Source: Methanomassiliicoccaceae archaeon (lineage in GTDB: Archaea; Thermoplasmatota; Thermoplasmata; Methanomassiliicoccales; Methanomassiliicoccaceae). Taken from it: a DNA stretch of 64,000 nt. Under the pieces are notes generated by a model that saw nothing but the letters and a program-made list of their open reading frames with translations, was not told the DNA's origin and searched no databases. Of the stretch, positions 1 through 64,000 are shown piece by piece. Both the position numbers and the translations under genes were made by a program. The stretch's first letter is position 1. The number at the start of each line of letters is the position of its first letter. The stretch covers positions 32,001-96,000 of the forward strand of contig CAVSJV010000003.1 in assembly GCA_963728405.1 (NCBI GenBank), given 5' to 3'.

Positions 1-1267
1 CCGCGGCTATCTGATCGACATTCTTGGTGAGGACCCATTCCAGGCGTTGCAGGGCCTTCTGCGATTCCCTCTGCTCGGTGACATCCTGGCCGACGAAAAG
101 ATATCCGATGAGCGCACCACTGCTGGAATGCAAAGTGGTCACTCTCCAGTCGATCTCCCTGACCCGGCCGTTCTTTGAGGTCAACTTCGCCGAGAATCCG
201 GCGCCGGAGGGCTCCTGGTCCGAGAGGGAGATGGCATTTTCGACCTTAGGACGATCCTCAGAGCTGACCATCACCTCCGACCAGTTACGGCCCTTCAGGT
301 CCTGGTCCGACCATTCCGAGACCTTTTCCAAGTAGGGGTTGGCACTGGTGATCGCCCCATCGAGGTCGGTCATGAAGATGGGGGCCCCGGCCGAGCGGAC
401 AAGCCTCTCCGCATACTCTTTCTGCTCCGTTAGGGACGCTTCGTTCCTCTTCATCGACAGGAACACCAGCTTGTTCGGCGCGGTTATCCCTGTTCTTACT
501 ACGGCCAGAAAGATAAGGTAAAAGGCGAGAGCAGAGGTAAGGTGTCCCAGTAGGTTCAGAATGCTAAAGAAGTCGAAGTATAGGGTGAAATAGAACTCAG
601 ACACCCCGGTCAGGACGACTGCAACTAGGAGTAGGTCGAAGACCTTAGTATCGAACTCCCCTCGTTTTCTCACCAGGAAGTAGGCCGAGAGGGCCAGGAT
701 GAAAATGATGATGTATTCACTATAGACCTTGAAGGGGGTCAATCCGGAGCCGTCAATATAGGTAACGGGGAAGAGGCCACCGAAGATCAGCCCCAGCAGT
801 AGCGCCGCAACGGCCAGATACCCGATCAAGACCGCCCCCCACCTCATCCTTCTCCCCAATACGAACGTGGCCAGCAACATCGAGAACGCAAGAACGGACC
901 TTTCTGCCACCCACAACTGAGTGGGCAGGTCCGTGGTCGCTCCAGGAACGATGTTCATGCCTTTGTAGGATACAACATGGGCGATATTGAGGATGCCAAC
1001 GCACAGCGCCGCCACCCCCACCAGAACCAGGTAATTATTACCGATGTATGGGCGGGAGTTCCAGAGGATCACAAAGGTGCACAGCAAGATCACCGTGATC
1101 ATTATCTCCGTTATGGTATGGAACAGCGGATAGCTCACACCTGAGATGACGATAAGCAGGGTGATGATCGTTGCTCCTCCGATGAGCTCGGTCAGATGAC
1201 CCCTAATGCCGGAATACTGTCTTGCGACCGCCTCACCGGGACCACTTGGTTCGGCCCCTTGCCCCAT
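1..1267 (-). CDS. MASE3 membrane sensor plus PAS domain protein (probable histidine kinase), runs off the window
   Basis: Hand translation from ATG 1267: YPLFHTITE...WNSR...NNYLVLVG...SYKGMNI...TQLWVAER is MASE3-like, followed by PAS-like PIFMTDLDGAITSANP. Absent from the ORF track, probably because no stop falls inside the window. Confidence 0.8.
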   Translation of the reverse strand, partial: MGQGAEPSGPGEAVARQYSGIRGHLTELIGGATIITLLIVISGVSYPLFHTITEIMITVILLCTFVILWNSRPYIGNNYLVLVGVAALCVGILNIAHVVSYKGMNIVPGATTDLPTQLWVAERSVLAFSMLLATFVLGRRMRWGAVLIGYLAVAALLLGLIFGGLFPVTYIDGSGLTPFKVYSEYIIIFILALSAYFLVRKRGEFDTKVFDLLLVAVVLTGVSEFYFTLYFDFFSILNLLGHLTSALAFYLIFLAVVRTGITAPNKLVFLSMKRNEASLTEQKEYAERLVRSAGAPIFMTDLDGAITSANPYLEKVSEWSDQDLKGRNWSEVMVSSEDRPKVENAISLSDQEPSGAGFSAKLTSKNGRVREIDWRVTTLHSSSGALIGYLFVGQDVTEQRESQKALQRLEWVLTKNVDQIAA

Positions 1268-1503
1268 CCCTATCGACGATGGTTTGTACAGTTTATAAAT
1301 TCGTGCAATGTTCATCAAGGACCACGGATATGGTGTCGTCCTTCCAGCCCCAAAGGGGCGATGCTGTTGTGGAACAGGGAGCCGACGATACAATACAAAA
1401 TGCCCCCCTAAAACACCCCCTGTGCCCGATCGATTGCATTTGTCACAGATCCACACCGATTCCGCGGACCGCAGTGGTGGGCCGCCCTAAGATAGAGTAA
1501 AAT

Positions 1504-2706
1504 ATGGCGTTCAATCTCTTCGACCATATGGAACCGGAGGTGGTGGTCATCGGCGGCGGCCCGGTCGGCAGCACATTCGCGGCCCAGACCGCATCCTGCT
1601 CCACCATCGTGATCGAGGAGCATGAGGAGATCGGCTCCCCAGTGCAATGCACTGGTCTCGTCCATCCACGGGTCGTGGAGATGGCCCGGGCCGAGGGCAC
1701 CGTCCTCAACACCATCACCGGGTTCCGACTTGTTCTCCCGGGTGGGCGGAACCTGGAGGTCCGTTCTGGCGAGACCAAGGCGGTGGTCATCGACCGTGTG
1801 AAGTTCGACCGCATCTGTAGCTCGAGGGCCGAGGAAGAGGGCGCGGACATACTCACCGGCCTTGAGTTCAAGGGGTTCCAGCGCGATGGGCGTCGGTTGC
1901 GGATCAAACTGAAAGGCCCGAACGGCCCAGAGGAGCTGAGCACCGACCTGCTGGTCGGCGCGGACGGCTACAAGTCCCGGGTGGGGAAAGAGGCCGGGAT
2001 CGGTCCCCCTCGCGAGGTGGTGCGGGGAATCCAGGTCGACCTGGACGTTCGGATGGACGAACAGTCGCTGGTCGAAGTGCTCATCGGGCAGAAGGTGGCT
2101 CCGGGCTTCTTCGCCTGGGTCCTGCCCTGCGGCGACTTCACCCGGGTCGGGCTGGGCGTGGCGAACGCCAATGGGGCTCCGAGCAAGTACCTGAGCGCGC
2201 TTATAAAGCAGAAGGGGCTGGAGGGCGCCGAGAGGCTGAGGATCATCTCCGGAGCGATCCCCATCGGCCCGCCCAAGAGGACCTACGCGGACAATATCCT
2301 CATCGTTGGGGACGCCGCTGCTCAGACCAAACCGCTATCCGGCGGAGGGCTGTATACGGGCATGAGGGCGGCGCGGTGGGCGGCGATGACCGCGGTGGAG
2401 GCGATCAAGGAGAAGGACCTGAGCGCCAAGCGGCTGTCCGAATATGAGGCCCGCTGGAGGGCGGACCTCGGGAAGGAGCTGGACCGGGGCCTGCTCATCC
2501 GCCGGGCCTTCGTCAAGATGACCGACAAGAAGCTCGATGAGGTCGGCCGCTTGCTGGACCGCAACGATGCCAAGGTGGTGCTGGCCACCGGGGACATCGA
2601 TTACCCGTCCAAGATCGCTTCTCCGCTCCTGAGGGCGGTGCCGTCGATCATCAAGTTCTCGCCCCATCTGATCGGTTCGCTCATCAGGGGAGCAAACGGT
2701 AAATAG
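1504..2706 (+). CDS. Geranylgeranyl reductase family FAD-dependent oxidoreductase
   Basis: VVIGGGPVG dinucleotide motif, PVQC, FFAWVLP, GDAAAQTKPLSGGG. Confidence 0.9.
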   Translation: MAFNLFDHMEPEVVVIGGGPVGSTFAAQTASCSTIVIEEHEEIGSPVQCTGLVHPRVVEMARAEGTVLNTITGFRLVLPGGRNLEVRSGETKAVVIDRVKFDRICSSRAEEEGADILTGLEFKGFQRDGRRLRIKLKGPNGPEELSTDLLVGADGYKSRVGKEAGIGPPREVVRGIQVDLDVRMDEQSLVEVLIGQKVAPGFFAWVLPCGDFTRVGLGVANANGAPSKYLSALIKQKGLEGAERLRIISGAIPIGPPKRTYADNILIVGDAAAQTKPLSGGGLYTGMRAARWAAMTAVEAIKEKDLSAKRLSEYEARWRADLGKELDRGLLIRRAFVKMTDKKLDEVGRLLDRNDAKVVLATGDIDYPSKIASPLLRAVPSIIKFSPHLIGSLIRGANGK

Positions 2707-2727
2707 CCCGGTCCTTTTTTCTCGGGC

Positions 2728-3750
2728 ATGCTCCTCGCCAAGGTTCCCCGCTCCCAGGCCGAACAGGTCCGGAAGGTGCTCTTCCGCAAGCGCCTGGGCT
2801 GCAAGGACCGTCGCATCCGGACCGACGGGGACCACATGCTCATCCCGCTCAAGGCCGAACCGCCCCCCGAACTGATCGCGGAGCTGGGCCTCGTGCTGAT
2901 GGACGGAGATGTAAGGGGCAAGACCTGCTACCGGCCGCCCTACGACCTGGTGGTGGAATCGGCTCAGGTCCCCCCGGAGCTGAAGGGGCACTTCCCCCGC
3001 CACTGGGAGATGCTGGGCGATGTTCTCGTCCTCCGTCTGCCGGATGAGCTTGTTCCCCATCAGAGGGCGGTGGCCGAAGCGTATGCCGGGGTCCTGAACG
3101 CCCGCACCGTGCTGAAGGACCGGGTCCGCATCGACGGGGTCTTCCGCACCCCCGACATGGAGGTGCTGTGGGGCCACGGGACCGAGACGGTCCACTACGA
3201 GAACGGCCTCTTCTACAAGCTGGACGCGGGCCGCATCATGTTCTCTTCCGGTAACATCGACGAGAAGCTTCGCATGGCCTCACTGGATTGCCGCGGCGAG
3301 ACGGTGGTGGACATGTTCGCTGGGATAGGTTACTTCACTCTTCCCCTGGCGGTGCATGCGCACGCATCTACGATCATTGCCTGCGAGATCAATCCGCTGG
3401 CCTTCCACTACCTTGAGGAGAACATCAGACTGAACAGGGTCGGGTCGATAGTACGGCCAGTGTTGGGAGATAATAGGGAGCTTCCGGGCCAAGGGATCGC
3501 CGACCGGGTCATCATGGGCTACGTCCGGACGACCGCGCAGCACCTGGAGAAGGCGTTCGCGCTGGTGCGGAAGAACGGCATCATCCACTACCAGGACACA
3601 TTCCCGCTGGAAGTGTTCCCCCAGATGGCCATCGACAATGTCACTGAAGCGGCCAAGGGAAGGAAGTTCAGGATCGAACTTGTTCGTGAGGTGAAGTCCT
3701 ACTCGCCGGGCGTCTCCCACATGGTCCTGGACATCCGGGCCTTAGACTAA
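2728..3750 (+). CDS. Trm5/Taw2 (Met-10+) family SAM-dependent tRNA modification enzyme
   Basis: MFSSGNIDEKLRM, VVDMFAGIGYFTLP, EINP, VKSYSPG motifs. Confidence 0.85.
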   Translation: MLLAKVPRSQAEQVRKVLFRKRLGCKDRRIRTDGDHMLIPLKAEPPPELIAELGLVLMDGDVRGKTCYRPPYDLVVESAQVPPELKGHFPRHWEMLGDVLVLRLPDELVPHQRAVAEAYAGVLNARTVLKDRVRIDGVFRTPDMEVLWGHGTETVHYENGLFYKLDAGRIMFSSGNIDEKLRMASLDCRGETVVDMFAGIGYFTLPLAVHAHASTIIACEINPLAFHYLEENIRLNRVGSIVRPVLGDNRELPGQGIADRVIMGYVRTTAQHLEKAFALVRKNGIIHYQDTFPLEVFPQMAIDNVTEAAKGRKFRIELVREVKSYSPGVSHMVLDIRALD

Positions 3751-5277
3751 ACTTTCTCCAGGACCTCGTTGGAGCCCGAAGCTTCCAATATGAGCTTGAG
3801 CGCGTTGGCGTAGTCGTCCCCCTTCTCCTCGAGCAGTCGCTTGGCGAACGGGGCGAGATAGTTGCCGTAGTCCATCTCTTCGCGAGTGAACTGCCACGCC
3901 TTGGTCTGCCCCTCGCCCAGCGCGCCGAGGAAGCCAAAGGAGACGGAGCGGAGCTTGTGATCTCCGCCCTTGGTCTTCTCGATCTGCCGGAGCGCCGCCT
4001 CCTTTCCTTCGGTCTTGAAGATGCGGGCGATGTGGTCGGCATAGCTTCCCACCGGACCGAGCTTGCGGAACGAGGGCAGGGCGGCCTCGACCTCCTTGTA
4101 CCCTTCGACCCGTGCCGCCTCCACCACCATCTGTGAGGGGGTCAGCTCGGAGCGCTCTGCCAGCACCCTCTTCACTACATCTGGGGATGAGACCGCCGCC
4201 AGCAGTGCATCGCGGTGCTCCGGCCATAGGTCGGAGATGAGGTTGGCCGTCTGGTCGGTCCTTGACAGCACGCACATCTTGTTCGCGGAGAGGAACTTGG
4301 AGATCGCCTTCTTCTCGGCATCGGAGCCGCGGAGGGCGTCGAGGAACCGCTGGCGGTCCTTGCCGTAGCATTCGTCGCCGATCAGATACACCTCGTCCTC
4401 CTGTTCCCTGATCGCCTTGGCCCTTGATCGGGCGTGCTCGTCGAGCAGGTCGGAGTCGGTGATCTCCGCCTTCAGGTACCGCTTGATGAGGTCCTTCGGT
4501 AGCGTGTAGGCGCCCTTGACCCCGCAGTCCGGGCAGTTGGAGGTGCACTTCAGGTCGCTGATGACCTCGACCTCGAAATCGTCGGTAGGGTCCTTGGCAG
4601 CGATGCGGCTAGCCAGCACGTGAACGACGTTGGCATCCTTGGCACAGGCCGGGCAGATGGTCAAGGTGGCCTTCGCGCCCCTCCAATGGACCTTGATGCC
4701 CCGGCCATCCTTGACGTGGGGGCAATTGCCCTGGTCGTCCAGGTCATAGGGGAGCAAAGAGATCGCCTCGTCCACGCTACTCCTGCGGCGGGGCCGCGCC
4801 GTCCGGGGAGCAGATGGCGCATTCTTCCGTCGAGTAGATGTGCAGTCCCCGCTTCTGGGCCGCATCCCACAGCGCTAGGAGGCGGAACTCGGGATGATCG
4901 TAATGCTGGACGCCGATGAGCTTGTTCTTGTCCACCTTCCCCCGGACGGCGTAGGAGACCTCTCCCAAGGGCGTGCGGGCGGCGGCCAGGTAGGGGATCT
5001 TTCCGGCGAGGTGCAATGAGATGGTGGCGGCATAGGCGCGGACCAGGTGGTCCCCCCAGTTCATGGAGAACTCCAGCTTCTTGGGGTCGAGCCGGCGCTC
5101 CGCGACCTTGGCCATCTTGACCTGGGCCTTTTTCAGGTCGCACCTCCGGCATTCCTTGGTGCATCTGGGCATGAGCAGTTTTGGGTCTAATGCCAGCATC
5201 CTTGATTTTTCCAGAAGGTCCTTCTCAAGGGTCTTGGGGGCGGCCTTGGCGCCCCGGAACCTCGCACGGCGTCCCAT
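3747..5277 (-). CDS. Hypothetical Cys-rich protein (~510 aa), split by one frameshift near 4780
   Basis: ORF 4777-5277 and the C-terminal part of ORF 3747-4865 join at PPQE/YVDEAISLL; several Cys motifs. Confidence 0.7.
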
Positions 5278-5407
5278 ATACCGCCCCTACGTTGCGGGGA
5301 TTCTTAAGGGTTAGGATGGAATCCGTCGCCTCGATCTCGGATTTTATTCATTGTTTCCTGGCGAGAGCGTCACTATCTGGTATAATTATCCTAATTCAAG
5401 CATATTC

Positions 5408-6166
5408 ATGAACGAAGATATTTATCCGCGGATGGTGTTGCCAGGCCGGGATGCATTGTCCGAAGGTCAGGACTATTATCGCGGCTATGTCAAGGGCTAT
5501 GAGAGGGGCCTTAACCAGGCATGGGACGAGCTCATCGGCCTCACCACCAAAGGGTTCAGCCCCAGGGAGATCCAGGTGATGGCCAAGAGCAAGCGCCAGT
5601 CCATCAACCAGATGGTCAAGGACGTCAAGCTCAATATCAAGGAGGAGACCGGCATCGACCTGATCACCAAGCCATCGGTGAAGGTCAGCGGCAGCAAGGT
5701 GGTACCAGGCAACGCCTACATCATCGAGAGCAATTCGGTCACTCGAGCCTTAACCATCATGAACGAGCTGACCTCCGACGGCACCAAGGGCATGTGCATT
5801 CTGAGAAGCTTTCCCGGCAACTTCCAAGGCGCCCTCAACGAGAGTATCGCTTCGTTCTGGCTGACCAAACATGAGAGTGGCGGGCGGGACGACGGCCTCT
5901 ACCCTACATTCTCCCCGTCGGAGATGGCCAAGATCATCACCGAGACCAAGAAGTTCATGCTGGAGGAGGAGAGCAGGGTCGTGCTGCTGGAAGGGATCGA
6001 GTATCTCATCATCCAGAACGATCTCAACGGTGTGCTGAAGTTCCTGCAGGCCCTGGTGGACCAGGTCGTCATCACCAAGAGCGTTCTACTGCTGGCCATC
6101 TACCCCGCGGCCATGGATGACCGCGCCCTCAGCAACCTGAAGTGCAACATCGGCTCGATGCTGTGA
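5408..6166 (+). CDS. DUF835-domain protein (inactive KaiC-like ATPase fold)
   Basis: GMCILR, FWLT, VVLLEGIEYLIIQN and LKFLQAL motifs. Confidence 0.8.
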   Translation: MNEDIYPRMVLPGRDALSEGQDYYRGYVKGYERGLNQAWDELIGLTTKGFSPREIQVMAKSKRQSINQMVKDVKLNIKEETGIDLITKPSVKVSGSKVVPGNAYIIESNSVTRALTIMNELTSDGTKGMCILRSFPGNFQGALNESIASFWLTKHESGGRDDGLYPTFSPSEMAKIITETKKFMLEEESRVVLLEGIEYLIIQNDLNGVLKFLQALVDQVVITKSVLLLAIYPAAMDDRALSNLKCNIGSML

Positions 6167-6284
6167 GCGAACAGCGGCAGATGAGATCGGGCACCGCCCC
6201 GCCGCTCAGGTAGTTCGGCGCTTCATCGATGGGGCATGGCTTCGGCCAATGTACAGCCCCGTGGATCGACCGTCTTGATCTCTA

Positions 6285-6557
6285 TCATTTCGACAGATAG
6301 ATCTCGATCGACGATACGTTATTGCTCTGACCGCCCTCGTCGGTCAACTGCTCGGTGTCGATCTTGATGTCCATGACCTTGGCGTCCCGGACGAAGCGAT
6401 GACGGACGATCTCCGCCACGTCCACCGCCCGGCTGATGGCCTTCCCGCGGGCCTTGATGATGACGTCATTTGAGCCGCCGTTGAACTGGGTGGCCACGGC
6501 CAGCACGTAGTTCATGGTGGGTTTCTTGCCGATGTAGACGGTGTTCTCCTCGGACAT
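6285..6557 (-). CDS. albA: DNA/RNA-binding protein Alba
   Basis: [36 protein letters not shown]. Confidence 0.97.
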
Positions 6558-6652
6558 GCTCGATCCCTGTGATCTAGACAAATGAACTACGAGCGCCATA
6601 TTAATCGTTTGTTGGAAAAAGTAATAATTGCTGGCCTTGCGGCCAGAGATGC

Positions 6653-7291
6653 TCAGTACTGACGATGCTCGGTGAAGTAGCGCATCATGATGCGACGCTG
6701 TCCCTTGCGCAGGATCTCCGAAAGCGTAGAGGTCGAGATGTTGAACATCTTGGCCAGCTCCCGGAGCCCGATGCGGCGCGGGAAGTCAAAGTAACCGCGC
6801 TCGAACGCCATGCGAGTGATCTGCTCCTGGCGCATCGTCAGCTCGTCGGTGTCGGTCATCTCGGTCAACTTTACGAGCTTAGGCTTGGCGTTGATCTTCT
6901 TCAGGTTGTCGATCAATTCGGCCAGTGACTTCTTCTGCGTCACCAGCATCGTCCAGCTCAACCGGCCTTCCTTGGTGGTGGTCGAGCTGGTCAGGAAGCA
7001 TTCAGAACCGGCGAGCAGGCGGCAGACCACGCAGTGGTTGGTCGAGAAGACCGCCAAGGCCTTACCCTTATCGATAGCGCTGATGTCGACGTTGAAGATG
7101 TTAGGGTTGTTGCGGACCTGCTCAATGATCTTTGGAAGGTCCTCCTCGTTCTCGACCTCGATCTGCACAAGGTCCCGGACCCCCTCCTTCATCGCCTTCG
7201 AATCGATGATCTTGATGACCGAGGGGTACTGCTCCACCACATCAGTAATCCAGTTATCTGGCAGCTCCAATGATACGATCGCTTCCATCAT
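6653..7291 (-). CDS. HTH_10 (bacterio-opsin activator-type) transcriptional regulator
   Basis: [28 protein letters not shown]...[10 protein letters not shown]. Confidence 0.9.
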
Positions 7292-7315
7292 TGCTATCTC
7301 TGCCCGTTATGCGGT

Positions 7316-8568
7316 CTAAGGATAAATCCCTCGCAGCTCCATCGCTTTCACTACTTCCTGCACCGCCAGGACTGTACGCTCCGGTCCGCAGATCGGTCTT
7401 CTTCTCCGAGGCGGTCGTGTACACCCGATTGAACGCCGCGGTCATGATACGGTTGAGGCGTTCGTTGACCTCCGCGAGAGACCAGAAGAAGAACTGCAGG
7501 TCCTGCACCCATTCGAAGTATGAGACCGTGACCCCGCCCGCATTGGCCAGCACGTCCGGGATGAGCATCATTCTACGCTCGAAGAGGATGCTGTCCGCTT
7601 CCGGGAGGGTCGGTCCGTTCGCTCCCTCCGCCACGATCTGCGCCTTTATCCGGTCAGCGTTGGCACCGGTGATGACACCTTCCAGCGCGGCCGGTACCAG
7701 AACGGTGCAGTCCAGCTCGAGCAGTTCTTCGTTCGTGATGTTGGTGGCCTGGAAAAAATCCTTGACCGAGCCTGTGACCCTCTTGTGCGCCTCCACCTTC
7801 ATGATGTCCAGACCCGACGGGTCGTAGATCCCCCCGCTGGAATCAGATACTGCCACTACCTTCATGCCCAGCTCGTCCCTCAACAACCGTGCGGCGTTTC
7901 CGCCAACGTTGCCGAAGCCCTGGACGGCCACGGTGGACTGCTTAGGGTCCATCTTCCGGGCGTTCATGGCCTCCCGCACGCAGTACATCAGGCCGCGGGA
8001 TGTGGCCTCGCTCCTCCCCTCCGAACCGCCCAGGGGCAGCGGCTTGCCGGTGACGACCGAGGGAGTGGGCTCCCCAATGGTCATCGAATAGGTGTCCATG
8101 ATCCAGGCCATGGTCTGGGCGTCGGTGTACACGTCCGGGGCCATGATGTCCACTTCCGGTCCGATAATGGGGGAGACCTCGACGGTGAACCGCCGGGTCA
8201 TGCGCTCGAGCTCCCCCTTGCTCATGGCCTTGGGGTTGCAGATAATGCCACCCTTCGCCCCGCCGTAAGGGATGCCCACGGTGGCGCACTTCCAGGTCAT
8301 CCACATCGACAAGGCACGAACCTCGTCCAGGGATACGTTAGGATGATATCTCAGACCGCCCTTGCACGGCCCCCGGGCGCTGTTGTGCTGGACCCGGTAG
8401 CCGGTGAACACCCGGATGTTGCCATCGTCCATCTTGACCGGGAAATTGGTGGTGAATTCCCTCTTAGGCCGGGTCAGCATCTCCACCATGCCCTTGTTCA
8501 GACCTAACATGTCCCCGACAGTTATGCACCTGGCCTACGGCGACCTGATACGGATTGAACTTGTCCAT
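7316..8568 (-). CDS. gdhA: Glutamate dehydrogenase (frameshifts near both ends)
   Basis: GPCKGGLRYHP, GGAKGG, VQGFGNVG, NAGGVTVSYFEW. The true termini MDKFNPYQ (8568) and ELRGIYP* (7316) lie in other frames. Confidence 0.93.
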
Positions 8569-8667
8569 GTGATCTCCTCACTTCCCAGACCCATCCCCTG
8601 AAAGGTCAATTAGTTCAATCGTGTTTATGTGATATAAGCTTCCACCAAATAACATCGAGGCCCCCGA

Positions 8668-10389
8668 ATGACCAACGCCGAGATCGCCAGCATCCTGTAC
8701 GAGTTCGCCGAGCTGATGGACCTGAAGGACGACATGTTCAAGCGGAACGCCTACCGCAAGGCGGCCCAGAGCATCGAATCGCTGGACGGGGACGTGCGAA
8801 CCTATTATGAGCAGGGGAAGCTGGAAAGGATCCCTGGCGTCGGCAAGGCCATCGCCCAGAAGATCATAGAGGTGCTCGATACCGGCCGATCGAGGAGGCT
8901 TGAAGAACTGCGGCTGGAGTTCCCGCCCGGCATCATCGAACTGATAAAGGTGCCGGAGATCGGGCCGAAGACGCTTGTCCGCCTCTACCAGGAGCTGGGG
9001 GTCAAGAACCTAGAAGAGCTGAAGCAGGCCGCCCTCCAGCACCGCATCAGGGACCTTAAGGGGTTCGGCGAGAGGTCCGAGGACAATATCCTCAGGGGCA
9101 TCGATATCGTGCTGGGACAGAGCGGCAGGATGCTGCTCGGGGACGCCCTGCCGATCGCCCAGACCATCGCCGGATACCTGCGGGACCGGGGCGGGTGCCA
9201 TCACGTCAGCGTGGCCGGAAGTCTGCGGCGAATGAAAGAGACCATCGGAGACATCGACCTTCTGGCCGGGAGCGACGAGCCGATGAATGCCATGGACCTT
9301 TTCACATCGTACCCTCGAGTGGCGTCCGTCATCTCCAAGGGGCCGACCCGCTCCACCGTCCGCCTGAACAACGGCACCCAGGTGGACCTGCGGGTCGTCC
9401 CGGCCTCCAGCTACGGGGCGGCGCTGCAGTACTTCACCGGCTCCAAGGAGCATAACGTGGAGATGCGGCGGATCGCCATCCAGCAAGGCTACAAGCTCAA
9501 TGAGTACGGCCTGTTCAGGAAGGACGATGAGAGCAAGGTGGCGGGGGCGGACGAGGAAGAGATCTACCGCATCCTGGGCCTTGACCATATCCCTCCGGAA
9601 ATGAGGGAGGATCGGGGCGAGATCGAGGAAGCCCAGAAGCACCGCCTGCCCAAGCTCGTGCACCTGAAGGACATTAAAGGCGATTTTCACATCCACACGG
9701 TCATGAGCGACGGTCATGCCACCATGCGGGAGGTCGCCACCGAAGCAAAGCGCCGCGGCTACGAGTATATCGGGGTCACCGACCACTCGCGATCGCTGCG
9801 CATCGCCAACGGGTTGAGCATCGACGACCTGCTCGCGTCGGTGGAGGAGGCGAAACAGCTCACCGGAGAGCTGGGCATCGATGTGCTGAGGGGGACCGAG
9901 GTCGACATCATGGAGGATGGTTCGCTCGACTACCCAGACGATGTGCTGTCCCAGCTGGACTATGTGATCGGCTCGGTCCATTCGCACTTCAAGATGGAGA
10001 GGGAGGAGATGACCGAGCGCGTGCTGAAGGCCATGTCGGACCAGGAGCTGAACATCCTCGGGCACCCGTCGGGACGGCTTATCGGCAAGCGGGAGGCGTA
10101 CCACATTGACCTGGACCGAGTGATGAGGGAAGCGAGCAGGATGGGCGTCATGCTCGAGCTGAATGGCTTCCCCGACCGCATGGACCTGAACGACCTCAAT
10201 TGCCGCAAGGCCAAGGAGCGCGGGGTGATGCTGTCCCTGGGGACGGACGCCCATCGCCTCGAACATCTGGACAACATGCAGCTGGCAGTAGGGACGGCCC
10301 GGAGGGGCTGGCTGGAGAAAGGGGACGTGCTGAACACCCGCTCGCTGGAAGAGGTGAAGAGAATATTCTCCCGCCCGGGAAGCACCTAA
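8668..10389 (+). CDS. polX: DNA polymerase X with PHP domain
   Basis: AYRKAA, GSLRRMKETIGDID, YFTGSKEHN, HIHTVMSDG, TDH, TDAH. Confidence 0.95.
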   Translation: MTNAEIASILYEFAELMDLKDDMFKRNAYRKAAQSIESLDGDVRTYYEQGKLERIPGVGKAIAQKIIEVLDTGRSRRLEELRLEFPPGIIELIKVPEIGPKTLVRLYQELGVKNLEELKQAALQHRIRDLKGFGERSEDNILRGIDIVLGQSGRMLLGDALPIAQTIAGYLRDRGGCHHVSVAGSLRRMKETIGDIDLLAGSDEPMNAMDLFTSYPRVASVISKGPTRSTVRLNNGTQVDLRVVPASSYGAALQYFTGSKEHNVEMRRIAIQQGYKLNEYGLFRKDDESKVAGADEEEIYRILGLDHIPPEMREDRGEIEEAQKHRLPKLVHLKDIKGDFHIHTVMSDGHATMREVATEAKRRGYEYIGVTDHSRSLRIANGLSIDDLLASVEEAKQLTGELGIDVLRGTEVDIMEDGSLDYPDDVLSQLDYVIGSVHSHFKMEREEMTERVLKAMSDQELNILGHPSGRLIGKREAYHIDLDRVMREASRMGVMLELNGFPDRMDLNDLNCRKAKERGVMLSLGTDAHRLEHLDNMQLAVGTARRGWLEKGDVLNTRSLEEVKRIFSRPGST

Positions 10390-10426
10390 AGTATATGTCA
10401 GGAGATGGGCTTATTGAGGGCGGAGA

Positions 10427-11365
10427 ATGAAAATGGGACTTATCGAGATCGCCGACTCCATCAAGAGCATGGAGATCAGAGGGGCCGGGCTCATCGCCCG
10501 CAGCGCCGCGGACGCGTTGAAGCAGCAGGCCCTCGATTACCAGGGCGGCGACCTCGCCGAGCTGAGGAAGCGGCTCGACACCGGAAAGAGACAGCTCATC
10601 GCCTCCCGTCCCACCGCCATCTCCCTGTGGAACGCGGTACAGGCGACCATGCGCGATGAGTCAGGAGCGAAGAGCGCGGAGGAGCTGCGCTCGTTGGTCG
10701 TTTCGAACGCTGACATGTTCATCGCCCGGTCCAGCAAGGCCGTGGATACGATCGGCAAGATCGGCTCCAAGCGGCTGAAGGACGGCATGACCGTCCTCAC
10801 GCACTGCAACAGCAAGGCCGCGCTCAGCGTCATCAAGGCCGCTCACACCGAAGGTAAGGACATCAAGGCCTACGCCACCGAGTCCCGACCATGGAGGCAG
10901 GGCTTGCTGACGGTGAAGGACCTCTCCGCGGCGGGTGTGCCAGCGACCCTCATCATCGACAGCGCGGTGCGGTGGATCATGAAAGATATCGACGTCGTCT
11001 TCGTCGGCGCCGACACCATCTGCTCGAACGGGGCGCTCATCAATAAGATCGGTACCTCCCAGGTGGCGCTGGCCGCCCACGAGGCCCGGGTACCCTTCGT
11101 CGTCTGCGCGGAGACGTACAAGTTCTCGCCAAAGACCGTTTCCGGCGAACTAGTGGAGATCGAGGAGCGGGAGGCCATGGAAATCGTGGACCCCCGTCAG
11201 TTGCCGCCCGGGGTCCAGGTCAGGAATCCCGTCTTCGACGCCACTCCGGCCGAATATATCGATTCCATCGTCACCGAGATCGGAGTGATCTCGCCGTATG
11301 CCGCTTACGAGGTCATAGTCAAGGAACTAGGACAGGGATCCATCTTTGAAGCTAATGAGGAATGA
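10427..11365 (+). CDS. Ribose-1,5-bisphosphate isomerase (eIF2B-like)
   Basis: MEIRGAG, SRPTAISL, LTHCNS, ESRP, GADTI, NKIGT, NPVFD; adjacent to RuBisCO. Confidence 0.92.
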   Translation: MKMGLIEIADSIKSMEIRGAGLIARSAADALKQQALDYQGGDLAELRKRLDTGKRQLIASRPTAISLWNAVQATMRDESGAKSAEELRSLVVSNADMFIARSSKAVDTIGKIGSKRLKDGMTVLTHCNSKAALSVIKAAHTEGKDIKAYATESRPWRQGLLTVKDLSAAGVPATLIIDSAVRWIMKDIDVVFVGADTICSNGALINKIGTSQVALAAHEARVPFVVCAETYKFSPKTVSGELVEIEEREAMEIVDPRQLPPGVQVRNPVFDATPAEYIDSIVTEIGVISPYAAYEVIVKELGQGSIFEANEE

Positions 11366-12606
11366 ATATGGAATACTCTGAAAAATACCTGCATCTGGGG
11401 GAGAGGATCGATCCCGATGATTATGTCATCTGCAAATACAAGATGGTCACCGACCTGGACATGAAGCTGGCCGCTGCAGCCATAGCCACTGAGCAATCCA
11501 CCGGGACATGGACAGGGATATCCACGCTCAATGATGAGATATTCGAGCGCTACAGCGGGCGGGTCACGGACATCCAGGGCAACATCGCGACCATCGCGTA
11601 CCCCTCCGACGATTTCAGCCTGGACATCGGCGGGGTTCCGCAGATCCTCAGCGTCATCTCCGGGAACCTGTTCGGCCTGGAAGCGCTGAAAGGCGTCCGG
11701 CTGGAGGATGTGTTCTTCCCCCCCAGCATGCTGAAGGAGTTCAAGGGCCCCAAGTTCGGCATCGACGGCATGCGCAAGATGCTGAAACGAGGGGAGAAAC
11801 CCCTGGTCGGAACGATCGTCAAACCGAAGATCGGACTGCCCCCCAAGGGAATGGCCGATTACATCTACGAGGCGGGGATGGGCGGGCTGACCAACGGCAA
11901 GGACGACGAGACCCTCTCGAACCAAAAGTTCTGTCCTCTGGAGGACCGCGTGGTTGCTATCGCCGAAGCGATCGACCGCGTCAAGCACGAGACTGGCCAC
12001 GTCATGATGCATGCCATCAACGTCTCGACCAACGGGGAGAAGATCGTCGAGGTCGCCGAACGCGCCCAGGAGCTGGGGGCGTCGGAGATCATGGTCGACG
12101 TTATCACCTGCGGCTTCGCCGCTGTGCAGGCGCTGGCTGAGGATCCCTCCATCAAGGTACCGATCCACGTCCACCGGACCATGCACGGGGCGATCACCCG
12201 GAACAAGGACCTGGGCGTATCGATGGTGGTGTTCTCCAAGCTGGTCCGCATGTGCGGCGGCGACGCCCTGCACGTCGGTACCTTCGGGGTGGGGAAGATG
12301 AAGGGGAACCCATCCGAGGACCTGGCCAATCAGGAAGCTTGCGTGGGCAAGGAACTTCCCTACAAGCGGGTGATGCCAGTATGCTCCGGGGGCATGCACC
12401 CCGCACTGATCGAGCCCCTGATCAAGATCACCGGGTTCGATGTGCAGATCCAGGCCGGAGGAGGTGTCGCCGGCCATCCCGGCGGCGTGAGGGGCGGGGC
12501 GAAGGCCATGGTACAGGCAGTGGATGCCGCCTTCCAGCGTATGCCGTTCGACGAATACGCCAGGACACACCAGGAACTACGTGAAGCGATGGTAAAGTGG
12601 GGATAG
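11362..12606 (+). CDS. rbcL: RuBisCO large subunit, archaeal form III-like
   Basis: EQSTGTW, GNLFG, KPKIG, KDDE, HVHRTMH, LHVGT..GKM, SGG, QAGGG: the catalytic set is present. Confidence 0.92.
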   Translation: MNMEYSEKYLHLGERIDPDDYVICKYKMVTDLDMKLAAAAIATEQSTGTWTGISTLNDEIFERYSGRVTDIQGNIATIAYPSDDFSLDIGGVPQILSVISGNLFGLEALKGVRLEDVFFPPSMLKEFKGPKFGIDGMRKMLKRGEKPLVGTIVKPKIGLPPKGMADYIYEAGMGGLTNGKDDETLSNQKFCPLEDRVVAIAEAIDRVKHETGHVMMHAINVSTNGEKIVEVAERAQELGASEIMVDVITCGFAAVQALAEDPSIKVPIHVHRTMHGAITRNKDLGVSMVVFSKLVRMCGGDALHVGTFGVGKMKGNPSEDLANQEACVGKELPYKRVMPVCSGGMHPALIEPLIKITGFDVQIQAGGGVAGHPGGVRGGAKAMVQAVDAAFQRMPFDEYARTHQELREAMVKWG

Positions 12607-12608
12607 AT

Positions 12609-14175
12609 ATGCAGCTCAAAGCGAAATACATCGACATGGAATCGGCCGAGTACACCTCGGTCCTTCATCGCGAGGACGCCATGGAGATTGGCGTCAGAGA
12701 ACAGGACCGGGTGCGCATCAAGCATGAGCGCAATTCCACCGTGACCCTCGTACAGACGACTGACACCGTGGTCAAGAGGGGCGAGGTCGGCATTCTGGGG
12801 CAGGCGTACAAGGACCTTGGTCCGGAACCCGACGAACTCATCGAAGTGGTGGCGACCTCCAAGCCCGAGTCCATCGATTACATCAAGAAGAAGATGGACG
12901 GGAAGGAGCTGACCACGGCAGAGATCCGCGCCCTGATAAACGACATCGCCAGCCGGAGCCTGAGCAACATCGAGCTCACTGCCTACGTGACCTCGCTGCA
13001 CATCAACGGGATGAACATCCGGGAGACCGCTGACCTGACCCAGGCGATGGTGGAAACGGGGGAAACGATCAAGTTCGACCGGTCACCGGTCTTTGACTTC
13101 CACTCCATCGGCGGCTGCCCGGGGAACAAGATCACCCTGATCGTCGTCCCCATCGTCGCAGCGGCGGGGCTGCTAATTCCAAAGACCTCCTCCCGGGCGA
13201 TCAGCTCGGCGGCAGGGACCTCGGACATCGTGGAGGTGTTCGCCAACATCGATTTCAACGCCAACAAGCTGCGAAGCATCGCCGAAAGCACCGGCGGGGC
13301 GCTGGCCTGGGGGGGTTCGGTGAACCTCGCCCCCGCCGACGACCTGATCATCCGGGTGGAGTACCCCCTGGGCATCGATCCCCACGCCCAACTGCTCGCT
13401 TCGGTCATGAGCAAGAAGAAGGCGGTGGGAGCGGAGTTCCTGGTCATCGACATCCCGGTCGGGGCGGGGACCAAGGTACCCACGATGGATAAGGCCCAGG
13501 CCTACGCCAAGGACTTCGTGGAGCTTGGAGAAAGACTGGGCATGCACGTGGAGTGTGCCATAACCTACGGAGAACAGCCGGTCGGGAGGGCCATCGGCCC
13601 GGCGCTTGAAGCGCGGGAAGCGATCGCCATCCTGGAAGGCAGCCTGCATCCTAGCAGCGTCATCGAGAAATCGTGCGGCATGGCCGGCATGCTCCTGGAC
13701 ATGGGAGGCATCAAGCGGGGCGAAGCGAGGGCCAGAGAGATCCTGATGTCGGGCAAGGCCCTTGACAAGTTCCGGGAGATCGTGGCCGCCCAGGGCGGCA
13801 ACGCCGATATCAAGTCCGAGCGACATCCAGATCGGGAAATACACCTACGATATCACCTCGAAGATGTGCGGCTACGTCAACGGCATCAAGAACAAGGAAC
13901 TGGTGCAACTGGCACGGGCCGCCGGGGCGCCGAAGGACAAAGGAGCGGGGGTGCTGCTCCATAAGAAGCGCGGCAACCGCGTCGACGATGGGGAGCCGGT
14001 GCTCACCATCTACGCCGACAACAAGGCCAAGCTGGAGCAATCGATCGAGCTTTCCCGCAAGTTCAACCCGGTGACCGTGGAGGGCATGATCCTGGCCAAG
14101 CTGCCCTATGTCAGCAGCACCACGATCATCGAACGGACTTTCTGTCCTGGACCATCAACGCCTCAGGGAGAGTAA
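12609..14175 (+). CDS. AMP phosphorylase (frameshift near 13820)
   Basis: HSIGGCPGNK, PKTSSRAISSAAGT, SVMSKK; the C-terminus ARAAGAPKDKGAG continues in ORF 13762-14175. Confidence 0.92.
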
Positions 14176-14872
14176 GCTCTCCCTTGGCCACCGCCTTGGC
14201 AAGTTCCGAGGAGATGGTCACGCGCCCTCCGCTCTCGATGCGGCTGATGCGTTGAATGTTCTTTACCTCGCCGAGGGTCGGCTGCACCTCCGGCGGGAAG
14301 GGCATTCGATAACCGGACCCCAGGGCGATGGACACGGCGGCGTCGGCGTCCGGTTCTTCCGTCCGCCGGGTCGTGTTCGTCTCGTCGACCACCTCGATAT
14401 CGTCCACTGAGTTCCAGATCGACCGAATGATGCGGTTGCGATTGGTGCGATCGCCGTGACCGACCTTGGCAATAAGGCGGACGTGACGAAAGCAGCGTCG
14501 GAAGCGGGCGATCTCATCGACCACTCCCTCCGGTGAGCCTACCGTTTCGGCGATGAGCACGCGGCCGTCCCCGATGATGGCCACCCCCGGCCGCACCCCC
14601 GGATCGACGCCCACGACCAACGTCTGGAAGGCTTCCCGTCCCTTCAGCTGGGACCGGGCCATCTCTAGGGCGATGTCGGGTTGGTCGTTCGACACCACCT
14701 TGCGAAAACGGACCAGGGAGCGCTCCTCCCGAGTAGTGATGATGACCCCTACTGTCTCCGGGACATCGTCACCGAAGTCCAAGGCCACGAAGTGCTCCTT
14801 GTGCCCCTTGAGCAGCTGGACCAGCTCGTAGAAGAACCGGAAATTCTTGGTCATTATCCCTATGACCTTCAT
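14126..14872 (-). CDS. Uncharacterised protein with RNase H-like (YqgF/RuvC-type) motif
   Basis: VVGVDPGVRPGVAI, VVDETNTT, DADAA acidic motifs. Confidence 0.7.
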   Translation of the reverse strand: MKVIGIMTKNFRFFYELVQLLKGHKEHFVALDFGDDVPETVGVIITTREERSLVRFRKVVSNDQPDIALEMARSQLKGREAFQTLVVGVDPGVRPGVAIIGDGRVLIAETVGSPEGVVDEIARFRRCFRHVRLIAKVGHGDRTNRNRIIRSIWNSVDDIEVVDETNTTRRTEEPDADAAVSIALGSGYRMPFPPEVQPTLGEVKNIQRISRIESGGRVTISSELAKAVAKGELTLPEALMVQDRKSVR

Positions 14873-15055
14873 CTAGCAAATGGATGCGGAGGCCAGAGCT
14901 TAACCCTTTGCCCCTGCAACTTTATTGACCGTCCTCACCCGATCGCCAGGTAGCTAGCCCATGATCTGCTCTGGCCGTTTGGTCAAGGATATATAGGGTC
15001 GGTCCGTCCCAGGAAACGGCCTATGAGGCTTGGTCGGTGTCGCCTCGTGCGCTCC

Positions 15056-17530
15056 TTATCGCTTGAGGAATATTCCGCGGTGATTGATCAGATTGTACAC
15101 TCGGACCTTCACCCAGTCCATCACTATGAGCTCCTCGATCAAAGCATAGATCCAGATGAATATGGCCAGGGCCCAGCCCAAGGGGGCCATCCCCAGACCA
15201 TAGACGACTATCAGGGTGGCGATAACTTTGGTGATTATGGTCGACCACAGCAGATAGTTGCCTGGACAGTACGGTCCAGAATCGGCCCTTGGTGCGGGAT
15301 ACGAATATGGTCAGGTGACCGGCCACGGTCAGCTTAAGGAAGATGAACGACTGGATCAGGACGATGTCCAGGTTGAACGTGAAGAGCGCTATGTAAAGAA
15401 TGAGGAACGTGGCGAGAACCCCCACCCAGCCGATGATGGTGGCCATGGTGATGATCTCCCTCATGTTCCAACGCTCGGGCTTGTTCGAGTACAGCACGTT
15501 GTCATAAGCTATGGTCATGATGGGGATGTCGTTGAGGATGGCCAGAAGGACGATCATCAGCGCAGTGATAGGGAAGAAGTTGAAGGCAAGGATCGTAATG
15601 GACACGAAGAACAGCACCCGAATGGTCTCGGCGATCCTGTATATCGAGTAATTATTCATCCTCTGAAATATTTTCCTGCTCTCCTTGAAAGCGTCGATTA
15701 TCACCGAGAGGCCTGGCCTTGTGAGCACGATGTCCGCGGCCGATTTGGCCGCGTCAGTGGCTCCGGCCACGGCCACCCCCACGTCCGCCTTCTTGAGCGC
15801 CGGGGCGTCGTTGACCCCGTCGCCGGTCATGCCCACAATGTGATCTTTGGATTGTAACAGCTCGACGATGCGATACTTGTGCTCCGGAAAGACCTGAGCG
15901 AAGCCATCGGTCTGCTCCACCACCTTTTCGGCCGCGGCATCCGGGACGTTCTGAATCGCCTCCGCGGTTATGATATGGGTGCCGAGGCCCACCTTTTTGG
16001 CGATCTCCTTAGCGATGGAGGTGTGGTCCCCCGTGACCATCTTGATGTCTACTCCCATGTCCTCCGCGGTCCTGATGGTCTCTGCTGAATCCTCTCTAGG
16101 TGGGTCCTGGAGAGCCAGGAGACCGCTGTACTGCCATCTCCCTTGGGCGTCGGTACGGGCCACCCCCAGGGACCGGCCTCCCTTGGAGGCGAACGCTCTC
16201 CACCCGCTGGTCGATGGTCCCCTTCATCTCCTCCTTGTTCTCCATGAGGTCGAGGATCACCTGGGGCGCACCCTTGGCAACCATATACTGCTCACCCTTC
16301 TCGTCCTGCACGGTGGCCTCGGCCCGCTTGGACACTGGGTCGAAGGGATGGAACCTAACCACCTTGAACCGAGGGATGACCTGCTTAAGATGATCGTTCT
16401 CCTCGGCCCTGGCCAGCACGGCATCGTCGATAGCGTCATTGTTGTCCTTCTTAGAGGTTAGAGCGGCCAGTAGGAGCACGTCCTCTTCCGTGTGATCGTC
16501 CAGCGGGGCTATGATCGACAAGGTCAGCTCGTTCTTGGTAATGGTGCCGGTCTTGTCCGAGCACAGCACATCCACCCCGGCCATCTCCTCGATGGCCACC
16601 AATTTGCTGACGATTGCTTCCTTCTTGGCCAAGGCCACGGCCCCCACGGCCATCGTTATGGAGAGCACGGCAGGGAGGGCTGCCGGAATGGCCGCTACGA
16701 TAAGTACCAGCGCGAACTGGAGGGTTTCCAGGAGGGGCTGTTGCCGGAACAGGGAGGTGATGATGACGATGGCCACAAGGGAGATGGCCAGGACGATGAG
16801 GTAGTCGCCGATCTTGACCACCGCGGTCTGGAAATGGCTCTTGGTCCTCGCCTCTTCCACCAGCTTGGCCGTTTTACCGAAGAAGGTGTTCAATCCGGTT
16901 GAGACCACCAGCCCTTCCATCTCTCCCTGCTTGATTATGGAACTGGAGTAGGCCACATCCCCCTCGTGCTTCTCTACTGGCAGTGATTCGCCGGTGAGGG
17001 CTGACTCATCGACCTGGAGATAATCGCCCTCGACCAGTTTTATGTCGGCCGGCGTGACGTCGCCCAGGTGGACCCTGATCACATCTCCCGGGACCAGCTC
17101 TTTGGCCGATTCCTTTTTCCATTGGCCGTCGCGAAAGACCCTGGTCTCCAGGGCCAGGCGTTTCTTGAGCATCGCAATGGCCGTGTCGGCCTTCCTTTCC
17201 TGCCAGAATCCCACCACAGCATTGAGGATCAGCAGCAGCAGGATCACCGAGAAGTCCTCCCATCTCTGGAGGGCGGCCGATATGATCACTGCGACCTCGA
17301 TCATCCAGGGAATAGGGCCCCAGAAGTGGACAAAGAACTTGGTCAGAGGGCTGACCTTCTTCTCGGTGATCTCGTTGGGGCCGTACTCCTGTATCCTCCT
17401 CTTGGCCTCCTCGGCGGAGAAGACCTTTCTTGCTGGATGATAGCCGGTCGAAGAGATCTGCGATACTGGAGGACTTGGCCTCATCCATGGTCACCGGGCG
17501 GTGGCCCTGTGGAGAGTCCCTTGGTTCCAT
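15056..17530 (-). CDS. Plasma-membrane proton-efflux P-type ATPase (P3A), about 3 frameshifts
   Basis: FWGPIPWMIE, TGES, IPAALP, DKTGT, KGAP, DPPR, TGDGVNDAPALK, ILNDIPIMTIAYD spread over several frames. Confidence 0.9.
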
Positions 17531-17821
17531 GGTGATATCCATCTTACCGCGTTTTATTTATAGTACGCTCGTGGCCATCTTGAACGCCGATGGGGCCGTA
17601 CTACATTCTGATGGCAGACCGTGGCCTGCCCCCGTCCTTTCCTTACCGACATTTCTTCGTCCATTGTGGGACCGCCTGGACCAAGGAGACCGTTCCGGCA
17701 GGAGGCGAAGGAGCCGCTCTCGTTTATCGGTCGATGATTCTGCCCCGTCTGCCTTTGCCTTTTCCACCATATCAATGCGAGGATGGATAGAGCGCGCATA
17801 GCTCACGCTTCACTTGGATGC

Positions 17822-19060
17822 TCAACTTGCCTCGCCCACATTGCTCTCGGCCACTCCATCGTAGGAGGAGGTGGTGACCTTTCCCAGGTAGGTGAAGCCG
17901 ATGGCGCTGACCATGGCGATGAGCGCGATGCCACCCCACAGCGCCACCGGATCGGCATGCAGGCCGTCGTACATCAGCCCACCCAGGGCCAGGCCCAGAG
18001 ACCAGCCGAAGGAGCTGAAGATGCCGAACGCCCCCATGTACCGGCCACGCTCGTTCTCTGGGCTCATCTTGGCGACCATGCTCATGCTCGACGGGGAGGT
18101 GGTGTTCTCCCCCAGCGTGGTGATCATCATCGACAGCACCAACAGCCAGATGCTGGCAGCGAACCCCACGAGGAGGTAGCCCACCGCGTACATCACCGCC
18201 CCGGCGGCGAGGACGTAGGACATGCGGAAGTGCGAGATGTAGCGGGCCATGGGGAACTGCAGGAACACCACCATGAGGCCGTTGAGAGCGTAGAGGTAAC
18301 CGATCTCGGCCTCGGCGATGCCGATGTCCTTGACGCTGAACACCGAGAAGGTCGAGGACATCTGGCCAATGACGATGGCCAGGGGCAGCGATGACAGACA
18401 GAACAGCAGGAACAGCTTGTTGTGCCAGATGTTCATCAGGTCCCGGGGATGGAACTTGTCCCGCGGGCCGGCCGAGCGGGCCGGGTCGGCCACCAAGAGA
18501 TAGATGACCGCGGCCGCAGCGATGCTGGCGAGGGCGGCCACCAGGAAGAGCGTGGAGAAGGGCAGGAACAGGAGCATGATGCCCGAGATCAGGGGACCGA
18601 GGGTCCAGCCAATGTTCTGGCCCACCCGAAGCAAGGAGTACGCCTCCATCCGCCGGCCGGGGCCGACGATATCGGCCACCATGGCGTTGGAGGCCGGCTC
18701 GAACAGGGAGCCCAGGAGCGAGGAGACGAGCAACAGGACGGCAAGAAGCCACAGGTCCCCCACCCACCAGGGTCAGGAACAACAGGAAGAAGGTCAGGCC
18801 GCGAAAGCCCATGGACGCGTACATGACCGGTCGGCGGCCCAGCCGGTCGGCCAACTCCCCACCGGCGATCTGGCCGAAGGCCCCGGCCACGGCCATCCCC
18901 AGGAACAGCAGGCCCGCCAGGCCCATGGAGATCCCCGTGACCAGAACGAGGTGGATGGCCAGGAAGGGCATGACGATGGAGAACCAGTGGCTGAGATCAC
19001 CCGGCCGCCGCACAGGACCCAGACCCGCCGGTCCAGCCCTTCGAAGAACCCATCCCCCAC
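17822..19060 (-). CDS. MFS transporter (frameshifted)
   Basis: GELADRLGRR motif A, ERGRYMG, hydrophobic segments spread over three ORFs. Confidence 0.85.
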
Positions 19061-19129
19061 ACCGCTTCCGCTCAGGCCGAGAAAATCCTAGGGGCTAATC
19101 CATGCTTTCCTGTCGCATGATGGCAGGGC

Positions 19130-20256
19130 TCAATGCTTCTTCTTGAACTTGCCCAGGAAGCTCTTGTCCTCCGCTTCCAGCTCGGCGAACCGCTTCAGGA
19201 TCTCCTTCTGCTCCTGGTTGAGCTTCTCGGGGACCCGGATCTTCACCCGGACGTACTGGTCGCCCCGGGAGGAGGTCTGCAGGATGGGCATGCCCGAGCC
19301 CTTCAGCCGGAAGACGGTGTCCGATTGCGTACCGGCCGGGAGCACGACCTTGGCCTTGCGGTCCAGGGTAGGGATCTCGATGTCCGCTCCCAACGCCGCC
19401 TGCGCGAAGGTGACCTGGAAATCCATGAACAGGTCCGGTCCCTCCCGCTTGTAGGTCTCGTGGGGCTTGACGTGCATGACCACGTACAGGTCGCCATTCG
19501 GCTCGCCCGGCTGGCCGGCCTCTCCCGCGCCCTGGACCCGGAGGCGGGAGCCCGTCTCGACCCCCGGAGGGATGTCGATGTCGATGTGCGAGGTCCTCTG
19601 GACCTTGCCCCGGCCCTCGCAGTCGGGGCAGGCATTGGCCGAGGAGCGGCCGGTACCCCGGCAGCGGCGGCACGGGCCGACCTGAACGAACTGACTGTAA
19701 CCCGCGGGTCTGCACCACGCGTACCTGTCCGGTCCCACCGCATTCCTGGCATTGACTTATCTTCCCGTCCTTGGAGCCAGATGCCCTTGCACTTGGGGCA
19801 GTTGTCGAACTTGGGGACGGTTATGCGCCTCTTGGCCCCTTGAACGCATCCTCCAGTGAGATCTCGATGTCCATGCGCGCGTCCCTTCCCCCGGAGCGCT
19901 GCTGGCGGCCGCCGAAGAACATGTCGAAGATGTTGCCGAACCCGCCTCCCGTCGCCGCCGAAGATGTCCCTGATGTCCCCGGCGTGGGAGAAGTCGTTCC
20001 AGTTGAACGAACCGTCCTGGAATTGGGCATTGACGCCAGCGTGGCCATACTGATCGTAGAGCTTTCTCTTTTTCTCATCGACCAACACCTCGTACGCCTC
20101 GGACATTTCCTTGAAGCGCTCCTCGGCGACCTTGCTGTCCTCCTTGGTGACGTCGGGGTGGTATTGCATTGCCAGTTTGCGATACGACTTCTTGATGTCC
20201 TCGACGCTCGCATCCTTGGCAACGCCTAGTACCTCGTAATAGTCCCGCTGGGTCAT
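19130..20256 (-). CDS. dnaJ: Chaperone DnaJ (several frameshifts)
   Basis: [13 protein letters not shown] region, CxxCxGxG repeats, GDLYV. Confidence 0.93.
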
Positions 20257-20274
20257 GATGCTCTTCCCGAAGTC

Positions 20275-22152
20275 TCAGTCCACTATATGATAGTCGGCAT
20301 CGGTGAAGTCGCCCTTACCGCCCTGGTCCTTCTTCTCATCGCTGGGCGGCGCCTGCTGCTGCGCCTCCTGCTGCGCTTGTTGCTGCGCCTGCTGCTGAGA
20401 GGCGGCCGCGGCCTGGTAGATGCGCGTCGATACGGCCGACATCTCCTTCATGAGGGCGTCGACCTTGGCCTTGATCGCGGCGAGGTCGTCGGACTTCATC
20501 GCTTCCTTGACCTCTTCGCTGGCCTTCTGGACCTTCTCCCGCTCCTCGGCCGTCACCTTGTCGCCGAGCTCGATGAGGGTCTTCTCGGTCGTGTAGACGA
20601 GGGTATCCGCCTGGTTAAGGACCTCGACCTTCTCCTTGCGCTTCTTGTCCTCCTCGGAGAACTGCTCGGCCTGGTGGACCATCTTGGAGATGTCATCCTT
20701 GGACAGTTTGTTGGTGGCGGTGATGGTGATCTTCTGCTCCTTACCGGTGCCGAGATCCTTGGCCGAGACGGAGATTATGCCGTTGGCGTCGATGTCGTAG
20801 GTGACCTCGATCTGCGGGATGCCCCTCGGAGCGGGCGGGATGCCGGTCAGCTGGAACTTGCCTAGCGAGACGTTGTCGACGGCCATCTCCCGCTCTCCCT
20901 GCACGATGTGGATCTCCACGCTGGACTGGTAGTCGGCAGCGGTGGAGAACACCTGGGACTTGCGGGTGGGGATCGTGGTGTTCCGCTCGATCAGCTTGGT
21001 CGCGATGCCGCCGAGCGTCTCGACGCTAAGCGACAGGGGGGTGACATCAAGGAGGAGGATGTCCTTGACCTCTCCGGACAGGACCGCCGCCTGGATGGCC
21101 GCCCCCATGGCCACACACTCCATGGGGTCGATGCCCTTCTGGATCTTCTTCCCGACCAGGGTCTCGACGAACCTCTGCACGATGGGCATGCGGGTCGGGC
21201 CGCCCACGAGAATGACGTTATCGATCTGCTCAGGAGTGAGCTTGGCGTCCCGCATGGCATTGGTCATGGGGGCCTTGCACCGCTCCACGATCGGGCTGAC
21301 CAGCTCCTCGAGCTTAGCCCGGGTGATGCTTATGGCCAGATGCTTCGGTCCGTTCTGGTCGGCGGTGATGAAGGGGAGGTTGATCTCGGTGGACATGGTG
21401 GAGGTAAGCTCGATCTTGGCCTTTTCCGATGCTTCCCGTACCCGCCACATGGCCATCTTGTCCGTGGACAGGTCGACGCCGCTCTCCTTCTTGAACTGGC
21501 CAGCGACGAAGTTGATGAGCGCCTGGTCCATGTCGGTGCCGCCCAGCTGGGTATCGCCGGACGTGGAGATGACCTCGAATACGCCCTCTGAGAACTCCAT
21601 TATGGTTACGTCGAGCGTACCGCCGCCCAGGTCGAACACCAGGATCTTCTGGGCCTGCTTTGCGTTGTCGAGACCGTACGCCAGCGCCGCAGCGGTCGGT
21701 TCGTTAATGATCCTGACGACCTCCAGGCCGGCTATGGAGCCGGCATCCTTGGTCGCCTGTCTCTGATTGTCGTTGAAGTACGCGGGAACGGTGATGACCG
21801 CCTTGCTTACGGTCTCCCCGAGGAAAGCCTCGGCGTCCCGCTTGATCTTTTGCAGGATGAACGCCGAGACCTGCTGGGGGGTGTACTCCTTGCCGTGAAC
21901 CCTGAACTTATGGTCGGTGCCCATCTTCCGCTTGGCCGCGGCGATCGTTCCTTCAGGATTGGTGACGGCTTGCCGTCGGGCCGGCTCGCCGACCAATAGC
22001 TCGCCTTCCTTGGTGAGCGCCACATATGATGGGAAAGCCTTCCCTCCGATGCTCGTACCTTCCGCGCTGGGAATGATGGTCGGCCTGCCGCCTTCCATTA
22101 CCGCGGCCGCGGAGTTGCTTGTACCTAGGTCTATTCCGATGATCTTAGCCAT
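20275..22152 (-). CDS. dnaK: Chaperone DnaK (Hsp70)
   Basis: [33 protein letters not shown]. Confidence 0.98.
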
Positions 22153-22690
22153 TGTTACCACCTGTGCTCTTTGCTACCTTGACCTTGGAGCACCTCAGCA
22201 CCTTGTCGCCGAGGTAATACCCCTTCTGATATGTCTCTAGGATCTTGCCATCCTCTCCCTCCCCCACCGCGAACGCTTCGTGCACGGAGGGGTCGAACTT
22301 GCCGTCCGAGGGTATCTCCCTCAGCCCGTAGTCCTTTAGGAGGGACGATAGGTTATCGTGAATCTTGGTGATGCCGGACCGCAGCTCGTCTTCAGAGCAT
22401 TTCGCGGTCACGGCGCGCTCGAAATCGTCCATGACCAATAGCAGGTCGGACAGGAGCTTGTGGTTGGCGCATTTGATCGTTTCCTCGCGTTCCCTCAAGC
22501 TCCGTTTCTTATAATTCTCGAACTCCGCCTGGATCCGGCGAGCAGCATCCAGATAATCGGCGACCAGGGCCGCCAGCTTCTCGTTCTGCTTCCGCTCGGC
22601 CTGAAGCTGGTCGCGCAGCACGGAGAGCTGATTTTCAAGGTCACTATCGGCCGTTTCCCTGTCCTGCCCAGACCCTTCCGCCTTCTCCAT
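22145..22690 (-). CDS. grpE: Nucleotide exchange factor GrpE
   Basis: [22 protein letters not shown]...VLR..KVKV. Confidence 0.95.
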
Positions 22691-22776
22691 GCGTCCACCT
22701 TCCTTCGGAGCGTGAGTCGATTTAGTGAGAAATGCTAAAACGTTTGGATGGGGGGGCCTAAGCCCCCCTAAGGGTT

Positions 22777-24412
22777 TCAGTCCTCGTCCCCGCCCATATC
22801 GGGGGCGGCGTTGGGTCCGCCCATGCCGGGGCCCATGCCCCTGGCGGCGATGACATCGTCGATCCTCAGGATGAGGATGGCGGCGTCGGTGGCGGAGTTA
22901 AGCGCCTGGCGGCTGACCCGGATAGGCTCGATGACCTTCTGGTCCAGCATGTCCACGACCTTGCCGGTGTAGACGTTCAGTCCCGCGTGGACCTTTCCGT
23001 CCTTGTGGGCCTTCCTCATGTTGATGAGGATGTCGATGGGGTCAAGTCCAGCGTTCTCAGCGAGAGCGGTGGGGACGACCTCAAGGGCACTAGCATAGGC
23101 GTCGATGGCGATCTGCTCGCGTCCGCCGACCGAAGCGGCGTACTCGCGCAGCTTCATGGCCAGTTCGACCGCGGTGCTTCCGCCGCCGGTGACGATCTTT
23201 CCGTCCTCGATGGCGACGGCCACTACACTCATGGCGTCGTCCAGGGAGCGCTCGACCTCGTCGATGACTGTGCTCGGTGCCGCCCTTCAGTAGGAGGGAG
23301 ACAGCCTTGGGGTTCTTGCAGCCAGTGACGAAGGTCATTTCCTCTTCGCCCAGCTGGCGGACCTCGATCATGGAGGCGCAGCCAAGCTCATCGGCTTCCA
23401 GCTCCTCGATCTTGGTGACAACGGTGGCTCCGGTGGCCTTGGCCAGCTTGTCCATGTCGGACTTCTTGACCCGGCGGACCGCGAATATCTTTTCCTTGGC
23501 CAGGAAGTGCTGGGCGAGGTCGTCGATACCCTTCTGGCAGAATACGACGTTCGCTCCGGAATCCTTGACGTTGGCGACCATCTTGCGCAGCATGTTCTCT
23601 TCCTCGGCGAGGAAGGCCTGCATCTGGGACGGGTCGGTGATCTCGATCTTGGCGTCGATCTCGGTCTTCTGGACCTCGATGGCCGCGTCGAGCAGGGCGA
23701 TCTTGGCCTTCTCGATCTTCTTGGGCATGCCAGGGTGCACCGGCTCCTTGTCGATGATTATGCCCTGGATGAACTGGGTGTCGTCCATGGACCCGCCGGT
23801 CTTCTTAACGACCTGGATGTTGTCCATGTCCACGTACCACTTGCCATTGGTCTGCTCGGCCACCGCGGACACGGCCTTCACGGCCATGTCAGCGAGATTC
23901 TCCCGGGAGCCGCTGACCGACTTGGAGATCATGGAGGTCTCCGCGATCAGCTTCAAGGTCTTCTTGTCCTTGATGTCGACGTCCATGGCTATGGTGTCGA
24001 GGACCTCCTGGGCCTTGGTGGCGGCTAACCTGTAGCCACCGGCGATTATGGTGGGGTGAATGTTAGAATCGATCAGGTCCACGGCCTTCTTGAGCAACTC
24101 TCCAGCCAAAATGACCGCGGTGGTGGTCCCATCTCCGGCCTCTTCGTCCTGGGTCTTGGCGACCTCGACGAGCATCTTAGCGGCGGGGTGATCAACGTCG
24201 ATCTCCTTCAGGATAGTTACACCGTCGTTGGTGATTACTACGTCCCCCATGCTGTCAACAAGCATCTTGTCCATCCCACGGGGTCCGAGGGTGCTTCGGA
24301 CGGCGTCAGCAATGGCCCTAGCGGCCATAATGTTGTTGTACTGGGCGTCCTTACCCCTGTCTCTCTTGGTACCCTCCTTGAGGATGAGTATAGGTGTGTT
24401 TCCCATTCCCAT
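22777..24412 (-). CDS. Thermosome (group II chaperonin) subunit, frameshift near 23270
   Basis: [30 protein letters not shown]-rich tail. Confidence 0.95.
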
Positions 24413-24798
24413 GCTTTTACCTCCATTAATATCCATATTACGAAGCTAGGTTCTAGCTAAGCCTCCGATGAATGTTTGTTCTTCTATATAACTATAGTGT
24501 GTGCGAGGCTCCATCCAAGGATTCTAGTGGGAGAAATTGGAGAACATCTGGATTTGAAGATAGGGTCGTCAGGAGCGAAAATGTTGACAGTTGTTCCAGC
24601 TCTCGACCTTCCACGGCTGACCGGCGAGGTGTCGAGCTTTCTTGGAAACATATATGAACGGACTTACCATACGGCACTATGGGATGCACTGGACCCGGGC
24701 CGTGGGCGAGCTGGGCGATAGGTAGAACAGCATTATCTTGAACCGAACGCTGATGCCCATTATCGCCGCCCCGGACGGTCTACGCCAGGCGTGGGACG

Positions 24799-26554
24799 AT
24801 GGAAGGAAGCAGGCTGATGCTGGAAATAGGAGCTATGCTCCTGGTGGCGTTCGTAGGCGCCCTGCTGGCATCCAAGGCCAAGCAGGGGGTCATACTGGGC
24901 TACATCGCCGCCGGGGTGCTCATCGGCCCCTTCGTTTCTTTCCAGATCGGTGATTTCGCCTATCACGGCCTGATACAGGAAATGGACCTTATCGAGACCA
25001 TCTCCCAGCTTGGCCTGATCCTGCTCATCTTCTTCGTGGGGATGGAGTTCTCCATTAGCAAGATACCGCCGGGTCAAGGGCCCGGCAGTCATTCTGTCCG
25101 TCATCGATGTCGGTGTGAACCTTTTCACAGGCATACTTCTCGCGACCGCCTTGGGATGGCCGCTCATCGATACCATCTTCCTTTCCGCAGTTCTGGCCAT
25201 GAGCTGTTCCGCGGTGGCGATGAAGACCCTCATGGAGCTGGGTCGCCTGGAAAGGCCGGAGACCGAGTTCATGCTGGGCATGATCATCCTGGAGGAGTTT
25301 CTGTCGATGATCTTCCTGACCGTGGTCGGAGGGCTGATCATAAACACCGACGCCAACTTCTCCCTTACCGGCATGGTCCTGGGGCTGGTCGTGTTCTTTG
25401 TATTCTTCGTCATCATGGCCGCCCTGGTCATCCCCCGGGTCATCGCCCGCCTCCAGGGGATGAAGAGCGATGAGATGTTCGTCCTGTTCATGCTCGGGGT
25501 GATCTGCTTGTCGGCTGCGTTCGCCGAGATCTGCGGGGTACCGCCGCTGATCGGAGCGTTCTTCATCGGGATGACCTTCGCGGAAACGAAGGTCATGAAG
25601 CGGTCGGAGAAGATCATCACTCCCCTGAGGGACGCCTTCGTGGCCATGTTCTTCGTTTCCTTCGGCATGCTCATCAACCCCTCGCTGTTCGGATCGGTCC
25701 TAGGGATCGTTGCCATAGCCGTCCTCCTGATCATCATGGACGAGATCCTCATCATGTCCGCCATCGCCTATCTGGTAGGTTTCAGTCGGAGGGCCGCGAC
25801 ATCGGTGGGAGCGTCGTTCACCGCCCGAGGGGGTGAATCGATCATGTACGCGAGCGTGGGCAGCCAGGCAGCCGGTGCCACCAAGGGTGCGGAACTTTAC
25901 CCCATCGCCGGGGCAGTGACATTCATCATGAGCGCCCTCTGCCCCCTGTTCATCAGGAAGAGCTATCCCTTCGCCGACGGAGTAGCCAAGAAAGCTCCCC
26001 AATTTATGACCTATAGTGCCGGAGTGATCTCCCGGACATTGAACAAGCTGGTCATGCCCGACTCCCGCGTCTTCACCATGTCCCGCTCCTTGCTCTCGGC
26101 CTTCCTAGTCTGCATATTCCTTACCCTGGCCATAGTGGCTACTTCCGGGACCACGACGCTCATACTCTACATCCTGGCGACCGGATCTTGCGTCTTCGTC
26201 TGGTACTTGCTACAGAAGGATCTCCTGAATGTGGTCATAAAGGTGGACTACAACAATCTTGGGACGCTACCCGATAAGCAGAAGGTCATCAGCAGGTTCG
26301 TCGCCGCGGTCGCCTGCCTTGGCCTAGTGATGGTCGTCAACGTCGCCCTTATGTACGCCATCTACTGGCCATCAGTGGTCATCATCACCCTTGCCTATCT
26401 CCTGTGGTTCATCTACCTGATGAAGCTGTCCTATGACCGCACCTGCGACGCTTCGGCATATGCCCAGATCAGGCAGCGGGCGTCCCAGGTGCCGGTGCCG
26501 CTGGAATTGGAAAAACCACAGTTCAACCATCGCGAGCGATGGAAGGACTTCTGA
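24799..26554 (+). CDS. CPA2-type cation:proton antiporter (frameshift near 25065)
   Basis: ILGYIAAGVLIGP, FFVGMEFS, LRDAFVAMFFVSFG, ARGGES. Confidence 0.85.
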
Positions 26555-26645
26555 TGTACGACTCTTGAGGGACCTAGTGCGGTCCGAGGACAAATTGAAT
26601 ATATGCTAAGAGGCTCTTGGGCTCAGGAACTATCGGAGCAGGATA

Positions 26646-27113
26646 ATGGGCGAGCTGGAAACCAGCCTGGCAGTGCTTTTCAAGCGCAAGGGCAAGAACA
26701 TCATCACCGACACCGAGTTCATCTTCACCGTGTCCTTCGATTTCAGATGGTTCACTCCGAAGGAGGCTCAGGCCCTCCTCGACATCGCCCTCAAGCGAGG
26801 ATTACTGACCCGCACCGAGGAGTTCCTGAAGCCCAACTTCGATTATAAAGACGTGGAAGCGTCCCTTTCATTCAGGCCGAGCAAGGAAGTGCTCAGCGGG
26901 GACAAAGAGGAGCAGTCCCTCTTCGCCCAACTCGTGCAATCGATCTCCGAGAAGGGTGGCCTAAAGAAACGGGATGCGGTAGCCCGGGTCAACCGGGTGC
27001 AGGAGCGCCTGGGCGTGGACGTGGAGGTCGCCGCAGTGATCGTGGCCAAGGACCTGGGCATCGACGTCTCGCCGTATCTCGAACCTGTAAAAAAAGAGAT
27101 ATTGGGCCGGTGA
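26646..27113 (+). CDS. DUF2240-like archaeal protein
   Basis: SFDFRWFTPKEAQ..D.A..GLL and EVAAVIVAK..GID pattern. Confidence 0.7.
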   Translation: MGELETSLAVLFKRKGKNIITDTEFIFTVSFDFRWFTPKEAQALLDIALKRGLLTRTEEFLKPNFDYKDVEASLSFRPSKEVLSGDKEEQSLFAQLVQSISEKGGLKKRDAVARVNRVQERLGVDVEVAAVIVAKDLGIDVSPYLEPVKKEILGR

Positions 27114-27116
27114 GGC

Positions 27117-27626
27117 TCACTTCTTCTTGATCATGTCGCCCAAGGTCATGTTCTTGCCCTGGGAGTGACCGCCTTCCGGCTTCACGAGCGCTACCTTTTC
27201 GGTCAGCTTGATGTTCAGCTCGTGCTCCAGCTTCTTGAGCAGGGCGTCGGTCGGCCGCATCGTGCCGTTCTCCAGTTTCCCGATGACGCTCGCTTTCTCG
27301 TTGATCTTGGCGGCCAGATCCTCCTGCTTCCAGTCCCGCGCTATCCTGGCCTCCCGAATGGCCTTTGAATATTCAGGTATGAGATCGGTGGTCTCCTCGT
27401 CCGAATAAATGGAGCGAGTCTTCATCCTCCGTTCCCGGGCCTGCAAGCGCTCGGCCACCATGGTCCTGGTGGGCCCGGCGGCCGTGCTCTTCTTCTTGGC
27501 GCCGCCCCCCTTGCCGTCCGAGCTCTCCCCAAAGCGAGCGCACTCCTTGCACACCTTGAGCTGGGTGCCCTCGATGAAGATCGCCTTGGTGAGATCGGAC
27601 TCCTTACCACATATCTCGCATATCAT
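27117..27626 (-). CDS. Archaeal multiprotein bridging factor aMBF1
   Basis: CEICG...CKECA zinc ribbon plus HTH (QEDLAAKINEKASVI); PAN adjacent. Confidence 0.92.
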   Translation of the reverse strand: MICEICGKESDLTKAIFIEGTQLKVCKECARFGESSDGKGGGAKKKSTAAGPTRTMVAERLQARERRMKTRSIYSDEETTDLIPEYSKAIREARIARDWKQEDLAAKINEKASVIGKLENGTMRPTDALLKKLEHELNIKLTEKVALVKPEGGHSQGKNMTLGDMIKKK

Positions 27627-27859
27627 GGCCGTTCGATTCACTAACAATGAACCACGATATAATTTCTATGCCGCGAGGTGCACTACAGAGTCTGCGAATA
27701 ATATGAATAGCATTATTAATGCATTGAAGCACTATTAGAGGAAAGAGCGTAGGGGCCATGCTCCTGCTAGGTCTGGGATACATTATGAGCGTATGCTGGC
27801 TGCTCGTGCCTTCATACGAAACAGTCATATAGCTCAGGCCTTAATGTAGCGATGCCGAG

Positions 27860-29077
27860 GTGACCAGTTTGAAAGAACCCCAGCTAGAAGAGCTCGTGAC
27901 CGAGATGCGGGACAAGGTCGAGGTCCTGGAAAGACGTAACGGCGAACTCCTAGAGGAGATACGTAGAGTAGAGGGGGAAAAACGCTACGTCGAGAGCGAG
28001 CTTTTCCGGCTACAGAAGGAACTCAAGCGGATGCGCGCGGAGATGGAAAGGCTGAAGTCCCCGCCGCTGATCATCGGCGCCATCAAGGACATCCTCGTCG
28101 ATGGCCGCGTCATCGTCAAGAGCTCCACGGGCCCTGACTTCATAGTCTCCACCTCGGAGTACGTCCCGGTGGAGGATCTCATTGTCGGCGCGCGGGTAGC
28201 CCTTAATAAACAGACACTCGCCGTGATGGGCGTGCTGCCGCCGTCCCTGGACCCCATCGTCATCGGGGCGGAGATCATCGACAAGCCCGCGATCACCTAT
28301 GCTGAGATCGGCGGCCTCGAAGAACAGATAATGGAGGTCCGGGAGGCGGTCGAGTACCCCCTGCTACGGCCGGAGCTGTACAAGAAGGTCGGCATCGAGC
28401 CGCCCAAGGGCGTTCTCCTGGTAGGCCCGCCCGGAACGGGCAAGACCCTTCTGGCCAAGGCCGTTGCTCACCAGACCAACGCGACGTTCATAAGGTTCGT
28501 CGGCTCGGAGCTGGTCCAGAAGTACATCGGAGAGGGCGCCCGGCTGGTCCGCGAGCTGTTCGAACTTGCCAAGGATAAGGCACCTAGCATCGTGTTCATC
28601 GACGAGCTTGACTCCATAGGGGCCAAGAGACTGGAGGTCGCCACCTCCGGGGACCGTGAGGTCCAAAGGACCCTCATGCAGTTGCTATCGGAGCTGGATG
28701 GCTTCAACCCCATCGGCGAGGTCAGAATCATTGGCGCCACCAACCGCCCGGACATCCTGGACGAGGCGCTGCTACGGCCGGGGAGGTTCGACAGGATCAT
28801 CGAGATACCCATTCCGGGCTACGAGGGACGGCTGGAGATCCTCAAGATCCACACCAAGAAGATGGCCATCGAGGATAATATCACCCTGCCCGAGCTGGCC
28901 ATGAAGGCCGAAGGAGCGACCGGCGCAGACCTCAAGGCCATCTGCACCGAAGCAGGCATGTTCGCCATCCGCGATAACCGCGAAAAGATCAACATGTCAG
29001 ACTTCGAGAGAGCGATCATCAAGGTCCTGGACAACGAGGCGACCGATGTCGTCGAGTCCGGTGTGATGTTCGCCTGA
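27860..29077 (+). CDS. pan: Proteasome-activating nucleotidase
   Basis: Coiled coil, [35 protein letters not shown]-terminal MFA. Confidence 0.97.
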
Positions 29078-29190
29078 AACCATTTCCACCAACCTTTTCT
29101 ATTTTCTAATTATAAATTATTTAAAGGTATAATCAAACGAAGATAATGATGCCTAACTTGTTAAATAATTAGGCCTATAATCCACCTGCA

Positions 29191-29526
29191 ATGAAGTATG
29201 TGGAGGTCCCCAAGATCTTCGTGGACGAGATGTCAGCGAAGATACTCTTGACCGCCCTATATCGGCCTCGTTCGGCACTGGAGATCTGCCGCGCATCCGG
29301 AGTTCCAGTGGCCGAGGTCTTCTCCCGGCTGCTCGTTCTGGAAAAGAAAGGTTTGATACAAAAGGTCTCGCACCGCACCACCCTCGAGGGCAAGGAGATC
29401 CAGACCTATCAATCGATGTTCCATGATGCCTATGTCTTCATCGATAAGGGAAAGTTGAAGGCCCGGTTCCAACTGGTGAGCTATGGCCAGGCCGAGTTCT
29501 CCGTCGACGGTGAGGCTCTACTCTGA
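29191..29526 (+). CDS. Small winged-helix (ArsR-like) protein
   Basis: SAKIL...PRSALEI...GVP...L..LEKKGLI. Confidence 0.75.
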   Translation: MKYVEVPKIFVDEMSAKILLTALYRPRSALEICRASGVPVAEVFSRLLVLEKKGLIQKVSHRTTLEGKEIQTYQSMFHDAYVFIDKGKLKARFQLVSYGQAEFSVDGEALL

Positions 29527-30294
29527 GGAAGGGCGAGAACCGGCGTCCTCTCCTCCCTCGAAGAACTGCTGCACCATGCTATAGATGTCCTCCATGCCGG
29601 TCCCTTCCATGGCCGAGACGGGGGTCAGCTCCTTGTACATGCCCACGTTCTCCATGGCCTTGAGGAATTCGATGCTGATGACCGCCTGGGAGCTCATGTC
29701 CTTGTCCGTCAGAGAATTATAGAGCGCGAACGAATCGCGGGACCAGTTGGCCAGCTCCTCCAGCTCCTCCTCTTTCAGGATGTCGGACTTCGATAGCACG
29801 TTAAGGATGGGCAGAGAGAACCGGAACTGGGTGATGCCACACAGCAGCATGTCGGAGACAAAGCCATTGGGAGTACGAGCTAATGTCGGATCGGAAAGGA
29901 AGACCAGAAAGCTATCCTCATGCCCCAACTCCTCCACTAATGCGGTCGAGGACTGCCGAAAGGCGAACAGCTCCATCTGTCCAGGGGTATCTATGAGGCA
30001 GTAATCGGTCTCCATCTTCTTGACCACCGGCACCCATTCCTTAGAGTTCACGGCCATGAGGTCCGCTGCTACGATCTGCGCGCCGTTGGGACCGAGCGAA
30101 TATTCCCTCATGATCTCTTCCAGATTGACCCAGTCCCGGATGTCCACGTCCGCCTGATAGGGAATGAAGTCAGCGCCGGGGTCCAGATTCACGATGATGC
30201 TGTCGATGTTGTTGCTCCCGAGCCATTCATGGAAGGCCTGTACCATGGAGCTCTTGCCGCTACCGGCGGTGCCGATGAAGTAAACGTAATGCAT
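29518..30294 (-). CDS. GPN-loop GTPase
   Basis: GTAGSGKS, NLDPG, LGPNGA, DTPGQME. Confidence 0.93.
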   Translation of the reverse strand: MHYVYFIGTAGSGKSSMVQAFHEWLGSNNIDSIIVNLDPGADFIPYQADVDIRDWVNLEEIMREYSLGPNGAQIVAADLMAVNSKEWVPVVKKMETDYCLIDTPGQMELFAFRQSSTALVEELGHEDSFLVFLSDPTLARTPNGFVSDMLLCGITQFRFSLPILNVLSKSDILKEEELEELANWSRDSFALYNSLTDKDMSSQAVISIEFLKAMENVGMYKELTPVSAMEGTGMEDIYSMVQQFFEGGEDAGSRPSSE

Positions 30295-30576
30295 GTCCTC
30301 GTCTCCGAACCCGTACTATATCTTGGTGAGAGGGAGGACGGGGGATAAAGTTTGCTAACCATTCCTGACCGAAAACGCTAGAGGCCCTCGAATCTAACAT
30401 GATCAGTATGGCGCTCCGTTCCCTCCCAGTCCAGGGGATGGCTGGCCTTCCCGCGGGAAGGCCTGTCCGGTGATGAGAGGGGCGGCCCAGGCGATTACTC
30501 GAACCACACATGCCGAGCACAGGAGCAAATGGCATCCTGAACTAAGATAGTGATAGAATAAAGGGAAAATAGAGAG

Positions 30577-30651
30577 CGGGCCAGGTGCGATTTGAACGCA
30601 CGACAGACGGATTAAGAGTCCGGTCCCTTAACCTGGCTAGAGTACTGGCCC
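30577..30651 (-). tRNA. tRNA-Lys (anticodon CTT)
   Basis: Cloverleaf GGGCCAG TA CTCT AGCCAGGTTA AGGG A CCGGA CTCTTAA TCCGT CTGTC GTGCG TTCAAAT CGCAC CTGGCCC G; T-rich tract downstream. Confidence 0.93.
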
Positions 30652-30930
30652 CTGTGTAGGCCGTGAAATATAGTCATCGTACATAAGCCTTTCTAAGCCT
30701 AAGGCCCGAATATTTTACAATTCGGAGCAAGAAGGCCCATGATCGAGATCATGGGATGAATTGCGATAGATCCTTTGAATACGCTCATTTCGGTGCTCTC
30801 CAGGTCATTGTACTGATGCACTTCAATGTGCATGCAGCTCTGACACCTAATGCCTGGTTCGCTCCTTCGGGACGACCAGGTAGTTGACCGCATCGGCCAG
30901 GAGCATCGTTCGCTCTCGTTCTTGGCCACT

Positions 30931-31056
30931 AGATGTTGGTCGATTGCACCAAGGTAGAGATTGGTGCAAGGGCCGCATTGATACGCCCCGGGAGGCTCCG
31001 TCATGAACGTACCGACCTCGGGATCCCACGAATTGATTCATGGGAGTGTCAAAGGC
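30931..31056 (-). ncRNA. Putative structured ncRNA, copy 1 of a duplicated motif
   Basis: About 87% identical by eye to 60289-60415. Hairpins cccatgaa/ttcgtggg and ttgcaccaa/ttggtgcaa; TATATA upstream near 31087-31092. Strand inferred from the TATA position. Confidence 0.6.
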
Positions 31057-31117
31057 TTAGTAAACTCGGGGCGCTCGCGGGCAATGCATATATACTCCAG
31101 AGTTGCGAGTCGACATC

Positions 31118-31627
31118 ATGACCCAGGTGAACAAGGTGATGACCCCCGCGGTGCTCAAATTGAGGAAGGGGACCACTCTAGGCGAGGCCACCACCTTGAT
31201 GTCCAAGAACGGCATCTCTGGCGCCCCGGTCGTGGATAACGAGGACCGCCTGGTCGGGATATTGTGCGAGAGCGATATCTTGGAGTTCGCGGCCAGCAAA
31301 GAAGGCGTGGGGTTGGAGATCGGGACCTTGTCCTTTGTCGCCCTCCCCTACGACCGCATCGTGAGGGACGAGGAGCTGTGCCGCCGTTATAAGAGTGTCG
31401 GCGACACCAAGGTGGAGGATGCCATGAATGACGAGGTTGTGACCATCGATGTCGATGACACCGTGGAGACGGCTCTCGACACCATGGTCCGGATGGGATT
31501 CAATCGCCTGCCCGTCACTCATAATGGAAAATTGGTGGGCATGATAGCTAGGCAGGACGTGCTCATTGCCCTTTGCCGGGAGATGGGCGACAAGCAATCG
31601 CCATTGTGCGCGACCGTACTACGCTAG
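31118..31627 (+). CDS. CBS-domain pair protein
   Basis: ISGAPVVD..LVGILCESDI and FNRLPV..GKLVGMIARQDV. Confidence 0.9.
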   Translation: MTQVNKVMTPAVLKLRKGTTLGEATTLMSKNGISGAPVVDNEDRLVGILCESDILEFAASKEGVGLEIGTLSFVALPYDRIVRDEELCRRYKSVGDTKVEDAMNDEVVTIDVDDTVETALDTMVRMGFNRLPVTHNGKLVGMIARQDVLIALCREMGDKQSPLCATVLR

Positions 31628-31647
31628 TTATTTTAACCCGCCGACGT

Positions 31648-32433
31648 GTGACGGGTCCGGGATGCGGACTGAGCTCTATTGAGGTGCACGTGCTTGCCAG
31701 CGGTAGTGACGGCAACTGCACGGTGATCGCCACAGAGGATACCACGGTCATGATCGATGCCGGCATATCGGGCCGGAGGATCGGCCAGCTGATGGAGCGG
31801 GTCGGTCTGGACCCCAAGAAGCTAGACGCGATACTTCTCACTCATGAGCATTCCGACCACATCAGCGGGGCCGGAATAATGTCCCGAAAGTACAAGGTCC
31901 CCATCTGTTGCAATGGATCCACCTTGGTTTGCTCTAACATCGGGACCGTCCACAGATCGATCATCTTCGAGACGATGAAGAGGTTCGAGATCGGTTGCTT
32001 CAGTATTGATCCCCTGCCCATCACCCACAACGCTGCCGAGCCGAACGCGTTCCATCTCCAATTCGAGGACAAGCAGGTGTTACTGGCCACCGACCTAGGG
32101 AGGGTGAACCCCGAGGTATTCTCCGCGCTGAAGGAGGCCGATCTGACCATCATCGAGGCCAACCATGACGTCCAGATGCTGATCAACGGCCCCTATCCTC
32201 CGAAGCTCAAGAGCGAGATCAGGTCGGACCGCGGACACCTGTCGAACGTGGACTGCGCCCGGGCGCTGTGGGCCACATTCAGTGAGGAGCGCAAGATCTT
32301 CCTGGCCCACATAAGCAAGAACAACAATACCCCCGAACTGGCGAGACGCACGGTCTCCCGCACCCTCGGTTGCGATGAGGAGCGCATCGATTGCCTCCTC
32401 GCTCCGGACGATTTCCGATCGATGGAGATCTAG
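31648..32433 (+). CDS. MBL-fold metallo-hydrolase (YycJ/WalJ-like); start uncertain
   Basis: LASGSDGN, IDAG, THEHSDH, TDLG, EANHD, GHLSN. Confidence 0.88.
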   Translation: MTGPGCGLSSIEVHVLASGSDGNCTVIATEDTTVMIDAGISGRRIGQLMERVGLDPKKLDAILLTHEHSDHISGAGIMSRKYKVPICCNGSTLVCSNIGTVHRSIIFETMKRFEIGCFSIDPLPITHNAAEPNAFHLQFEDKQVLLATDLGRVNPEVFSALKEADLTIIEANHDVQMLINGPYPPKLKSEIRSDRGHLSNVDCARALWATFSEERKIFLAHISKNNNTPELARRTVSRTLGCDEERIDCLLAPDDFRSMEI

Positions 32434-33299
32434 AGCTTCCCTTCTACGCCTAACTGGATACCGACCGCCTTCTTCCTGGCGATGAGCGCTTTGGCGATCA
32501 TCGGCGGCAACGACACCAGGTCCTCCTTCTGCAACTTGTAATTGCGGTCCGGTCCGGCGAACGCGGGAATGTCCTCCAGTATGCGGAGAATGACGAGATC
32601 GGACGTTTGCTGCACCTTCTCCGCCGGTGCCGGGGTGGAGACCTTTTGCGTGGGGGGCGATAGTACGGTGGCCGGGGGAACGTCCGGCGTCTTGGCCGCC
32701 TCCGCAACCGGCCTGACCGAGATCGGAGCGACCGACGGTGCGGTCGCTTTCATCGGGGGTGAGATAACAGGAGGTGCTGGCATGGATGTGGGCGCCTCTG
32801 GCGCTACCGTAGCATCGGGCTCCTCTTCCTCTCGGTTGGCCTCCACGATCATGTCCGGCACCTTGGCGGCGACCAGGGTGGGTTCCTCAGCATCGGCCGG
32901 GCGGGGGTTGCCGCTCTCGATCAAGATGGTGCGTCGCTCTTTCAGCAGAGAGAACACGCGATCGTAGATCTCCCGCTCCTCCACCGTCAGCCTGTTGGTC
33001 TCTATCTTGCTGCCCTCCGCCGCCCTCAGCGCCATGTCCAGTATCTTTCCCATGCGGAACTCAAAAACCTGGGCCGATTTCTCCTGGAACTTCATGAGCT
33101 GATTGCTGGCGAGCTTGGCCTTAGTGGAGAACTGGTCGGCGACGAACTCGCGCTCGCTCTCTCGCTTGAGCTTCTCGAGGCACTCCCGCATCGCTGGGTA
33201 GAAGTCCCTACGTATATCGGATATGGCCTTGGAACGTTGCTCCCGGCGATAGACCTCGGTCAGGTCCTCGAAGGTCAGAAGTTCCGTGGGAGGCGACAT
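32430..33299 (-). CDS. GINS-family replication protein (Gins51-like) with Pro/Ala-rich linker
   Basis: Helical A domain (DFY...R..KI...LT.EE...Y) plus C-terminal B domain RILEDIPAFAGPD..Y.L.KEDLVSLP. Confidence 0.75.
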   Translation of the reverse strand: MSPPTELLTFEDLTEVYRREQRSKAISDIRRDFYPAMRECLEKLKRESEREFVADQFSTKAKLASNQLMKFQEKSAQVFEFRMGKILDMALRAAEGSKIETNRLTVEEREIYDRVFSLLKERRTILIESGNPRPADAEEPTLVAAKVPDMIVEANREEEEPDATVAPEAPTSMPAPPVISPPMKATAPSVAPISVRPVAEAAKTPDVPPATVLSPPTQKVSTPAPAEKVQQTSDLVILRILEDIPAFAGPDRNYKLQKEDLVSLPPMIAKALIARKKAVGIQLGVEGKL

Positions 33300-33477
33300 C
33301 AATAAGGTCCATCCAATCGGCCGTATTTGATTATATCCGGACCGATATGCATTCTAACGTTTCGCAATCATGGCCGACCTCCTCAACCAGGCAATATGAC
33401 GCCGACAGAAGTTGCGTAGTTCGCTCCCTCGCGCTCATTCTTTCCTTCGTCCGATCCGTATCGGCAAGAAAATTGTA

Positions 33478-33672
33478 TCACAGAGGGCACGATCGGGCCT
33501 CCGCCAAGGGCGATGGATCGGGTGGGGGCCCGTTCAGGAGGGGTATAGCGAACAGTATGGCGAAAAACACCTCAGATAGCAGTATGATGATCGCCACTGT
33601 GACGCTCACCTGGCGCAGGCTTCTCCCGGTCGCGCTGATGAGCGCGGCGGTCATCGGTTCCGGCCCATCCAT
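33478..33672 (-). CDS. Possible small single-pass membrane protein
   Basis: 64-aa ORF with one long hydrophobic helix in an otherwise empty region. Confidence 0.3.
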   Translation of the reverse strand: MDGPEPMTAALISATGRSLRQVSVTVAIIILLSEVFFAILFAIPLLNGPPPDPSPLAEARSCPL

Positions 33673-33941
33673 ATTGCAAGGACCACGGCCTCGGTGGGGA
33701 CAATGGCCGCTCCAAGGAAGGCCTCTCCGAGGCCATCATCAATATGGGCCCATGGACGTTGTTTCTCCTGGCGGCCATCTGCCCATACCATATCTTTTCG
33801 TCCGACGACGGGGCGGTGGAGTTCGATGGGAGCCTCATATACGAGGTAGATGCAGGGAGTGGACCTCGCTTGTATGGCTGCGCCCATCATCATAGCAACG
33901 TCCTGGAAACCTTTTTGCCACCTTAGCCGCTATCTGAGGCC

Positions 33942-34235
33942 GTGGATGCCTCGGAGATCGTCCGTCCGGTGAATGGTGGTGTGGAGGTCGACATCATGGT
34001 CACCCCTAACGCCAAGAAGGACCAGGTCGGCGAGGTGGATGAGTGGAGGAAGCGACTGGTTATCAAGGTCCAGGCGGTGCCGTCCGAGGGGCGGGCCAAT
34101 CGGGCGGTGGTCGAGCTGCTCTCGGACCTGTTCGGTGCCAAGGCCGAGATCGTCCGGGGGCACACCGACCGGCATAAGACCGTTCTGGTATCCATCGACC
34201 TTGAGAGCGCCAGGACCAGGCTGGAGGGGCATTGA
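33942..34235 (+). CDS. DUF167 (YggU/UPF0235) protein
   Basis: VTPNAK, V.A.PSEGRAN, IVRGHTDRHK. Confidence 0.9.
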   Translation: MDASEIVRPVNGGVEVDIMVTPNAKKDQVGEVDEWRKRLVIKVQAVPSEGRANRAVVELLSDLFGAKAEIVRGHTDRHKTVLVSIDLESARTRLEGH

Positions 34236-34639
34236 GAGAACTCCATGATACCTTGGAGGAGGTCGATCGGCTCCTTAATGAGCTCAGAGAGCGACCGGAC
34301 CATACGGTCATCCTGATCGAGGGGAAGAAGGACCGTCATGCGCTGACCTGCCTGGGAGTGGGCGGGGATATCATCCAGGTCCAGGACGCCGGGGGCATCC
34401 TCGGGGTGGCTGAGGGGCTGGCCAGGGAGGGTAAGGATGCCATCATCCTTACCGATTGGGACCGCAAGGGAGGACAGCTGGCCGAACTGCTGAGGAATGC
34501 CCTGAGGGCAAACGACGTCAGGTTCAACGATCAGATCCGCGCCCGCCTGTCCATGCTCAGCAAGAAGGAGATCAAGGACATCGAGTCCCTTCCCTCGTTC
34601 ATCACCTATCTGGTAGCCCACCAGGGCGACTACAGGTGA
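34232..34639 (+). CDS. Stand-alone Toprim-domain protein
   Basis: LIEGKKD..AL, IILTDWDRKG, KDIESL. Confidence 0.88.
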   Translation: MRELHDTLEEVDRLLNELRERPDHTVILIEGKKDRHALTCLGVGGDIIQVQDAGGILGVAEGLAREGKDAIILTDWDRKGGQLAELLRNALRANDVRFNDQIRARLSMLSKKEIKDIESLPSFITYLVAHQGDYR

Positions 34640-34685
34640 GCCAGGAGATTAATTATTAGATCCTGTATATTTTTGAGGGGGCAGT

Positions 34686-34920
34686 TGGCCTCAGGTCGTT
34701 GGAGCAGGCTGACCGAGCGCCAGAAGGCTGAATCGACCATTCTGATCCCAGTCCTGGCCATAAGTGCTCACCGGCCTGTGGGCCTCTGCCCAGACGTGGT
34801 CGAGGGCCGTCCATGTCAATGCGAGGGCGGATACCACCGAAAACTGCTCAATGACCGACGCACCCTTCTAACATGTACAAGTCGGACAACGAGCCTTCGG
34901 GCCCTAATGATGTAAGGCCA
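34686..34920. ncRNA. Candidate structured RNA upstream of gcvPA
   Basis: Nested helices tggcct/aggcca, ggtcgttggagcag/ctgctcaatgacc, tcgacca/tggtcga and ccgtcc/gggcgg. Confidence 0.35.
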
Positions 34921-35130
34921 TACATAAAATATGGGAAAATGGAATGAGCTGGAAGGAGCGGACAGGAGCTATGATCGAGTTCGATCATTACTTTACAATG
35001 TCACAGGCCTCGGTTGGGGTGGGATGTTCCTGCCGGTACCGAATAAGCTCATACCTGCTTGATGGCGTTAATGTCAGGGCTCGTCCAGTTAGAATTAATA
35101 GCCCGGTAACGCTCTAGTGGTCCGAGCACC

Positions 35131-36453
35131 ATGGGCGTCGACGAGCGCATGCTGAAGGAGCTGGGCATCCAGAGCGTGGAGGAGCTGTTTTCGGACATCC
35201 CGCCATCCATACGGACCACCGGTATCGATCTTCCGGACGGCCTGTCGGAAATGGAGGTCATCAATGCTGTCCGCGCGATGCTCTCCAAGAACGTCACTGC
35301 TGCCGACCATCCCTGCTTTTTGGGTGGGGGAGTGTACAACCATTTCGTCCCTTCGGCCGTGAAGAGCATCGTCTCCCGTTCCGAGTTCCTTACTTCCTAT
35401 ACTCCCTATCAGGCGGAGATCAGTCAGGGCATGCTCCAGTCCCTGTTCGAGTACCAGAGCTATATCGCCGAGCTTACGGGCCTGGAGGCGGTGAACTCCT
35501 CGAACTACGACGCGTCCACCGCTCTGGGCGAAGCGGCCACCATGTGCCACCGCATCAACGGGAAGAGGAAGTTTCTCATCCCCGAGGCCATCAGCTGGGA
35601 CAAAAGGAGCGTGCTGAACAATTACGTCAAGGGCGTGGGTATGCAGGTCGTCGATTACGGCTTTGACCCTCTGACCGGCGAGGCGGACCTAGGGGACCTC
35701 CGGGCGAAGATGGACGGGGACGTCTCGGGCGTCTACATCGAGGTTCCCAACTTCCTTGGGGTGATCGATAGACAGGTCACCGAGATCAAAAAGGAGTTCA
35801 TGGACCCGGCGCTGGTGGTGGGCGTGGACCCTATCTCCCTTGGCGTTCTCAAGGCTCCCGCCAATTACGGGGCGGACATCGTCATCGGAGAAGGTCAGTC
35901 GCTTGGATCATCGATGAACTTCGGCGGCCCCCTGCTCGGCCTGTTCGGCTGCCGGCAGGAGCATGTGAGAAAGATGCCTGGGCGGGTCATTGGCATGACC
36001 AGGGACGCCTCGGGAAAGAGAGCATTCTGCATGACCCTACAGACCAGAGAGCAGCACATTCGCAGGGAGAAGGCCACGTCGAACATATGCACCAACGAGG
36101 CACTGATGGCCGTCGCCTCGGCCGTATACCTGGCCGTGGTCGGACGGGATGGCCTGAGGTCCCTGGCCAAGCTGAACATGGAAAGGGCCAAAGCCACCAT
36201 GGATGCGATGTGCTCGCTCAAGGGCTTCGATTGCCCGGCGCTACGCGCCTATCACTTCAACGAGTTCGCGGTGCGGACACCGATGAGACCGGAAAAGCTG
36301 TCGAAGATACTTCTCAGAAAGGGCATCATCGGAGGCCTGCCCCTGGCCAAGCACGTTCCAGAGATGGGCGACTGCATGCTGTTCGCTGCCACCGAACTTA
36401 CCACGGATGAGGACATAGGAAAGCTGGTCGCTGCGCTGGAGGAAGTGGCATGA
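35131..36453 (+). CDS. gcvPA: Glycine cleavage system P protein subunit 1
   Basis: FLGGGVYNH, TSYTPYQAEISQG, LQTREQHIRREKATSNIC. Confidence 0.96.
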   Translation: MGVDERMLKELGIQSVEELFSDIPPSIRTTGIDLPDGLSEMEVINAVRAMLSKNVTAADHPCFLGGGVYNHFVPSAVKSIVSRSEFLTSYTPYQAEISQGMLQSLFEYQSYIAELTGLEAVNSSNYDASTALGEAATMCHRINGKRKFLIPEAISWDKRSVLNNYVKGVGMQVVDYGFDPLTGEADLGDLRAKMDGDVSGVYIEVPNFLGVIDRQVTEIKKEFMDPALVVGVDPISLGVLKAPANYGADIVIGEGQSLGSSMNFGGPLLGLFGCRQEHVRKMPGRVIGMTRDASGKRAFCMTLQTREQHIRREKATSNICTNEALMAVASAVYLAVVGRDGLRSLAKLNMERAKATMDAMCSLKGFDCPALRAYHFNEFAVRTPMRPEKLSKILLRKGIIGGLPLAKHVPEMGDCMLFAATELTTDEDIGKLVAALEEVA

Positions 36454-37979
36454 GCTATCGACAGGCCAATTACGACATAAGGCTGATCTTCGAGATGAAG
36501 GGCGAGACGGACTTCTCACTGCCTCGTGCAAAAGAAGTGGTCCCCGTGCCAGAGAACCTGCTGAGGACCGAGCTGGCCATCCCGAACCTGTCCGAGCGAG
36601 AAGTGGTGAAGCATTACACGAACCTATCCCAGATGAACTATGGCGTGGACAACGGCTTCTATCCGCTGGGCAGCTGCACCATGAAATACAACCCGAAGTA
36701 CGCCGACCTGCTGGCCGCTCTGCCCACCGTTGCCGACGTCCATCCGCTGGAGGACGAGGAAGGGGTGCAGGGCTCTCTGAGACTGCTGTACGAGATGGAG
36801 CGAGCGCTGTGCGCTATCTCCGGCATGGATGCGGTGAGCTTGCAGCCGGCGGCGGGAGCGCAAGGTGAGTTCACGGGCATGCTGATAACAAAGGCGTTTC
36901 ATGACGCCAACGGCCAGGACCGGAGAGAGGTCATCGTTCCGGACAGTGCTCATGGCACTAACCCCGCCTCGGCGGCCATGGCCGGATATGACATCATCGT
37001 CGTCCCCACCTCATCGGAGGGCGGTCTCGACATTAAGGCTCTGGAGGAGGCGGTGTCCGAACGCACCGCGGCGTTCATGATCACCAACCCCAACACCCTG
37101 GGCATCTTCGAGGAGAATATCGAACGGATCGCCCAGATCATACACGGGGCCGGTGGGTTGCTGTACTATGATGGGGCTAACTTGAACGCGATCATGGGCA
37201 AGACCAGCCCGGGCATCATGGACTTTGACATCGTGCATTTCAATCTGCACAAGACCTTCGCCACCCCTCATGGCGGAGGAGGCCCAGGAGCCGGACCGGT
37301 CGGCGTGAAGAAAGAGCTGGAACGATTCCTCCCGGTGCCCCGGGTAGTCCTCGAGGACGGCTTCTATCACCTCGACCTCGATCGGCCCTATAGCATCGGC
37401 AAGGTCCGCTCGTTCTACGGCAACTTCGCGGTGCTGGTGCGCGCCTATGCTTACATCCTGAGACAGGGGGGCAACGGGCTCAAGGATGCATCGGAGAAGG
37501 CGGTACTGAACGCCAACTATCTCAGAAAGAGGTTGACGACCACATACAATATGCCGTTCAAGGAGCTGAGGAAGCACGAGTTCGTCCTGTCGGCCCGGAA
37601 GCTGAAGGACGAGAAGGGCGTTCGCGCCGTGGACGTGTCCAAACGGCTGTTGGACCATGGGATGATGGCACCGACCATATACTTCCCGGCACTGGTGGAC
37701 GAAGCCCTGATGATCGAGCCCACCGAGACGGAAACGAAGGAGACGCTCGACCGGTTCGTCGAGGTGATGCTCGCCATTGCCAAGGAAGACCCTCAGCTGC
37801 TGAAGGACGCCCCCCATAACACCGCGGTGCGTCGGCTGGACGAGGTCTACGCGGCCAAGGAACTATTGCTGAGCTACTTAGGGATCCGTAAGAAGATGAG
37901 CGGCAACCTGGCCGGACTGAGAGCGAACGCCGAGGGACGGAAATGCGAATCGTGCGCCCTGATCCTCGAAAATAAGTGA
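36450..37979 (+). CDS. gcvPB: Glycine cleavage system P protein subunit 2
   Basis: YPLGSCTMKYNP, SAHGTNPASA, NLHKTFATPHGGGGPG, EPTETE. Confidence 0.96.
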   Translation: MSYRQANYDIRLIFEMKGETDFSLPRAKEVVPVPENLLRTELAIPNLSEREVVKHYTNLSQMNYGVDNGFYPLGSCTMKYNPKYADLLAALPTVADVHPLEDEEGVQGSLRLLYEMERALCAISGMDAVSLQPAAGAQGEFTGMLITKAFHDANGQDRREVIVPDSAHGTNPASAAMAGYDIIVVPTSSEGGLDIKALEEAVSERTAAFMITNPNTLGIFEENIERIAQIIHGAGGLLYYDGANLNAIMGKTSPGIMDFDIVHFNLHKTFATPHGGGGPGAGPVGVKKELERFLPVPRVVLEDGFYHLDLDRPYSIGKVRSFYGNFAVLVRAYAYILRQGGNGLKDASEKAVLNANYLRKRLTTTYNMPFKELRKHEFVLSARKLKDEKGVRAVDVSKRLLDHGMMAPTIYFPALVDEALMIEPTETETKETLDRFVEVMLAIAKEDPQLLKDAPHNTAVRRLDEVYAAKELLLSYLGIRKKMSGNLAGLRANAEGRKCESCALILENK

Positions 37980-38040
37980 GGTCATGAACATGCGAGATGA
38001 GCTGGAGGGAGCGTCCGCGGTCGAGTCTCGGGTACAAAGG

Positions 38041-38667
38041 ATGGCGATAACGCTGGCGGATACGAAGCCAGCCGGGCGGTTCTTCGTCTTCGAGGGCATC
38101 GACGGCTCGGGCAAGAGCACCGTGTCCCGGCTTTTCGCCGAGAGGCTGGCCGCGACCGGACGCCCCGTGGAATGGACAGCCGAGCCAACCTCTGGGTGGA
38201 TCGGCGATCAGGTTAGAAGAGCGAACAAGGAGGCGCATAGCGACTTCGCCGAGACGCTGCTGTACGTCGCCGACCGGGCCGAACATACCGCCCAGATCAT
38301 CGGATGGCTGGGGGACGGCCGTTCCGTGGTCGGTGACCGCTATGTCGGCAGCACCTTGGCCTATCAGAGCGTGACCCTACGCCCGCACCTGGGCTCAAAG
38401 GCGCTGGAATGGCTAAAGATGGTCAATGAACCGTTCGTGGTCCGGCCGGATATGACCTTTCTCCTGCGCATCGATCCGGACCTGGCCCTGGCCCGCCTAT
38501 CGAATAGGAAAGAGAAAGAGAAGTTCGAGAAGGTAGAGTTCCTCCGCAAGGTTGCGGCCATGTATGACCGGCTGGCCGACGCGGACCCCTCTTACATCGT
38601 GGTGGACGCGTCCCTGAGCACGAACGAGGTCCTGGACAAGGTATGGTCCGCAATGGTCGGAAAATAA
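38041..38667 (+). CDS. tmk: Thymidylate kinase
   Basis: FEGIDGSGKST, ADRAEH, DRY..STLAYQ. Confidence 0.95.
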   Translation: MAITLADTKPAGRFFVFEGIDGSGKSTVSRLFAERLAATGRPVEWTAEPTSGWIGDQVRRANKEAHSDFAETLLYVADRAEHTAQIIGWLGDGRSVVGDRYVGSTLAYQSVTLRPHLGSKALEWLKMVNEPFVVRPDMTFLLRIDPDLALARLSNRKEKEKFEKVEFLRKVAAMYDRLADADPSYIVVDASLSTNEVLDKVWSAMVGK

Positions 38668-38673
38668 CGTCCG

Positions 38674-38714
38674 GGACCCTGGCCTATCGGGGCTAGGCAA
38701 AGGTCCTTTTTTTA
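38674..38714 (+). terminator. Hairpin plus oligo-T terminator after tmk
   Basis: ggacc...ggtcc stem followed by a T run. Confidence 0.5.
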
Positions 38715-38740
38715 TGTACGGCATGCATTGCCGCATACCA

Positions 38741-39556
38741 ATGGTCGCGGACAAGAAGAATGAGAGGACCGACCCGTGCATCGAGTGCATCTCCAAGGAA
38801 AGGGGATCCCACGGAGATGCCTGGAGAAATGTTCACGGCTCATATTTCTCTGACCACGACATCGCCGCGCCGTTCCTGGACGATATCGTGGCCGCGCTCA
38901 ACACCGTCCGGCCGGACGTTATTGCCGACATCGGGGGAGGGACCGGATTCATCCTCCGCGAGCTATCGAACAGGGAAGGTGTTCGAGGGACCAGACTGCT
39001 CAATGTCGATGCGTCCCAGGAACAGCTGGAAGTATGCAGGGGGAGTGGGCTGGAACGCCGGTGCAGTTCGGTCATGGAGATCGAGCGGGGGGACCTGGCG
39101 AGCGAGAATGAATCGTTGACCATCATCAGCCGGTCGGTGCTGCACTATTTCGGACGGGAGGGGCAGCCCTCCTTCCTTCAGAAGTTGCGCTCCCTCCTCC
39201 TGCCGGGAGAGATGTTCATCCATCAGCCCGCCTGCTTTGCCACCCCTGAACTGCGGTCCTGTATGAACGAACTCTATCCGCTCATGGGGGTGGACAAATA
39301 CTATTCTACCCCCCAGGACCTGGAAGAGATGCACCATCGGGCCGGTTTCGATGTACTTCGCTCCCTGCCCGGCCCACCGCTGGACCTGAGATCGGAGGAC
39401 CTGGCCGTTCGCTACGGGCTCGATTCGGAGAGAGTGGAGGAGCTGGTCGATGTCATCCGGCGGTATGGTCTGGACCGGGACGGCGTTTTCGATGTCAGGC
39501 CCGGCGGGTTCCGGACCGAGTTCACCTACCGCATCCTGACGCTGAGGGCGGTTTGA
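38741..39556 (+). CDS. Class I SAM-dependent methyltransferase
   Basis: IADIGGGTG, NVDAS, SRSVLHY, L.PG motifs. Confidence 0.85.
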   Translation: MVADKKNERTDPCIECISKERGSHGDAWRNVHGSYFSDHDIAAPFLDDIVAALNTVRPDVIADIGGGTGFILRELSNREGVRGTRLLNVDASQEQLEVCRGSGLERRCSSVMEIERGDLASENESLTIISRSVLHYFGREGQPSFLQKLRSLLLPGEMFIHQPACFATPELRSCMNELYPLMGVDKYYSTPQDLEEMHHRAGFDVLRSLPGPPLDLRSEDLAVRYGLDSERVEELVDVIRRYGLDRDGVFDVRPGGFRTEFTYRILTLRAV

Positions 39557-39686
39557 AGAGGCCTTCATTTTGCTTCGCGTTTTCATCAACGTCAACTATA
39601 AATCTCCCGCTACGGGTCTTGCTGTCATCCATTCGTGCGTGGGGAAAATTCCTCTCACCAGGGAGGGAGGAAGCAGCGCCCTTTAT

Positions 39687-40931
39687 GATAAGTGTAAAGG
39701 CAATGGTAATATTACCTGACGGAGATACAACAGCGATGCAACGCACCATGCGCCTCTGGCTTGAGACAAGGCACGAAGATGCTTTAGCCCTGCTCAGAAC
39801 CATGGAGGAGTACACACAGGCGTTCGACATCGTGGCCGAGTGGGGATACCGGAATCACTCGAACAATAAGATAGACGCCCACAAGAATACCTATCGGACG
39901 GTCAGGCAACAGATTCCTAACCTCCCCTCATCCCTGGTCCAATGCGCAAGGGATTGCGCCTGCGAGGCGCTGAGAGGAATGAAAATGAATGGCTCTGCGT
40001 ACCAGCCTAGGCGGAATCCCCATGCTGCTCTAAGATACAACAAGTGCGTTGCATCTGTCTATTTGGAGTCAGGATATGTTACTCTTGCCACAGTATCAGG
40101 TCGTGTCAAAGTCACCTTCATTATCCCGGATTACTTTCATAAGTATGATGGCTGGAAAGTAAGATCCTCTAACTTGATCTACGACCGAAGCTCCAAGACC
40201 TTCTACCTCTGCATAAATCTTGAGACTGATAAAATACCCGATACGACAGTAGAGAAAGGCGTTCTTGGTATCGACCGGGGCATCAAAAACGTCGCCGTTA
40301 CCTCGGATAATCGATTCTTCAACTCCAAGGCGATCAACAACGTGCGCGGCAGGTACGCATACTTGCGCGGGCAGCTTCAGTCAAAAGGCACTCCCTCCGC
40401 AAAACGAAAATTAATGAGATTGAGCGGGCGAGAGAGACGGTTCAAGGCTGACGTGAACCACAGGATCGCTAAGGATATTGTTAACACCCCTTACGGGGTG
40501 TTCGTCCTGGAGGACCTGGCCCACATCGTGGAGAATAGGTTATATAGGAATAAAGGAAGCATAACTCGACATAGGAAGAACCAGAAATTAAGTAATTGGT
40601 CTTTCTACCAGTTCGAGGAGTATCTCCATTATAAGGCAGAGGAAAGAGGCAAGACTGTCATCTTGGTGGACCCGTCCTACACCTCGCAAACGTGTCCGAG
40701 GTGCGGCTGCGTTCATCGGGAGAACCGCCACGGCTCTTCCTTCGAGTGCATCGAATGCGGCTACCAGCTGCACTCGGATCTCGTTGCCTCCAGGAACATC
40801 GCTCAGCTTGGTATATCTGAACTGAGCAGGCTTCTTGTCAACAAGCCAATCGTAGCGTGCCATGACATCAAGGTTGGTTACCTTGGGAGAGGACAGTTAC
40901 AAGCCCTATCGCCGGAGGTGGGGTAGTTGAC
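39687..40931 (+). mobile_element. IS200/IS605-family tnpB-only element (IS1341-like)
   Basis: tnpB gene, lower GC than the flanks, right end agttacaagccc...ggggtagttgac. Left junction inferred after TTTAT (39682-39686). Confidence 0.75.
39736..40926 (+). CDS. tnpB: RNA-guided endonuclease TnpB
   Basis: RuvC I GIDRG, RuvC II VLEDL, zinc finger TSQTCPRCG..CIECG, RuvC III HSDLVASRNI. Confidence 0.95.
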   Translation: MQRTMRLWLETRHEDALALLRTMEEYTQAFDIVAEWGYRNHSNNKIDAHKNTYRTVRQQIPNLPSSLVQCARDCACEALRGMKMNGSAYQPRRNPHAALRYNKCVASVYLESGYVTLATVSGRVKVTFIIPDYFHKYDGWKVRSSNLIYDRSSKTFYLCINLETDKIPDTTVEKGVLGIDRGIKNVAVTSDNRFFNSKAINNVRGRYAYLRGQLQSKGTPSAKRKLMRLSGRERRFKADVNHRIAKDIVNTPYGVFVLEDLAHIVENRLYRNKGSITRHRKNQKLSNWSFYQFEEYLHYKAEERGKTVILVDPSYTSQTCPRCGCVHRENRHGSSFECIECGYQLHSDLVASRNIAQLGISELSRLLVNKPIVACHDIKVGYLGRGQLQALSPEVG

Positions 40932-42129
40932 GCATCCTTCCGAGAGCATCCGGAGCGCCAAGGGACGGCAGCTTGAGGGTAAGAACATCGTCCTGGGGAT
41001 GACCGGAAGCATCGCCGCGGTGGAGTCCTTCGAGCTGGTGCGGGAGCTCATCCGCCATGGTGCGGACGTCCAGGTGGTGATGACCGCCGAGGCGGCCAAG
41101 CTGATGACCCCCTACACCATGGAGTTCGCCAGCGGCCATCGGGTCATCACCGAGCTGACCGGGGCGACCGAGCACATCAGCCTGCTGGGCGACTATCCCG
41201 GAAGGGCGGACCTGTTGCTGGTATCGCCGTGCACGGCGAACACCATTTCCAAGATGGCCCTGGGCATCGACGATACGCCGGTCACGACCATGGCCACGGT
41301 GGCCATCGGGTCGAGGTTGCCGGTGCTGATCGCCCCCGCCATGCACCTGGCCATGTACGAGCACCCCGCGGTGCAGAGGAACGTCGAGGCGCTGAAGAAG
41401 ATGGGCGCGGCGTTCATCGGTCCGACGGTCCAAGGCAAGAAGGCCCGGGTCGCCACCGTCGATGAGATCGTAGAGCGGGTCATCGTCCAGTTCGCTGATG
41501 CCGACCTCAAGGGAAAGAAGGTGCTGATCATCGGCGGCTCCTCCGAAGAACCGATCGACCAAGTAAGGGTGATCACCAACAACGGTACGGGCGAAACGGC
41601 AGTCCAGATCGCTCAGGCCGCGTCCGAGCGGGGGGCCGACGTGGAGCTTTGGACCGGGCGCATGACGGTACCGGTGCCCTCCGGCCTGAAACGCCGGACC
41701 TTTCGACGGGTGGAGGACCTCTTCCTCATGCTTGAGTCGATCGACCACGACGCGGTAATTGTTCCAGCATCTCTCTCGGACTATGCACCAGTGGAGACCA
41801 AGGGGAAGATCCCTTCCGGACGGAAGGAGCTGGAGATCAAGCTGAAAGGCCTGCCCAAAGTGCTGCCAGCCCTTAGGAGGCGGACCAGGGTGCTGGTAGG
41901 GTTCAAGGCCGAGGTGGGGCTAGCAGAAAAGGAACTGCTCCGCCGGGCCAAGGTTCGCCTGGACGAATATCATCTGGATATCATCGTGGCCAACGACCTG
42001 AACAATGTGATGCCATCGCGCACCAAGGCCGTGCTCATCACATCCAAGGGCGAACAGGTCCCCTTTGAAGGGAGCAAAAGAGAGCTGGCCGACCAGGTCC
42101 TGGACGAAGTGTTGAAGGTCCTGGAATGA
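40927..42129 (+). CDS. coaBC: Bifunctional PPC decarboxylase/PPC synthetase; starts at TTG
   Basis: GMTGSIAA, PCTANTISK, PAMH..MY, EPIDQVRVITN..TG, LVGFKAE, IVAND. Confidence 0.95.
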   Translation: MTHPSESIRSAKGRQLEGKNIVLGMTGSIAAVESFELVRELIRHGADVQVVMTAEAAKLMTPYTMEFASGHRVITELTGATEHISLLGDYPGRADLLLVSPCTANTISKMALGIDDTPVTTMATVAIGSRLPVLIAPAMHLAMYEHPAVQRNVEALKKMGAAFIGPTVQGKKARVATVDEIVERVIVQFADADLKGKKVLIIGGSSEEPIDQVRVITNNGTGETAVQIAQAASERGADVELWTGRMTVPVPSGLKRRTFRRVEDLFLMLESIDHDAVIVPASLSDYAPVETKGKIPSGRKELEIKLKGLPKVLPALRRRTRVLVGFKAEVGLAEKELLRRAKVRLDEYHLDIIVANDLNNVMPSRTKAVLITSKGEQVPFEGSKRELADQVLDEVLKVLE

Positions 42130-42995
42130 GAGCGATCGGGTTCTGTCCTGGCCACCTCACCGGATTCTTCTTTCCCTGCGAGCATGATGACCCCCTTCGC
42201 TCGGGCTCTCGCGGAGCAGGGCTGTGCGTGGACAAGGGCGCCACTAGCACTGTCACCGTTTTCGAAGGGCGGGGCGAGGTCGTCGTCACCATCAACGGCC
42301 GGGAAGCAGCGGCGCCGGTCACCCGTTCCACCGTGGCCTGGCTAATGGAGGGAAGGCCGTTCGACCTGACCATTGACACGGTAATGACCCTGCCGGTCAG
42401 CGCGGGGTTCGGTATGAGCGCCGCCGGTGCGTTGTCGGCCGCCTTCGCCCTGGCCGAGGCCTTGGAGCTGCCGCCGGAGAAGGCTTTCGAGGCGGCCCAC
42501 CGGGCCGAGCTTGGTCACCGGACGGGGCTGGGAGACGTGCCCGCCCTGACGAGAGGGGGCATGACCTTCCGCAAGAAAGAAGGCCTGCCGCCCTACGGGC
42601 AGGTGGACCGAATAACCGATCGGCTGGACATCATTGCCGCTGTAGTGGGTGAGGGCATGCACACCGCCAACGTTCTTGGGAACGAAGAACAGAGGTTCAG
42701 GATCGACCAGGCCGGAAGAGAATGCTACATGTCCTTATGCCGCGAACCGACCGTGGATAACTTCTTCCGACAGAGCCGCCAATTCACCGAAATGATCGGC
42801 ATCGCCACCCCCCGGATCATGAGGGCCCTGAGGGACGTGGACGCCTTCGGCCATGGATCGATGATCATGCTCGGCAACGCGGTCTTCGCCACCGGGGACG
42901 TGGACGCCATCGACCGGGCGTTACAGGCCTACGGCCCGACCTATCGGCTCTCCCTCGATACCAAGGGGCCGCGGGTCCTGGATGTCGAGTTCTGA
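42126..42995 (+). CDS. Pantoate kinase (GHMP family)
   Basis: PGHLTGFF, GSRGAG, GFGMSAA, AHRAE...TGLGDV; follows coaBC. Confidence 0.9.
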   Translation: MRAIGFCPGHLTGFFFPCEHDDPLRSGSRGAGLCVDKGATSTVTVFEGRGEVVVTINGREAAAPVTRSTVAWLMEGRPFDLTIDTVMTLPVSAGFGMSAAGALSAAFALAEALELPPEKAFEAAHRAELGHRTGLGDVPALTRGGMTFRKKEGLPPYGQVDRITDRLDIIAAVVGEGMHTANVLGNEEQRFRIDQAGRECYMSLCREPTVDNFFRQSRQFTEMIGIATPRIMRALRDVDAFGHGSMIMLGNAVFATGDVDAIDRALQAYGPTYRLSLDTKGPRVLDVEF

Positions 42996-42998
42996 ACC

Positions 42999-43292
42999 TC
43001 ACTCGTATAAAGTGAAGAGCTTGTCGTCCCCGCCTACATCGAACAGGCCGATGCGGGCCCCACAATCCAGCCAGCCATGGGCATAGTTGACGCTGGCGAA
43101 CGCGTTGACGTAATCTCCTACCGAACGGAAATGAAGGGCGTCATTGTAATAGGAGGTGGCCATGTTGAGGAAGTCCTCGGCCATCCTCCGTCCGAACGAG
43201 CGCTCTGGCGCGGCTATCTTCAGTTTGTCCAGAGCGCGCTTCGTGATGTCGAGGTACTTGGCTAGCTTCTCGTCTGAGATGGTGTCCTTCAT
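42999..43292 (-). CDS. DUF357 protein
   Basis: MATSYYNDA.HF...GDYVNAFASVNYAHGWLD.G.RIG. Confidence 0.88.
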   Translation of the reverse strand: MKDTISDEKLAKYLDITKRALDKLKIAAPERSFGRRMAEDFLNMATSYYNDALHFRSVGDYVNAFASVNYAHGWLDCGARIGLFDVGGDDKLFTLYE

Positions 43293-43294
43293 CT

Positions 43295-44959
43295 TCAATC
43301 GTCGTCCTTGGTCGGGATGATCTCCACGCTCTCGCCGCCGTGGCGGCTCTCTCGGGGGCGTACTTCGACGAACAGCGGCATTTGGATGCTGCCACCGACC
43401 ACGAGCGCCACACCGATCGGGAGGCGCTGTATCTCGTCAGCCATTCCGGCCGTCAACCCTTCCACTGAGGAAGTGATGGCCTTCAGGTCGTTGGGGTTGG
43501 TGACCTTGAGGATCATCTGAGTATTGCACTGGCTAAGCACGTTCTTGTCGATCTTGGCCGCCCTTTGGCTGATGATGGTGAGGCCAAGCCCGAACTTGCG
43601 GCCCTCCGCGGCGATGGTCCGGAAGATCTTCGACGACGCGGCCAGGCCTTGCTGCGGGCAATAGTTATGCGCTTCCTCCACGATCAGCATCATCGGGGGG
43701 ATCTTGCCAAGCTTGCGCAGCTCGAACAGCGCGGTGCAGATGCGGTTGACGATCAGTGCGGCGATCTCCGGCTCGGTCCCCTTGAGATTGATGATGGTCA
43801 TCTTTCCCTTGATCACGAGATCGTCGATCCGAGTGCCGGCGGGAGCGAATATCTTGCTGTCCTCCAGGAACTGTAGCTCGTTGACCAGGGCGGCGCTGTT
43901 GCCCTCCTCATCGCTCTCCAGCACCCGGATGATATCCTTCAGAGCGTACTCTTTCTTGACGCTCTTGACCGCATCGATCGCCTTCCTCAACGAGGAGAGG
44001 TAGGCCTTGCCGTTCTTGATGCTCGTCAGCGAGAGAAGATCGTGCGCTTCGATGTTCGCTAGGGTGAATCGAAGCGGCTTGGCCTTTGGATTGACCGCGG
44101 TGTCGGTGGCGAACTCGACGATATGGTTCTCATAGCTCCTTGCGGTGACGTTGAAGTTGCGGTGGGAGGTTCCCACGTGACCCAGGTCCCTCATCGCCCC
44201 ATACTCGCCATGGGGGTCTAGGACCATGATGGTGACATCGTGCTTCATCAGCTCTTCGACCAGGTCACCGCACATGAACGACTTGCCGCCCCCGGTCTTG
44301 GCCAGGATGCTGACATGCTTCTGCACCATGGAGTTGATGTCCATCTCCACCCGGATATCGTGGCCGAACAGTAGGCCGAGGTAGGCACCGGTGGGAGTGT
44401 GTTCCTTGAGACCGATGACCTTCTTGATGATCTCGTCCTTGGCCTTGAACGCCGGCAGACCGGCCTTGAACGGGGTGCGGGGCATTTGGAGCAGTCCGCG
44501 CTCGTCGCGGTAGCCGACCACGTTCACGAACGCGGTCACCTTTTCGTGGATAAGGATGTCCTCGCCCTGGGAGATCATCTTGGCCCGGTCCAAGGACAGG
44601 TCGGTCTTGCGCTGCATATCCATGACCTGGCCGAGCACCCAACCGTCCACATCATGCTGGACCTGGATATACTCCATCTTCTCCACGTTGTTGATCACGC
44701 TGAGATTGAAACTGGAGGTGCCCACGTCACCATAGATGATCCCCACCGGGTCCATCTTCTCCGGAGGATGCTCGATCGGAGCGGGGGCGGCCTGGGGCGG
44801 GGCGACCGGTGGCGTCGGAGCGACGGATGGCTCCGGTGGTGGCGCTTGGGCTACGGTCGTGCTCTCAATAGAAGTGGTACTATCGATAATAGATGTAGTA
44901 CTGTCGTTCGGCTGATCTTCGGCCGTGGGCGGAATGGCCGCCTCGGTGTCCATGTGCAT
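43295..44959 (-). CDS. HerA/FtsK-family ATPase (HAS barrel plus DUF87) with Pro-rich N-terminus
   Basis: KHVSILAKTGGGKS, DPHGEY, EEAHNY, EGRKFG, SQR. Confidence 0.9.
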   Translation of the reverse strand: MHMDTEAAIPPTAEDQPNDSTTSIIDSTTSIESTTVAQAPPPEPSVAPTPPVAPPQAAPAPIEHPPEKMDPVGIIYGDVGTSSFNLSVINNVEKMEYIQVQHDVDGWVLGQVMDMQRKTDLSLDRAKMISQGEDILIHEKVTAFVNVVGYRDERGLLQMPRTPFKAGLPAFKAKDEIIKKVIGLKEHTPTGAYLGLLFGHDIRVEMDINSMVQKHVSILAKTGGGKSFMCGDLVEELMKHDVTIMVLDPHGEYGAMRDLGHVGTSHRNFNVTARSYENHIVEFATDTAVNPKAKPLRFTLANIEAHDLLSLTSIKNGKAYLSSLRKAIDAVKSVKKEYALKDIIRVLESDEEGNSAALVNELQFLEDSKIFAPAGTRIDDLVIKGKMTIINLKGTEPEIAALIVNRICTALFELRKLGKIPPMMLIVEEAHNYCPQQGLAASSKIFRTIAAEGRKFGLGLTIISQRAAKIDKNVLSQCNTQMILKVTNPNDLKAITSSVEGLTAGMADEIQRLPIGVALVVGGSIQMPLFVEVRPRESRHGGESVEIIPTKDDD

Positions 44960-45094
44960 CCCGGCTAGGGTATCAGGGGGTGCCGATAAATAGATTTTCT
45001 CAATGGAGAGGCGACCCCGTACTGGCCCCAGGGGTGACGCGGGGCAAAGCATCTCCCGATATCCTTTATAACAAAGAGGCCAATGACCCTGGCA

Positions 45095-45943
45095 ATGATA
45101 GTCATCGGCGGCACTTCCTCCAAGATGCTGGCCCAAGACCTGGCCAAGGAGTTGGGATGTAGGTACATGCAACCACATGTCTCGCGCTTCCCCGACGGCG
45201 AATGCTACGTGCGCATCGAGGAGGAGAACATCGATGACGAGGTGATCATCGTCCAGAACTCCCATCCCGATCAAAACTTGACCGAGCTGTTGCTGTTGCA
45301 GGACGCAGCCATCGGGCTGGGGGCGCGGAAGGTCACTAGTGTGGTGCCGTACTTCGGCTACGCCAGGCAGGACGAGAGGTTCAAGAAGGGCGAGGCGCTG
45401 AGCGCCAAGGTCATGGTCCGCTTGATGGAGCTCAGCTCCAAGCGGTTCGTGACCGTTGACGTGCACAAGCCCATCATCCTGGACTGGTTCCGCGGGGACG
45501 CCTACGATGTCCATGCCGCCCCATCCATCGGTGAATTCTTCAAAGGCCACGGTGTGGACCTGGTGCTCGCCCCGGACGAGGGAGCATTACAGCGCGCTAA
45601 CGAGGTTGCCAGAGTCATAGGGGCGGATTGCGACAACCTGGAAAAGACCAGGCTGTCAGGAGAGGTCGTCAGGATGGCCCCCAAGAACGTGGACGCCAAG
45701 GACAGGAACGCCCTGATCGTCGACGACATCATCTCCACCGGCGGCACCATCGAGGCGGCCGCCAATCAGCTCAAGATCCTGGGGGCGAAGAGCGTGACGG
45801 CGGTATGCACTCACGGCCTGTTCGCCAAAGGGGCCCTGGACCGCCTGAGGAAATGCTGCAACGCGGTCTATTCGACCAACACCATCGAGAACGAGGTGTC
45901 GGTCATCTCGGTGGCCCCGCAGATCGCCAAGGCCCTCCGCTGA
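45095..45943 (+). CDS. prs: Ribose-phosphate pyrophosphokinase
   Basis: FPDGE, PYFGYARQD, APDEG, VDDIISTGGT. Confidence 0.96.
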   Translation: MIVIGGTSSKMLAQDLAKELGCRYMQPHVSRFPDGECYVRIEEENIDDEVIIVQNSHPDQNLTELLLLQDAAIGLGARKVTSVVPYFGYARQDERFKKGEALSAKVMVRLMELSSKRFVTVDVHKPIILDWFRGDAYDVHAAPSIGEFFKGHGVDLVLAPDEGALQRANEVARVIGADCDNLEKTRLSGEVVRMAPKNVDAKDRNALIVDDIISTGGTIEAAANQLKILGAKSVTAVCTHGLFAKGALDRLRKCCNAVYSTNTIENEVSVISVAPQIAKALR

Positions 45944-46008
45944 GCACAAAGTTCATTCGGCGTCGGAACATCTCCGCAGACGTTTACGATCCATGGCAGG
46001 TCATTAAA

Positions 46009-47412
46009 ATGAAGAAGGAAGAGAACTTCAGCGAGTGGTACAACGACCTGGTCGATCAGGCCGGTCTCACCGACAAGCGCTACCCCATCAAGGGAATGAA
46101 CGTCTGGCCTGCGTACGGCTGGAAGGTCATGCAATACATTGACACCTTCATCCGGCAGGAGCTCGACGCCACCAACCACGATGAGGTCTGCTTCCCCCTG
46201 CTCATACCCAAGACGGAGTTCCAGAAGGAGAAGGACCACATCAAGGGGTTCGACGCCGAGGTCTACTGGGTGACGCACGCCGGACTGAACGAGCTGGACA
46301 TCCCGCTCATCCTCCGCCCCACCTCGGAGACGGCCATGTATCCGATGTTCTCCATCTGGGTCCGCTCTCACTCGGACCTGCCACTGAAGGTTTACCAGCT
46401 GGTCAACACCTTCCGGTACGAGACCAAGCAGACCAGGGCGTTCATCCGGGTCAGGGAGATCCACTTCTTCGAATCGCACACCTGCCACGTGGACGAGGCC
46501 GATGCCCAGCGCCAGGTGGAAGAGGATTTCATCATCCTCGAGAACCTCATGCAGAAGCTGTGCCTCCCGTACCAGCTCCTCAAGAGGACGGAGTGGGACA
46601 AGTTCCCGGGGGCCTACTACACGGTTGGCATCGACACCGCCATGATGCGCGGTCGGAGCCTTCAGCTGGGCTCGATCCACCACTACCGGGAGAACTTCTC
46701 CAGGCCGTTCGACATCAAGTACGAGGACATCGACGGCAGCCCCAAGTTCGTGCACCAGACCACCTACGGCATGTCCGAGCGGTTGCTCGGCTCGGTCGTT
46801 GGCGTTCACGGCGATGATAAGGGGCTGGTCCTTCCACCCGCCATCGCCCCCTTCCAGGTGGTGATCGTTCCTATCCTGGCCAAGGGCAATCAGGAGGAAG
46901 TGACCGCTCAAGCAAGAGCACTGCGCGACGATCTCAAGGCTGCCGGGGTCCGGGTCGTCCTGGACGAGAGCGACGAGAGGCCCGGGGCCAAGTTCTTCAA
47001 GTGGGAGCTGAAGGGCGTACCGCTGCGCCTGGAGCTGGGGCCAAAGGACATTGAGAAGAAGGTGGTCGCGTTCGCTCGTCGCGACGACGGCAAGAAGGGC
47101 AGCTTCGAGCGCGTCAACGTCATCGACGGCGTCCGTGCCACCCTGGACCAGATCGCCAAGGACATGCGCCTGAAGGCTACACAGTTCATGGACCAGTCGA
47201 TCATCACCATCGACAGCCTCGAGTTCAAGGAAGTGCCCGAGAAGTGGCTCCGCTTCGGATGGTGCGGCGAGCAGGAGTGCGGTAAGAAGGTCGAGGAGCG
47301 CACCGAACTGAAGATACTCGGCACGCCGTACACCAAGGAAGAGTTCCACGGCAAGTGCATCGGCTGCGGCAAGGACACCGATACCGTGGTCTACGCCGCT
47401 AGGGCGATGTGA
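46009..47412 (+). CDS. proS: Proline--tRNA ligase (archaeal type)
   Basis: FSEWY, LRPTSET, FRYETKQTR, YGMSER, GLVLPP, C-terminal Cys cluster. Confidence 0.97.
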   Translation: MKKEENFSEWYNDLVDQAGLTDKRYPIKGMNVWPAYGWKVMQYIDTFIRQELDATNHDEVCFPLLIPKTEFQKEKDHIKGFDAEVYWVTHAGLNELDIPLILRPTSETAMYPMFSIWVRSHSDLPLKVYQLVNTFRYETKQTRAFIRVREIHFFESHTCHVDEADAQRQVEEDFIILENLMQKLCLPYQLLKRTEWDKFPGAYYTVGIDTAMMRGRSLQLGSIHHYRENFSRPFDIKYEDIDGSPKFVHQTTYGMSERLLGSVVGVHGDDKGLVLPPAIAPFQVVIVPILAKGNQEEVTAQARALRDDLKAAGVRVVLDESDERPGAKFFKWELKGVPLRLELGPKDIEKKVVAFARRDDGKKGSFERVNVIDGVRATLDQIAKDMRLKATQFMDQSIITIDSLEFKEVPEKWLRFGWCGEQECGKKVEERTELKILGTPYTKEEFHGKCIGCGKDTDTVVYAARAM

Positions 47413-47473
47413 AACCCCTTCCAACTTTGCTTTTCAAAAAGCCGTGGCCTTATCGGCCCCGTGCTGGAAGCCC

Positions 47474-47643
47474 GACGTTGAGGTGGAGCGGAGCGATCGA
47501 TGCCGACCAGCCTTGTATCGATGGTGCTTCGCTCGATCTCGATACGCTCCCTGCTACCCATCACCACGAACGGGACCACTGACACGGTGAGAACGGTAGG
47601 GTAGACCACTTGACCGTGCTGTACCTCGGCAGGGTGTGACGTC
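47474..47643. ncRNA. Candidate structured RNA between proS and a small membrane protein gene
   Basis: Nested helices ggagcg/cgctcc, gagcga/tcgctc, tcgat/atcga, ctaccc/gggtag, tcacc/ggtga. Confidence 0.3.
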
Positions 47644-47799
47644 CATCTTCCATCCATTTTCCTTGTTCAGAGGGCTGGAGCAAGGCTCGTAGATGACCAA
47701 GTCAAATAATGGAAAGCTCAAAACCCGATATCCTAATGAGAATTAAGAATAGGGCATAACCAACTGGTAGACAATGAACGAAAAGAAGACGTTTTCCTC

Positions 47800-48006
47800 T
47801 CATTCCTTCTGGCGGGTCAGGAGGATGCCCAGAACGCCGAAGAGAACCATGGGGACGACTAGGGCATAGATGGGGATGAATTTGGCCGAGAAGAAGTTCC
47901 AGCTCCCATAGGTGATGCCCCATCCCACGTAAAGGGCCACGCCTCCGATGATCAGGAGAATGGAAAGCCCCATGATGGCCTTATTAGGGAAGTTGGACTC
48001 TGCCAT
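47800..48006 (-). CDS. Small two-TM membrane protein
   Basis: 68-aa ORF MAESNF... with two hydrophobic helices; TTTATA upstream and a T-rich tract downstream. Confidence 0.7.
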   Translation of the reverse strand: MAESNFPNKAIMGLSILLIIGGVALYVGWGITYGSWNFFSAKFIPIYALVVPMVLFGVLGILLTRQKE

Positions 48007-48257
48007 AACTGCGGCCAATGGTGTAACTGTATAAAATCCTTTTCTACAGGGGGGTATAGGATGTGGGATTTTGGGCACAATTTAGGATGACTCGAACCGA
48101 CCCTACACAACAGCGCTGGGTGGTCATGATTTTATAAACGATCCAAGTCAATGATCCCGCTCTAATTACCTCATCGATTCCAGAGTGCCTGATGCGATCT
48201 CCTAAGATTTGGGTTGCTCCAGTTCCTCCCAGGCGACCACAGCGGAATGCTGACCCA

Positions 48258-48600
48258 TCAATGCTCAGGCAGTAGATGGCTTGCATTGGCTTCCTGCGCC
48301 TTCAGGCGCTTCCCTTTGTTGTACCAAATGGCCAACAGATTGCTCAAGACGAAGATGCTGAGGACCAGGAGGGGATAGTATGGCAGGTCCAGGTCATGCC
48401 GGCCGATCGCTATGGCGATCCACCCCATCAGCACCCAGTGGACGATGTAGATGTCCGTGACGTTCCTGCTCCAGCGGTTGATCGTCCTTCCGGCGACCTT
48501 AGGAAGCACCTTTGTGGCATAGAACAGGGCGCACATCCAGAATACCGCGAACGAGAGCTCCGGTTACAGGAGCTGGGCGGCCACCGCCCCTTGATGGAGC
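48258..48600 (-). pseudogene. C-terminal fragment of a polytopic membrane (acyltransferase/DUF1624-like) protein
   Basis: WSRNVTDIYIVHWVL followed by TM helices; no room for an N-terminus before the divergent trmI. 5' limit approximate. Confidence 0.45.
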
Positions 48601-48738
48601 GCGCCAATAGGATGACCGTCACGACTTCTTTTCTCCAGGATGGTAAACCAGATGAGGACCATTGGGTCCGCCCAGCCATCCAAGCTCGGATGAACGGTAG
48701 ATAGTAAACCTTTTCACCAACTCCCATAATGTAGCGTC

Positions 48739-49500
48739 ATGCTCTCCGAGGGCGACCCCATCTACCTGCTCGACGATAAGGACCGCCGTTTCTGGCTGCA
48801 GCTGCAGAAGGACATGGTCCGGGTGCAGGGCCTGGGGGTCATCGACGGCAACAAGATCGTTGGTCGCGAGGACGGCACGCTCATCAAGCTGGCGGGGAAG
48901 GATTTCTACGTCTTCCGTGCCACCATCATGGAGCTCATGGAATCGCTGGAGCGTGGTCCGCAGATCATCACCCCCAAGGACGCAGCGACCATCGTCTTCC
49001 GCCTCGGGTTGAGGGCCGGGGACACCGTGCTCGAAGCGGGGGTCGGGTCCGGAGCACTGACCATGGCCCTCCTGAACTCGGTCTTGCCATCAGGAAAGGT
49101 CATCTCCGTCGAGGTCCGGGAGGAGTACGCCGCCCGGGCCCGACGGAACATCGACAGGGCCGGCATGGGGGCCTACTGGGACCTCCGTATCGGGGATGTC
49201 AAGACCATCGACGTGGGAACGGCTGTGGACGCGGTATCCCTGGACATGCCGGACCCCTGGCAGGCGCTGGACAACGTTGACCGGTGCCTCCGCCCGGGAG
49301 GCCGCATCTCCATCTACGTGCCCAACATGAACCAGGTCTCCGAGGCCGTCACCGGCCTGAGAGAGCACGGCTACCAGCAGATCGATGCCCTGGAGAACAT
49401 CCAAAGGCGGATCGAGGTGCATCCCGGAGGGGTCCGCCCGTCCTACGATACCCTCGGCCATACCGGCTACATGGTGTTCGGAAGAAGAGCGGCTCCCTAA
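48739..49500 (+). CDS. trmI: tRNA (adenine-57/58-N1)-methyltransferase
   Basis: RGPQIITPKD, LEAGVGSGALT, LDMPDPW, HTGY. Confidence 0.93.
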   Translation: MLSEGDPIYLLDDKDRRFWLQLQKDMVRVQGLGVIDGNKIVGREDGTLIKLAGKDFYVFRATIMELMESLERGPQIITPKDAATIVFRLGLRAGDTVLEAGVGSGALTMALLNSVLPSGKVISVEVREEYAARARRNIDRAGMGAYWDLRIGDVKTIDVGTAVDAVSLDMPDPWQALDNVDRCLRPGGRISIYVPNMNQVSEAVTGLREHGYQQIDALENIQRRIEVHPGGVRPSYDTLGHTGYMVFGRRAAP

Positions 49501-49520
49501 TCGAAAGGGGTTGGAGTCCC

Positions 49521-49545
49521 TGCCGGAGCCCATCGGCCTCCGGCG
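49521..49545. terminator. Hairpin between convergent genes
   Basis: gccggag...ctccggc stem. Confidence 0.4.
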
Positions 49546-49591
49546 GGGGAGGGGGTTTTCAACGAGAACGGTCGTGCGGAGATCGCTCCGC

Positions 49592-50470
49592 TCAGAGCTT
49601 TCCGCTCATCAGGTCATTCTTCCGGGCCTGGAACTCGGCCTCGCTGATCTGGCCGCTGTCCTTCATCGATTGCAACTTCTTCATCTCGCTGTCCATGGAT
49701 TTGCTGACGTCCTTTCCTCCCACGCCCGGCATCTTTTCCTTCGCGGCCGCGGCGGTCGCTCCGGCCCCTCCGGCCACGGCGGCGCCCGCGCCAGCCACCT
49801 TCTCCGAGCCGGGGACCTTCTCGGCGGCCTGGGTGGCCGTTTCCTTCATCGTACCGGTCGTTTCCTTCATGGTGCCCATCGGCTCTTTGGCCGCCGCCAC
49901 CGTCTTCTCCTTGGTCGAGGCGGCCGCGGCTCCGACCCCTGCCCCCGCTGCAGCGGTCCCTGCGGCCACCTTGGTGCCAGTGCTCATGCCCGCGCTCGTT
50001 CCGGTCGTCCGCTCCGTCTCCATTTTGGTCGCGGCGGGCTTGGTCGCTTCCATCCCCGGCATCAGCACGGTATCGATGGCATGGATCACCCCATTGCGGA
50101 CCGCGATGTCCGCCTGGACGACCTTGGCCCCGTTGACGGTCATGCCCTCACAGGTGTCAACGTTTAGTTCTCTCCCATCCAGGGCCCGATACGAATGCGT
50201 GCTGATAGCGTCCTTGGCAGTGACCTTTCCAGAGACCACGTGGTGCTGAAGAACTGTCCTGAGCATCGCCCGATCGCTCATCAATTGCTCCACGGTCCCT
50301 TTGGGCAGCTTCCTGAAGGCCTCATCGGTGGGGGCGAACAGGGTCAGAGGTCCGGGGGCGTCCAGTGCATCCACGAGGTCTGCGGTCTTCACCGCCGACA
50401 CCAGGGTGTTGAAGTTACCCGATTCGTTCGCCGCTTCTACCATCTTCCGTTCTCGGTGGAATAGCTTCAT
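49592..50470 (-). CDS. Fasciclin (FAS1) domain, low-complexity linker and SHOCT domain
   Basis: LTLFAPTDEAF, NGVIHAIDTVL; C-terminal KKLQSMKDSGQISEAEFQARK. Confidence 0.88.
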   Translation of the reverse strand: MKLFHRERKMVEAANESGNFNTLVSAVKTADLVDALDAPGPLTLFAPTDEAFRKLPKGTVEQLMSDRAMLRTVLQHHVVSGKVTAKDAISTHSYRALDGRELNVDTCEGMTVNGAKVVQADIAVRNGVIHAIDTVLMPGMEATKPAATKMETERTTGTSAGMSTGTKVAAGTAAAGAGVGAAAASTKEKTVAAAKEPMGTMKETTGTMKETATQAAEKVPGSEKVAGAGAAVAGGAGATAAAAKEKMPGVGGKDVSKSMDSEMKKLQSMKDSGQISEAEFQARKNDLMSGKL

Positions 50471-50672
50471 GGTGCTTCCTCACGTCCAAAGGTCAACGGA
50501 CCAATATTTAAAAATATCCACGAAAATAAAAATACCTAGGAATTGATTTAGGTCCCGGAAAAAATACTACTTGGATGATCGGCTGGTGGTGATTGCCCCA
50601 TGCCGCCAGTCAACACCGTTCGACGACAAAGGTCGCGGTCAAACTAAATAGGCGCGTTCGGTTGACCATACG

Positions 50673-51323
50673 ATGATCGGAGAGTTCGCGATATCGGCGT
50701 TCGCTGCCATATTCGCCATTGTGAACCCACTTGGCAACATCCCGTTCTTCTTCGCCGTGACCGAGGACTATACTCCGGAGCAGAAGCACCGGGTGGCCAT
50801 CATGGTCGCCTTGGTGACCGCGGGAGTGCTGTTCATCTTTGCTCTGTTCGGCCAGTGGATCTTCACCATCTACGGCATCACCATCCCTTCGTTCAAGATC
50901 GCCGGAGGGCTGCTCCTCTTCACCATCGCCTTCTCCATGCTGCAGGGTCAGAGGTCCAAGACCAAGCTGACCGATGAGGAGAAACAGGACGCCCTGCAGA
51001 AGGAATCGGTAGGCATAGTTCCGCTGGGCATCCCCATGTTCGCCGGACCTGGCGCGATCACCACGGTCATGATCCTGGTCTCCGATGCCTCTGCCTCCCC
51101 GAACTCCGGCCTGGAACTGCTGGGCATTTCCGCGGCCATCATACTCACCGTGGTGATCTCCTACCTGACCCTTACCTATTCGGACCGTATCTTCAATCTG
51201 ATGGGCCGCTCCGGCACCATGGCCTTCTCGAGGATCATGGGGTTGTTGCTTGCCGCGGTGGCCGTGAACTTCATGCTTGGGGGTATAGCTCAGGCCATAC
51301 CGATGTACGGTCTGCTGCCGTGA
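50673..51323 (+). CDS. MarC family integral membrane protein
   Basis: VNPLGNIP, FKIAGG, VPLGIPMFAGPGAI, RIMGLLLAA. Confidence 0.93.
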   Translation: MIGEFAISAFAAIFAIVNPLGNIPFFFAVTEDYTPEQKHRVAIMVALVTAGVLFIFALFGQWIFTIYGITIPSFKIAGGLLLFTIAFSMLQGQRSKTKLTDEEKQDALQKESVGIVPLGIPMFAGPGAITTVMILVSDASASPNSGLELLGISAAIILTVVISYLTLTYSDRIFNLMGRSGTMAFSRIMGLLLAAVAVNFMLGGIAQAIPMYGLLP

Positions 51324-51399
51324 GCCTTGGCCGGTCAGAATCAGCCATCGCTAACTGGGTGATAATCTTTATTACAATAATTTTATTTTTTATCTGCCT

Positions 51400-52919
51400 A
51401 TGTCAGGCCTGTCCAAGAGCCAATCCTTCGCCGCTATGGCGGTGGTCGTGCTCATCCTCTCATCGACCACATTCATCCTTTATGATAAGACATCCCACAG
51501 CACTCCGGAAGGTCAGTTCCAGGAAGGCCTGAGGGAGTTCGAGCGCTCCAACTTCGGGACGGCCTCCGGGCTTTTTAACCGCTCGTACCAGGGGTACCAG
51601 GAGGCCGGAGAGCATGATAAGGCCGTCCAGTCGATCGGCTGGAAACTGAAAGCCGATCGGATCCTGTTGGAATACCCCTATGATCGCTCCCAGGCCGAGG
51701 AACTTTTGGCCGAGACGTTCCCGTGGGTCCCGGAGCACGAGCGCACCTCCTGGCTGGACAACTCTTCGATCGAGAAGATCATCACCGATGGCCAGGTGCG
51801 GTTCTACTGCAGCATAACCGACAATATCGCCTACCGCAACCTCACCCTGTATCACCAGTGGAAGGACCACCCCGGCCAGGATCCGCTGAAGACGATGATG
51901 GTGGAGATCATGGACCACGACGCCAACCGCACCGGCACCCTCTTCAACCCGATCAACTACACCGCGAACGGCGTGCTGACCATCGAGCGCAGTTTGCTGC
52001 CGGCCACCGGCACCCTGGAGATATGGATACCGGCTCCCATCGAGACTACCAGCCAGACGGATGTGAGAGTGCTCACCGCGCTGCCGGGGGCGTGGATCAA
52101 GACCATGCCCTCATCCGATAGCGACATGGGGCAGATCTATATGGAGGTCCCCCTGGACGGCCTGACCGATGATGTCGTGGTCAATGTGTCCTACTCCCTG
52201 ACAGTATACCAGAAACATTTCACCGTCGATCCGACCGCCGTGGGCATGTATGATAAGACCTCTGCCGACTACATCACCTTCACCGCGTCGCACGATAATA
52301 TCCTGGTCACCCCAGGGATCATCGCCGAGGCCAAGGCGGTGGTCGGGGAGGAAACGAACCCGTATCTGCAGGCCAAGCTCCTCTACGACTACTGTGGTCG
52401 GCAACATCACCTACAGCTTCATGCCGCACATCTCTCTATCCGCCCGGGGCTTCGCTGAGTCGGAGTATGTCCGCATCAACCGCTTCGGCGACTGCGGCGC
52501 CCAGTCGATGTACTATTGTGCCCTGCTTCGTTCTCTGGGCGTTCCGGCACGGGCCGATGGTGGCTACCAGACCTTCGGAGGCGGCACTGGCTCGCACTTC
52601 TGGGCCGAGTTCTACCTGCCCAACTACGGCTGGGTGCCCGTGGACGTGACCGCTGCCGACGCCATGGACTGGATAGGAATGGGCTCGGCCACCGCAGAGG
52701 AGCGGGCCGCCTACAAGGCCTTCTACTTCGGGAACCTCGACCATCTCAGATACGTCATCGCAGAACGACGTAGACATCGCATTGAGCCCGGGGCCGGCCA
52801 TGCCCACCCCGATATATGCGGCGTTCCAGAACCCCACCGCCTCGTGCGCCACTTCGGACCAGGACGTCCCGCTGATGGCCATGATGTTCTGGCAGTTCAA
52901 GATCACCTCGACGGCGTAG
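51400..52919 (+). CDS. Membrane-anchored or secreted transglutaminase-like protein (two frameshifts)
   Basis: N-terminal TM; GDCGAQS, HFWAEFY and GWVPVD give a Cys-His-Asp triad. Confidence 0.85.
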
Positions 52920-52997
52920 GCGGGGCTCTAACGGCGGGCCCAGGGGCCCGCCATAAACAGTTAAGTATGCGAGGTCATTTCAGAAGCGGTGCTGACC

Positions 52998-53237
52998 ATG
53001 GTCAAGGCCGAGATCAGGATAGAGCTCAAGCATGGGGTCGCCGACCCAGAGGGCGAGAACACCAAGAAGGCCTTGGAGCTACTGGGCTTCAAGGGTATCA
53101 AGAGCGTCAGGACGGTCAAGGTCTTCGAGATGGAGCTGGGCATGGATGCTTCTGAAGCCAAGGCAGCGACCGAAGAGATGTGCCGCAAGCTCCTGGCCAA
53201 CCCGGTCATCCAGTCCTACAAGATCGATCTGAAATGA
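52998..53237 (+). CDS. purS: FGAM synthase subunit PurS
   Basis: LKHGVADPEG, MCRKLLANPVI. Confidence 0.96.
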   Translation: MVKAEIRIELKHGVADPEGENTKKALELLGFKGIKSVRTVKVFEMELGMDASEAKAATEEMCRKLLANPVIQSYKIDLK

Positions 53238-55573
53238 GGGATGTCATGCCTGGAAAGGAATTGACCAGGAAGAGGCCGGTGCCCTTCCCCCTGTTCGAGA
53301 TCGACATATTCTCCGCCACGCCCGAGGATCTCAAAGAGCTGTCCAAGACCATGGGCCTGAACCTTAGCCCTGAGGAAATGGATATGGTGAAGGCGTACTT
53401 CAAGAAGGGCAAGCGCCTCCCCACCGACGTCGAGCTGCAGTCGATCGCCCAGGCCTGGAGCGAGCACTGCTGCTACAAGTCTTCCAAGTGCTTCCTGCGG
53501 GAACATATCTTCACCATCAAGCACCCCGACGTCCTATCCAAAGGGGACGCCGGGGTCATGGCGTTCGATGACGAGCACGCCTATGCCCTCCGGATCGAGA
53601 GCCACAACCACCCATCGGCGATCGAGCCGTACGGTGGGGCGGCCACCGGCATCGGCGGCATCGTCAGGGACGTCCTGGCCATGGGCGCCCAGCCCATCGC
53701 CCTGGTCGACCCGCTGTTCTTCGGACCGCTGGAGCTCAGGGAGGTCCCGGCCGGCGTCAAGCTGCCCAAGTACCTGACCGGCGGGGTCGTGGCCGGCATT
53801 CGCGATTACGGTAACAGGATAGGTATCCCCACCATCGCTGGCGGGGTGTTCTTCGATCCCGCGTACACCGGTAATTGCCTTGTGAACGTTGGCTGCATCG
53901 GCTTCCTCAGGAAGGACAAGCTGCTGAACAATGCCGTACAGGGGACCGGGGATGTACTGATCCTGGTAGGCGGCCGCACTGGACGGGATGGCATCCATGG
54001 CGTCACCTTCGCCTCGGCCGAGCTGAGCGCCAGGTCCGAGGATGAGTCCCGCGGAGCGGTCCAGCTGGGCGACCCCATCATGAAGGAACCGACCATCCAC
54101 GCCTGCCTGGAAGTTAACGAGCAGGGGCTGGTCAGCGGCATCAAGGACCTGGGAGGCGGCGGGCTGTCCTGCGTCATCGGCGAGATTGCCCTGGCCGGCG
54201 GTTGTGGGGCGGTAGTTCAACTTGACAAGGTGCCCCTCAAGGAAGAGGGCCTAGCGCCCTGGGAGATCTGGGTATCGGAGTCGCAGGAGCGCATGATGCT
54301 CGCTGCCCCGGAGAAGAACGTCGAGCGGATCCTGGAGATCTTCGGCCTGTGGGACATGCCCGCCACCGTCGTCGCCAAGGTGGTCAAAGAACAACGGGTC
54401 AAACTCATCTACGAGGGCGTGGAGGTCTTCGACCTCGACCTCGAGTTCCTGACCAAGGGGCCGGAATACTGCCGGCCGACGGCGACCTCGAACGGCTTAG
54501 GGAACATCCCCTACAAGGCACCCCAGCTTCCTGACGGCCTGAACTCTGTGGTGCTGTCGACGCTGGCCGATCCCAACATCGCTTCCAAGGAATGGATGAT
54601 CACCCAGTACGACCATGAGGTCCGGGCGTCCACGGTCATCAAGCCCATGCAGGGGAAACCGGGGCTGCGCGGCCCCGCCGACGCCACCGTGCTCAAGCCG
54701 CTCGTGGACTCGTACCGCGGACTGGCCGTCGCCATCGGGGTAAATCCCTGGTTCACCGCTCAAGACCCATACAATGGCGGACGGAGCTCGGTCGACGAGG
54801 CGTGCCGTAACATCGTCGCCGTAGGCGGACGGCCCCATGCCCTGACCGATTGCCTTAACTTCGGCAATCCTGAGAAGCCAGAGCGACTGTTCGAGTTCAA
54901 GGAAGCGGTCCGCGGCATAGGCGAGATGGCCAGGGACCTGAACCTCGCCGTGCCGTCCGGGAACGTGTCGTTCTACAACGAGACGGCCCACGGCGCCGCG
55001 TTGCCGACCCCTACCGTGCTGGGGGTGGGCATCGTTGAGGATATTCGCAAATGCGTCACCACCGATTTCAAGAACGAGGGCAACCCCGTCTACTTGGTCG
55101 GGGAGACCCTGGACGAGATGGGTGCCTCGGCCCTCTTCCGTCGTTATGGCGGGAGCGGAGGGAATGTTCCCGCGGTCGACAGCACCGCACTAGCCTCTCG
55201 GACGGACCTGATCCTGGCCGCCATGTCCAAGGGGCTGGTCAGGAGCTGCCATGACTGCTCCGACGGCGGGCTGGCGATCACCTTGGCGGAGATGTGCCTG
55301 GGCGGAGACCTAGGTTTCTTCGGGGACCTTTCCCCGCTGGGCGACCTGCCCTTCGAGGTTAAGCTGTTCTCCGAGTCCAACTCCCGTTTCGTGGTCGAGG
55401 TCGAGCCATCCAAGGCCGCCGAGTTCGAATCGCTTGCAAAGAAGCAAGCATATCGCATCGGCGAGGTCGGACGCGGCAAGATGGCCATCCGGGACGGCAG
55501 GGCCGGAGTGGACCTCAAGGTCCCGGCCATGAGAAAGGCGTGGTCAGAACCTCTGTGGAGGCTGTTGGGGTGA
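53234..55573 (+). CDS. purL: FGAM synthase subunit PurL
   Basis: WSEHCCYKSS, ESHNHPS, DCLNFGNP, SGNVSFYN. Confidence 0.97.
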   Translation: MRDVMPGKELTRKRPVPFPLFEIDIFSATPEDLKELSKTMGLNLSPEEMDMVKAYFKKGKRLPTDVELQSIAQAWSEHCCYKSSKCFLREHIFTIKHPDVLSKGDAGVMAFDDEHAYALRIESHNHPSAIEPYGGAATGIGGIVRDVLAMGAQPIALVDPLFFGPLELREVPAGVKLPKYLTGGVVAGIRDYGNRIGIPTIAGGVFFDPAYTGNCLVNVGCIGFLRKDKLLNNAVQGTGDVLILVGGRTGRDGIHGVTFASAELSARSEDESRGAVQLGDPIMKEPTIHACLEVNEQGLVSGIKDLGGGGLSCVIGEIALAGGCGAVVQLDKVPLKEEGLAPWEIWVSESQERMMLAAPEKNVERILEIFGLWDMPATVVAKVVKEQRVKLIYEGVEVFDLDLEFLTKGPEYCRPTATSNGLGNIPYKAPQLPDGLNSVVLSTLADPNIASKEWMITQYDHEVRASTVIKPMQGKPGLRGPADATVLKPLVDSYRGLAVAIGVNPWFTAQDPYNGGRSSVDEACRNIVAVGGRPHALTDCLNFGNPEKPERLFEFKEAVRGIGEMARDLNLAVPSGNVSFYNETAHGAALPTPTVLGVGIVEDIRKCVTTDFKNEGNPVYLVGETLDEMGASALFRRYGGSGGNVPAVDSTALASRTDLILAAMSKGLVRSCHDCSDGGLAITLAEMCLGGDLGFFGDLSPLGDLPFEVKLFSESNSRFVVEVEPSKAAEFESLAKKQAYRIGEVGRGKMAIRDGRAGVDLKVPAMRKAWSEPLWRLLG

Positions 55574-55577
55574 TGTC

Positions 55578-56414
55578 ATGAAGGTCGACGAGATCAAGGT
55601 CTGCGTCCTCCGCATCGAGGGGACGAACTGCGAGCAGGAGGCCTATGATGCCTTCAGGTCACTGGGAGCACAACCGGAGAAGGTACACCTTAAGCAGCTG
55701 ATCGGCCAATCCCCCGCCGAGCTGAGAAGGGACCTGGACGACTTTCATGTGCTGATGTTTCCAGGCGGCTTCTCCGCCGGAGACTATGTGCGGGCCGGAG
55801 CCATCTTCGCTGCCCGCATCAAGAGCCATCTCGCCTCCGACCTGGAGAACTTCATCGCCTCCGGCCGCCCCGTGCTGGGCGTATGCAACGGATTCCAGAT
55901 TCTAGTGGAACTTGGCGTGCTGCCGTCCTTCGACGAGATCATGACCGAGGAACCTCAGGCCGCCCTGTACAACAACGTATCGGGTAGGTTCGAGTGCCGG
56001 CCTACCTACCTCAAGCATGAGAATCACGGCAAGTGCGTTTTCACTTCCTTGCTGCCCAGAGGAGAAGTGGTCATGTTCCCCTCCGCCCATGCCGAGGGCA
56101 ATCTGAGGTTCCCCACCGAGCAAGAGCAGGAGTTCGTGCAGAGGCTGGAGGACAATGACCAGGTAGTGTTCCGTTACGTCAATCCGTCAGGCGATGAACC
56201 CGGACCATACTGGTGCCCGAACGGGGCAGTGAGCAACATCGCCGGCATCTGCAACCCCGATGGCAACGTCCTGGGCCTGATGCCTCACCCAGAGAGGGTG
56301 ATGTTCCGATACCAGCATCCTGATTGGACCCGGGACAGCAGCAGGTCGGACGGGGCGGGGGACGGCCGTGTCATCTTCCGCTCGGTCCTCGAGCACGTCG
56401 AGAAGAGATTCTGA
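55578..56414 (+). CDS. purQ: FGAM synthase subunit PurQ
   Basis: GTNC, PGGFSAGD, GVCNGFQ, MPHPER. Confidence 0.97.
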   Translation: MKVDEIKVCVLRIEGTNCEQEAYDAFRSLGAQPEKVHLKQLIGQSPAELRRDLDDFHVLMFPGGFSAGDYVRAGAIFAARIKSHLASDLENFIASGRPVLGVCNGFQILVELGVLPSFDEIMTEEPQAALYNNVSGRFECRPTYLKHENHGKCVFTSLLPRGEVVMFPSAHAEGNLRFPTEQEQEFVQRLEDNDQVVFRYVNPSGDEPGPYWCPNGAVSNIAGICNPDGNVLGLMPHPERVMFRYQHPDWTRDSSRSDGAGDGRVIFRSVLEHVEKRF

Positions 56415-56416
56415 GA

Positions 56417-57076
56417 TCACTCTACGGTGATCCGGAGCTCCACGATATCGCCGTCATTGAGGCCGAGGGTCCTCCGCAGGTTGTACTTGCACAGGACCTC
56501 CATGATGTCAGAGTAGTGCGAGCGGGACGGTAGGATCACGGCGCACTCGATATTCTGGATGTTGGCGGGAAAGCACCGCACTTCGCCGAAGGTGCGGCCA
56601 TTGCGCTGGAAGCCACTGATAATGATCCCCTCGCTCCTCCGCAGTATGTCCAGCTTGCCCACATCGGAGGGGTTCATCTTTAGATTAAGGGTGCCCTCGA
56701 ACGGGATGAAACCCAGCTTGCCCTTGAACTGCTCCAGGTAACCGGGCTGGGTGACGTAGTATTGCCCTTCGCCCATGCCGGTGGCGACCACTCCCCGAAT
56801 GAGCAGATGGTCCCGCAACTCGAAGATCTTCTGGTACTCCGAGTACTCGGTCCTCAGGGCATCCAGGCCCTTCTTGGTGATCTTGATCCGCTGCTTCCTC
56901 GCCCCCAGGTCCCTCTGGATGTAGCCTTCCTCCAGCAGCTCCAGTATCCGCTTGGAGGCGGACTGCTGGCTGATCCTGAGCTTCTCTCCGAGCTCCCGAG
57001 AGGAGATGGCGATATAGTCGTTGATGCCGCCCAGAAGGGCGATCTGTTTCAGAGCAATGGCGAACTTCTCGTTCAT
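56417..57076 (-). CDS. ribK: CTP-dependent riboflavin kinase with N-terminal wHTH (RbkR-type)
   Basis: ISQQSAS HTH, GMGEGQYY, PFEGTLN, LR..L.L.DGD. Confidence 0.93.
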   Translation of the reverse strand: MNEKFAIALKQIALLGGINDYIAISSRELGEKLRISQQSASKRILELLEEGYIQRDLGARKQRIKITKKGLDALRTEYSEYQKIFELRDHLLIRGVVATGMGEGQYYVTQPGYLEQFKGKLGFIPFEGTLNLKMNPSDVGKLDILRRSEGIIISGFQRNGRTFGEVRCFPANIQNIECAVILPSRSHYSDIMEVLCKYNLRRTLGLNDGDIVELRITVE

Positions 57077-57211
57077 TCCGGATCACACAGAGCAATAGAT
57101 CATGGTAGCTACCATAATTTAGCGCATTGTTCCATTCCGACCACTCTATTTATAGCTTTCAGGGATTTGTCTTGACCATACTAATTGATATCACGAAAAG
57201 GTCGGTTGATC

Positions 57212-58030
57212 ATGGACAGGCACGTCATAGAAGCATTGGGTAAGGCCAGGATAGTCATCAAGGACGGAAAGGTCGTCGAGATCGGCAGGCCGGAAGTGGA
57301 GTACTGCCCCCTCTTCGCCAAGGTCCGCAACATCCAGGTCATCACCCCAGAAGTGATCAAAGAGAACATCGAGTTCCGCATCAGGGACTTCGGCATGTGC
57401 ACGCCCCATCGCAAGATGCGCATGAAGGACTTCCTTTCCTTCGGAGTATCGGAGCTGATGGGCATGGCCGTATCGAAGGACCTGCTCGACGCCGTGGTCA
57501 TCGTGTGCGAGGGGGCTGGAACGGTCGTCGTATCGGACCCTGAGCTCATCCAAGGTATCGGCGGTCGGATCTCGGGGATCGTGGAGACCTCACCCATCGC
57601 CGAGGTCATCGAGGCCATCGGCAGGGACCGGGTGCTCGATCCCGAGAAAGCCACCATCAATCAGTACGAGGGCACCAGACTAGCATTCATCAAGGGATTC
57701 AAGAGGGTCGGCGTGTCCGTCGCCTCGGCCGCGGACGCCCGCCGCATCCGCGAGGAGTTCGGACAGCGGGTGGCGCTGTTCGCTGTCCACGTGACCGGCC
57801 GGAGCAAGGAGGACGCGGAGACCTTCTTCGACACCTGTGACATCGTGACCTCCTGCGCCTCCAGCGAGGTGAGGGCTAGGGCCAAGGAAAGGGCCCTTCT
57901 GCAGGTCGGGAACAAGGTGCCGGTGTTCGCTGCGTCCCTTTGGGGCGAGATGCTCCTGAGGACCAGACTGGAAATTATAAAGCATCCCAATGTCACCTCC
58001 CCCGAGGACCCGCCCAGACCACTGATCTAA
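57212..58030 (+). CDS. Methanogenesis marker 8 (DUF2099) protein
   Basis: HVIEALGK, YCPLF, FRIRDFGMCT, VCEGAGTV, QGIGGRISG. Confidence 0.85.
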   Translation: MDRHVIEALGKARIVIKDGKVVEIGRPEVEYCPLFAKVRNIQVITPEVIKENIEFRIRDFGMCTPHRKMRMKDFLSFGVSELMGMAVSKDLLDAVVIVCEGAGTVVVSDPELIQGIGGRISGIVETSPIAEVIEAIGRDRVLDPEKATINQYEGTRLAFIKGFKRVGVSVASAADARRIREEFGQRVALFAVHVTGRSKEDAETFFDTCDIVTSCASSEVRARAKERALLQVGNKVPVFAASLWGEMLLRTRLEIIKHPNVTSPEDPPRPLI

Positions 58031-58383
58031 CCGTCGTCCAGGCCAAGGTGGCTCCCTCCCCTCAGGAGCACCACCTTTATTCTCTTTTTTCGCAGCTTAC
58101 CAATGAGCACTCTGTCATTGGTGACCACGTACGCATTGAGCTTCTCGGCTAGCTCGATGACCGCCTGGTCACCCGTAGCAATGGTATCCTCGATAGTGTA
58201 CCGGGACAACAGGCGCAAGGCGGCAGGGGCGTTCTTGCTGGTGGACCGTTTCAGCTCGCCCACGATGGGGCCTGGAACGAACATCTGACATTCACCAAGA
58301 AGGGAGCGCAGCTGCGCATCGAGGTTTATGGAGCGTTCAAAAGGAAGAATTAGGGCGTTGGTGTCCAGGACCACCTTGGGCAT
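58027..58383 (-). CDS. PIN-domain protein (Fcf1/Utp24-like)
   Basis: VVLDTNAL, EL, GD, VVTND; located next to eif2g. Confidence 0.88.
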   Translation of the reverse strand: MPKVVLDTNALILPFERSINLDAQLRSLLGECQMFVPGPIVGELKRSTSKNAPAALRLLSRYTIEDTIATGDQAVIELAEKLNAYVVTNDRVLIGKLRKKRIKVVLLRGGSHLGLDDG

Positions 58384-58389
58384 GGACAC

Positions 58390-59613
58390 CTACTGGATGA
58401 TGCCGTATCCTATCAGGCGCCACTTGCCCGAGATGCGCCGCGATATGGCCACCCGCTGGTCCTTGAGCGCGCAAACGGGGATCTTCAAGGCCACTTCGGA
58501 CTCGTTGCCCCGGGCGCTCGTCACCACTCCGACGGTGGTCGCGGTCCCGATGCTCAGCATCAGTGGCTCGTTCGTCTTGATGTTCTCCACGACCATATCC
58601 TCGGCCGCGCCGACCACTCTCTCCAGGAGGTGCGTGGTCATGATGAACTTATGCAGGACCTGGGGCAGCGTTCCGGGCTTACCGACCAGGCGGCCGGTGA
58701 GGCCGTCGGACTTGGTCAACGCCGGGTCAAGCTTGGTCCCGATGGCGATAAGACCGCCGGGATGAGCAATGTCCAGGGTCGTGCTACCGGTATGCAGCGA
58801 CTGCACAAAAGTAGTGATCCGCTCATAGGAGATCTTGCCGCCGATCTCGACCTTGCGGCCAGGAAGGACCTCGATCTCGTCCCCCATCTCCAGGGTTCCC
58901 TGGGTTAGGGATCCGCCGAGCACTCCGCCCTTGAGCGAATCGGGCAATGAGCCGGGGGTGTTGATGTCGAACGACCGGGCTACATACATCATAGGCGGCT
59001 TGTCCCGGTCGGTGGCGGGCGTCGGGATGTACTTCTCGATCGCCTCGATGAGCTTGTCGATGTTAACATCGTGGTGTGCGGAAACAGGTATGATAGGGGC
59101 GTTCTCGGCAATGGTACCCTTCACGAAACGCTTGATCTCGCGGTAGTTCTCCAAAGCCTCTTCCTTGGTCACGATGTCGATCTTGTTCTGCACGATGATG
59201 ATCTTGTCCACACCAATGATGGACAGGGCCATGAGGTGCTCCTTGGTCTGGGGCTGGGGGCAGTGCTCGTTCGCCGCGACCAGCAATAGGGCGCCCTGCA
59301 TCATGGCCGCGCCAGATAGCATGGTGGCCATGAGCGTCTCGTGGCCGGGAGCATCGACGAAGGAGATCACCCTTAGGAGCTCGGTCTCCCCGCCGCATTC
59401 TTGGCAGGCCTCTTGCGCAGTATACTTGTTGCACTTGGGGCAACGGTAAAAAGCGGTATCGGCATAGCCTAGTCGAATGGAGATCCCTCTCTTGATCTCC
59501 TCGGAATGACGGTCGGTCCACTCCCCGCTCAAAGCCTTGGTGAGGGTGGTCTTGCCGTGGTCGACATGACCGATCATCCCGATGTTGATCTCAGGCTGCC
59601 GGGCTACCTTCAT
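58390..59613 (-). CDS. eif2g: Translation initiation factor aIF2 gamma
   Basis: [36 protein letters not shown]. Confidence 0.98.
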
Positions 59614-60005
59614 TTCTTCTCCTCTTTCTTAGGAAGGAGTTCTTCTACCGTCTTGGAGCCGGCAGTAGTGATGGTCATGTTGATCTGGGTCGTATCCGGA
59701 GAAACGGTGTTGCCCCTGATCAGCTTGCGGCGCCTCATGCCCTCTTCGGGAGCGACGAAGCCAGTGCCATCGGTAAGGAGAATGTTCTTGCGCCTGACGC
59801 CCGGCAGGTCGGACCTCATCGGTACCCCGTCCTTGTCGCTTCCGCCAGCAATGGTCAACTTGTATCCGGGAAGGCTCACAAAGATGCCGTCCACGACGTC
59901 CCCGATCTTCTTGCCGATGAGGGAGTTGGCGTGATGGCCGGCGACCGAAGCCTGGTACGACTTCCCGGTCTTTACATCGTTAATGACAGCTTTGAACTCT
60001 ACCAT
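59610..60005 (-). CDS. rps6e: 30S ribosomal protein S6e
   Basis: [23 protein letters not shown]. Confidence 0.97.
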
Positions 60006-60288
60006 CTAAACACCTTTTTTAGGTAATCGCCTTAATGTAGCTTAGAATAAATAACTATTGCTTGCCGAGAGGGGTTCCTGAATACGTTTTTCTTTCTTCA
60101 AATGAGGGCATCCAGGTAATGCCCGGCCTCCCCTCACGGGAGCTCAGATATCCTAGAACGGGATCGGGCGGTGCGAAGTTTGATCAAAATGATGACCTGA
60201 TCCAAACCCCATAGGACCTGGGCCCTCGATGCCTACGTTTAAACCGCGTCAGGAACATGCAGTTTCGAAACGAGGACAGAGCATGGTT

Positions 60289-60415
60289 GGCTTTGACACC
60301 CCCATGAAGTCATTCGTGGGATTCTGAGGTCGGCATCGTTCATGCCGGAGCCTCCTGGGGCGTATCAATGCGGCCCTTGCACCAATCCCTGTCTTGGTGC
60401 AATCGACCAGCGTCT
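60289..60415 (+). ncRNA. Putative structured ncRNA, copy 2 of a duplicated motif
   Basis: About 87% identical by eye to the reverse complement of 30931-31056; TTTAAA at 60238-60243 upstream. Confidence 0.6.
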
Positions 60416-60465
60416 TCTTCTAACGAGGGGCGCAACGCGATGTTGAACGACGCGTAGGCGTCGGC

Positions 60466-60594
60466 GTGGTCAGCATCGAGCTCAAAGTGGTCAAAAAATG
60501 CAAGGAGTGCGGGACCTCATCTTCCTCCTGCGGCTGTGAGGAAGAGGCCTGCTCTTTCGAATGCTGTGGAGAACCGATGAAACCGAAAGGATGA
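60466..60594 (+). CDS. 42-aa Cys-rich desulforedoxin/metallothionein-like micro-protein
   Basis: MVSIELKVVKKCKECGTSSSSCGCEEEACSFECCGEPMKPKG (GTG start); CxxCG...CCGEPM pattern; T-rich tract at about 60614-60630. Confidence 0.65.
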   Translation: MVSIELKVVKKCKECGTSSSSCGCEEEACSFECCGEPMKPKG

Positions 60595-60734
60595 GCGTGG
60601 GTGCGCACCAGCCTTTCCATTTTCTTTTTTGTTCCTAGCATCGATAATGTGCGACATCCCTGAATCGGACCTCCACCAAAGTAAGGATTATCTTCACCGG
60701 TCATCAATGATGGATGGGTGTGATAAAAGTGAAG

Positions 60735-60935
60735 ATGAACACTGCAGCAACGGAGGAAGTAGAGATCCCCAACGACGTCCGGTATGCACTGAAACAGAAG
60801 CCTGGAGCATTGGAAGCATTCCAGGCCTTGCCAGCAGACCAGCAACGAGATCTCCTAGAATCCATCAATTCGGCGAACATGTCCGATATCCGGGATGGAC
60901 GGATCGATCGATTGGTAGAGAAGCTTACCAAGTGA
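60735..60935 (+). CDS. YdeI/OmpD-associated domain protein
   Basis: VEIPNDV..AL...P.A..AF..L...QR....I..A.....R..RI..LV..L. Confidence 0.8.
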   Translation: MNTAATEEVEIPNDVRYALKQKPGALEAFQALPADQQRDLLESINSANMSDIRDGRIDRLVEKLTK

Positions 60936-61224
60936 TGAGCGCCCTGTTCAGCAATCATTGGTTCCTTGGTCTCGATTAGAGAATCTTGTTTAGAGCTGGT
61001 CGCCGTCGCGTCCGTTTGAGTCAAGGGCCAATGGCCACACAACGGCGGACTTCATTTAGATGCCCTACCTCAACGAGACCATGATCGTCCCTCCAGAGAG
61101 GTTCGGGCCTAAATCGCCTGGCCTTTGAAGTGAGATGTCACCAATGAGGTGTGTGGCCCCAAAGGGCCCTTTTTCGAATGTCACGGTCTCAGATGAAATA
61201 CGTGTTCTGGACGTAGCAATTAAC

Positions 61225-62085
61225 ATGCAAGGCAGAACTAAACATATCCGGGCGGTGGAGCTGGTGCGCCGGGCCGAGCCCACCCTGGAAGGCGCCGGGG
61301 TCCGGTTGGTGCGGGCCTTCGGTTACGAAGAGGCCTCCAGGCTTGACCCGTTCCTGATGCTCGATGACTTCCATTCCGATAATCCCGCGGACTACTCGGC
61401 CGGGTTCCCTTCCCACCCTCACCGAGGCATGGAAACGGTCACCTACATGATCAGCGGGGCCTCTGAGCACGCCGACAACATGGGCCACCACGGCCGCATC
61501 GGGCCGGGGGAGGTGCAATGGATGACCGCCGGGAGTGGGATAATCCACGAGGAGATGCCCCGGTCAACGGGCGGCCGTCTCCAGGGTTTTCAGTTGTGGG
61601 TCAACCTACCCGCGGCGCACAAGATGATGGCCCCGCGCTATCAGGACATCAGGAAGGAGATGATCCCTTCCCTTAATCCGATCAATGGGGTCGAGATCAG
61701 GGTCATCGCAGGAAGGGTCGGCGAAGCACAGGGACCTGTCCGCGACCTCGTCGTGCCGGTCGAGCTCCTGGACGTCAAGATGGGGCCGAACAGCCTGTTC
61801 GAGCATATCATTCCCCCCGACCGGACCGCTTTCGCTTACAGCTTCGAGGGCGAGGCCTCCTTTGGCGACGAACGCTGGCGGGCCGGGGAGGAGCACCTGG
61901 TCATACTCGGAGAAGGCGATACTGTAGTGGTACGGACCGAGGTTGACGGCGCCAGGTTCCTGCTCGCGTCCGGAAAGCCCCTGCGCGAACCGATCGCCTG
62001 GCGGGGGCCGGTGGTCATGAACTCGGACGAGGAGCTCAAGCAGGCCTTCATCGAGATCAGGGAGGGCACTTTCGTCAAGAAGTGA
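61225..62085 (+). CDS. Pirin family protein
   Basis: DPFLMLD, HPHRGMETVTY, QWMTAGSGIIHEE, QLWVNLP. Confidence 0.95.
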   Translation: MQGRTKHIRAVELVRRAEPTLEGAGVRLVRAFGYEEASRLDPFLMLDDFHSDNPADYSAGFPSHPHRGMETVTYMISGASEHADNMGHHGRIGPGEVQWMTAGSGIIHEEMPRSTGGRLQGFQLWVNLPAAHKMMAPRYQDIRKEMIPSLNPINGVEIRVIAGRVGEAQGPVRDLVVPVELLDVKMGPNSLFEHIIPPDRTAFAYSFEGEASFGDERWRAGEEHLVILGEGDTVVVRTEVDGARFLLASGKPLREPIAWRGPVVMNSDEELKQAFIEIREGTFVKK

Positions 62086-62142
62086 GCTTTACATTCCGAC
62101 ATCATCTATTTGACATCGCTGAGAAGATATGAACTAGATAAG

Positions 62143-62604
62143 ATGACCAAGACGCTCAAGGTAGGGACGAAGGCCCCGGTGTTCACATTGCCGGACCAGA
62201 ACGGGAAGCTGGTGGATGCCGGAGCATTGGTGGGGAAGAAGGCCCTGGTCGTTTACTTCTACCCAAAGGATTTCACCTCCGGCTGCACCATGGAGGCCCA
62301 TGAGTTCCGGGAGATGCATGAGGAGTTCCTGAAGAATGGGGCCGAGGTCATTGGGATATCCTCGGACGACGTCGAGACCCACAAGCGGTTTGTCGAGGAG
62401 CACCAGCTCCCGTTCACCTTGCTGAGCGATGGGGACGGGAAGGTCCGGGACATGTACGGCGCCTGGGGGATAGGACATACGCCCGGCCGGGTCACCTTCC
62501 TCATCGACAAACAAGGCATCATCCGCATGGTGTTCTCATCCCAGATCCAGCCGAAGAAGCATATTTCCGAGGCGCTGCGGGTGCTCTCGGAGATCACGGG
62601 TTGA
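62143..62604 (+). CDS. bcp: Peroxiredoxin, BCP/PrxQ type
   Basis: YFYPKDFTSGCTMEA, GISSD, RVTFLID. Confidence 0.92.
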   Translation: MTKTLKVGTKAPVFTLPDQNGKLVDAGALVGKKALVVYFYPKDFTSGCTMEAHEFREMHEEFLKNGAEVIGISSDDVETHKRFVEEHQLPFTLLSDGDGKVRDMYGAWGIGHTPGRVTFLIDKQGIIRMVFSSQIQPKKHISEALRVLSEITG

Positions 62605-62714
62605 ACTGCTTCGACTGAGCTCTTGAAGATGAATGAATTCACCACCAAACCCCTTTTCTTTTTTATATGGCGACACACACTGTGCTCTTCCCTTGACCGA
62701 GCCCTCCCCTCAGT

Positions 62715-63453
62715 TCATTTCCCATTGGCCGGAGGAAACTGGATCAAAGATGGCTTCCGGCAATCGTATGGATCGCACTTATCTTTGATCCGGCTGGGGA
62801 AGATGTAGCAGAAGGTCCACGCGCCGGTCACCGCTCCTAGCAGCTCGGCGATGATAAAGAACACCGCGCTGCCAGGAGCGATCCCGCATACAGCGTAGGT
62901 GAACATGCGATAGAATGTGACCATGGGATTGGCGAACATGGTGCTAGAAGTGGTGATGAGCAGACCGCCCACCAGGAACGCCACGCCTAGCGAGGTATTC
63001 TTGGACCCACCTCTCACGCAGCCGATGATGACCCCGACCAGCATGAAGGTGCCAACGAACTCGGCGAAGAACAACCCCGGCCCCTTAACTAGATCGGAGA
63101 CGACGATCACCTTCTGGATAGTATCATAGAACATCATGTGGGCAGTGAGCAGGCCAAGGAAGCCGCCGGCGAACTGCGCCCCCATGTAATATGCTGCCAC
63201 CCGGGGATTGATGTCCCGAGTGGATAATAGGGCCAGGGTAACGGCTGGATTGAAGTGCGCGCCGGATATGGAGGCAAATGTCTCGATGAGCGCAAAGAGG
63301 ACGAACGCGACCGCCAGGGCATTGATCAGGATGGTCAGGGGAAGGCCCCCGTTCAGCACAGTTGTAGGGCAGTATCGTCGAGGCGATGGCCACGACCACT
63401 AGGAACAATGAACCGATGAATTCTGCCAGCAGGTTCTGCTTCAGCGTTGGCAA
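62715..63453 (-). CDS. MIP/aquaporin family channel (frameshift near 63360)
   Basis: AEFIGS, ISGAHFNPAVT, second box FANPMVT. Confidence 0.88.
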
Positions 63454-63539
63454 CGTTCTCCCCTCGTCAGGGAGGCCACTGTATTATGATTATTAATTAT
63501 TGATTCACCACTCAAATATTAGAGTGATGCCAGCAGCCA

Positions 63540-64000
63540 TCAGCGGAGCGACTCCAGTTGGTCAAGGAATTCCTTTACTTGGTCCATCCCTTTCTGCCAG
63601 AACTCATCCTCGGTGATATCGAAACCCATCTCGGAGGCTAGCTGGGCCGCCGAGCGGCTGGAGCCGGCCGCCAGCAGGGCGTCGAACTTCGGACCGAAGG
63701 TCCTGCCCTGTTCCTTGTACAGGCGGTAGAGAGCGTACACGAACAGCTGCGCGAACACGTATGGATACTCGTAGAACCGGATCTCCGAGAAGTAGTGATG
63801 GGGGAACCGGGCCCAGTCCCACCTCGTCTCCGGCAGGAACTCCACCGAATCGCCGTACAACCGCTTCTGCGCGCCCATCCATAACTCGGAGACCGCGTTC
63901 CCGTCCAGATACTTGCCCTCCTCGACCGAACGGGCCACGTCCATCTCAAAGAAATAGCGGAACCCTTCCTGGTAGACGGTCTGGGAAAAGCTGTTAAGGA
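63540..64000 (-). CDS. Oligoendopeptidase F (M3) C-terminal part; start lies outside the window
   Basis: WARFPHHY, FYEYPYVFAQL, LLAAGSS, GFDI....FW. Confidence 0.88.
   Translation of the reverse strand, partial: LNSFSQTVYQEGFRYFFEMDVARSVEEGKYLDGNAVSELWMGAQKRLYGDSVEFLPETRWDWARFPHHYFSEIRFYEYPYVFAQLFVYALYRLYKEQGRTFGPKFDALLAAGSSRSAAQLASEMGFDITEDEFWQKGMDQVKEFLDQLESLR

Follow-up and report, generated by a model that had tools for sequence, protein, structure and literature searches.

A tnpB-only element of the IS200/IS605 family stands in the start codon of coaBC in the genome of a Methanomassiliicoccaceae archaeon, and the gene has most likely survived because the last bases of the element supply it with a ribosome-binding site and a TTG start. 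Comparisons with relatives, with a diverged strain and with a second copy make it probable that the insertion is tolerated by means of this TTG and the Shine-Dalgarno (SD)-like sequence before it, together with read-through transcription. Positions are those of the window, i.e. the whole stretch of 64,000 nt that was analysed (GCA_963728405.1, CAVSJV010000003.1:32001-96000), in which the features are as follows.

39597..39603, + strand: TATA-like box TATAAAT, the putative orphaned native coaBC promoter, 22 nt before the former start (39605-39626, counted from the end of TAAATC).
39624..39628, + strand: target motif (TAM) GTCAT, left flank of the insertion; its final AT once belonged to the coaBC ATG.
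39629..40931, + strand: whole tnpB-only IS200/IS605-family element, 1303 nt, with no TnpA gene inside.
39629..39735, + strand: left end (LE), 107 nt, holding TTTAT (39682-39686), the ATG at 39685 and the TATA-like TAATATTA.
39736..40926, + strand: tnpB, 396 aa plus TAG stop, intact, with Pfam, NCBIfam and PDB matches.
40794..40931, + strand: structured RNA region (predicted omega-RNA scaffold) that spans the tnpB 3' end plus the right end; its terminal hairpin occupies 40903-40924.
40914..40920, + strand: SD-like GGAGGTG in the right end, 6 nt upstream of the TTG.
40927..40931, + strand: transposon-end motif (TEM) TTGAC, the element's terminal 5 nt; TTG 40927-40929 is the putative new coaBC start.
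40927..42129, + strand: coaBC as now standing, TTG ACG followed by native codons 2 to 399 and the stop; 400 aa, beginning M-T-HPSESIR.
40932..40951, + strand: predicted guide/target segment, coaBC codons 1(G) to 7, the guide length being assumed from the TnpB mechanism.
42126..42995, + strand: downstream GHMP-kinase gene, pantoate-kinase-like, intact, its start overlapping the coaBC stop (ATGA).

The boundaries of the element were drawn from the empty coaBC site of the closest relative, the sister species G003, from the empty site of a second copy in the same genome and from the ends of homologues. The empty site in G003 reads GCCGTCAT|GCATCC, and after TCAT 47 nt are identical between G003 and the window. 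Relatives start coaBC with ATG CAT CC, encoding MHP(S/V)E..IR, in 24 of 32 loci (by regular expression, which left the start unresolved in the remaining eight), and because they do so coaBC in the window can be said to lack exactly the AT of its ATG. This AT lies at 39627-39628: the 32 nt upstream of it match the region upstream of coaBC in G003 at 20 of 32 positions, which ranks first among all 3478 AT dinucleotides of the + strand in the window, with 17 of 32 for the runner-up. The promoter comparison is limited to about 32 nt because the gene upstream of coaBC differs in G003. At the other end, position 40931 is supported by the second copy, which ends ...GGTAGTTGAC where its empty site fixes the boundary, and by three more distant homologues that end ...CTGAC, beyond which the sequences diverge. 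Neither of the two empty-site comparisons, the window with G003 (GTCAT|...TTGAC|G) and the second copy on contig C9 with contig C17 (ATCAT|...TTGAC|G), shows a target duplication; the target motif TCAT is derived from these two insertions only. TEM and TAM disagree at positions 3 and 5, the same two positions at which the end and target motifs of ISGst elements differ according to the accessible part of PMC10055086. On the strength of these alignments we regard the boundaries, the target motif and the end motif as established, and place the insertion between the T and the G of the coaBC ATG (AT|G), without duplication.

A tnpB element inside the coaBC start codon, with its right end at 40931, had already been recognised in the preliminary description of this locus, and both points hold. 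The left junction proposed there, 39686|39687 after TTTAT, is wrong. The comparison with relatives' coaBC for an empty allele, which that description had itself suggested, returned a different left junction, 39628|39629, with TCAT as the motif, and the second copy concurs; the 32 nt preceding the AT at 39685-39686 match the G003 coaBC upstream region at only 7 of 32 positions. Deletion of 39687-40931 does yield ATGCATCC, but the AT could come from any upstream ATG. The insertion had also been called frame-preserving at 415 codons; the 1303 nt of the element are not a multiple of three, and the 415-codon arithmetic is a coincidence because the left junction is 39628|39629. The contigs of three of seven public runs (X1, X2 and X3) contained no empty-site or excision joint, their coverage being partial and silent on absence.

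The inserted DNA is in itself unremarkable for the IS200/IS605 family; what is unusual is how neatly it is placed. It lies 3' of a short target motif, without target-site duplication and without terminal inverted repeats. The open reading frame 39685..40926 (ATG...TAG, the TAG at 40924-40926) encodes TnpB, with Pfam matches to OrfB_IS605 (36.8 bits, cut-off 30.5) and Cas12f1-like_TNB (87.4, cut-off 26.3), an NCBIfam guided_TnpB score of 182.7 bits against a cut-off of 100, and PDB matches to chains of TnpB and Cas12f (best E-value 4.9e-20). The motifs GIDRG, VLEDL, HSD..SRNIA and CxxC..CxxC are present, which we take to be the RuvC catalytic residues and the zinc finger, and the protein has the RuvC-like plus zinc-ribbon architecture of the family. 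The ATG at 39685, from which tnpB had been read, falls in the left end; the conserved start is the ATG at 39736, as 20 full-length homologous loci align from residues 1-3, and the TATA-like TAATATTA is found 29 nt upstream of it (39707-39714). The Y1 transposase TnpA (PF01797) had no match in the 93.75%-complete genome, and the element is non-autonomous and probably immobile at present. To be without TnpA is usual for tnpB-only members and does not argue against membership of the family.

The ends of the element in the window fold as DNA no better than shuffled sequences (z = 0.06 and -0.70), nor does the left end of the second copy, which has an 8-bp GCTCGACA/TGTCGAGC stem (z = -1.83). At the RNA level, the single-sequence fold of 40700-40951 was not significant (z = -1.33), and RNAalifold of five right ends gave 39 pairs, 17 of them with compensatory changes. 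The RNA so predicted covers the last part of tnpB and stops at the right-end boundary, as an omega-RNA would; Rfam returned no omega-RNA or intron match at E<=1 in 39300-41200. By analogy with the TnpB mechanism set out in the accessible part of PMC10055086, the segment 40932-40951 would be the guide of this RNA and, with TCAT in front, the target at an empty site. A left-end motif TTTCGG...CCTCTCACC, shared by several distant homologues and partly by the window, was too weak to use.

The second copy (C9:7914-9209, 1296 nt) is the sole other copy in the genome, with 69% nucleotide identity. The collinear contig C17 is without it at 49154|49155 and preserves the exact empty site, GGGAGATCAT|GTCACAGC. 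Its target motif is ATCAT (GTCAT in the window), and its end motif TTGAC is that of the window element. Its left end of 112 nt (107 nt in the window), with ATAAAT at -30 of the tnpB ATG, gave no BLAST alignment with that of the window element. The tnpB of this copy has two in-frame stops, and the copy is linked to no gene; read on the other strand, the CAT of its target is the start codon (ATG) of a dihydropteroate-synthase-like gene. More widely, TnpB matches at E<=1e-30 occur in 33 of the 261 genomes of the order, the best outside this genome having 51% amino acid identity, and genome contigs gave 21 loci (best 50%). Systematic targeting of start codons was considered and rejected: both TCAT copies lie at start codons, yet with n = 2 and survivorship bias this is not significant.

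Downstream of the element, the tnpB TAG is followed directly and in frame by TTG ACG CAT CCT TCC, i.e. by coaBC minus the AT of its ATG, which bears out the earlier reading of tnpB and coaBC as one frame with a single TAG between them. The coaBC frame matches the NCBIfam coaBC_dfp equivalog TIGR00521 with 339.8 bits against a cut-off of 219.7, the profile beginning at residue 16, and carries Pfam Flavoprotein (residues 19-186) and DFP (194-370) in one open reading frame, as in bifunctional CoaBC (Dfp). The protein is 91% identical to CoaBC of G003 and its gene is single-copy in the genome; a search of metagenome contigs for closer relatives of the locus returned 60 loci, the best at 77% identity and none from the same species. 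The downstream gene matches Pfam GHMP_kinases_N; among NCBIfam models pantoate kinase scores highest, with 181.5 bits, short of its cut-off of 380. Because its start overlaps the coaBC stop, it would belong to the same operon and share the same dependence on read-through.

In relatives, a TATA-like hexamer starts at -27 to -30 of the coaBC ATG in 24 of 24 cases, and the spacing in G003 equals that in the window. On the new side of the gene, the SD-like GGAGGTG is complementary to the 16S rRNA 3' end ...GGATCACCTCCT. Across the genome, SD 5-mers are most frequent from -13 to -9 relative to ATG starts, and the GGAGG of coaBC stands at -13. Of 416 sites that combine a strong SD with TTG, 48 open long frames (CTG control: 31 of 655). 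SD-led and TTG starts are in use in this genome. As a start codon TTG is weak. No ATG, GTG or TTG other than the TTG at 40927 occurs from the TAG to the conserved GxTGS motif (codon 25). The GGAGGTG falls partly in the loop of the predicted terminal hairpin and partly in its 3' strand, and the hairpin could mask it.

We propose that a non-autonomous element, composed of left end, tnpB with its omega-RNA and right end, inserted 3' of (G)TCAT without duplication, splitting the ATG of a putatively leaderless coaBC after its T. The native promoter at 39597-39603 would have been orphaned in this way and now be directed into the element, and coaBC and the overlapping pantoate-kinase-like gene would be transcribed by read-through out of the element that could begin at the left-end TATA-like box before tnpB, at the orphaned coaBC promoter or at the two together. 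Translation of coaBC would start at the TTG of the end motif TTGAC, which runs on with the orphan G as TTG ACG CAT..., aided by the SD-like GGAGGTG 6 nt upstream and possibly by termination-reinitiation at the abutting tnpB TAG. The product would be longer than the native one by a single residue, M-T-HPSE in place of M-HPSE. A restart at a TTG from the element end had been one of the options raised in the preliminary description, and we find it the best explanation, as the element end supplies the only usable start; the transcripts, the use of TTG and SD and any coupling are what we infer from the genome. Translational coupling over very short distances has been documented in an archaeon, according to the accessible part of PMC10666635.

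Further evidence comes from a strain about 7% diverged that carries the same right-end/coaBC junction. Its contig (record 3 of X1), which covers the right junction only, spans 40372-41493 with 58 differences, none of them between 40821 and 40937, and leaves the GGAGGTG unchanged. Its tnpB segment 40467-40628 (8 differences in 162 nt) and its coaBC segment 40927-41385 (31 in 459) do not differ in divergence (Fisher p=0.46), which fits an insertion older than the strain split, small as these counts are. The 298 nt between the two segments (40629-40926) hold a single difference, an extreme conservation that supports the predicted omega-RNA. Two short X1 contigs with the 5' part of tnpB differ by 1.8-2.4%, and these may derive from other copies.

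A stricter variant of the proposed restart, which we regard as possible though unlikely, is that ribosomes ending at the TAG have to unwind the terminal hairpin and then restart at the TTG directly behind this stop; the host would therefore be unable to silence tnpB without loss of CoA synthesis. No nucleotide separates stop and start, part of the SD is locked in a hairpin that covariation supports, and the tnpB of the window is intact, whereas that of the gene-unlinked second copy is interrupted by stops. Termination-reinitiation in Haloferax and E. coli requires that genes overlap or lie very close together, as far as the accessible part of PMC10666635 goes; the common coupled distances given there are -4 and -1 nt, however, and not 0. 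An SD of 7 nt at optimal spacing could also suffice alone. Furthermore, the 9 differences in tnpB of the diverged strain cause 5 amino acid changes, and the protein bears no sign of strong purifying selection, although these counts are small.

It is somewhat less likely still that the geometry of the element (target NTCAT, end TTGAC, tnpB stop 5 nt from the end behind an SD-like hairpin strand) is pre-adapted to start codons and amounts to addiction-and-drive. If this were true, any insertion of the type TC-AT|G would rebuild an in-frame TTG abutting the tnpB stop, and translation of the host gene would be coupled to that of tnpB, its transcription likewise passing through tnpB. With a guide identical to the first codons of an essential gene, the omega-RNA would direct the cutting of any empty allele. 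Silencing the element or losing it would then put CoA synthesis at risk for the host, and a TnpB element in an essential gene would in this way combine addiction with drive. The start-codon or fusion arrangement was seen in none of the 20 homologous TnpB loci, in which at most 73 open codons follow the right end. Because none of these loci has it, the arrangement at coaBC looks like a single surviving accident, enabled by the end geometry of the element, and does not bear out the earlier suggestion of a new way for an element to hide. Among the publications listed, no title or abstract opening mentioned a TnpB element that splits a start codon, which does not prove that such a case is absent from the literature.

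That coaBC is instead inactivated, a young pseudogene in a host that obtains 4'-phosphopantetheine or CoA precursors otherwise, we consider improbable. The insertion did destroy the native start codon and the link to the promoter, and it left a weak TTG behind a hairpin. The frame of 400 codons is nevertheless intact and close to that of G003, a second coaBC was not found in the genome, and the overlapping pantoate-kinase-like gene is intact too. In the strain with the same insertion, 23 of the 31 coaBC differences fall at codon position 3 and 26 are silent, leaving 5 amino acid changes in 153 codons. We take purifying selection on coaBC and persistence of the insertion in the diverged strain as established.

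The preliminary description had offered as a second option that the element extends over 39687-40931 (415 codons) behind TTTAT and that UAG is read as pyrrolysine, a TnpB-Pyl-CoaBC fusion carrying the CoaBC activity. The common frame of tnpB and coaBC with one TAG between them speaks for it, as does the presence of PylS in 9 of the 10 other genomes of the genus (PylD was confirmed in G008, the one congener searched), and TTTAT is the known TAM of another TnpB element, as stated in the accessible part of PMC10055086. The left junction is at 39628|39629, however, and searches for pylS, pylD and tRNA-Pyl found none of them: in this 93.75%-complete genome the best PylS score (TIGR02367) is 36.4 bits against a cut-off of 178 and the best PylD score (TIGR03911) 22.4 against 150, G003 has neither above the cut-offs, and none of the 35 tRNAs found has the anticodon CUA of tRNA-Pyl. 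Nor is TAG avoided, as it ends 244 of 1000 long non-overlapping frames (about 24%, by a crude ORF call), against 1.6-11.3% in the Methanomassiliicoccales that use pyrrolysine (Borrel et al., accessible part of PMC4153887). None of the 20 homologous loci is fused to a downstream gene either. The fusion is unsupported and very improbable, and this methanogen lineage appears, from its gene content, to have lost the pyrrolysine system kept by its congeners. The genome contains mcrA, which together with the Pyl-bearing congeners agrees with a placement in Methanomassiliicoccales.

An assembly chimera, with the element not truly beside coaBC, might be suspected, the assembly being of the metagenome type with 4% contamination and contigs from strain variants, but is scarcely credible, as other runs bridge both junctions, the left one in record 4 of X2, another metagenome run (39450-39761, 1 difference), and the right one in the X1 contig described above, with a variant base just 7 nt beyond the junction; the juxtaposition is not an assembly artefact.

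The preferred reading, an insertion tolerated through the TTG and SD supplied by the element, describes a natural case of an RNA-guided-nuclease transposon in the start codon of an essential-cofactor gene, kept through strain divergence. It is one event so far and not a demonstrated strategy. The locus provides exact ends and a target motif (TCAT) for an archaeal TnpB element, the coaBC start of relatives is a ready natural target for testing that TnpB, and the system allows one to ask whether expression of a host gene can depend on the transcription and translation of a selfish gene.

Among known systems, the element is most readily set beside the tnpB-only members of IS200/IS605 that have an omega-RNA-guided TnpB (the IS1341 group; for example ISDra2 and ISGst2), with which it shares a TnpB of OrfB_IS605 and zinc-ribbon domains. 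It also has in common with them insertion 3' of a motif of 4-5 nt without duplication, end and target motifs that differ at positions 3 and 5, and a structured RNA, here predicted, over the 3' end of tnpB; since this RNA runs to the right end, transcription would naturally exit into the flank. Unlike in those elements, TnpA is absent here from element and genome, the target is (G/A)TCAT, tnpB comes within 5 nt of the end, and the start codon of a CoA-biosynthesis gene is split and then rebuilt by the end motif. IS1, IS2 and IS10 are the classical cases of activation or rescue of neighbouring genes, through outward promoters or hybrid signals. In these too an element end supplies expression signals to the adjacent host gene, but there the contribution is a -35 box or promoter, whereas here it would be a start codon and SD, in frame and abutting the element's own stop. 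IStrons, in which IS605-like elements are fused to group I introns, likewise show a TnpB-type element able to sit in a host gene without destroying its function. In contrast to IStrons, no group I intron was found here (no Rfam match in 39300-41200), and any rescue would occur at translation initiation and not by splicing. The archaeal coupling described by Huber et al. (2023; accessible part of PMC10666635) shares the adjacent stop and start and an SD inside the upstream frame; it differs in that the upstream frame at coaBC belongs to a selfish element and that the putative coupling here would act over 0 nt, where -4 or -1 is usual.

The start codon of coaBC is split by a tnpB element in the window, positions 32001-96000 of contig C3, where the genes lie as follows.

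38714-39556: methyltransferase gene, the upstream neighbour of the tnpB ORF
39553/39685 to 40926: long tnpB ORF with stop TAG, between the methyltransferase gene and coaBC
40927-42129: coaBC frame of 400 codons (TTG ACG CAT CCT TCC...), directly after the TAG
42126-42129: ATGA, at which a pantoate-kinase-like GHMP kinase gene overlaps the coaBC stop

The upstream ORF was assigned to TnpB by Pfam matches (OrfB_IS605 and Cas12f1-like_TNB), by NCBIfam guided_TnpB (182.7 bits; cut-off 100) and by similarity to TnpB and Cas12f chains of known structure (lowest E-value 4.9e-20). The downstream ORF encodes a bifunctional CoaBC (Pfam Flavoprotein and DFP domains; TIGR00521, 339.8 bits versus 219.7) and is single-copy in the source genome, G000. 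The top NCBIfam score of the kinase gene is under its curated cut-off. Because coaBC and the kinase gene overlap, read-through out of the element would be needed for no fewer than two genes of the CoA pathway. The methyltransferase gene is absent from this position in the sister species G003, the closest relative with an empty coaBC site, and in other congeners, so the region upstream of the coaBC promoter has undergone rearrangement in this lineage; in another genome compared, G005, a thymidylate-kinase-like gene lies immediately 5' of coaBC.

We compared the right junction with 32 coaBC loci of relatives (29 genome, 3 metagenome); 24 begin ATG CAT CC..., giving MHP(S/V)E..IR, and the 8 left unresolved by the regular expression were dropped. 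Set against these, the window (...GGGGTAGTTGAC|GCATCCTTCC) contains coaBC without the AT of its ATG, and nothing else is missing. A second, degraded copy on contig C9 (69% nucleotide identity, two in-frame stops) has an independently fixed right end, ...GAGGTAGTTGAC, and the ends of remoter homologues read ...G(C/T)TGAC before the sequences diverge. These ends agree with position 40931, where the preliminary description had also ended the element. C17:39750-53864 matches the 13.9-kb C9 collinearly at 94.7-99% identity but lacks the 1296 nt of the second copy (C9:7914-9209), the empty position being 49154|49155. The filled site reads ...GGGAGATCAT|ATTCATATATGC...GGTAGTTGAC|GTCACAGC and the empty site ...GGGAGATCAT|GTCACAGC; each copy is thus inserted 3' of TCAT, terminates in TTGAC and has a G next to it, without duplication. 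Between (G/A)TCAT, the target motif, and TTGAC the mismatches are at positions 3 and 5, the relation that Meers et al. (PMC10055086) describe for ISGst elements.

C9 is a strain variant or duplicate of part of C17 (loci L002 and L141), and the second copy, with its interrupted tnpB, is a filled/empty polymorphism within one assembly. Identity is 99% to its left and only 94.7% to its right, the divergence jumping exactly at the insertion. The copy lies where the gene for an HdrD/GlpC-like Fe-S protein stops and a dihydropteroate-synthase-like gene begins with ATG; a single nucleotide separates the two in the empty allele (TGA C ATG), and the insertion so splits a tight operon junction. At its left flank (L002:1206-1217, minus strand), the reversed left end adds a second ATG, in frame and two codons before the native one (MNMIS...).

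The left junction was located from the coaBC promoter. In 24 of 24 relatives a TATA-like hexamer starts 27-30 nt 5' of the coaBC ATG with no space for a leader, a layout that established knowledge of archaeal promoters ties to leaderless genes. Window positions 39597-39628 have the same layout (TATAAATC, 22 nt, AT), as does G003, whose CoaBC is 91% identical (GTTAAATC, 22 nt, ATG). Of the 32 nt that precede this AT (39627-39628), 20 agree with G003, the top score among 3478 AT dinucleotides on the plus strand of the window (runner-up 17), and genus members score 14-23 against G003. In-silico removal of 39629-40931 yields ...GCTGTCAT|GCATCCTTCC; the G003 empty site is ...GCCGTCATGCATCCTTCC, and its following 47 nt are the same as in the window. 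From the promoter match and the motifs of the second copy we place the element at 39629-40931 (1303 nt). The preliminary description had begun it at 39687, after an AT at 39685 that matches G003 at only 7/32 and is also at odds with the empty site of the second copy; its frame-preserving length of 1245 nt (415 codons) is a coincidence that came from picking ATG 39685, which is in the tnpB frame and falls within the left end. Alignments of 20 full-length homologous loci begin at residues 1-3 of the protein from ATG 39736. A TATA-like box lies 29-30 nt before this conserved ATG in both copies, and the left ends precede it by 107 nt (window) and 112 nt (second copy).

The element is real and old. 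Contigs from other public metagenome runs bridge its left junction (X2, 39450-39761, 1 difference) and its right junction (X1, 40372-41493, 58 differences), and no element-skipping joint was seen in public-run contigs with partial cover. It is probably also stuck, as a search of G000 (93.75% complete) for a Y1 transposase (PF01797) gave no match, leaving nothing in the found gene set able to excise it. Searches of the order (261 genomes; best 51% amino acid identity), of genome_contigs (best 50%) and of the rest of G000 yielded no closer copy. In three genomes of family f3, from two genera (L037, L039 and L054, in G244, G243 and G229), TnpB homologues about 50% identical to that of the window lie directly 3' of one conserved gene (C-terminus ...FAVADAY..WYDV.EEEA...) and share TGCATGTAA at their left ends, which reflects an ancient insertion passed on by descent or else a favoured site. 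In L051, L052 and L053 the end motif also serves as the tnpB stop, a TGA within the terminal CTGAC, so that the ORF reaches the element's final 4 nt.

The X1 strain, about 7% diverged, allows selection to be assessed. Its coaBC (40927-41385) has 31 differences; read in the TTG frame, 23 of them fall on third codon positions, and only 5 of the 153 codons change their amino acid, so that coaBC looks still functional. Divergence of tnpB over 40467-40628 (8/162) does not differ from that of coaBC (31/459; p=0.46), consistent with both strains having received the insertion from a shared ancestor. Over 40629-40926, the last 298 nt of tnpB, X1 has a single difference (p=0.001 versus the preceding stretch) while adjacent sequence differs by 5-7%, and the 117 nt at the junction (40821-40937), including GGAGGTG, TAG and TTG, are unchanged. 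This points to very strong constraint on a stretch encoding both protein and a predicted RNA. RNAalifold on five right ends predicted 39 pairs, 17 with compensatory changes, overlapping this stretch and finishing in a hairpin (40903-40924) followed by the single-stranded end motif; the predicted structure looks like the expected omega-RNA scaffold, and Rfam returned no match to it.

Transcription of coaBC would have to come from inside or through the element; TnpB elements by nature transcribe over their right end into the flank to form the guide (PMC10055086). Translation would most likely start at TTG 40927: from the TAG to the conserved GxTGS motif (codon 25) there is no other ATG, GTG or TTG. 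GGAGGTG (40914-40920) precedes this TTG by 6 nt and is complementary to the 16S rRNA 3' end, ...GGATCACCTCCT. Its GGAGG sits at -13, and Shine-Dalgarno (SD) 5-mers peak genome-wide at -13 to -9 of first ATGs (34-74 per position versus a background of about 8; 1479 ORFs). Of 416 sites with a strong SD and TTG, 48 open a long ORF whose upstream frame is short, compared with 31 of 655 for a CTG control. Termination-reinitiation is a further possibility, as the TTG directly adjoins the tnpB stop; according to Huber et al. (PMC10666635), this process in Haloferax and E. coli requires that the genes overlap or lie a very short distance apart. The SD occupies the loop and 3' strand of the predicted terminal hairpin, a position that would favour such coupling over free initiation.

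With a target ending in AT and an end motif of TTGAC, insertion at any TC-AT|G rebuilds an in-frame TTG ACG with the tnpB stop just before it, and start-codon rebuilding is thus a built-in property of this element. That the arrangement reflects real pre-adaptation nevertheless seems to us improbable. None of the 20 homologous loci has more than 73 open codons past the right end, against 400 in the window, and close homologues end in CTGAC without an SD-like strand. Only two insertions of the subfamily are known, the second copy lying immediately upstream of an opposite-strand ATG. We regard the window insertion as one surviving lucky hit.

A TnpB-CoaBC fusion through pyrrolysine (Pyl) at the TAG is unlikely, as PylS (best 36.4 bits, cut-off 178) and PylD (22.4, cut-off 150) fall below threshold in G000, ARAGORN finds no CUA anticodon among 35 tRNAs, and TAG ends 244 of 1000 long non-overlapping ORFs (about 24%, by a crude call). 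The corresponding figures for two Pyl-using Methanomassiliicoccales, reported by Borrel et al. (PMC4153887), are 1.6% and 11.3%. The searches covered PylS, PylD and the tRNA in an incomplete genome, so absence of the system is probable rather than proven, and the organism, a methanogen judging from its mcrA, does not appear to decode UAG. PylS occurs in 9 of 10 other genus genomes and PylD in G008, the single congener searched; G003 is below both cut-offs, which suggests a lineage-specific loss shared with G000. G003 (96% complete) has no mcrA match. Of the preliminary interpretation, the split start codon stands and the TTG restart is the likeliest route to expression; its left junction, frame arithmetic and pyrrolysine fusion do not hold.

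An IStron identity was rejected for the element, since Rfam gave no group I intron, nor any other family, in 39300-41200. Search-result titles and abstract openings described no TnpB element splitting a start codon, which is no proof of absence. The element is an ordinary non-autonomous tnpB member of the IS200/IS605 family in its protein, its TAM-directed insertion without duplication, its TAM-to-TEM relation and its predicted RNA structure, and it lacks TnpA like many tnpB-only members. Predicted DNA folds of its two ends, where subterminal hairpins are typical of the family, score no better than shuffled sequence (z = 0.06 and -0.70); the left end of the second copy, with an 8-bp stem, gives z = -1.83. 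What is unusual here is the insertion site and the manner in which the gene was rescued.

Follow-up and report, generated by a model that had tools for sequence, protein, structure and literature searches.

A repeated hairpin motif in a Methanomassiliicoccaceae archaeon is very probably the right end of an IS608-like tnpB element

Two similar stretches of DNA lie on opposite strands of a 64,000-nucleotide region from a Methanomassiliicoccaceae archaeon (assembly GCA_963728405.1, contig CAVSJV010000003.1, positions 32,001 to 96,000; hereafter the window). On the basis of their shared hairpins, an earlier note proposed that they represent either a new archaeal ncRNA family (riboswitch, ribozyme or sRNA) or a non-autonomous mobile element. 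The question raised by this locus is therefore what kind of entity the repeat is, and on which strand it should be read. The evidence presented below indicates that the repeat is very probably the right-hand end of an IS200/IS605-family, IS608-type tnpB element, some relatives of which carry tnpA.

The repeat family and the tnpB gene that ends within it

The two window copies, designated A and B, align as previously described, with 88% identity over about 124 nt (E = 8e-39) and almost no gaps from TTGACAC onwards. Both of the reported hairpins with differing loops are present, as is the identical core. The repeat is real and not a product of chance, but the limits first assigned to it need correction, and the corrected extents are given below. 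A nucleotide search of the 2.73-Mb, 18-contig assembly yielded six copies at E <= 4e-30, which differ from one another by 9-16% in pairwise comparisons, and a seventh copy was also found.

60293..60472, minus strand: copy A, a 180-nt right-end stump made up of a tnpB 3' remnant, the putative omega-RNA scaffold region and terminal ...GTGTCAA
30719..31052, plus strand: copy B, a complete 334-nt mini-element without tnpB, made up of a left end, a tnpB 3' remnant, the putative omega scaffold and a right end (the part in common with copy A, about 30931-31052)
C3:~307805-307985: copy C
C5:~236792-236972: copy D
C7:~328997-329138: copy E, decayed
C4:~129405-129526: copy F, without the terminal ~46 nt of the right end
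C3:~209858-210181: copy G, internally deleted

Mis-assembly of the second window copy was considered and rejected because the copies are 9-16% different and the family recurs across genomes. Five exact matches to the conserved core were found genome-wide, and thus five of the six copies are identical there; these exact matches are usable, whereas scanning for short motifs with two mismatches allowed proved over-permissive. Read opposite to the tnpB sense, the copies share an end at TTGACAC (TAGACAC in copy E), the truncated copy F excepted. On the other side of the repeat, similarity fades at points specific to each copy.

Covariance model R1, of which both window copies are members by construction, scores copy A at 221.7 bits and copy B at 141.9 bits, and finds no copy beyond these two in the window. 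No relevant Rfam 15 family matched either copy, at the gathering score or at E <= 10, and the assignment of an RNA to this region therefore rests on position and covariation and not on a curated model. At E <= 10, Rfam returned only mir-7940 (E = 4.5), which is unrelated and falls downstream of copy A. The genes adjoining the six copies are unrelated to one another, and the copies hold no constant place ahead of genes of related function, as would be expected of a riboswitch. That downstream genes differ among copies argues against a riboswitch.

In copy C (locus L002), a tnpB gene, of the kind that encodes a RuvC-like nuclease with a zinc ribbon, runs on the strand opposite to the motif as first proposed and terminates within the repeat. 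The C-terminal half of the encoded protein (...NHKISKEIVNIAAQQGCGIKMERL...CSRC...CVCGHVDHADANASFNIALRPSLEEGVCRLHQDRDWCKGRIDTPQEAPA*) matches Pfam PF07282 (Cas12f1-like TNB; 3.9e-22) and NCBIfam NF040570 guided_TnpB (129.8 bits; cut-off 100). Judged against intact relatives, two frame changes are needed to read through this gene, which makes it a pseudogene unless the assembly is wrong; the frameshifts could in principle be assembly errors. A tblastn search with the copy C half located codons for the TnpB C terminus in copies A, B, D, E and F, always in the same relative orientation:

60343..60474, minus strand: TnpB C-terminal remnant of copy A, 44 codons, 88.6% identity to copy C TnpB, E = 2.8e-20
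30935..31003, plus strand: TnpB tail remnant of copy B, 23 codons, VGRLHQGRDWCKGRIDTPREAPS, 82.6% identity, E = 6e-7
copy D: 42 aa, 97.6% identity
copy F: 35 aa, 85.7% identity, one stop
copy E: 54 aa, 53.7% identity

The copy A remnant comprises the RuvC-III motif (...DHADA.ASFNIA...) and the tail ...GRIDTPQEAPA. Its stop codon TGA is at 60342-60340, within the listed minus-strand open reading frame 60340..60435; the listed plus-strand frame at the copy B tail is 30884..31006. These data revise two earlier observations. The weaker similarity seen for about 30 nt beyond the main repeat is genuine, and since C-terminal codons are found by tblastn in all copies, it corresponds to the RuvC-III codons of the opposite-strand tnpB. 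Likewise, the argument that the motif is non-coding holds for the strand on which it was made, but the opposite strand encodes the TnpB tail (44 aa in copy A, 23 aa in copy B).

Relatives of the element occur elsewhere in the order. When copy A (180 nt) was used to search 201 genomes from the order, this one among them, matches were obtained in 17; these are long in 14, and in the other three span only 21-36 nt (E about 5e-4 to 8e-4). By family, matches were present in 10 of 23, 4 of 47 and 2 of 114 genomes. At most four candidates per genome were scored, and copy numbers per genome are thus lower bounds. The right end was matched (E <= 1e-5) in 27 of the 30 related loci that were fetched. Nine related loci have start-to-stop open reading frames of 320-487 aa containing TnpB. 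Four of these begin with a conserved MLLTF or MLKTF and encode 337-340 aa, the longer ones are the same TnpB with upstream extensions, and the 320-aa frame uses a later start codon and is without the MLLTF/MLKTF N-terminus. In all nine, the stop codon is located 46-50 nt before the end of the element.

The catalytic motifs GIDxN, GIK(M/L)E and HADxNAS were recognized by eye in the relatives' TnpBs. PF07282 was detected in each of three intact relatives tested, and the proteins of two intact relatives score 168-172 bits with guided_TnpB. The Y1 transposase domain PF01797 (Y1_Tnp) is encoded upstream in one of the three (L014; 6.7e-9). By sequence, the closest PDB chains are Cas12f/TnpB proteins (8hr5, 8j12, 7wju and 9nzp; E about 1e-20), whereas ISDra2 TnpB (8exa) is more distant, at only E = 1.4e-4.

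A search of this genome for tnpA (PF01797) found none, although its absence is not proven because the assembly is incomplete (93.75%). The frameshifted copy C is the sole cognate tnpB in this genome, and there is no intact one. At least ten other TnpB-like loci are present, one of which is in the window at 39553-40926; in their C-terminal halves these proteins show 33-44% identity, and none is encoded beside any of the six right-end copies. We conclude from these sequences that both window copies are probably inactive relics.

Element ends, target site and the two window insertions

In the tnpB sense, the right end consists of a hairpin followed by (A/G)GTGTCAA, with TCAA ending 8 nt after the hairpin and GAAT preceding it in most copies. 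In 25 of the 28 copies in the alignment, ...GTGTCAA gives way to unrelated sequence; two others have GTATCAA and one is degenerate. A left end is common to copies B, D, F and G and to three intact relatives, and comprises 6-12 variable nucleotides, GAGCAAGAA(A/G)GCC, a hairpin such as CCCAYGA...TCRTGGG, and then GATGAATTGCGA. TTAC stands before this left end in five of these seven copies, and TTAA and CTAA in the other two. The foot of the left hairpin is 17-19 nt after TTAC, with AAAG, AAGG or a similar sequence before it. A possible extra solo left end at C5:~244477 was seen in the short-motif scan with two mismatches allowed.

In the accounts of IS608 given in PMC3201880 and PMC5934647, CL (TTAC) is 19 nt 5' of the left hairpin foot, CR (TCAA) is 10 nt 3' of the right hairpin foot, the guide tetranucleotides GL (AAAG) and GR (GAAT) are just 5' of the feet, and excision and insertion occur 'without DNA gain or loss'. 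Like IS608, which is from Helicobacter pylori, the element described here is inserted 3' of TTAC, has a right end that terminates in TCAA, and carries an imperfect subterminal hairpin at each end, with an AAAG-like sequence 5' of the left foot and GAAT 5' of the right foot; one relative also has the tnpA (Y1) plus tnpB organisation. Neither end is an inverted repeat of the other, and the earlier note correctly reported neither terminal inverted repeats nor a target duplication. Both absences are shared with IS608 and are expected of IS200/IS605 elements as PMC3201880 describes them.

By virtue of its TTAC and TCAA sequences, its hairpins and its AAAG-like and GAAT signals, the element fits the DNA-level definition of the IS608-like family, and binding and cutting of its ends by TnpA are predicted by analogy. 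It differs from IS608 in having an archaeal host, a TnpB of only 337-340 aa, copies that are mostly tnpB-only or tnpB-less, and 8 nt rather than 10 nt between the right hairpin foot and the cleavage site. Outside ISfinder, no curated family with detectable nucleotide similarity was found. We regard the element as a new, uncurated IS608-like tnpB member, although published lists or models of omega-RNAs could already include the family. An IS end is also an outcome that the earlier note had itself set against its ncRNA proposal.

Copy B carries both ends of the element:

30736..30755, plus strand: left-end subterminal hairpin, IPL-like, with its foot 17 nt from TTAC
31025..31052, plus strand: right-end hairpin (31025-31044) and terminal ...GTGTCAA, with TCAA at 31049-31052
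from 31053, plus strand: guide-position flank, AGGCTTAGTAAACTCG

TTAC is at 30715-30718, immediately 5' of copy B. Just before the left hairpin stands AAGG, where other copies have AAAG, and the conserved GATGAATTGCGA comes after the hairpin. The insertion site is the spacer between tRNA-Lys and a gene for a CBS-domain protein, and the orthologous spacer in sister genome G069 contains no element. This genome reads ...GAATATTTTAC / 30719-31052 / AGGCTTAG..., and G069 reads ...GAATCTTGCAC / AGGTATGA.... Thus, ...TTAC/(334 nt)/AGG... here corresponds to an empty site, ...GCAC/AGG..., in G069:C43, where the flanks rejoin without a target duplication.

One mini-element architecture is common to copies B, D and F, and related pieces exist in two sister genomes. 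We conclude that copy B belongs to a mini-element family that was once mobilised in trans. The proposal of a non-autonomous mobile element is therefore apt for copy B, which has both ends, TTAC and an empty site, and nearly so for the truncated right end that is copy A. Non-autonomous IS200/IS605 derivatives are known as PATEs. Copies B, D, F and G resemble such PATE/MITE-like mini-elements in being two-ended and without a transposase or nuclease gene, but B, D and F differ in keeping the putative omega scaffold region and a tnpB 3' fragment (F without the right-end terminus).

Copy A disrupts a small gene for a Cys-rich protein:

60301..60320, minus strand: right-end subterminal hairpin, IPR-like (helix 5), predicted by likeness to IS608 and by covariation
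60377..60402, minus strand: scaffold helix 1, 9 bp, within the TnpB tail codons, from alignment and covariation
60273..60292, minus strand: guide-position flank beyond the right end, AGCCAACCATGC..., corresponding to the beginning of the disrupted host gene in reverse orientation
60284..60594, plus strand: the disrupted Cys-rich host gene, by comparison with the uninterrupted gene in G069:C2

The final base of the element in copy A is 60293, the boundary is sharp, and similarity to copies C and D extends across 180-181 nt. On the minus strand, GAAT (60324-60321) precedes the right-end hairpin and 8 nt ending in TCAA (60296-60293) follow it. The host gene start, ATGGTTGGC(T), abuts the right end at 60284-60292, representing the first 9-10 nt of the gene. 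Another 45 nt of the gene are gone, with the right-end stump in their place, and the rest is found at 60473-60594; the listed 42-aa GTG open reading frame at 60466-60594 is a remnant of this gene.

The sister genome has the Cys-rich gene intact (MVGCNDMKMGQVYVCGECGIELKV...) in G069:C2. On the tnpB-sense strand, this locus reads TTAC/AGCCGACCAT (TTAC/AGCC...), and the sequence that flanks the copy A right end is thus found directly after TTAC on the same strand. The simplest history for copy A would be insertion 3' of TTAC and a later deletion in which the left end, 45 nt of the host gene and most of tnpB were lost. The TATA-like boxes that were noted upstream of each copy do exist, but they do not belong to the motif: they are in host flanks and are conserved at the orthologous sites of the sister genome. 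We infer that the box at copy A is the promoter of the disrupted gene, and the box at copy B that of the opposite-strand CBS-domain gene.

A covarying structure and the strand on which it is read

The conservation of structure that was proposed for the repeat is genuine and is accompanied by covariation. Alignment A2, in the tnpB sense, holds 28 sequences, namely 27 matches with a locus (copies A, C and D among them) and copy B; it leaves out genome copies E, F and G and matches without a locus. From the raw alignment, RNAalifold produced only helices 1 and 2 and a weak stem in the coding region, and the other helices were written by hand and then tested. The resulting five helices, with 31 pairs, are paired in 91.1% of cells, as compared with 34-44% when the partners are slid. 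Changes on both sides are seen in 14 of the 31 pairs and amount to 88 cells; shuffled alignments yield 31.2 +/- 5.0 cells, and none of 500 shuffles reaches 88. The covariation score is 0.324, against 0.139 for shuffles and 0.035-0.10 for slid partners.

Helix 1 is paired in 92.8% of cells, with both-side changes in six of nine pairs, and helix 5 in 88.6%, with such changes in three pairs. The loop of helix 4 holds the tnpB stop codon. The compensatory changes in helix 1 alter the TnpB tail (...HQDRDWC... versus ...KPDRDGL...), and RNA pairing therefore overrides protein sequence at this location. Some of the conservation could nevertheless reflect a DNA-level signal for TnpA rather than RNA, since the left hairpin and the terminal one, with its GAAT and TCAA, are classic IS608-type DNA signals and the evidence for the RNA strand is weak. 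To attribute all of the hairpins to DNA recognition and cleavage by TnpA, with no functional RNA made, is highly improbable. The covarying helices reach about 130 nt inward from the right end, into the tnpB tail codons, far past the 45-56-nt right-end substrates of the robust IS608 TnpA complexes described in PMC3201880. Moreover, the compensatory changes prevail over the protein tail, TnpB-only relatives without tnpA retain the structure, and the position agrees with that of omega-RNA as presented in PMC10705468.

A structure of this kind could also belong to a stand-alone riboswitch, ribozyme or sRNA with a TATA box of its own on the strand opposite to the tnpB sense. Covariation is strand-blind, no Rfam family claims the motif, and folding energies are similar for the two strands, with the opposite strand slightly favored (MFE z-score -2.58, versus -2.00 for the tnpB sense). 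By eye, three helix 1 changes in copy E keep pairing only on that opposite strand, and the inferred promoter of the host gene at copy A would transcribe in that orientation. However, tnpB codons occupy the other strand in every copy, and the intact tnpB genes of relatives end there. The transposon boundary, the TTAC target and the empty site are at odds with a free-standing RNA, as are downstream genes that vary by copy and TATA-like boxes that are host flank and present at empty sites too. G-U versus A-C counts over the five helices (52 versus 34) also lean mildly toward the tnpB sense. The stand-alone reading is largely refuted, and we assign it almost no probability. What was taken for a new archaeal ncRNA family is the 3' end of tnpB plus the right end of the element, proposed on the strand opposite to sense.

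A candidate pseudoknot between the helix 2 loop (UUGAUAC) and the terminal GUGUCAA is paired in 96.4% of cells and, in the tnpB sense, includes 36 G-U versus 5 A-C cells. This pairing is not claimed, as both-side changes number zero and do not rise above those in shuffles. Because neither G-U counts nor folding energies decide the strand, its assignment comes mainly from gene context and published precedent.

Proposed role of the right end and of the tnpB-less copies

In the description of TnpB omega/reRNAs in PMC10705468, the scaffold spans the tnpB 3' end and the right end, and the guide is located beyond the right end. For archaeal IS1341-type tnpB genes, PMC4615843 describes ncRNAs at the 3' end ('sotRNAs'). 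The conserved hairpins of the element appear to be at the position expected for a TnpB omega/reRNA scaffold. As with omega/reRNAs (e.g. that of ISDra2) and archaeal sotRNAs, the putative scaffold has several helices, overlaps the tnpB 3' end and stops at the right end, and the flank beyond it, where a guide would be, differs from copy to copy; these flanks are unrelated among all aligned copies. It is set apart from known omega/reRNAs by a sequence and an arrangement of helices that are lineage-specific and match no Rfam model.

Read in the tnpB sense, the right end contains the last ~45 tnpB codons (RuvC-III and tail), with the stop codon in a hairpin loop, and then about 48 nt of non-coding sequence ending in the subterminal hairpin and ...GTGTCAA. 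For its function we propose the following model by analogy with these systems. As single-stranded DNA in intact elements, the right-end hairpin with GAAT and TCAA would be the right-end signal cut by the Y1 TnpA, and the similar hairpin 17-19 nt past the target TTAC would mark the left end. If transcribed, the tnpB-sense RNA, with ~150 nt and four or five covarying helices, would act as an omega/reRNA scaffold bound by TnpB, and its 3' continuation into the flank would guide TnpB to the TTAC-flanked empty donor site, where a TAM would presumably be recognized. Cutting of this site by TnpB would then lead to the element being copied back. Copy B has kept both ends and the putative scaffold but lost tnpB, and was probably mobilised in trans at one time.

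Seven guide-position flanks were compared with the genome, and none has a second match with fewer than two mismatches, each matching only itself; none of their weaker matches directly follows TTAC. No public sequencing run was found to contain the stretch (best share 0.17), and three RNA runs and one DNA run yielded only contigs from relatives. One RNA-library contig, X17 (257 nt), comes from a related intact element and covers 60319-60467, continuing into a different hairpin and flank and into tnpB codons; its strand and its status as a transcript are not readable from it.

The tnpB-less copies might instead be orphan omega-RNAs that use a TnpB in trans to defend their sites, or RNAs co-opted for regulation. 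It would suit this reading that the scaffold region has survived the loss of tnpB in copies B, D and F, which have a single architecture (F without the terminal ~46 nt), that mini-element relatives exist in two sister genomes, that the scaffold core is identical in five of six copies, and that the genome has at least ten other TnpB-like loci. We nevertheless judge it very unlikely: the only cognate tnpB is frameshifted, and the other TnpBs are just 33-44% identical and do not adjoin the copies. The guide flanks have no second genomic match at fewer than two mismatches, copy A has no left end, copy F has no right-end terminus and copy E is decayed. Identity of the scaffold core may simply reflect constraint in source elements before insertion.

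A bolder idea, which we consider unlikely, is that mini-elements B, D and F are guide-only hitch-hikers served by TnpA and TnpB in trans, or that the stumps are orphan guide or antisense RNAs. If true, selection would maintain a complete scaffold and both TnpA ends in the mini-elements, for mobility and homing. Copy A is located directly behind the putative host promoter, in antisense orientation.

Read as the right end of an IS608-like tnpB element, the repeat is well-understood transposon debris, and the main value of this finding is that a false report of a new ribozyme or riboswitch is avoided. The analysis also defines an IS608-like tnpB family of this archaeal order by its boundaries, TTAC target, end signals and a putative scaffold backed by covariation. 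The family matches no Rfam model, and its definition should aid annotation of genomes in the order. The TnpBs of the relatives are unusually small (337-340 aa) and nearer to Cas12f-like proteins than to ISDra2 TnpB, and such small proteins are of the kind screened as compact genome editors. Finally, the overlap of helix 1 with the TnpB tail codons offers a clear case of RNA structure dictating change in a protein sequence.

Sites entered by mini-element B and copy A

Mini-element B, the 334-nt copy that has no tnpB, and copy A, the 180-nt right-end stump, lie beside or within the first two of the genes listed here.

Window 30576-30651, minus strand: tRNA-Lys(CTT) gene
Window 60284-60594, plus strand: small Cys-rich protein gene, broken by copy A in this genome
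L050, a locus of the sister genome (G069:C2:~13257-13420): undisrupted version of the small Cys-rich gene

The left end of mini-element B is located ~65 nt from the tRNA-Lys(CTT) gene, and the insertion site is the spacer rather than the tRNA gene itself. The intact Cys-rich protein encoded in L050 reads MVGCNDMKMGQVYVCGECGIELKVIKECKECG...CGCEEEACSFECCGEPM..., and its CxxC...CC pattern may be desulforedoxin-like.

Possible further element fragments and copy number

Two possible additional solo left-end fragments were noted on the plus strand of this genome (G000:C5:~244450-244490 and G000:C4:~53330-53365) by a motif scan that was over-permissive; in each, a GATGAATYG-like core comes after a hairpin. 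In the sister assembly G069, contigs C67 and C29 (loci L008 and L035) start 25 nt ahead of the right-end repeat, which suggests that copies of the tnpB element break assemblies and hence that the draft genomes contain more copies than are counted in them.

Other TnpB proteins in the window and in relatives

Window 39553-40926, plus strand: second TnpB-like gene in the window, of a different subfamily and apparently intact (ORF listing)
L014 (G065:C1), locus coordinates 1553-3013, minus strand: stop-free single frame of 487 codons

The window gene (457 amino acids as listed, upstream extension included) does not carry a right end of the copy A/B type, and the C-terminal half of its product is 36% identical to the TnpB of copy C, the frameshifted copy outside the window. 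In the L014 frame, TnpB is preceded by part of a Y1 transposase domain (PF01797, profile positions 11-60 of 121); this frame may represent an in-frame fusion of a tnpA remnant or a wrongly set start.

Intact ORFs in L013, L026, L027 and L036 encode TnpB proteins of only 337-340 amino acids, compared with 408 for the ISDra2 TnpB chain. These share a conserved MLLTF/MLKTF start, and their nearest PDB chains in sequence are Cas12f-like. Such small TnpB proteins, with a TTAC-type target motif, could be of interest for compact-nuclease screens.
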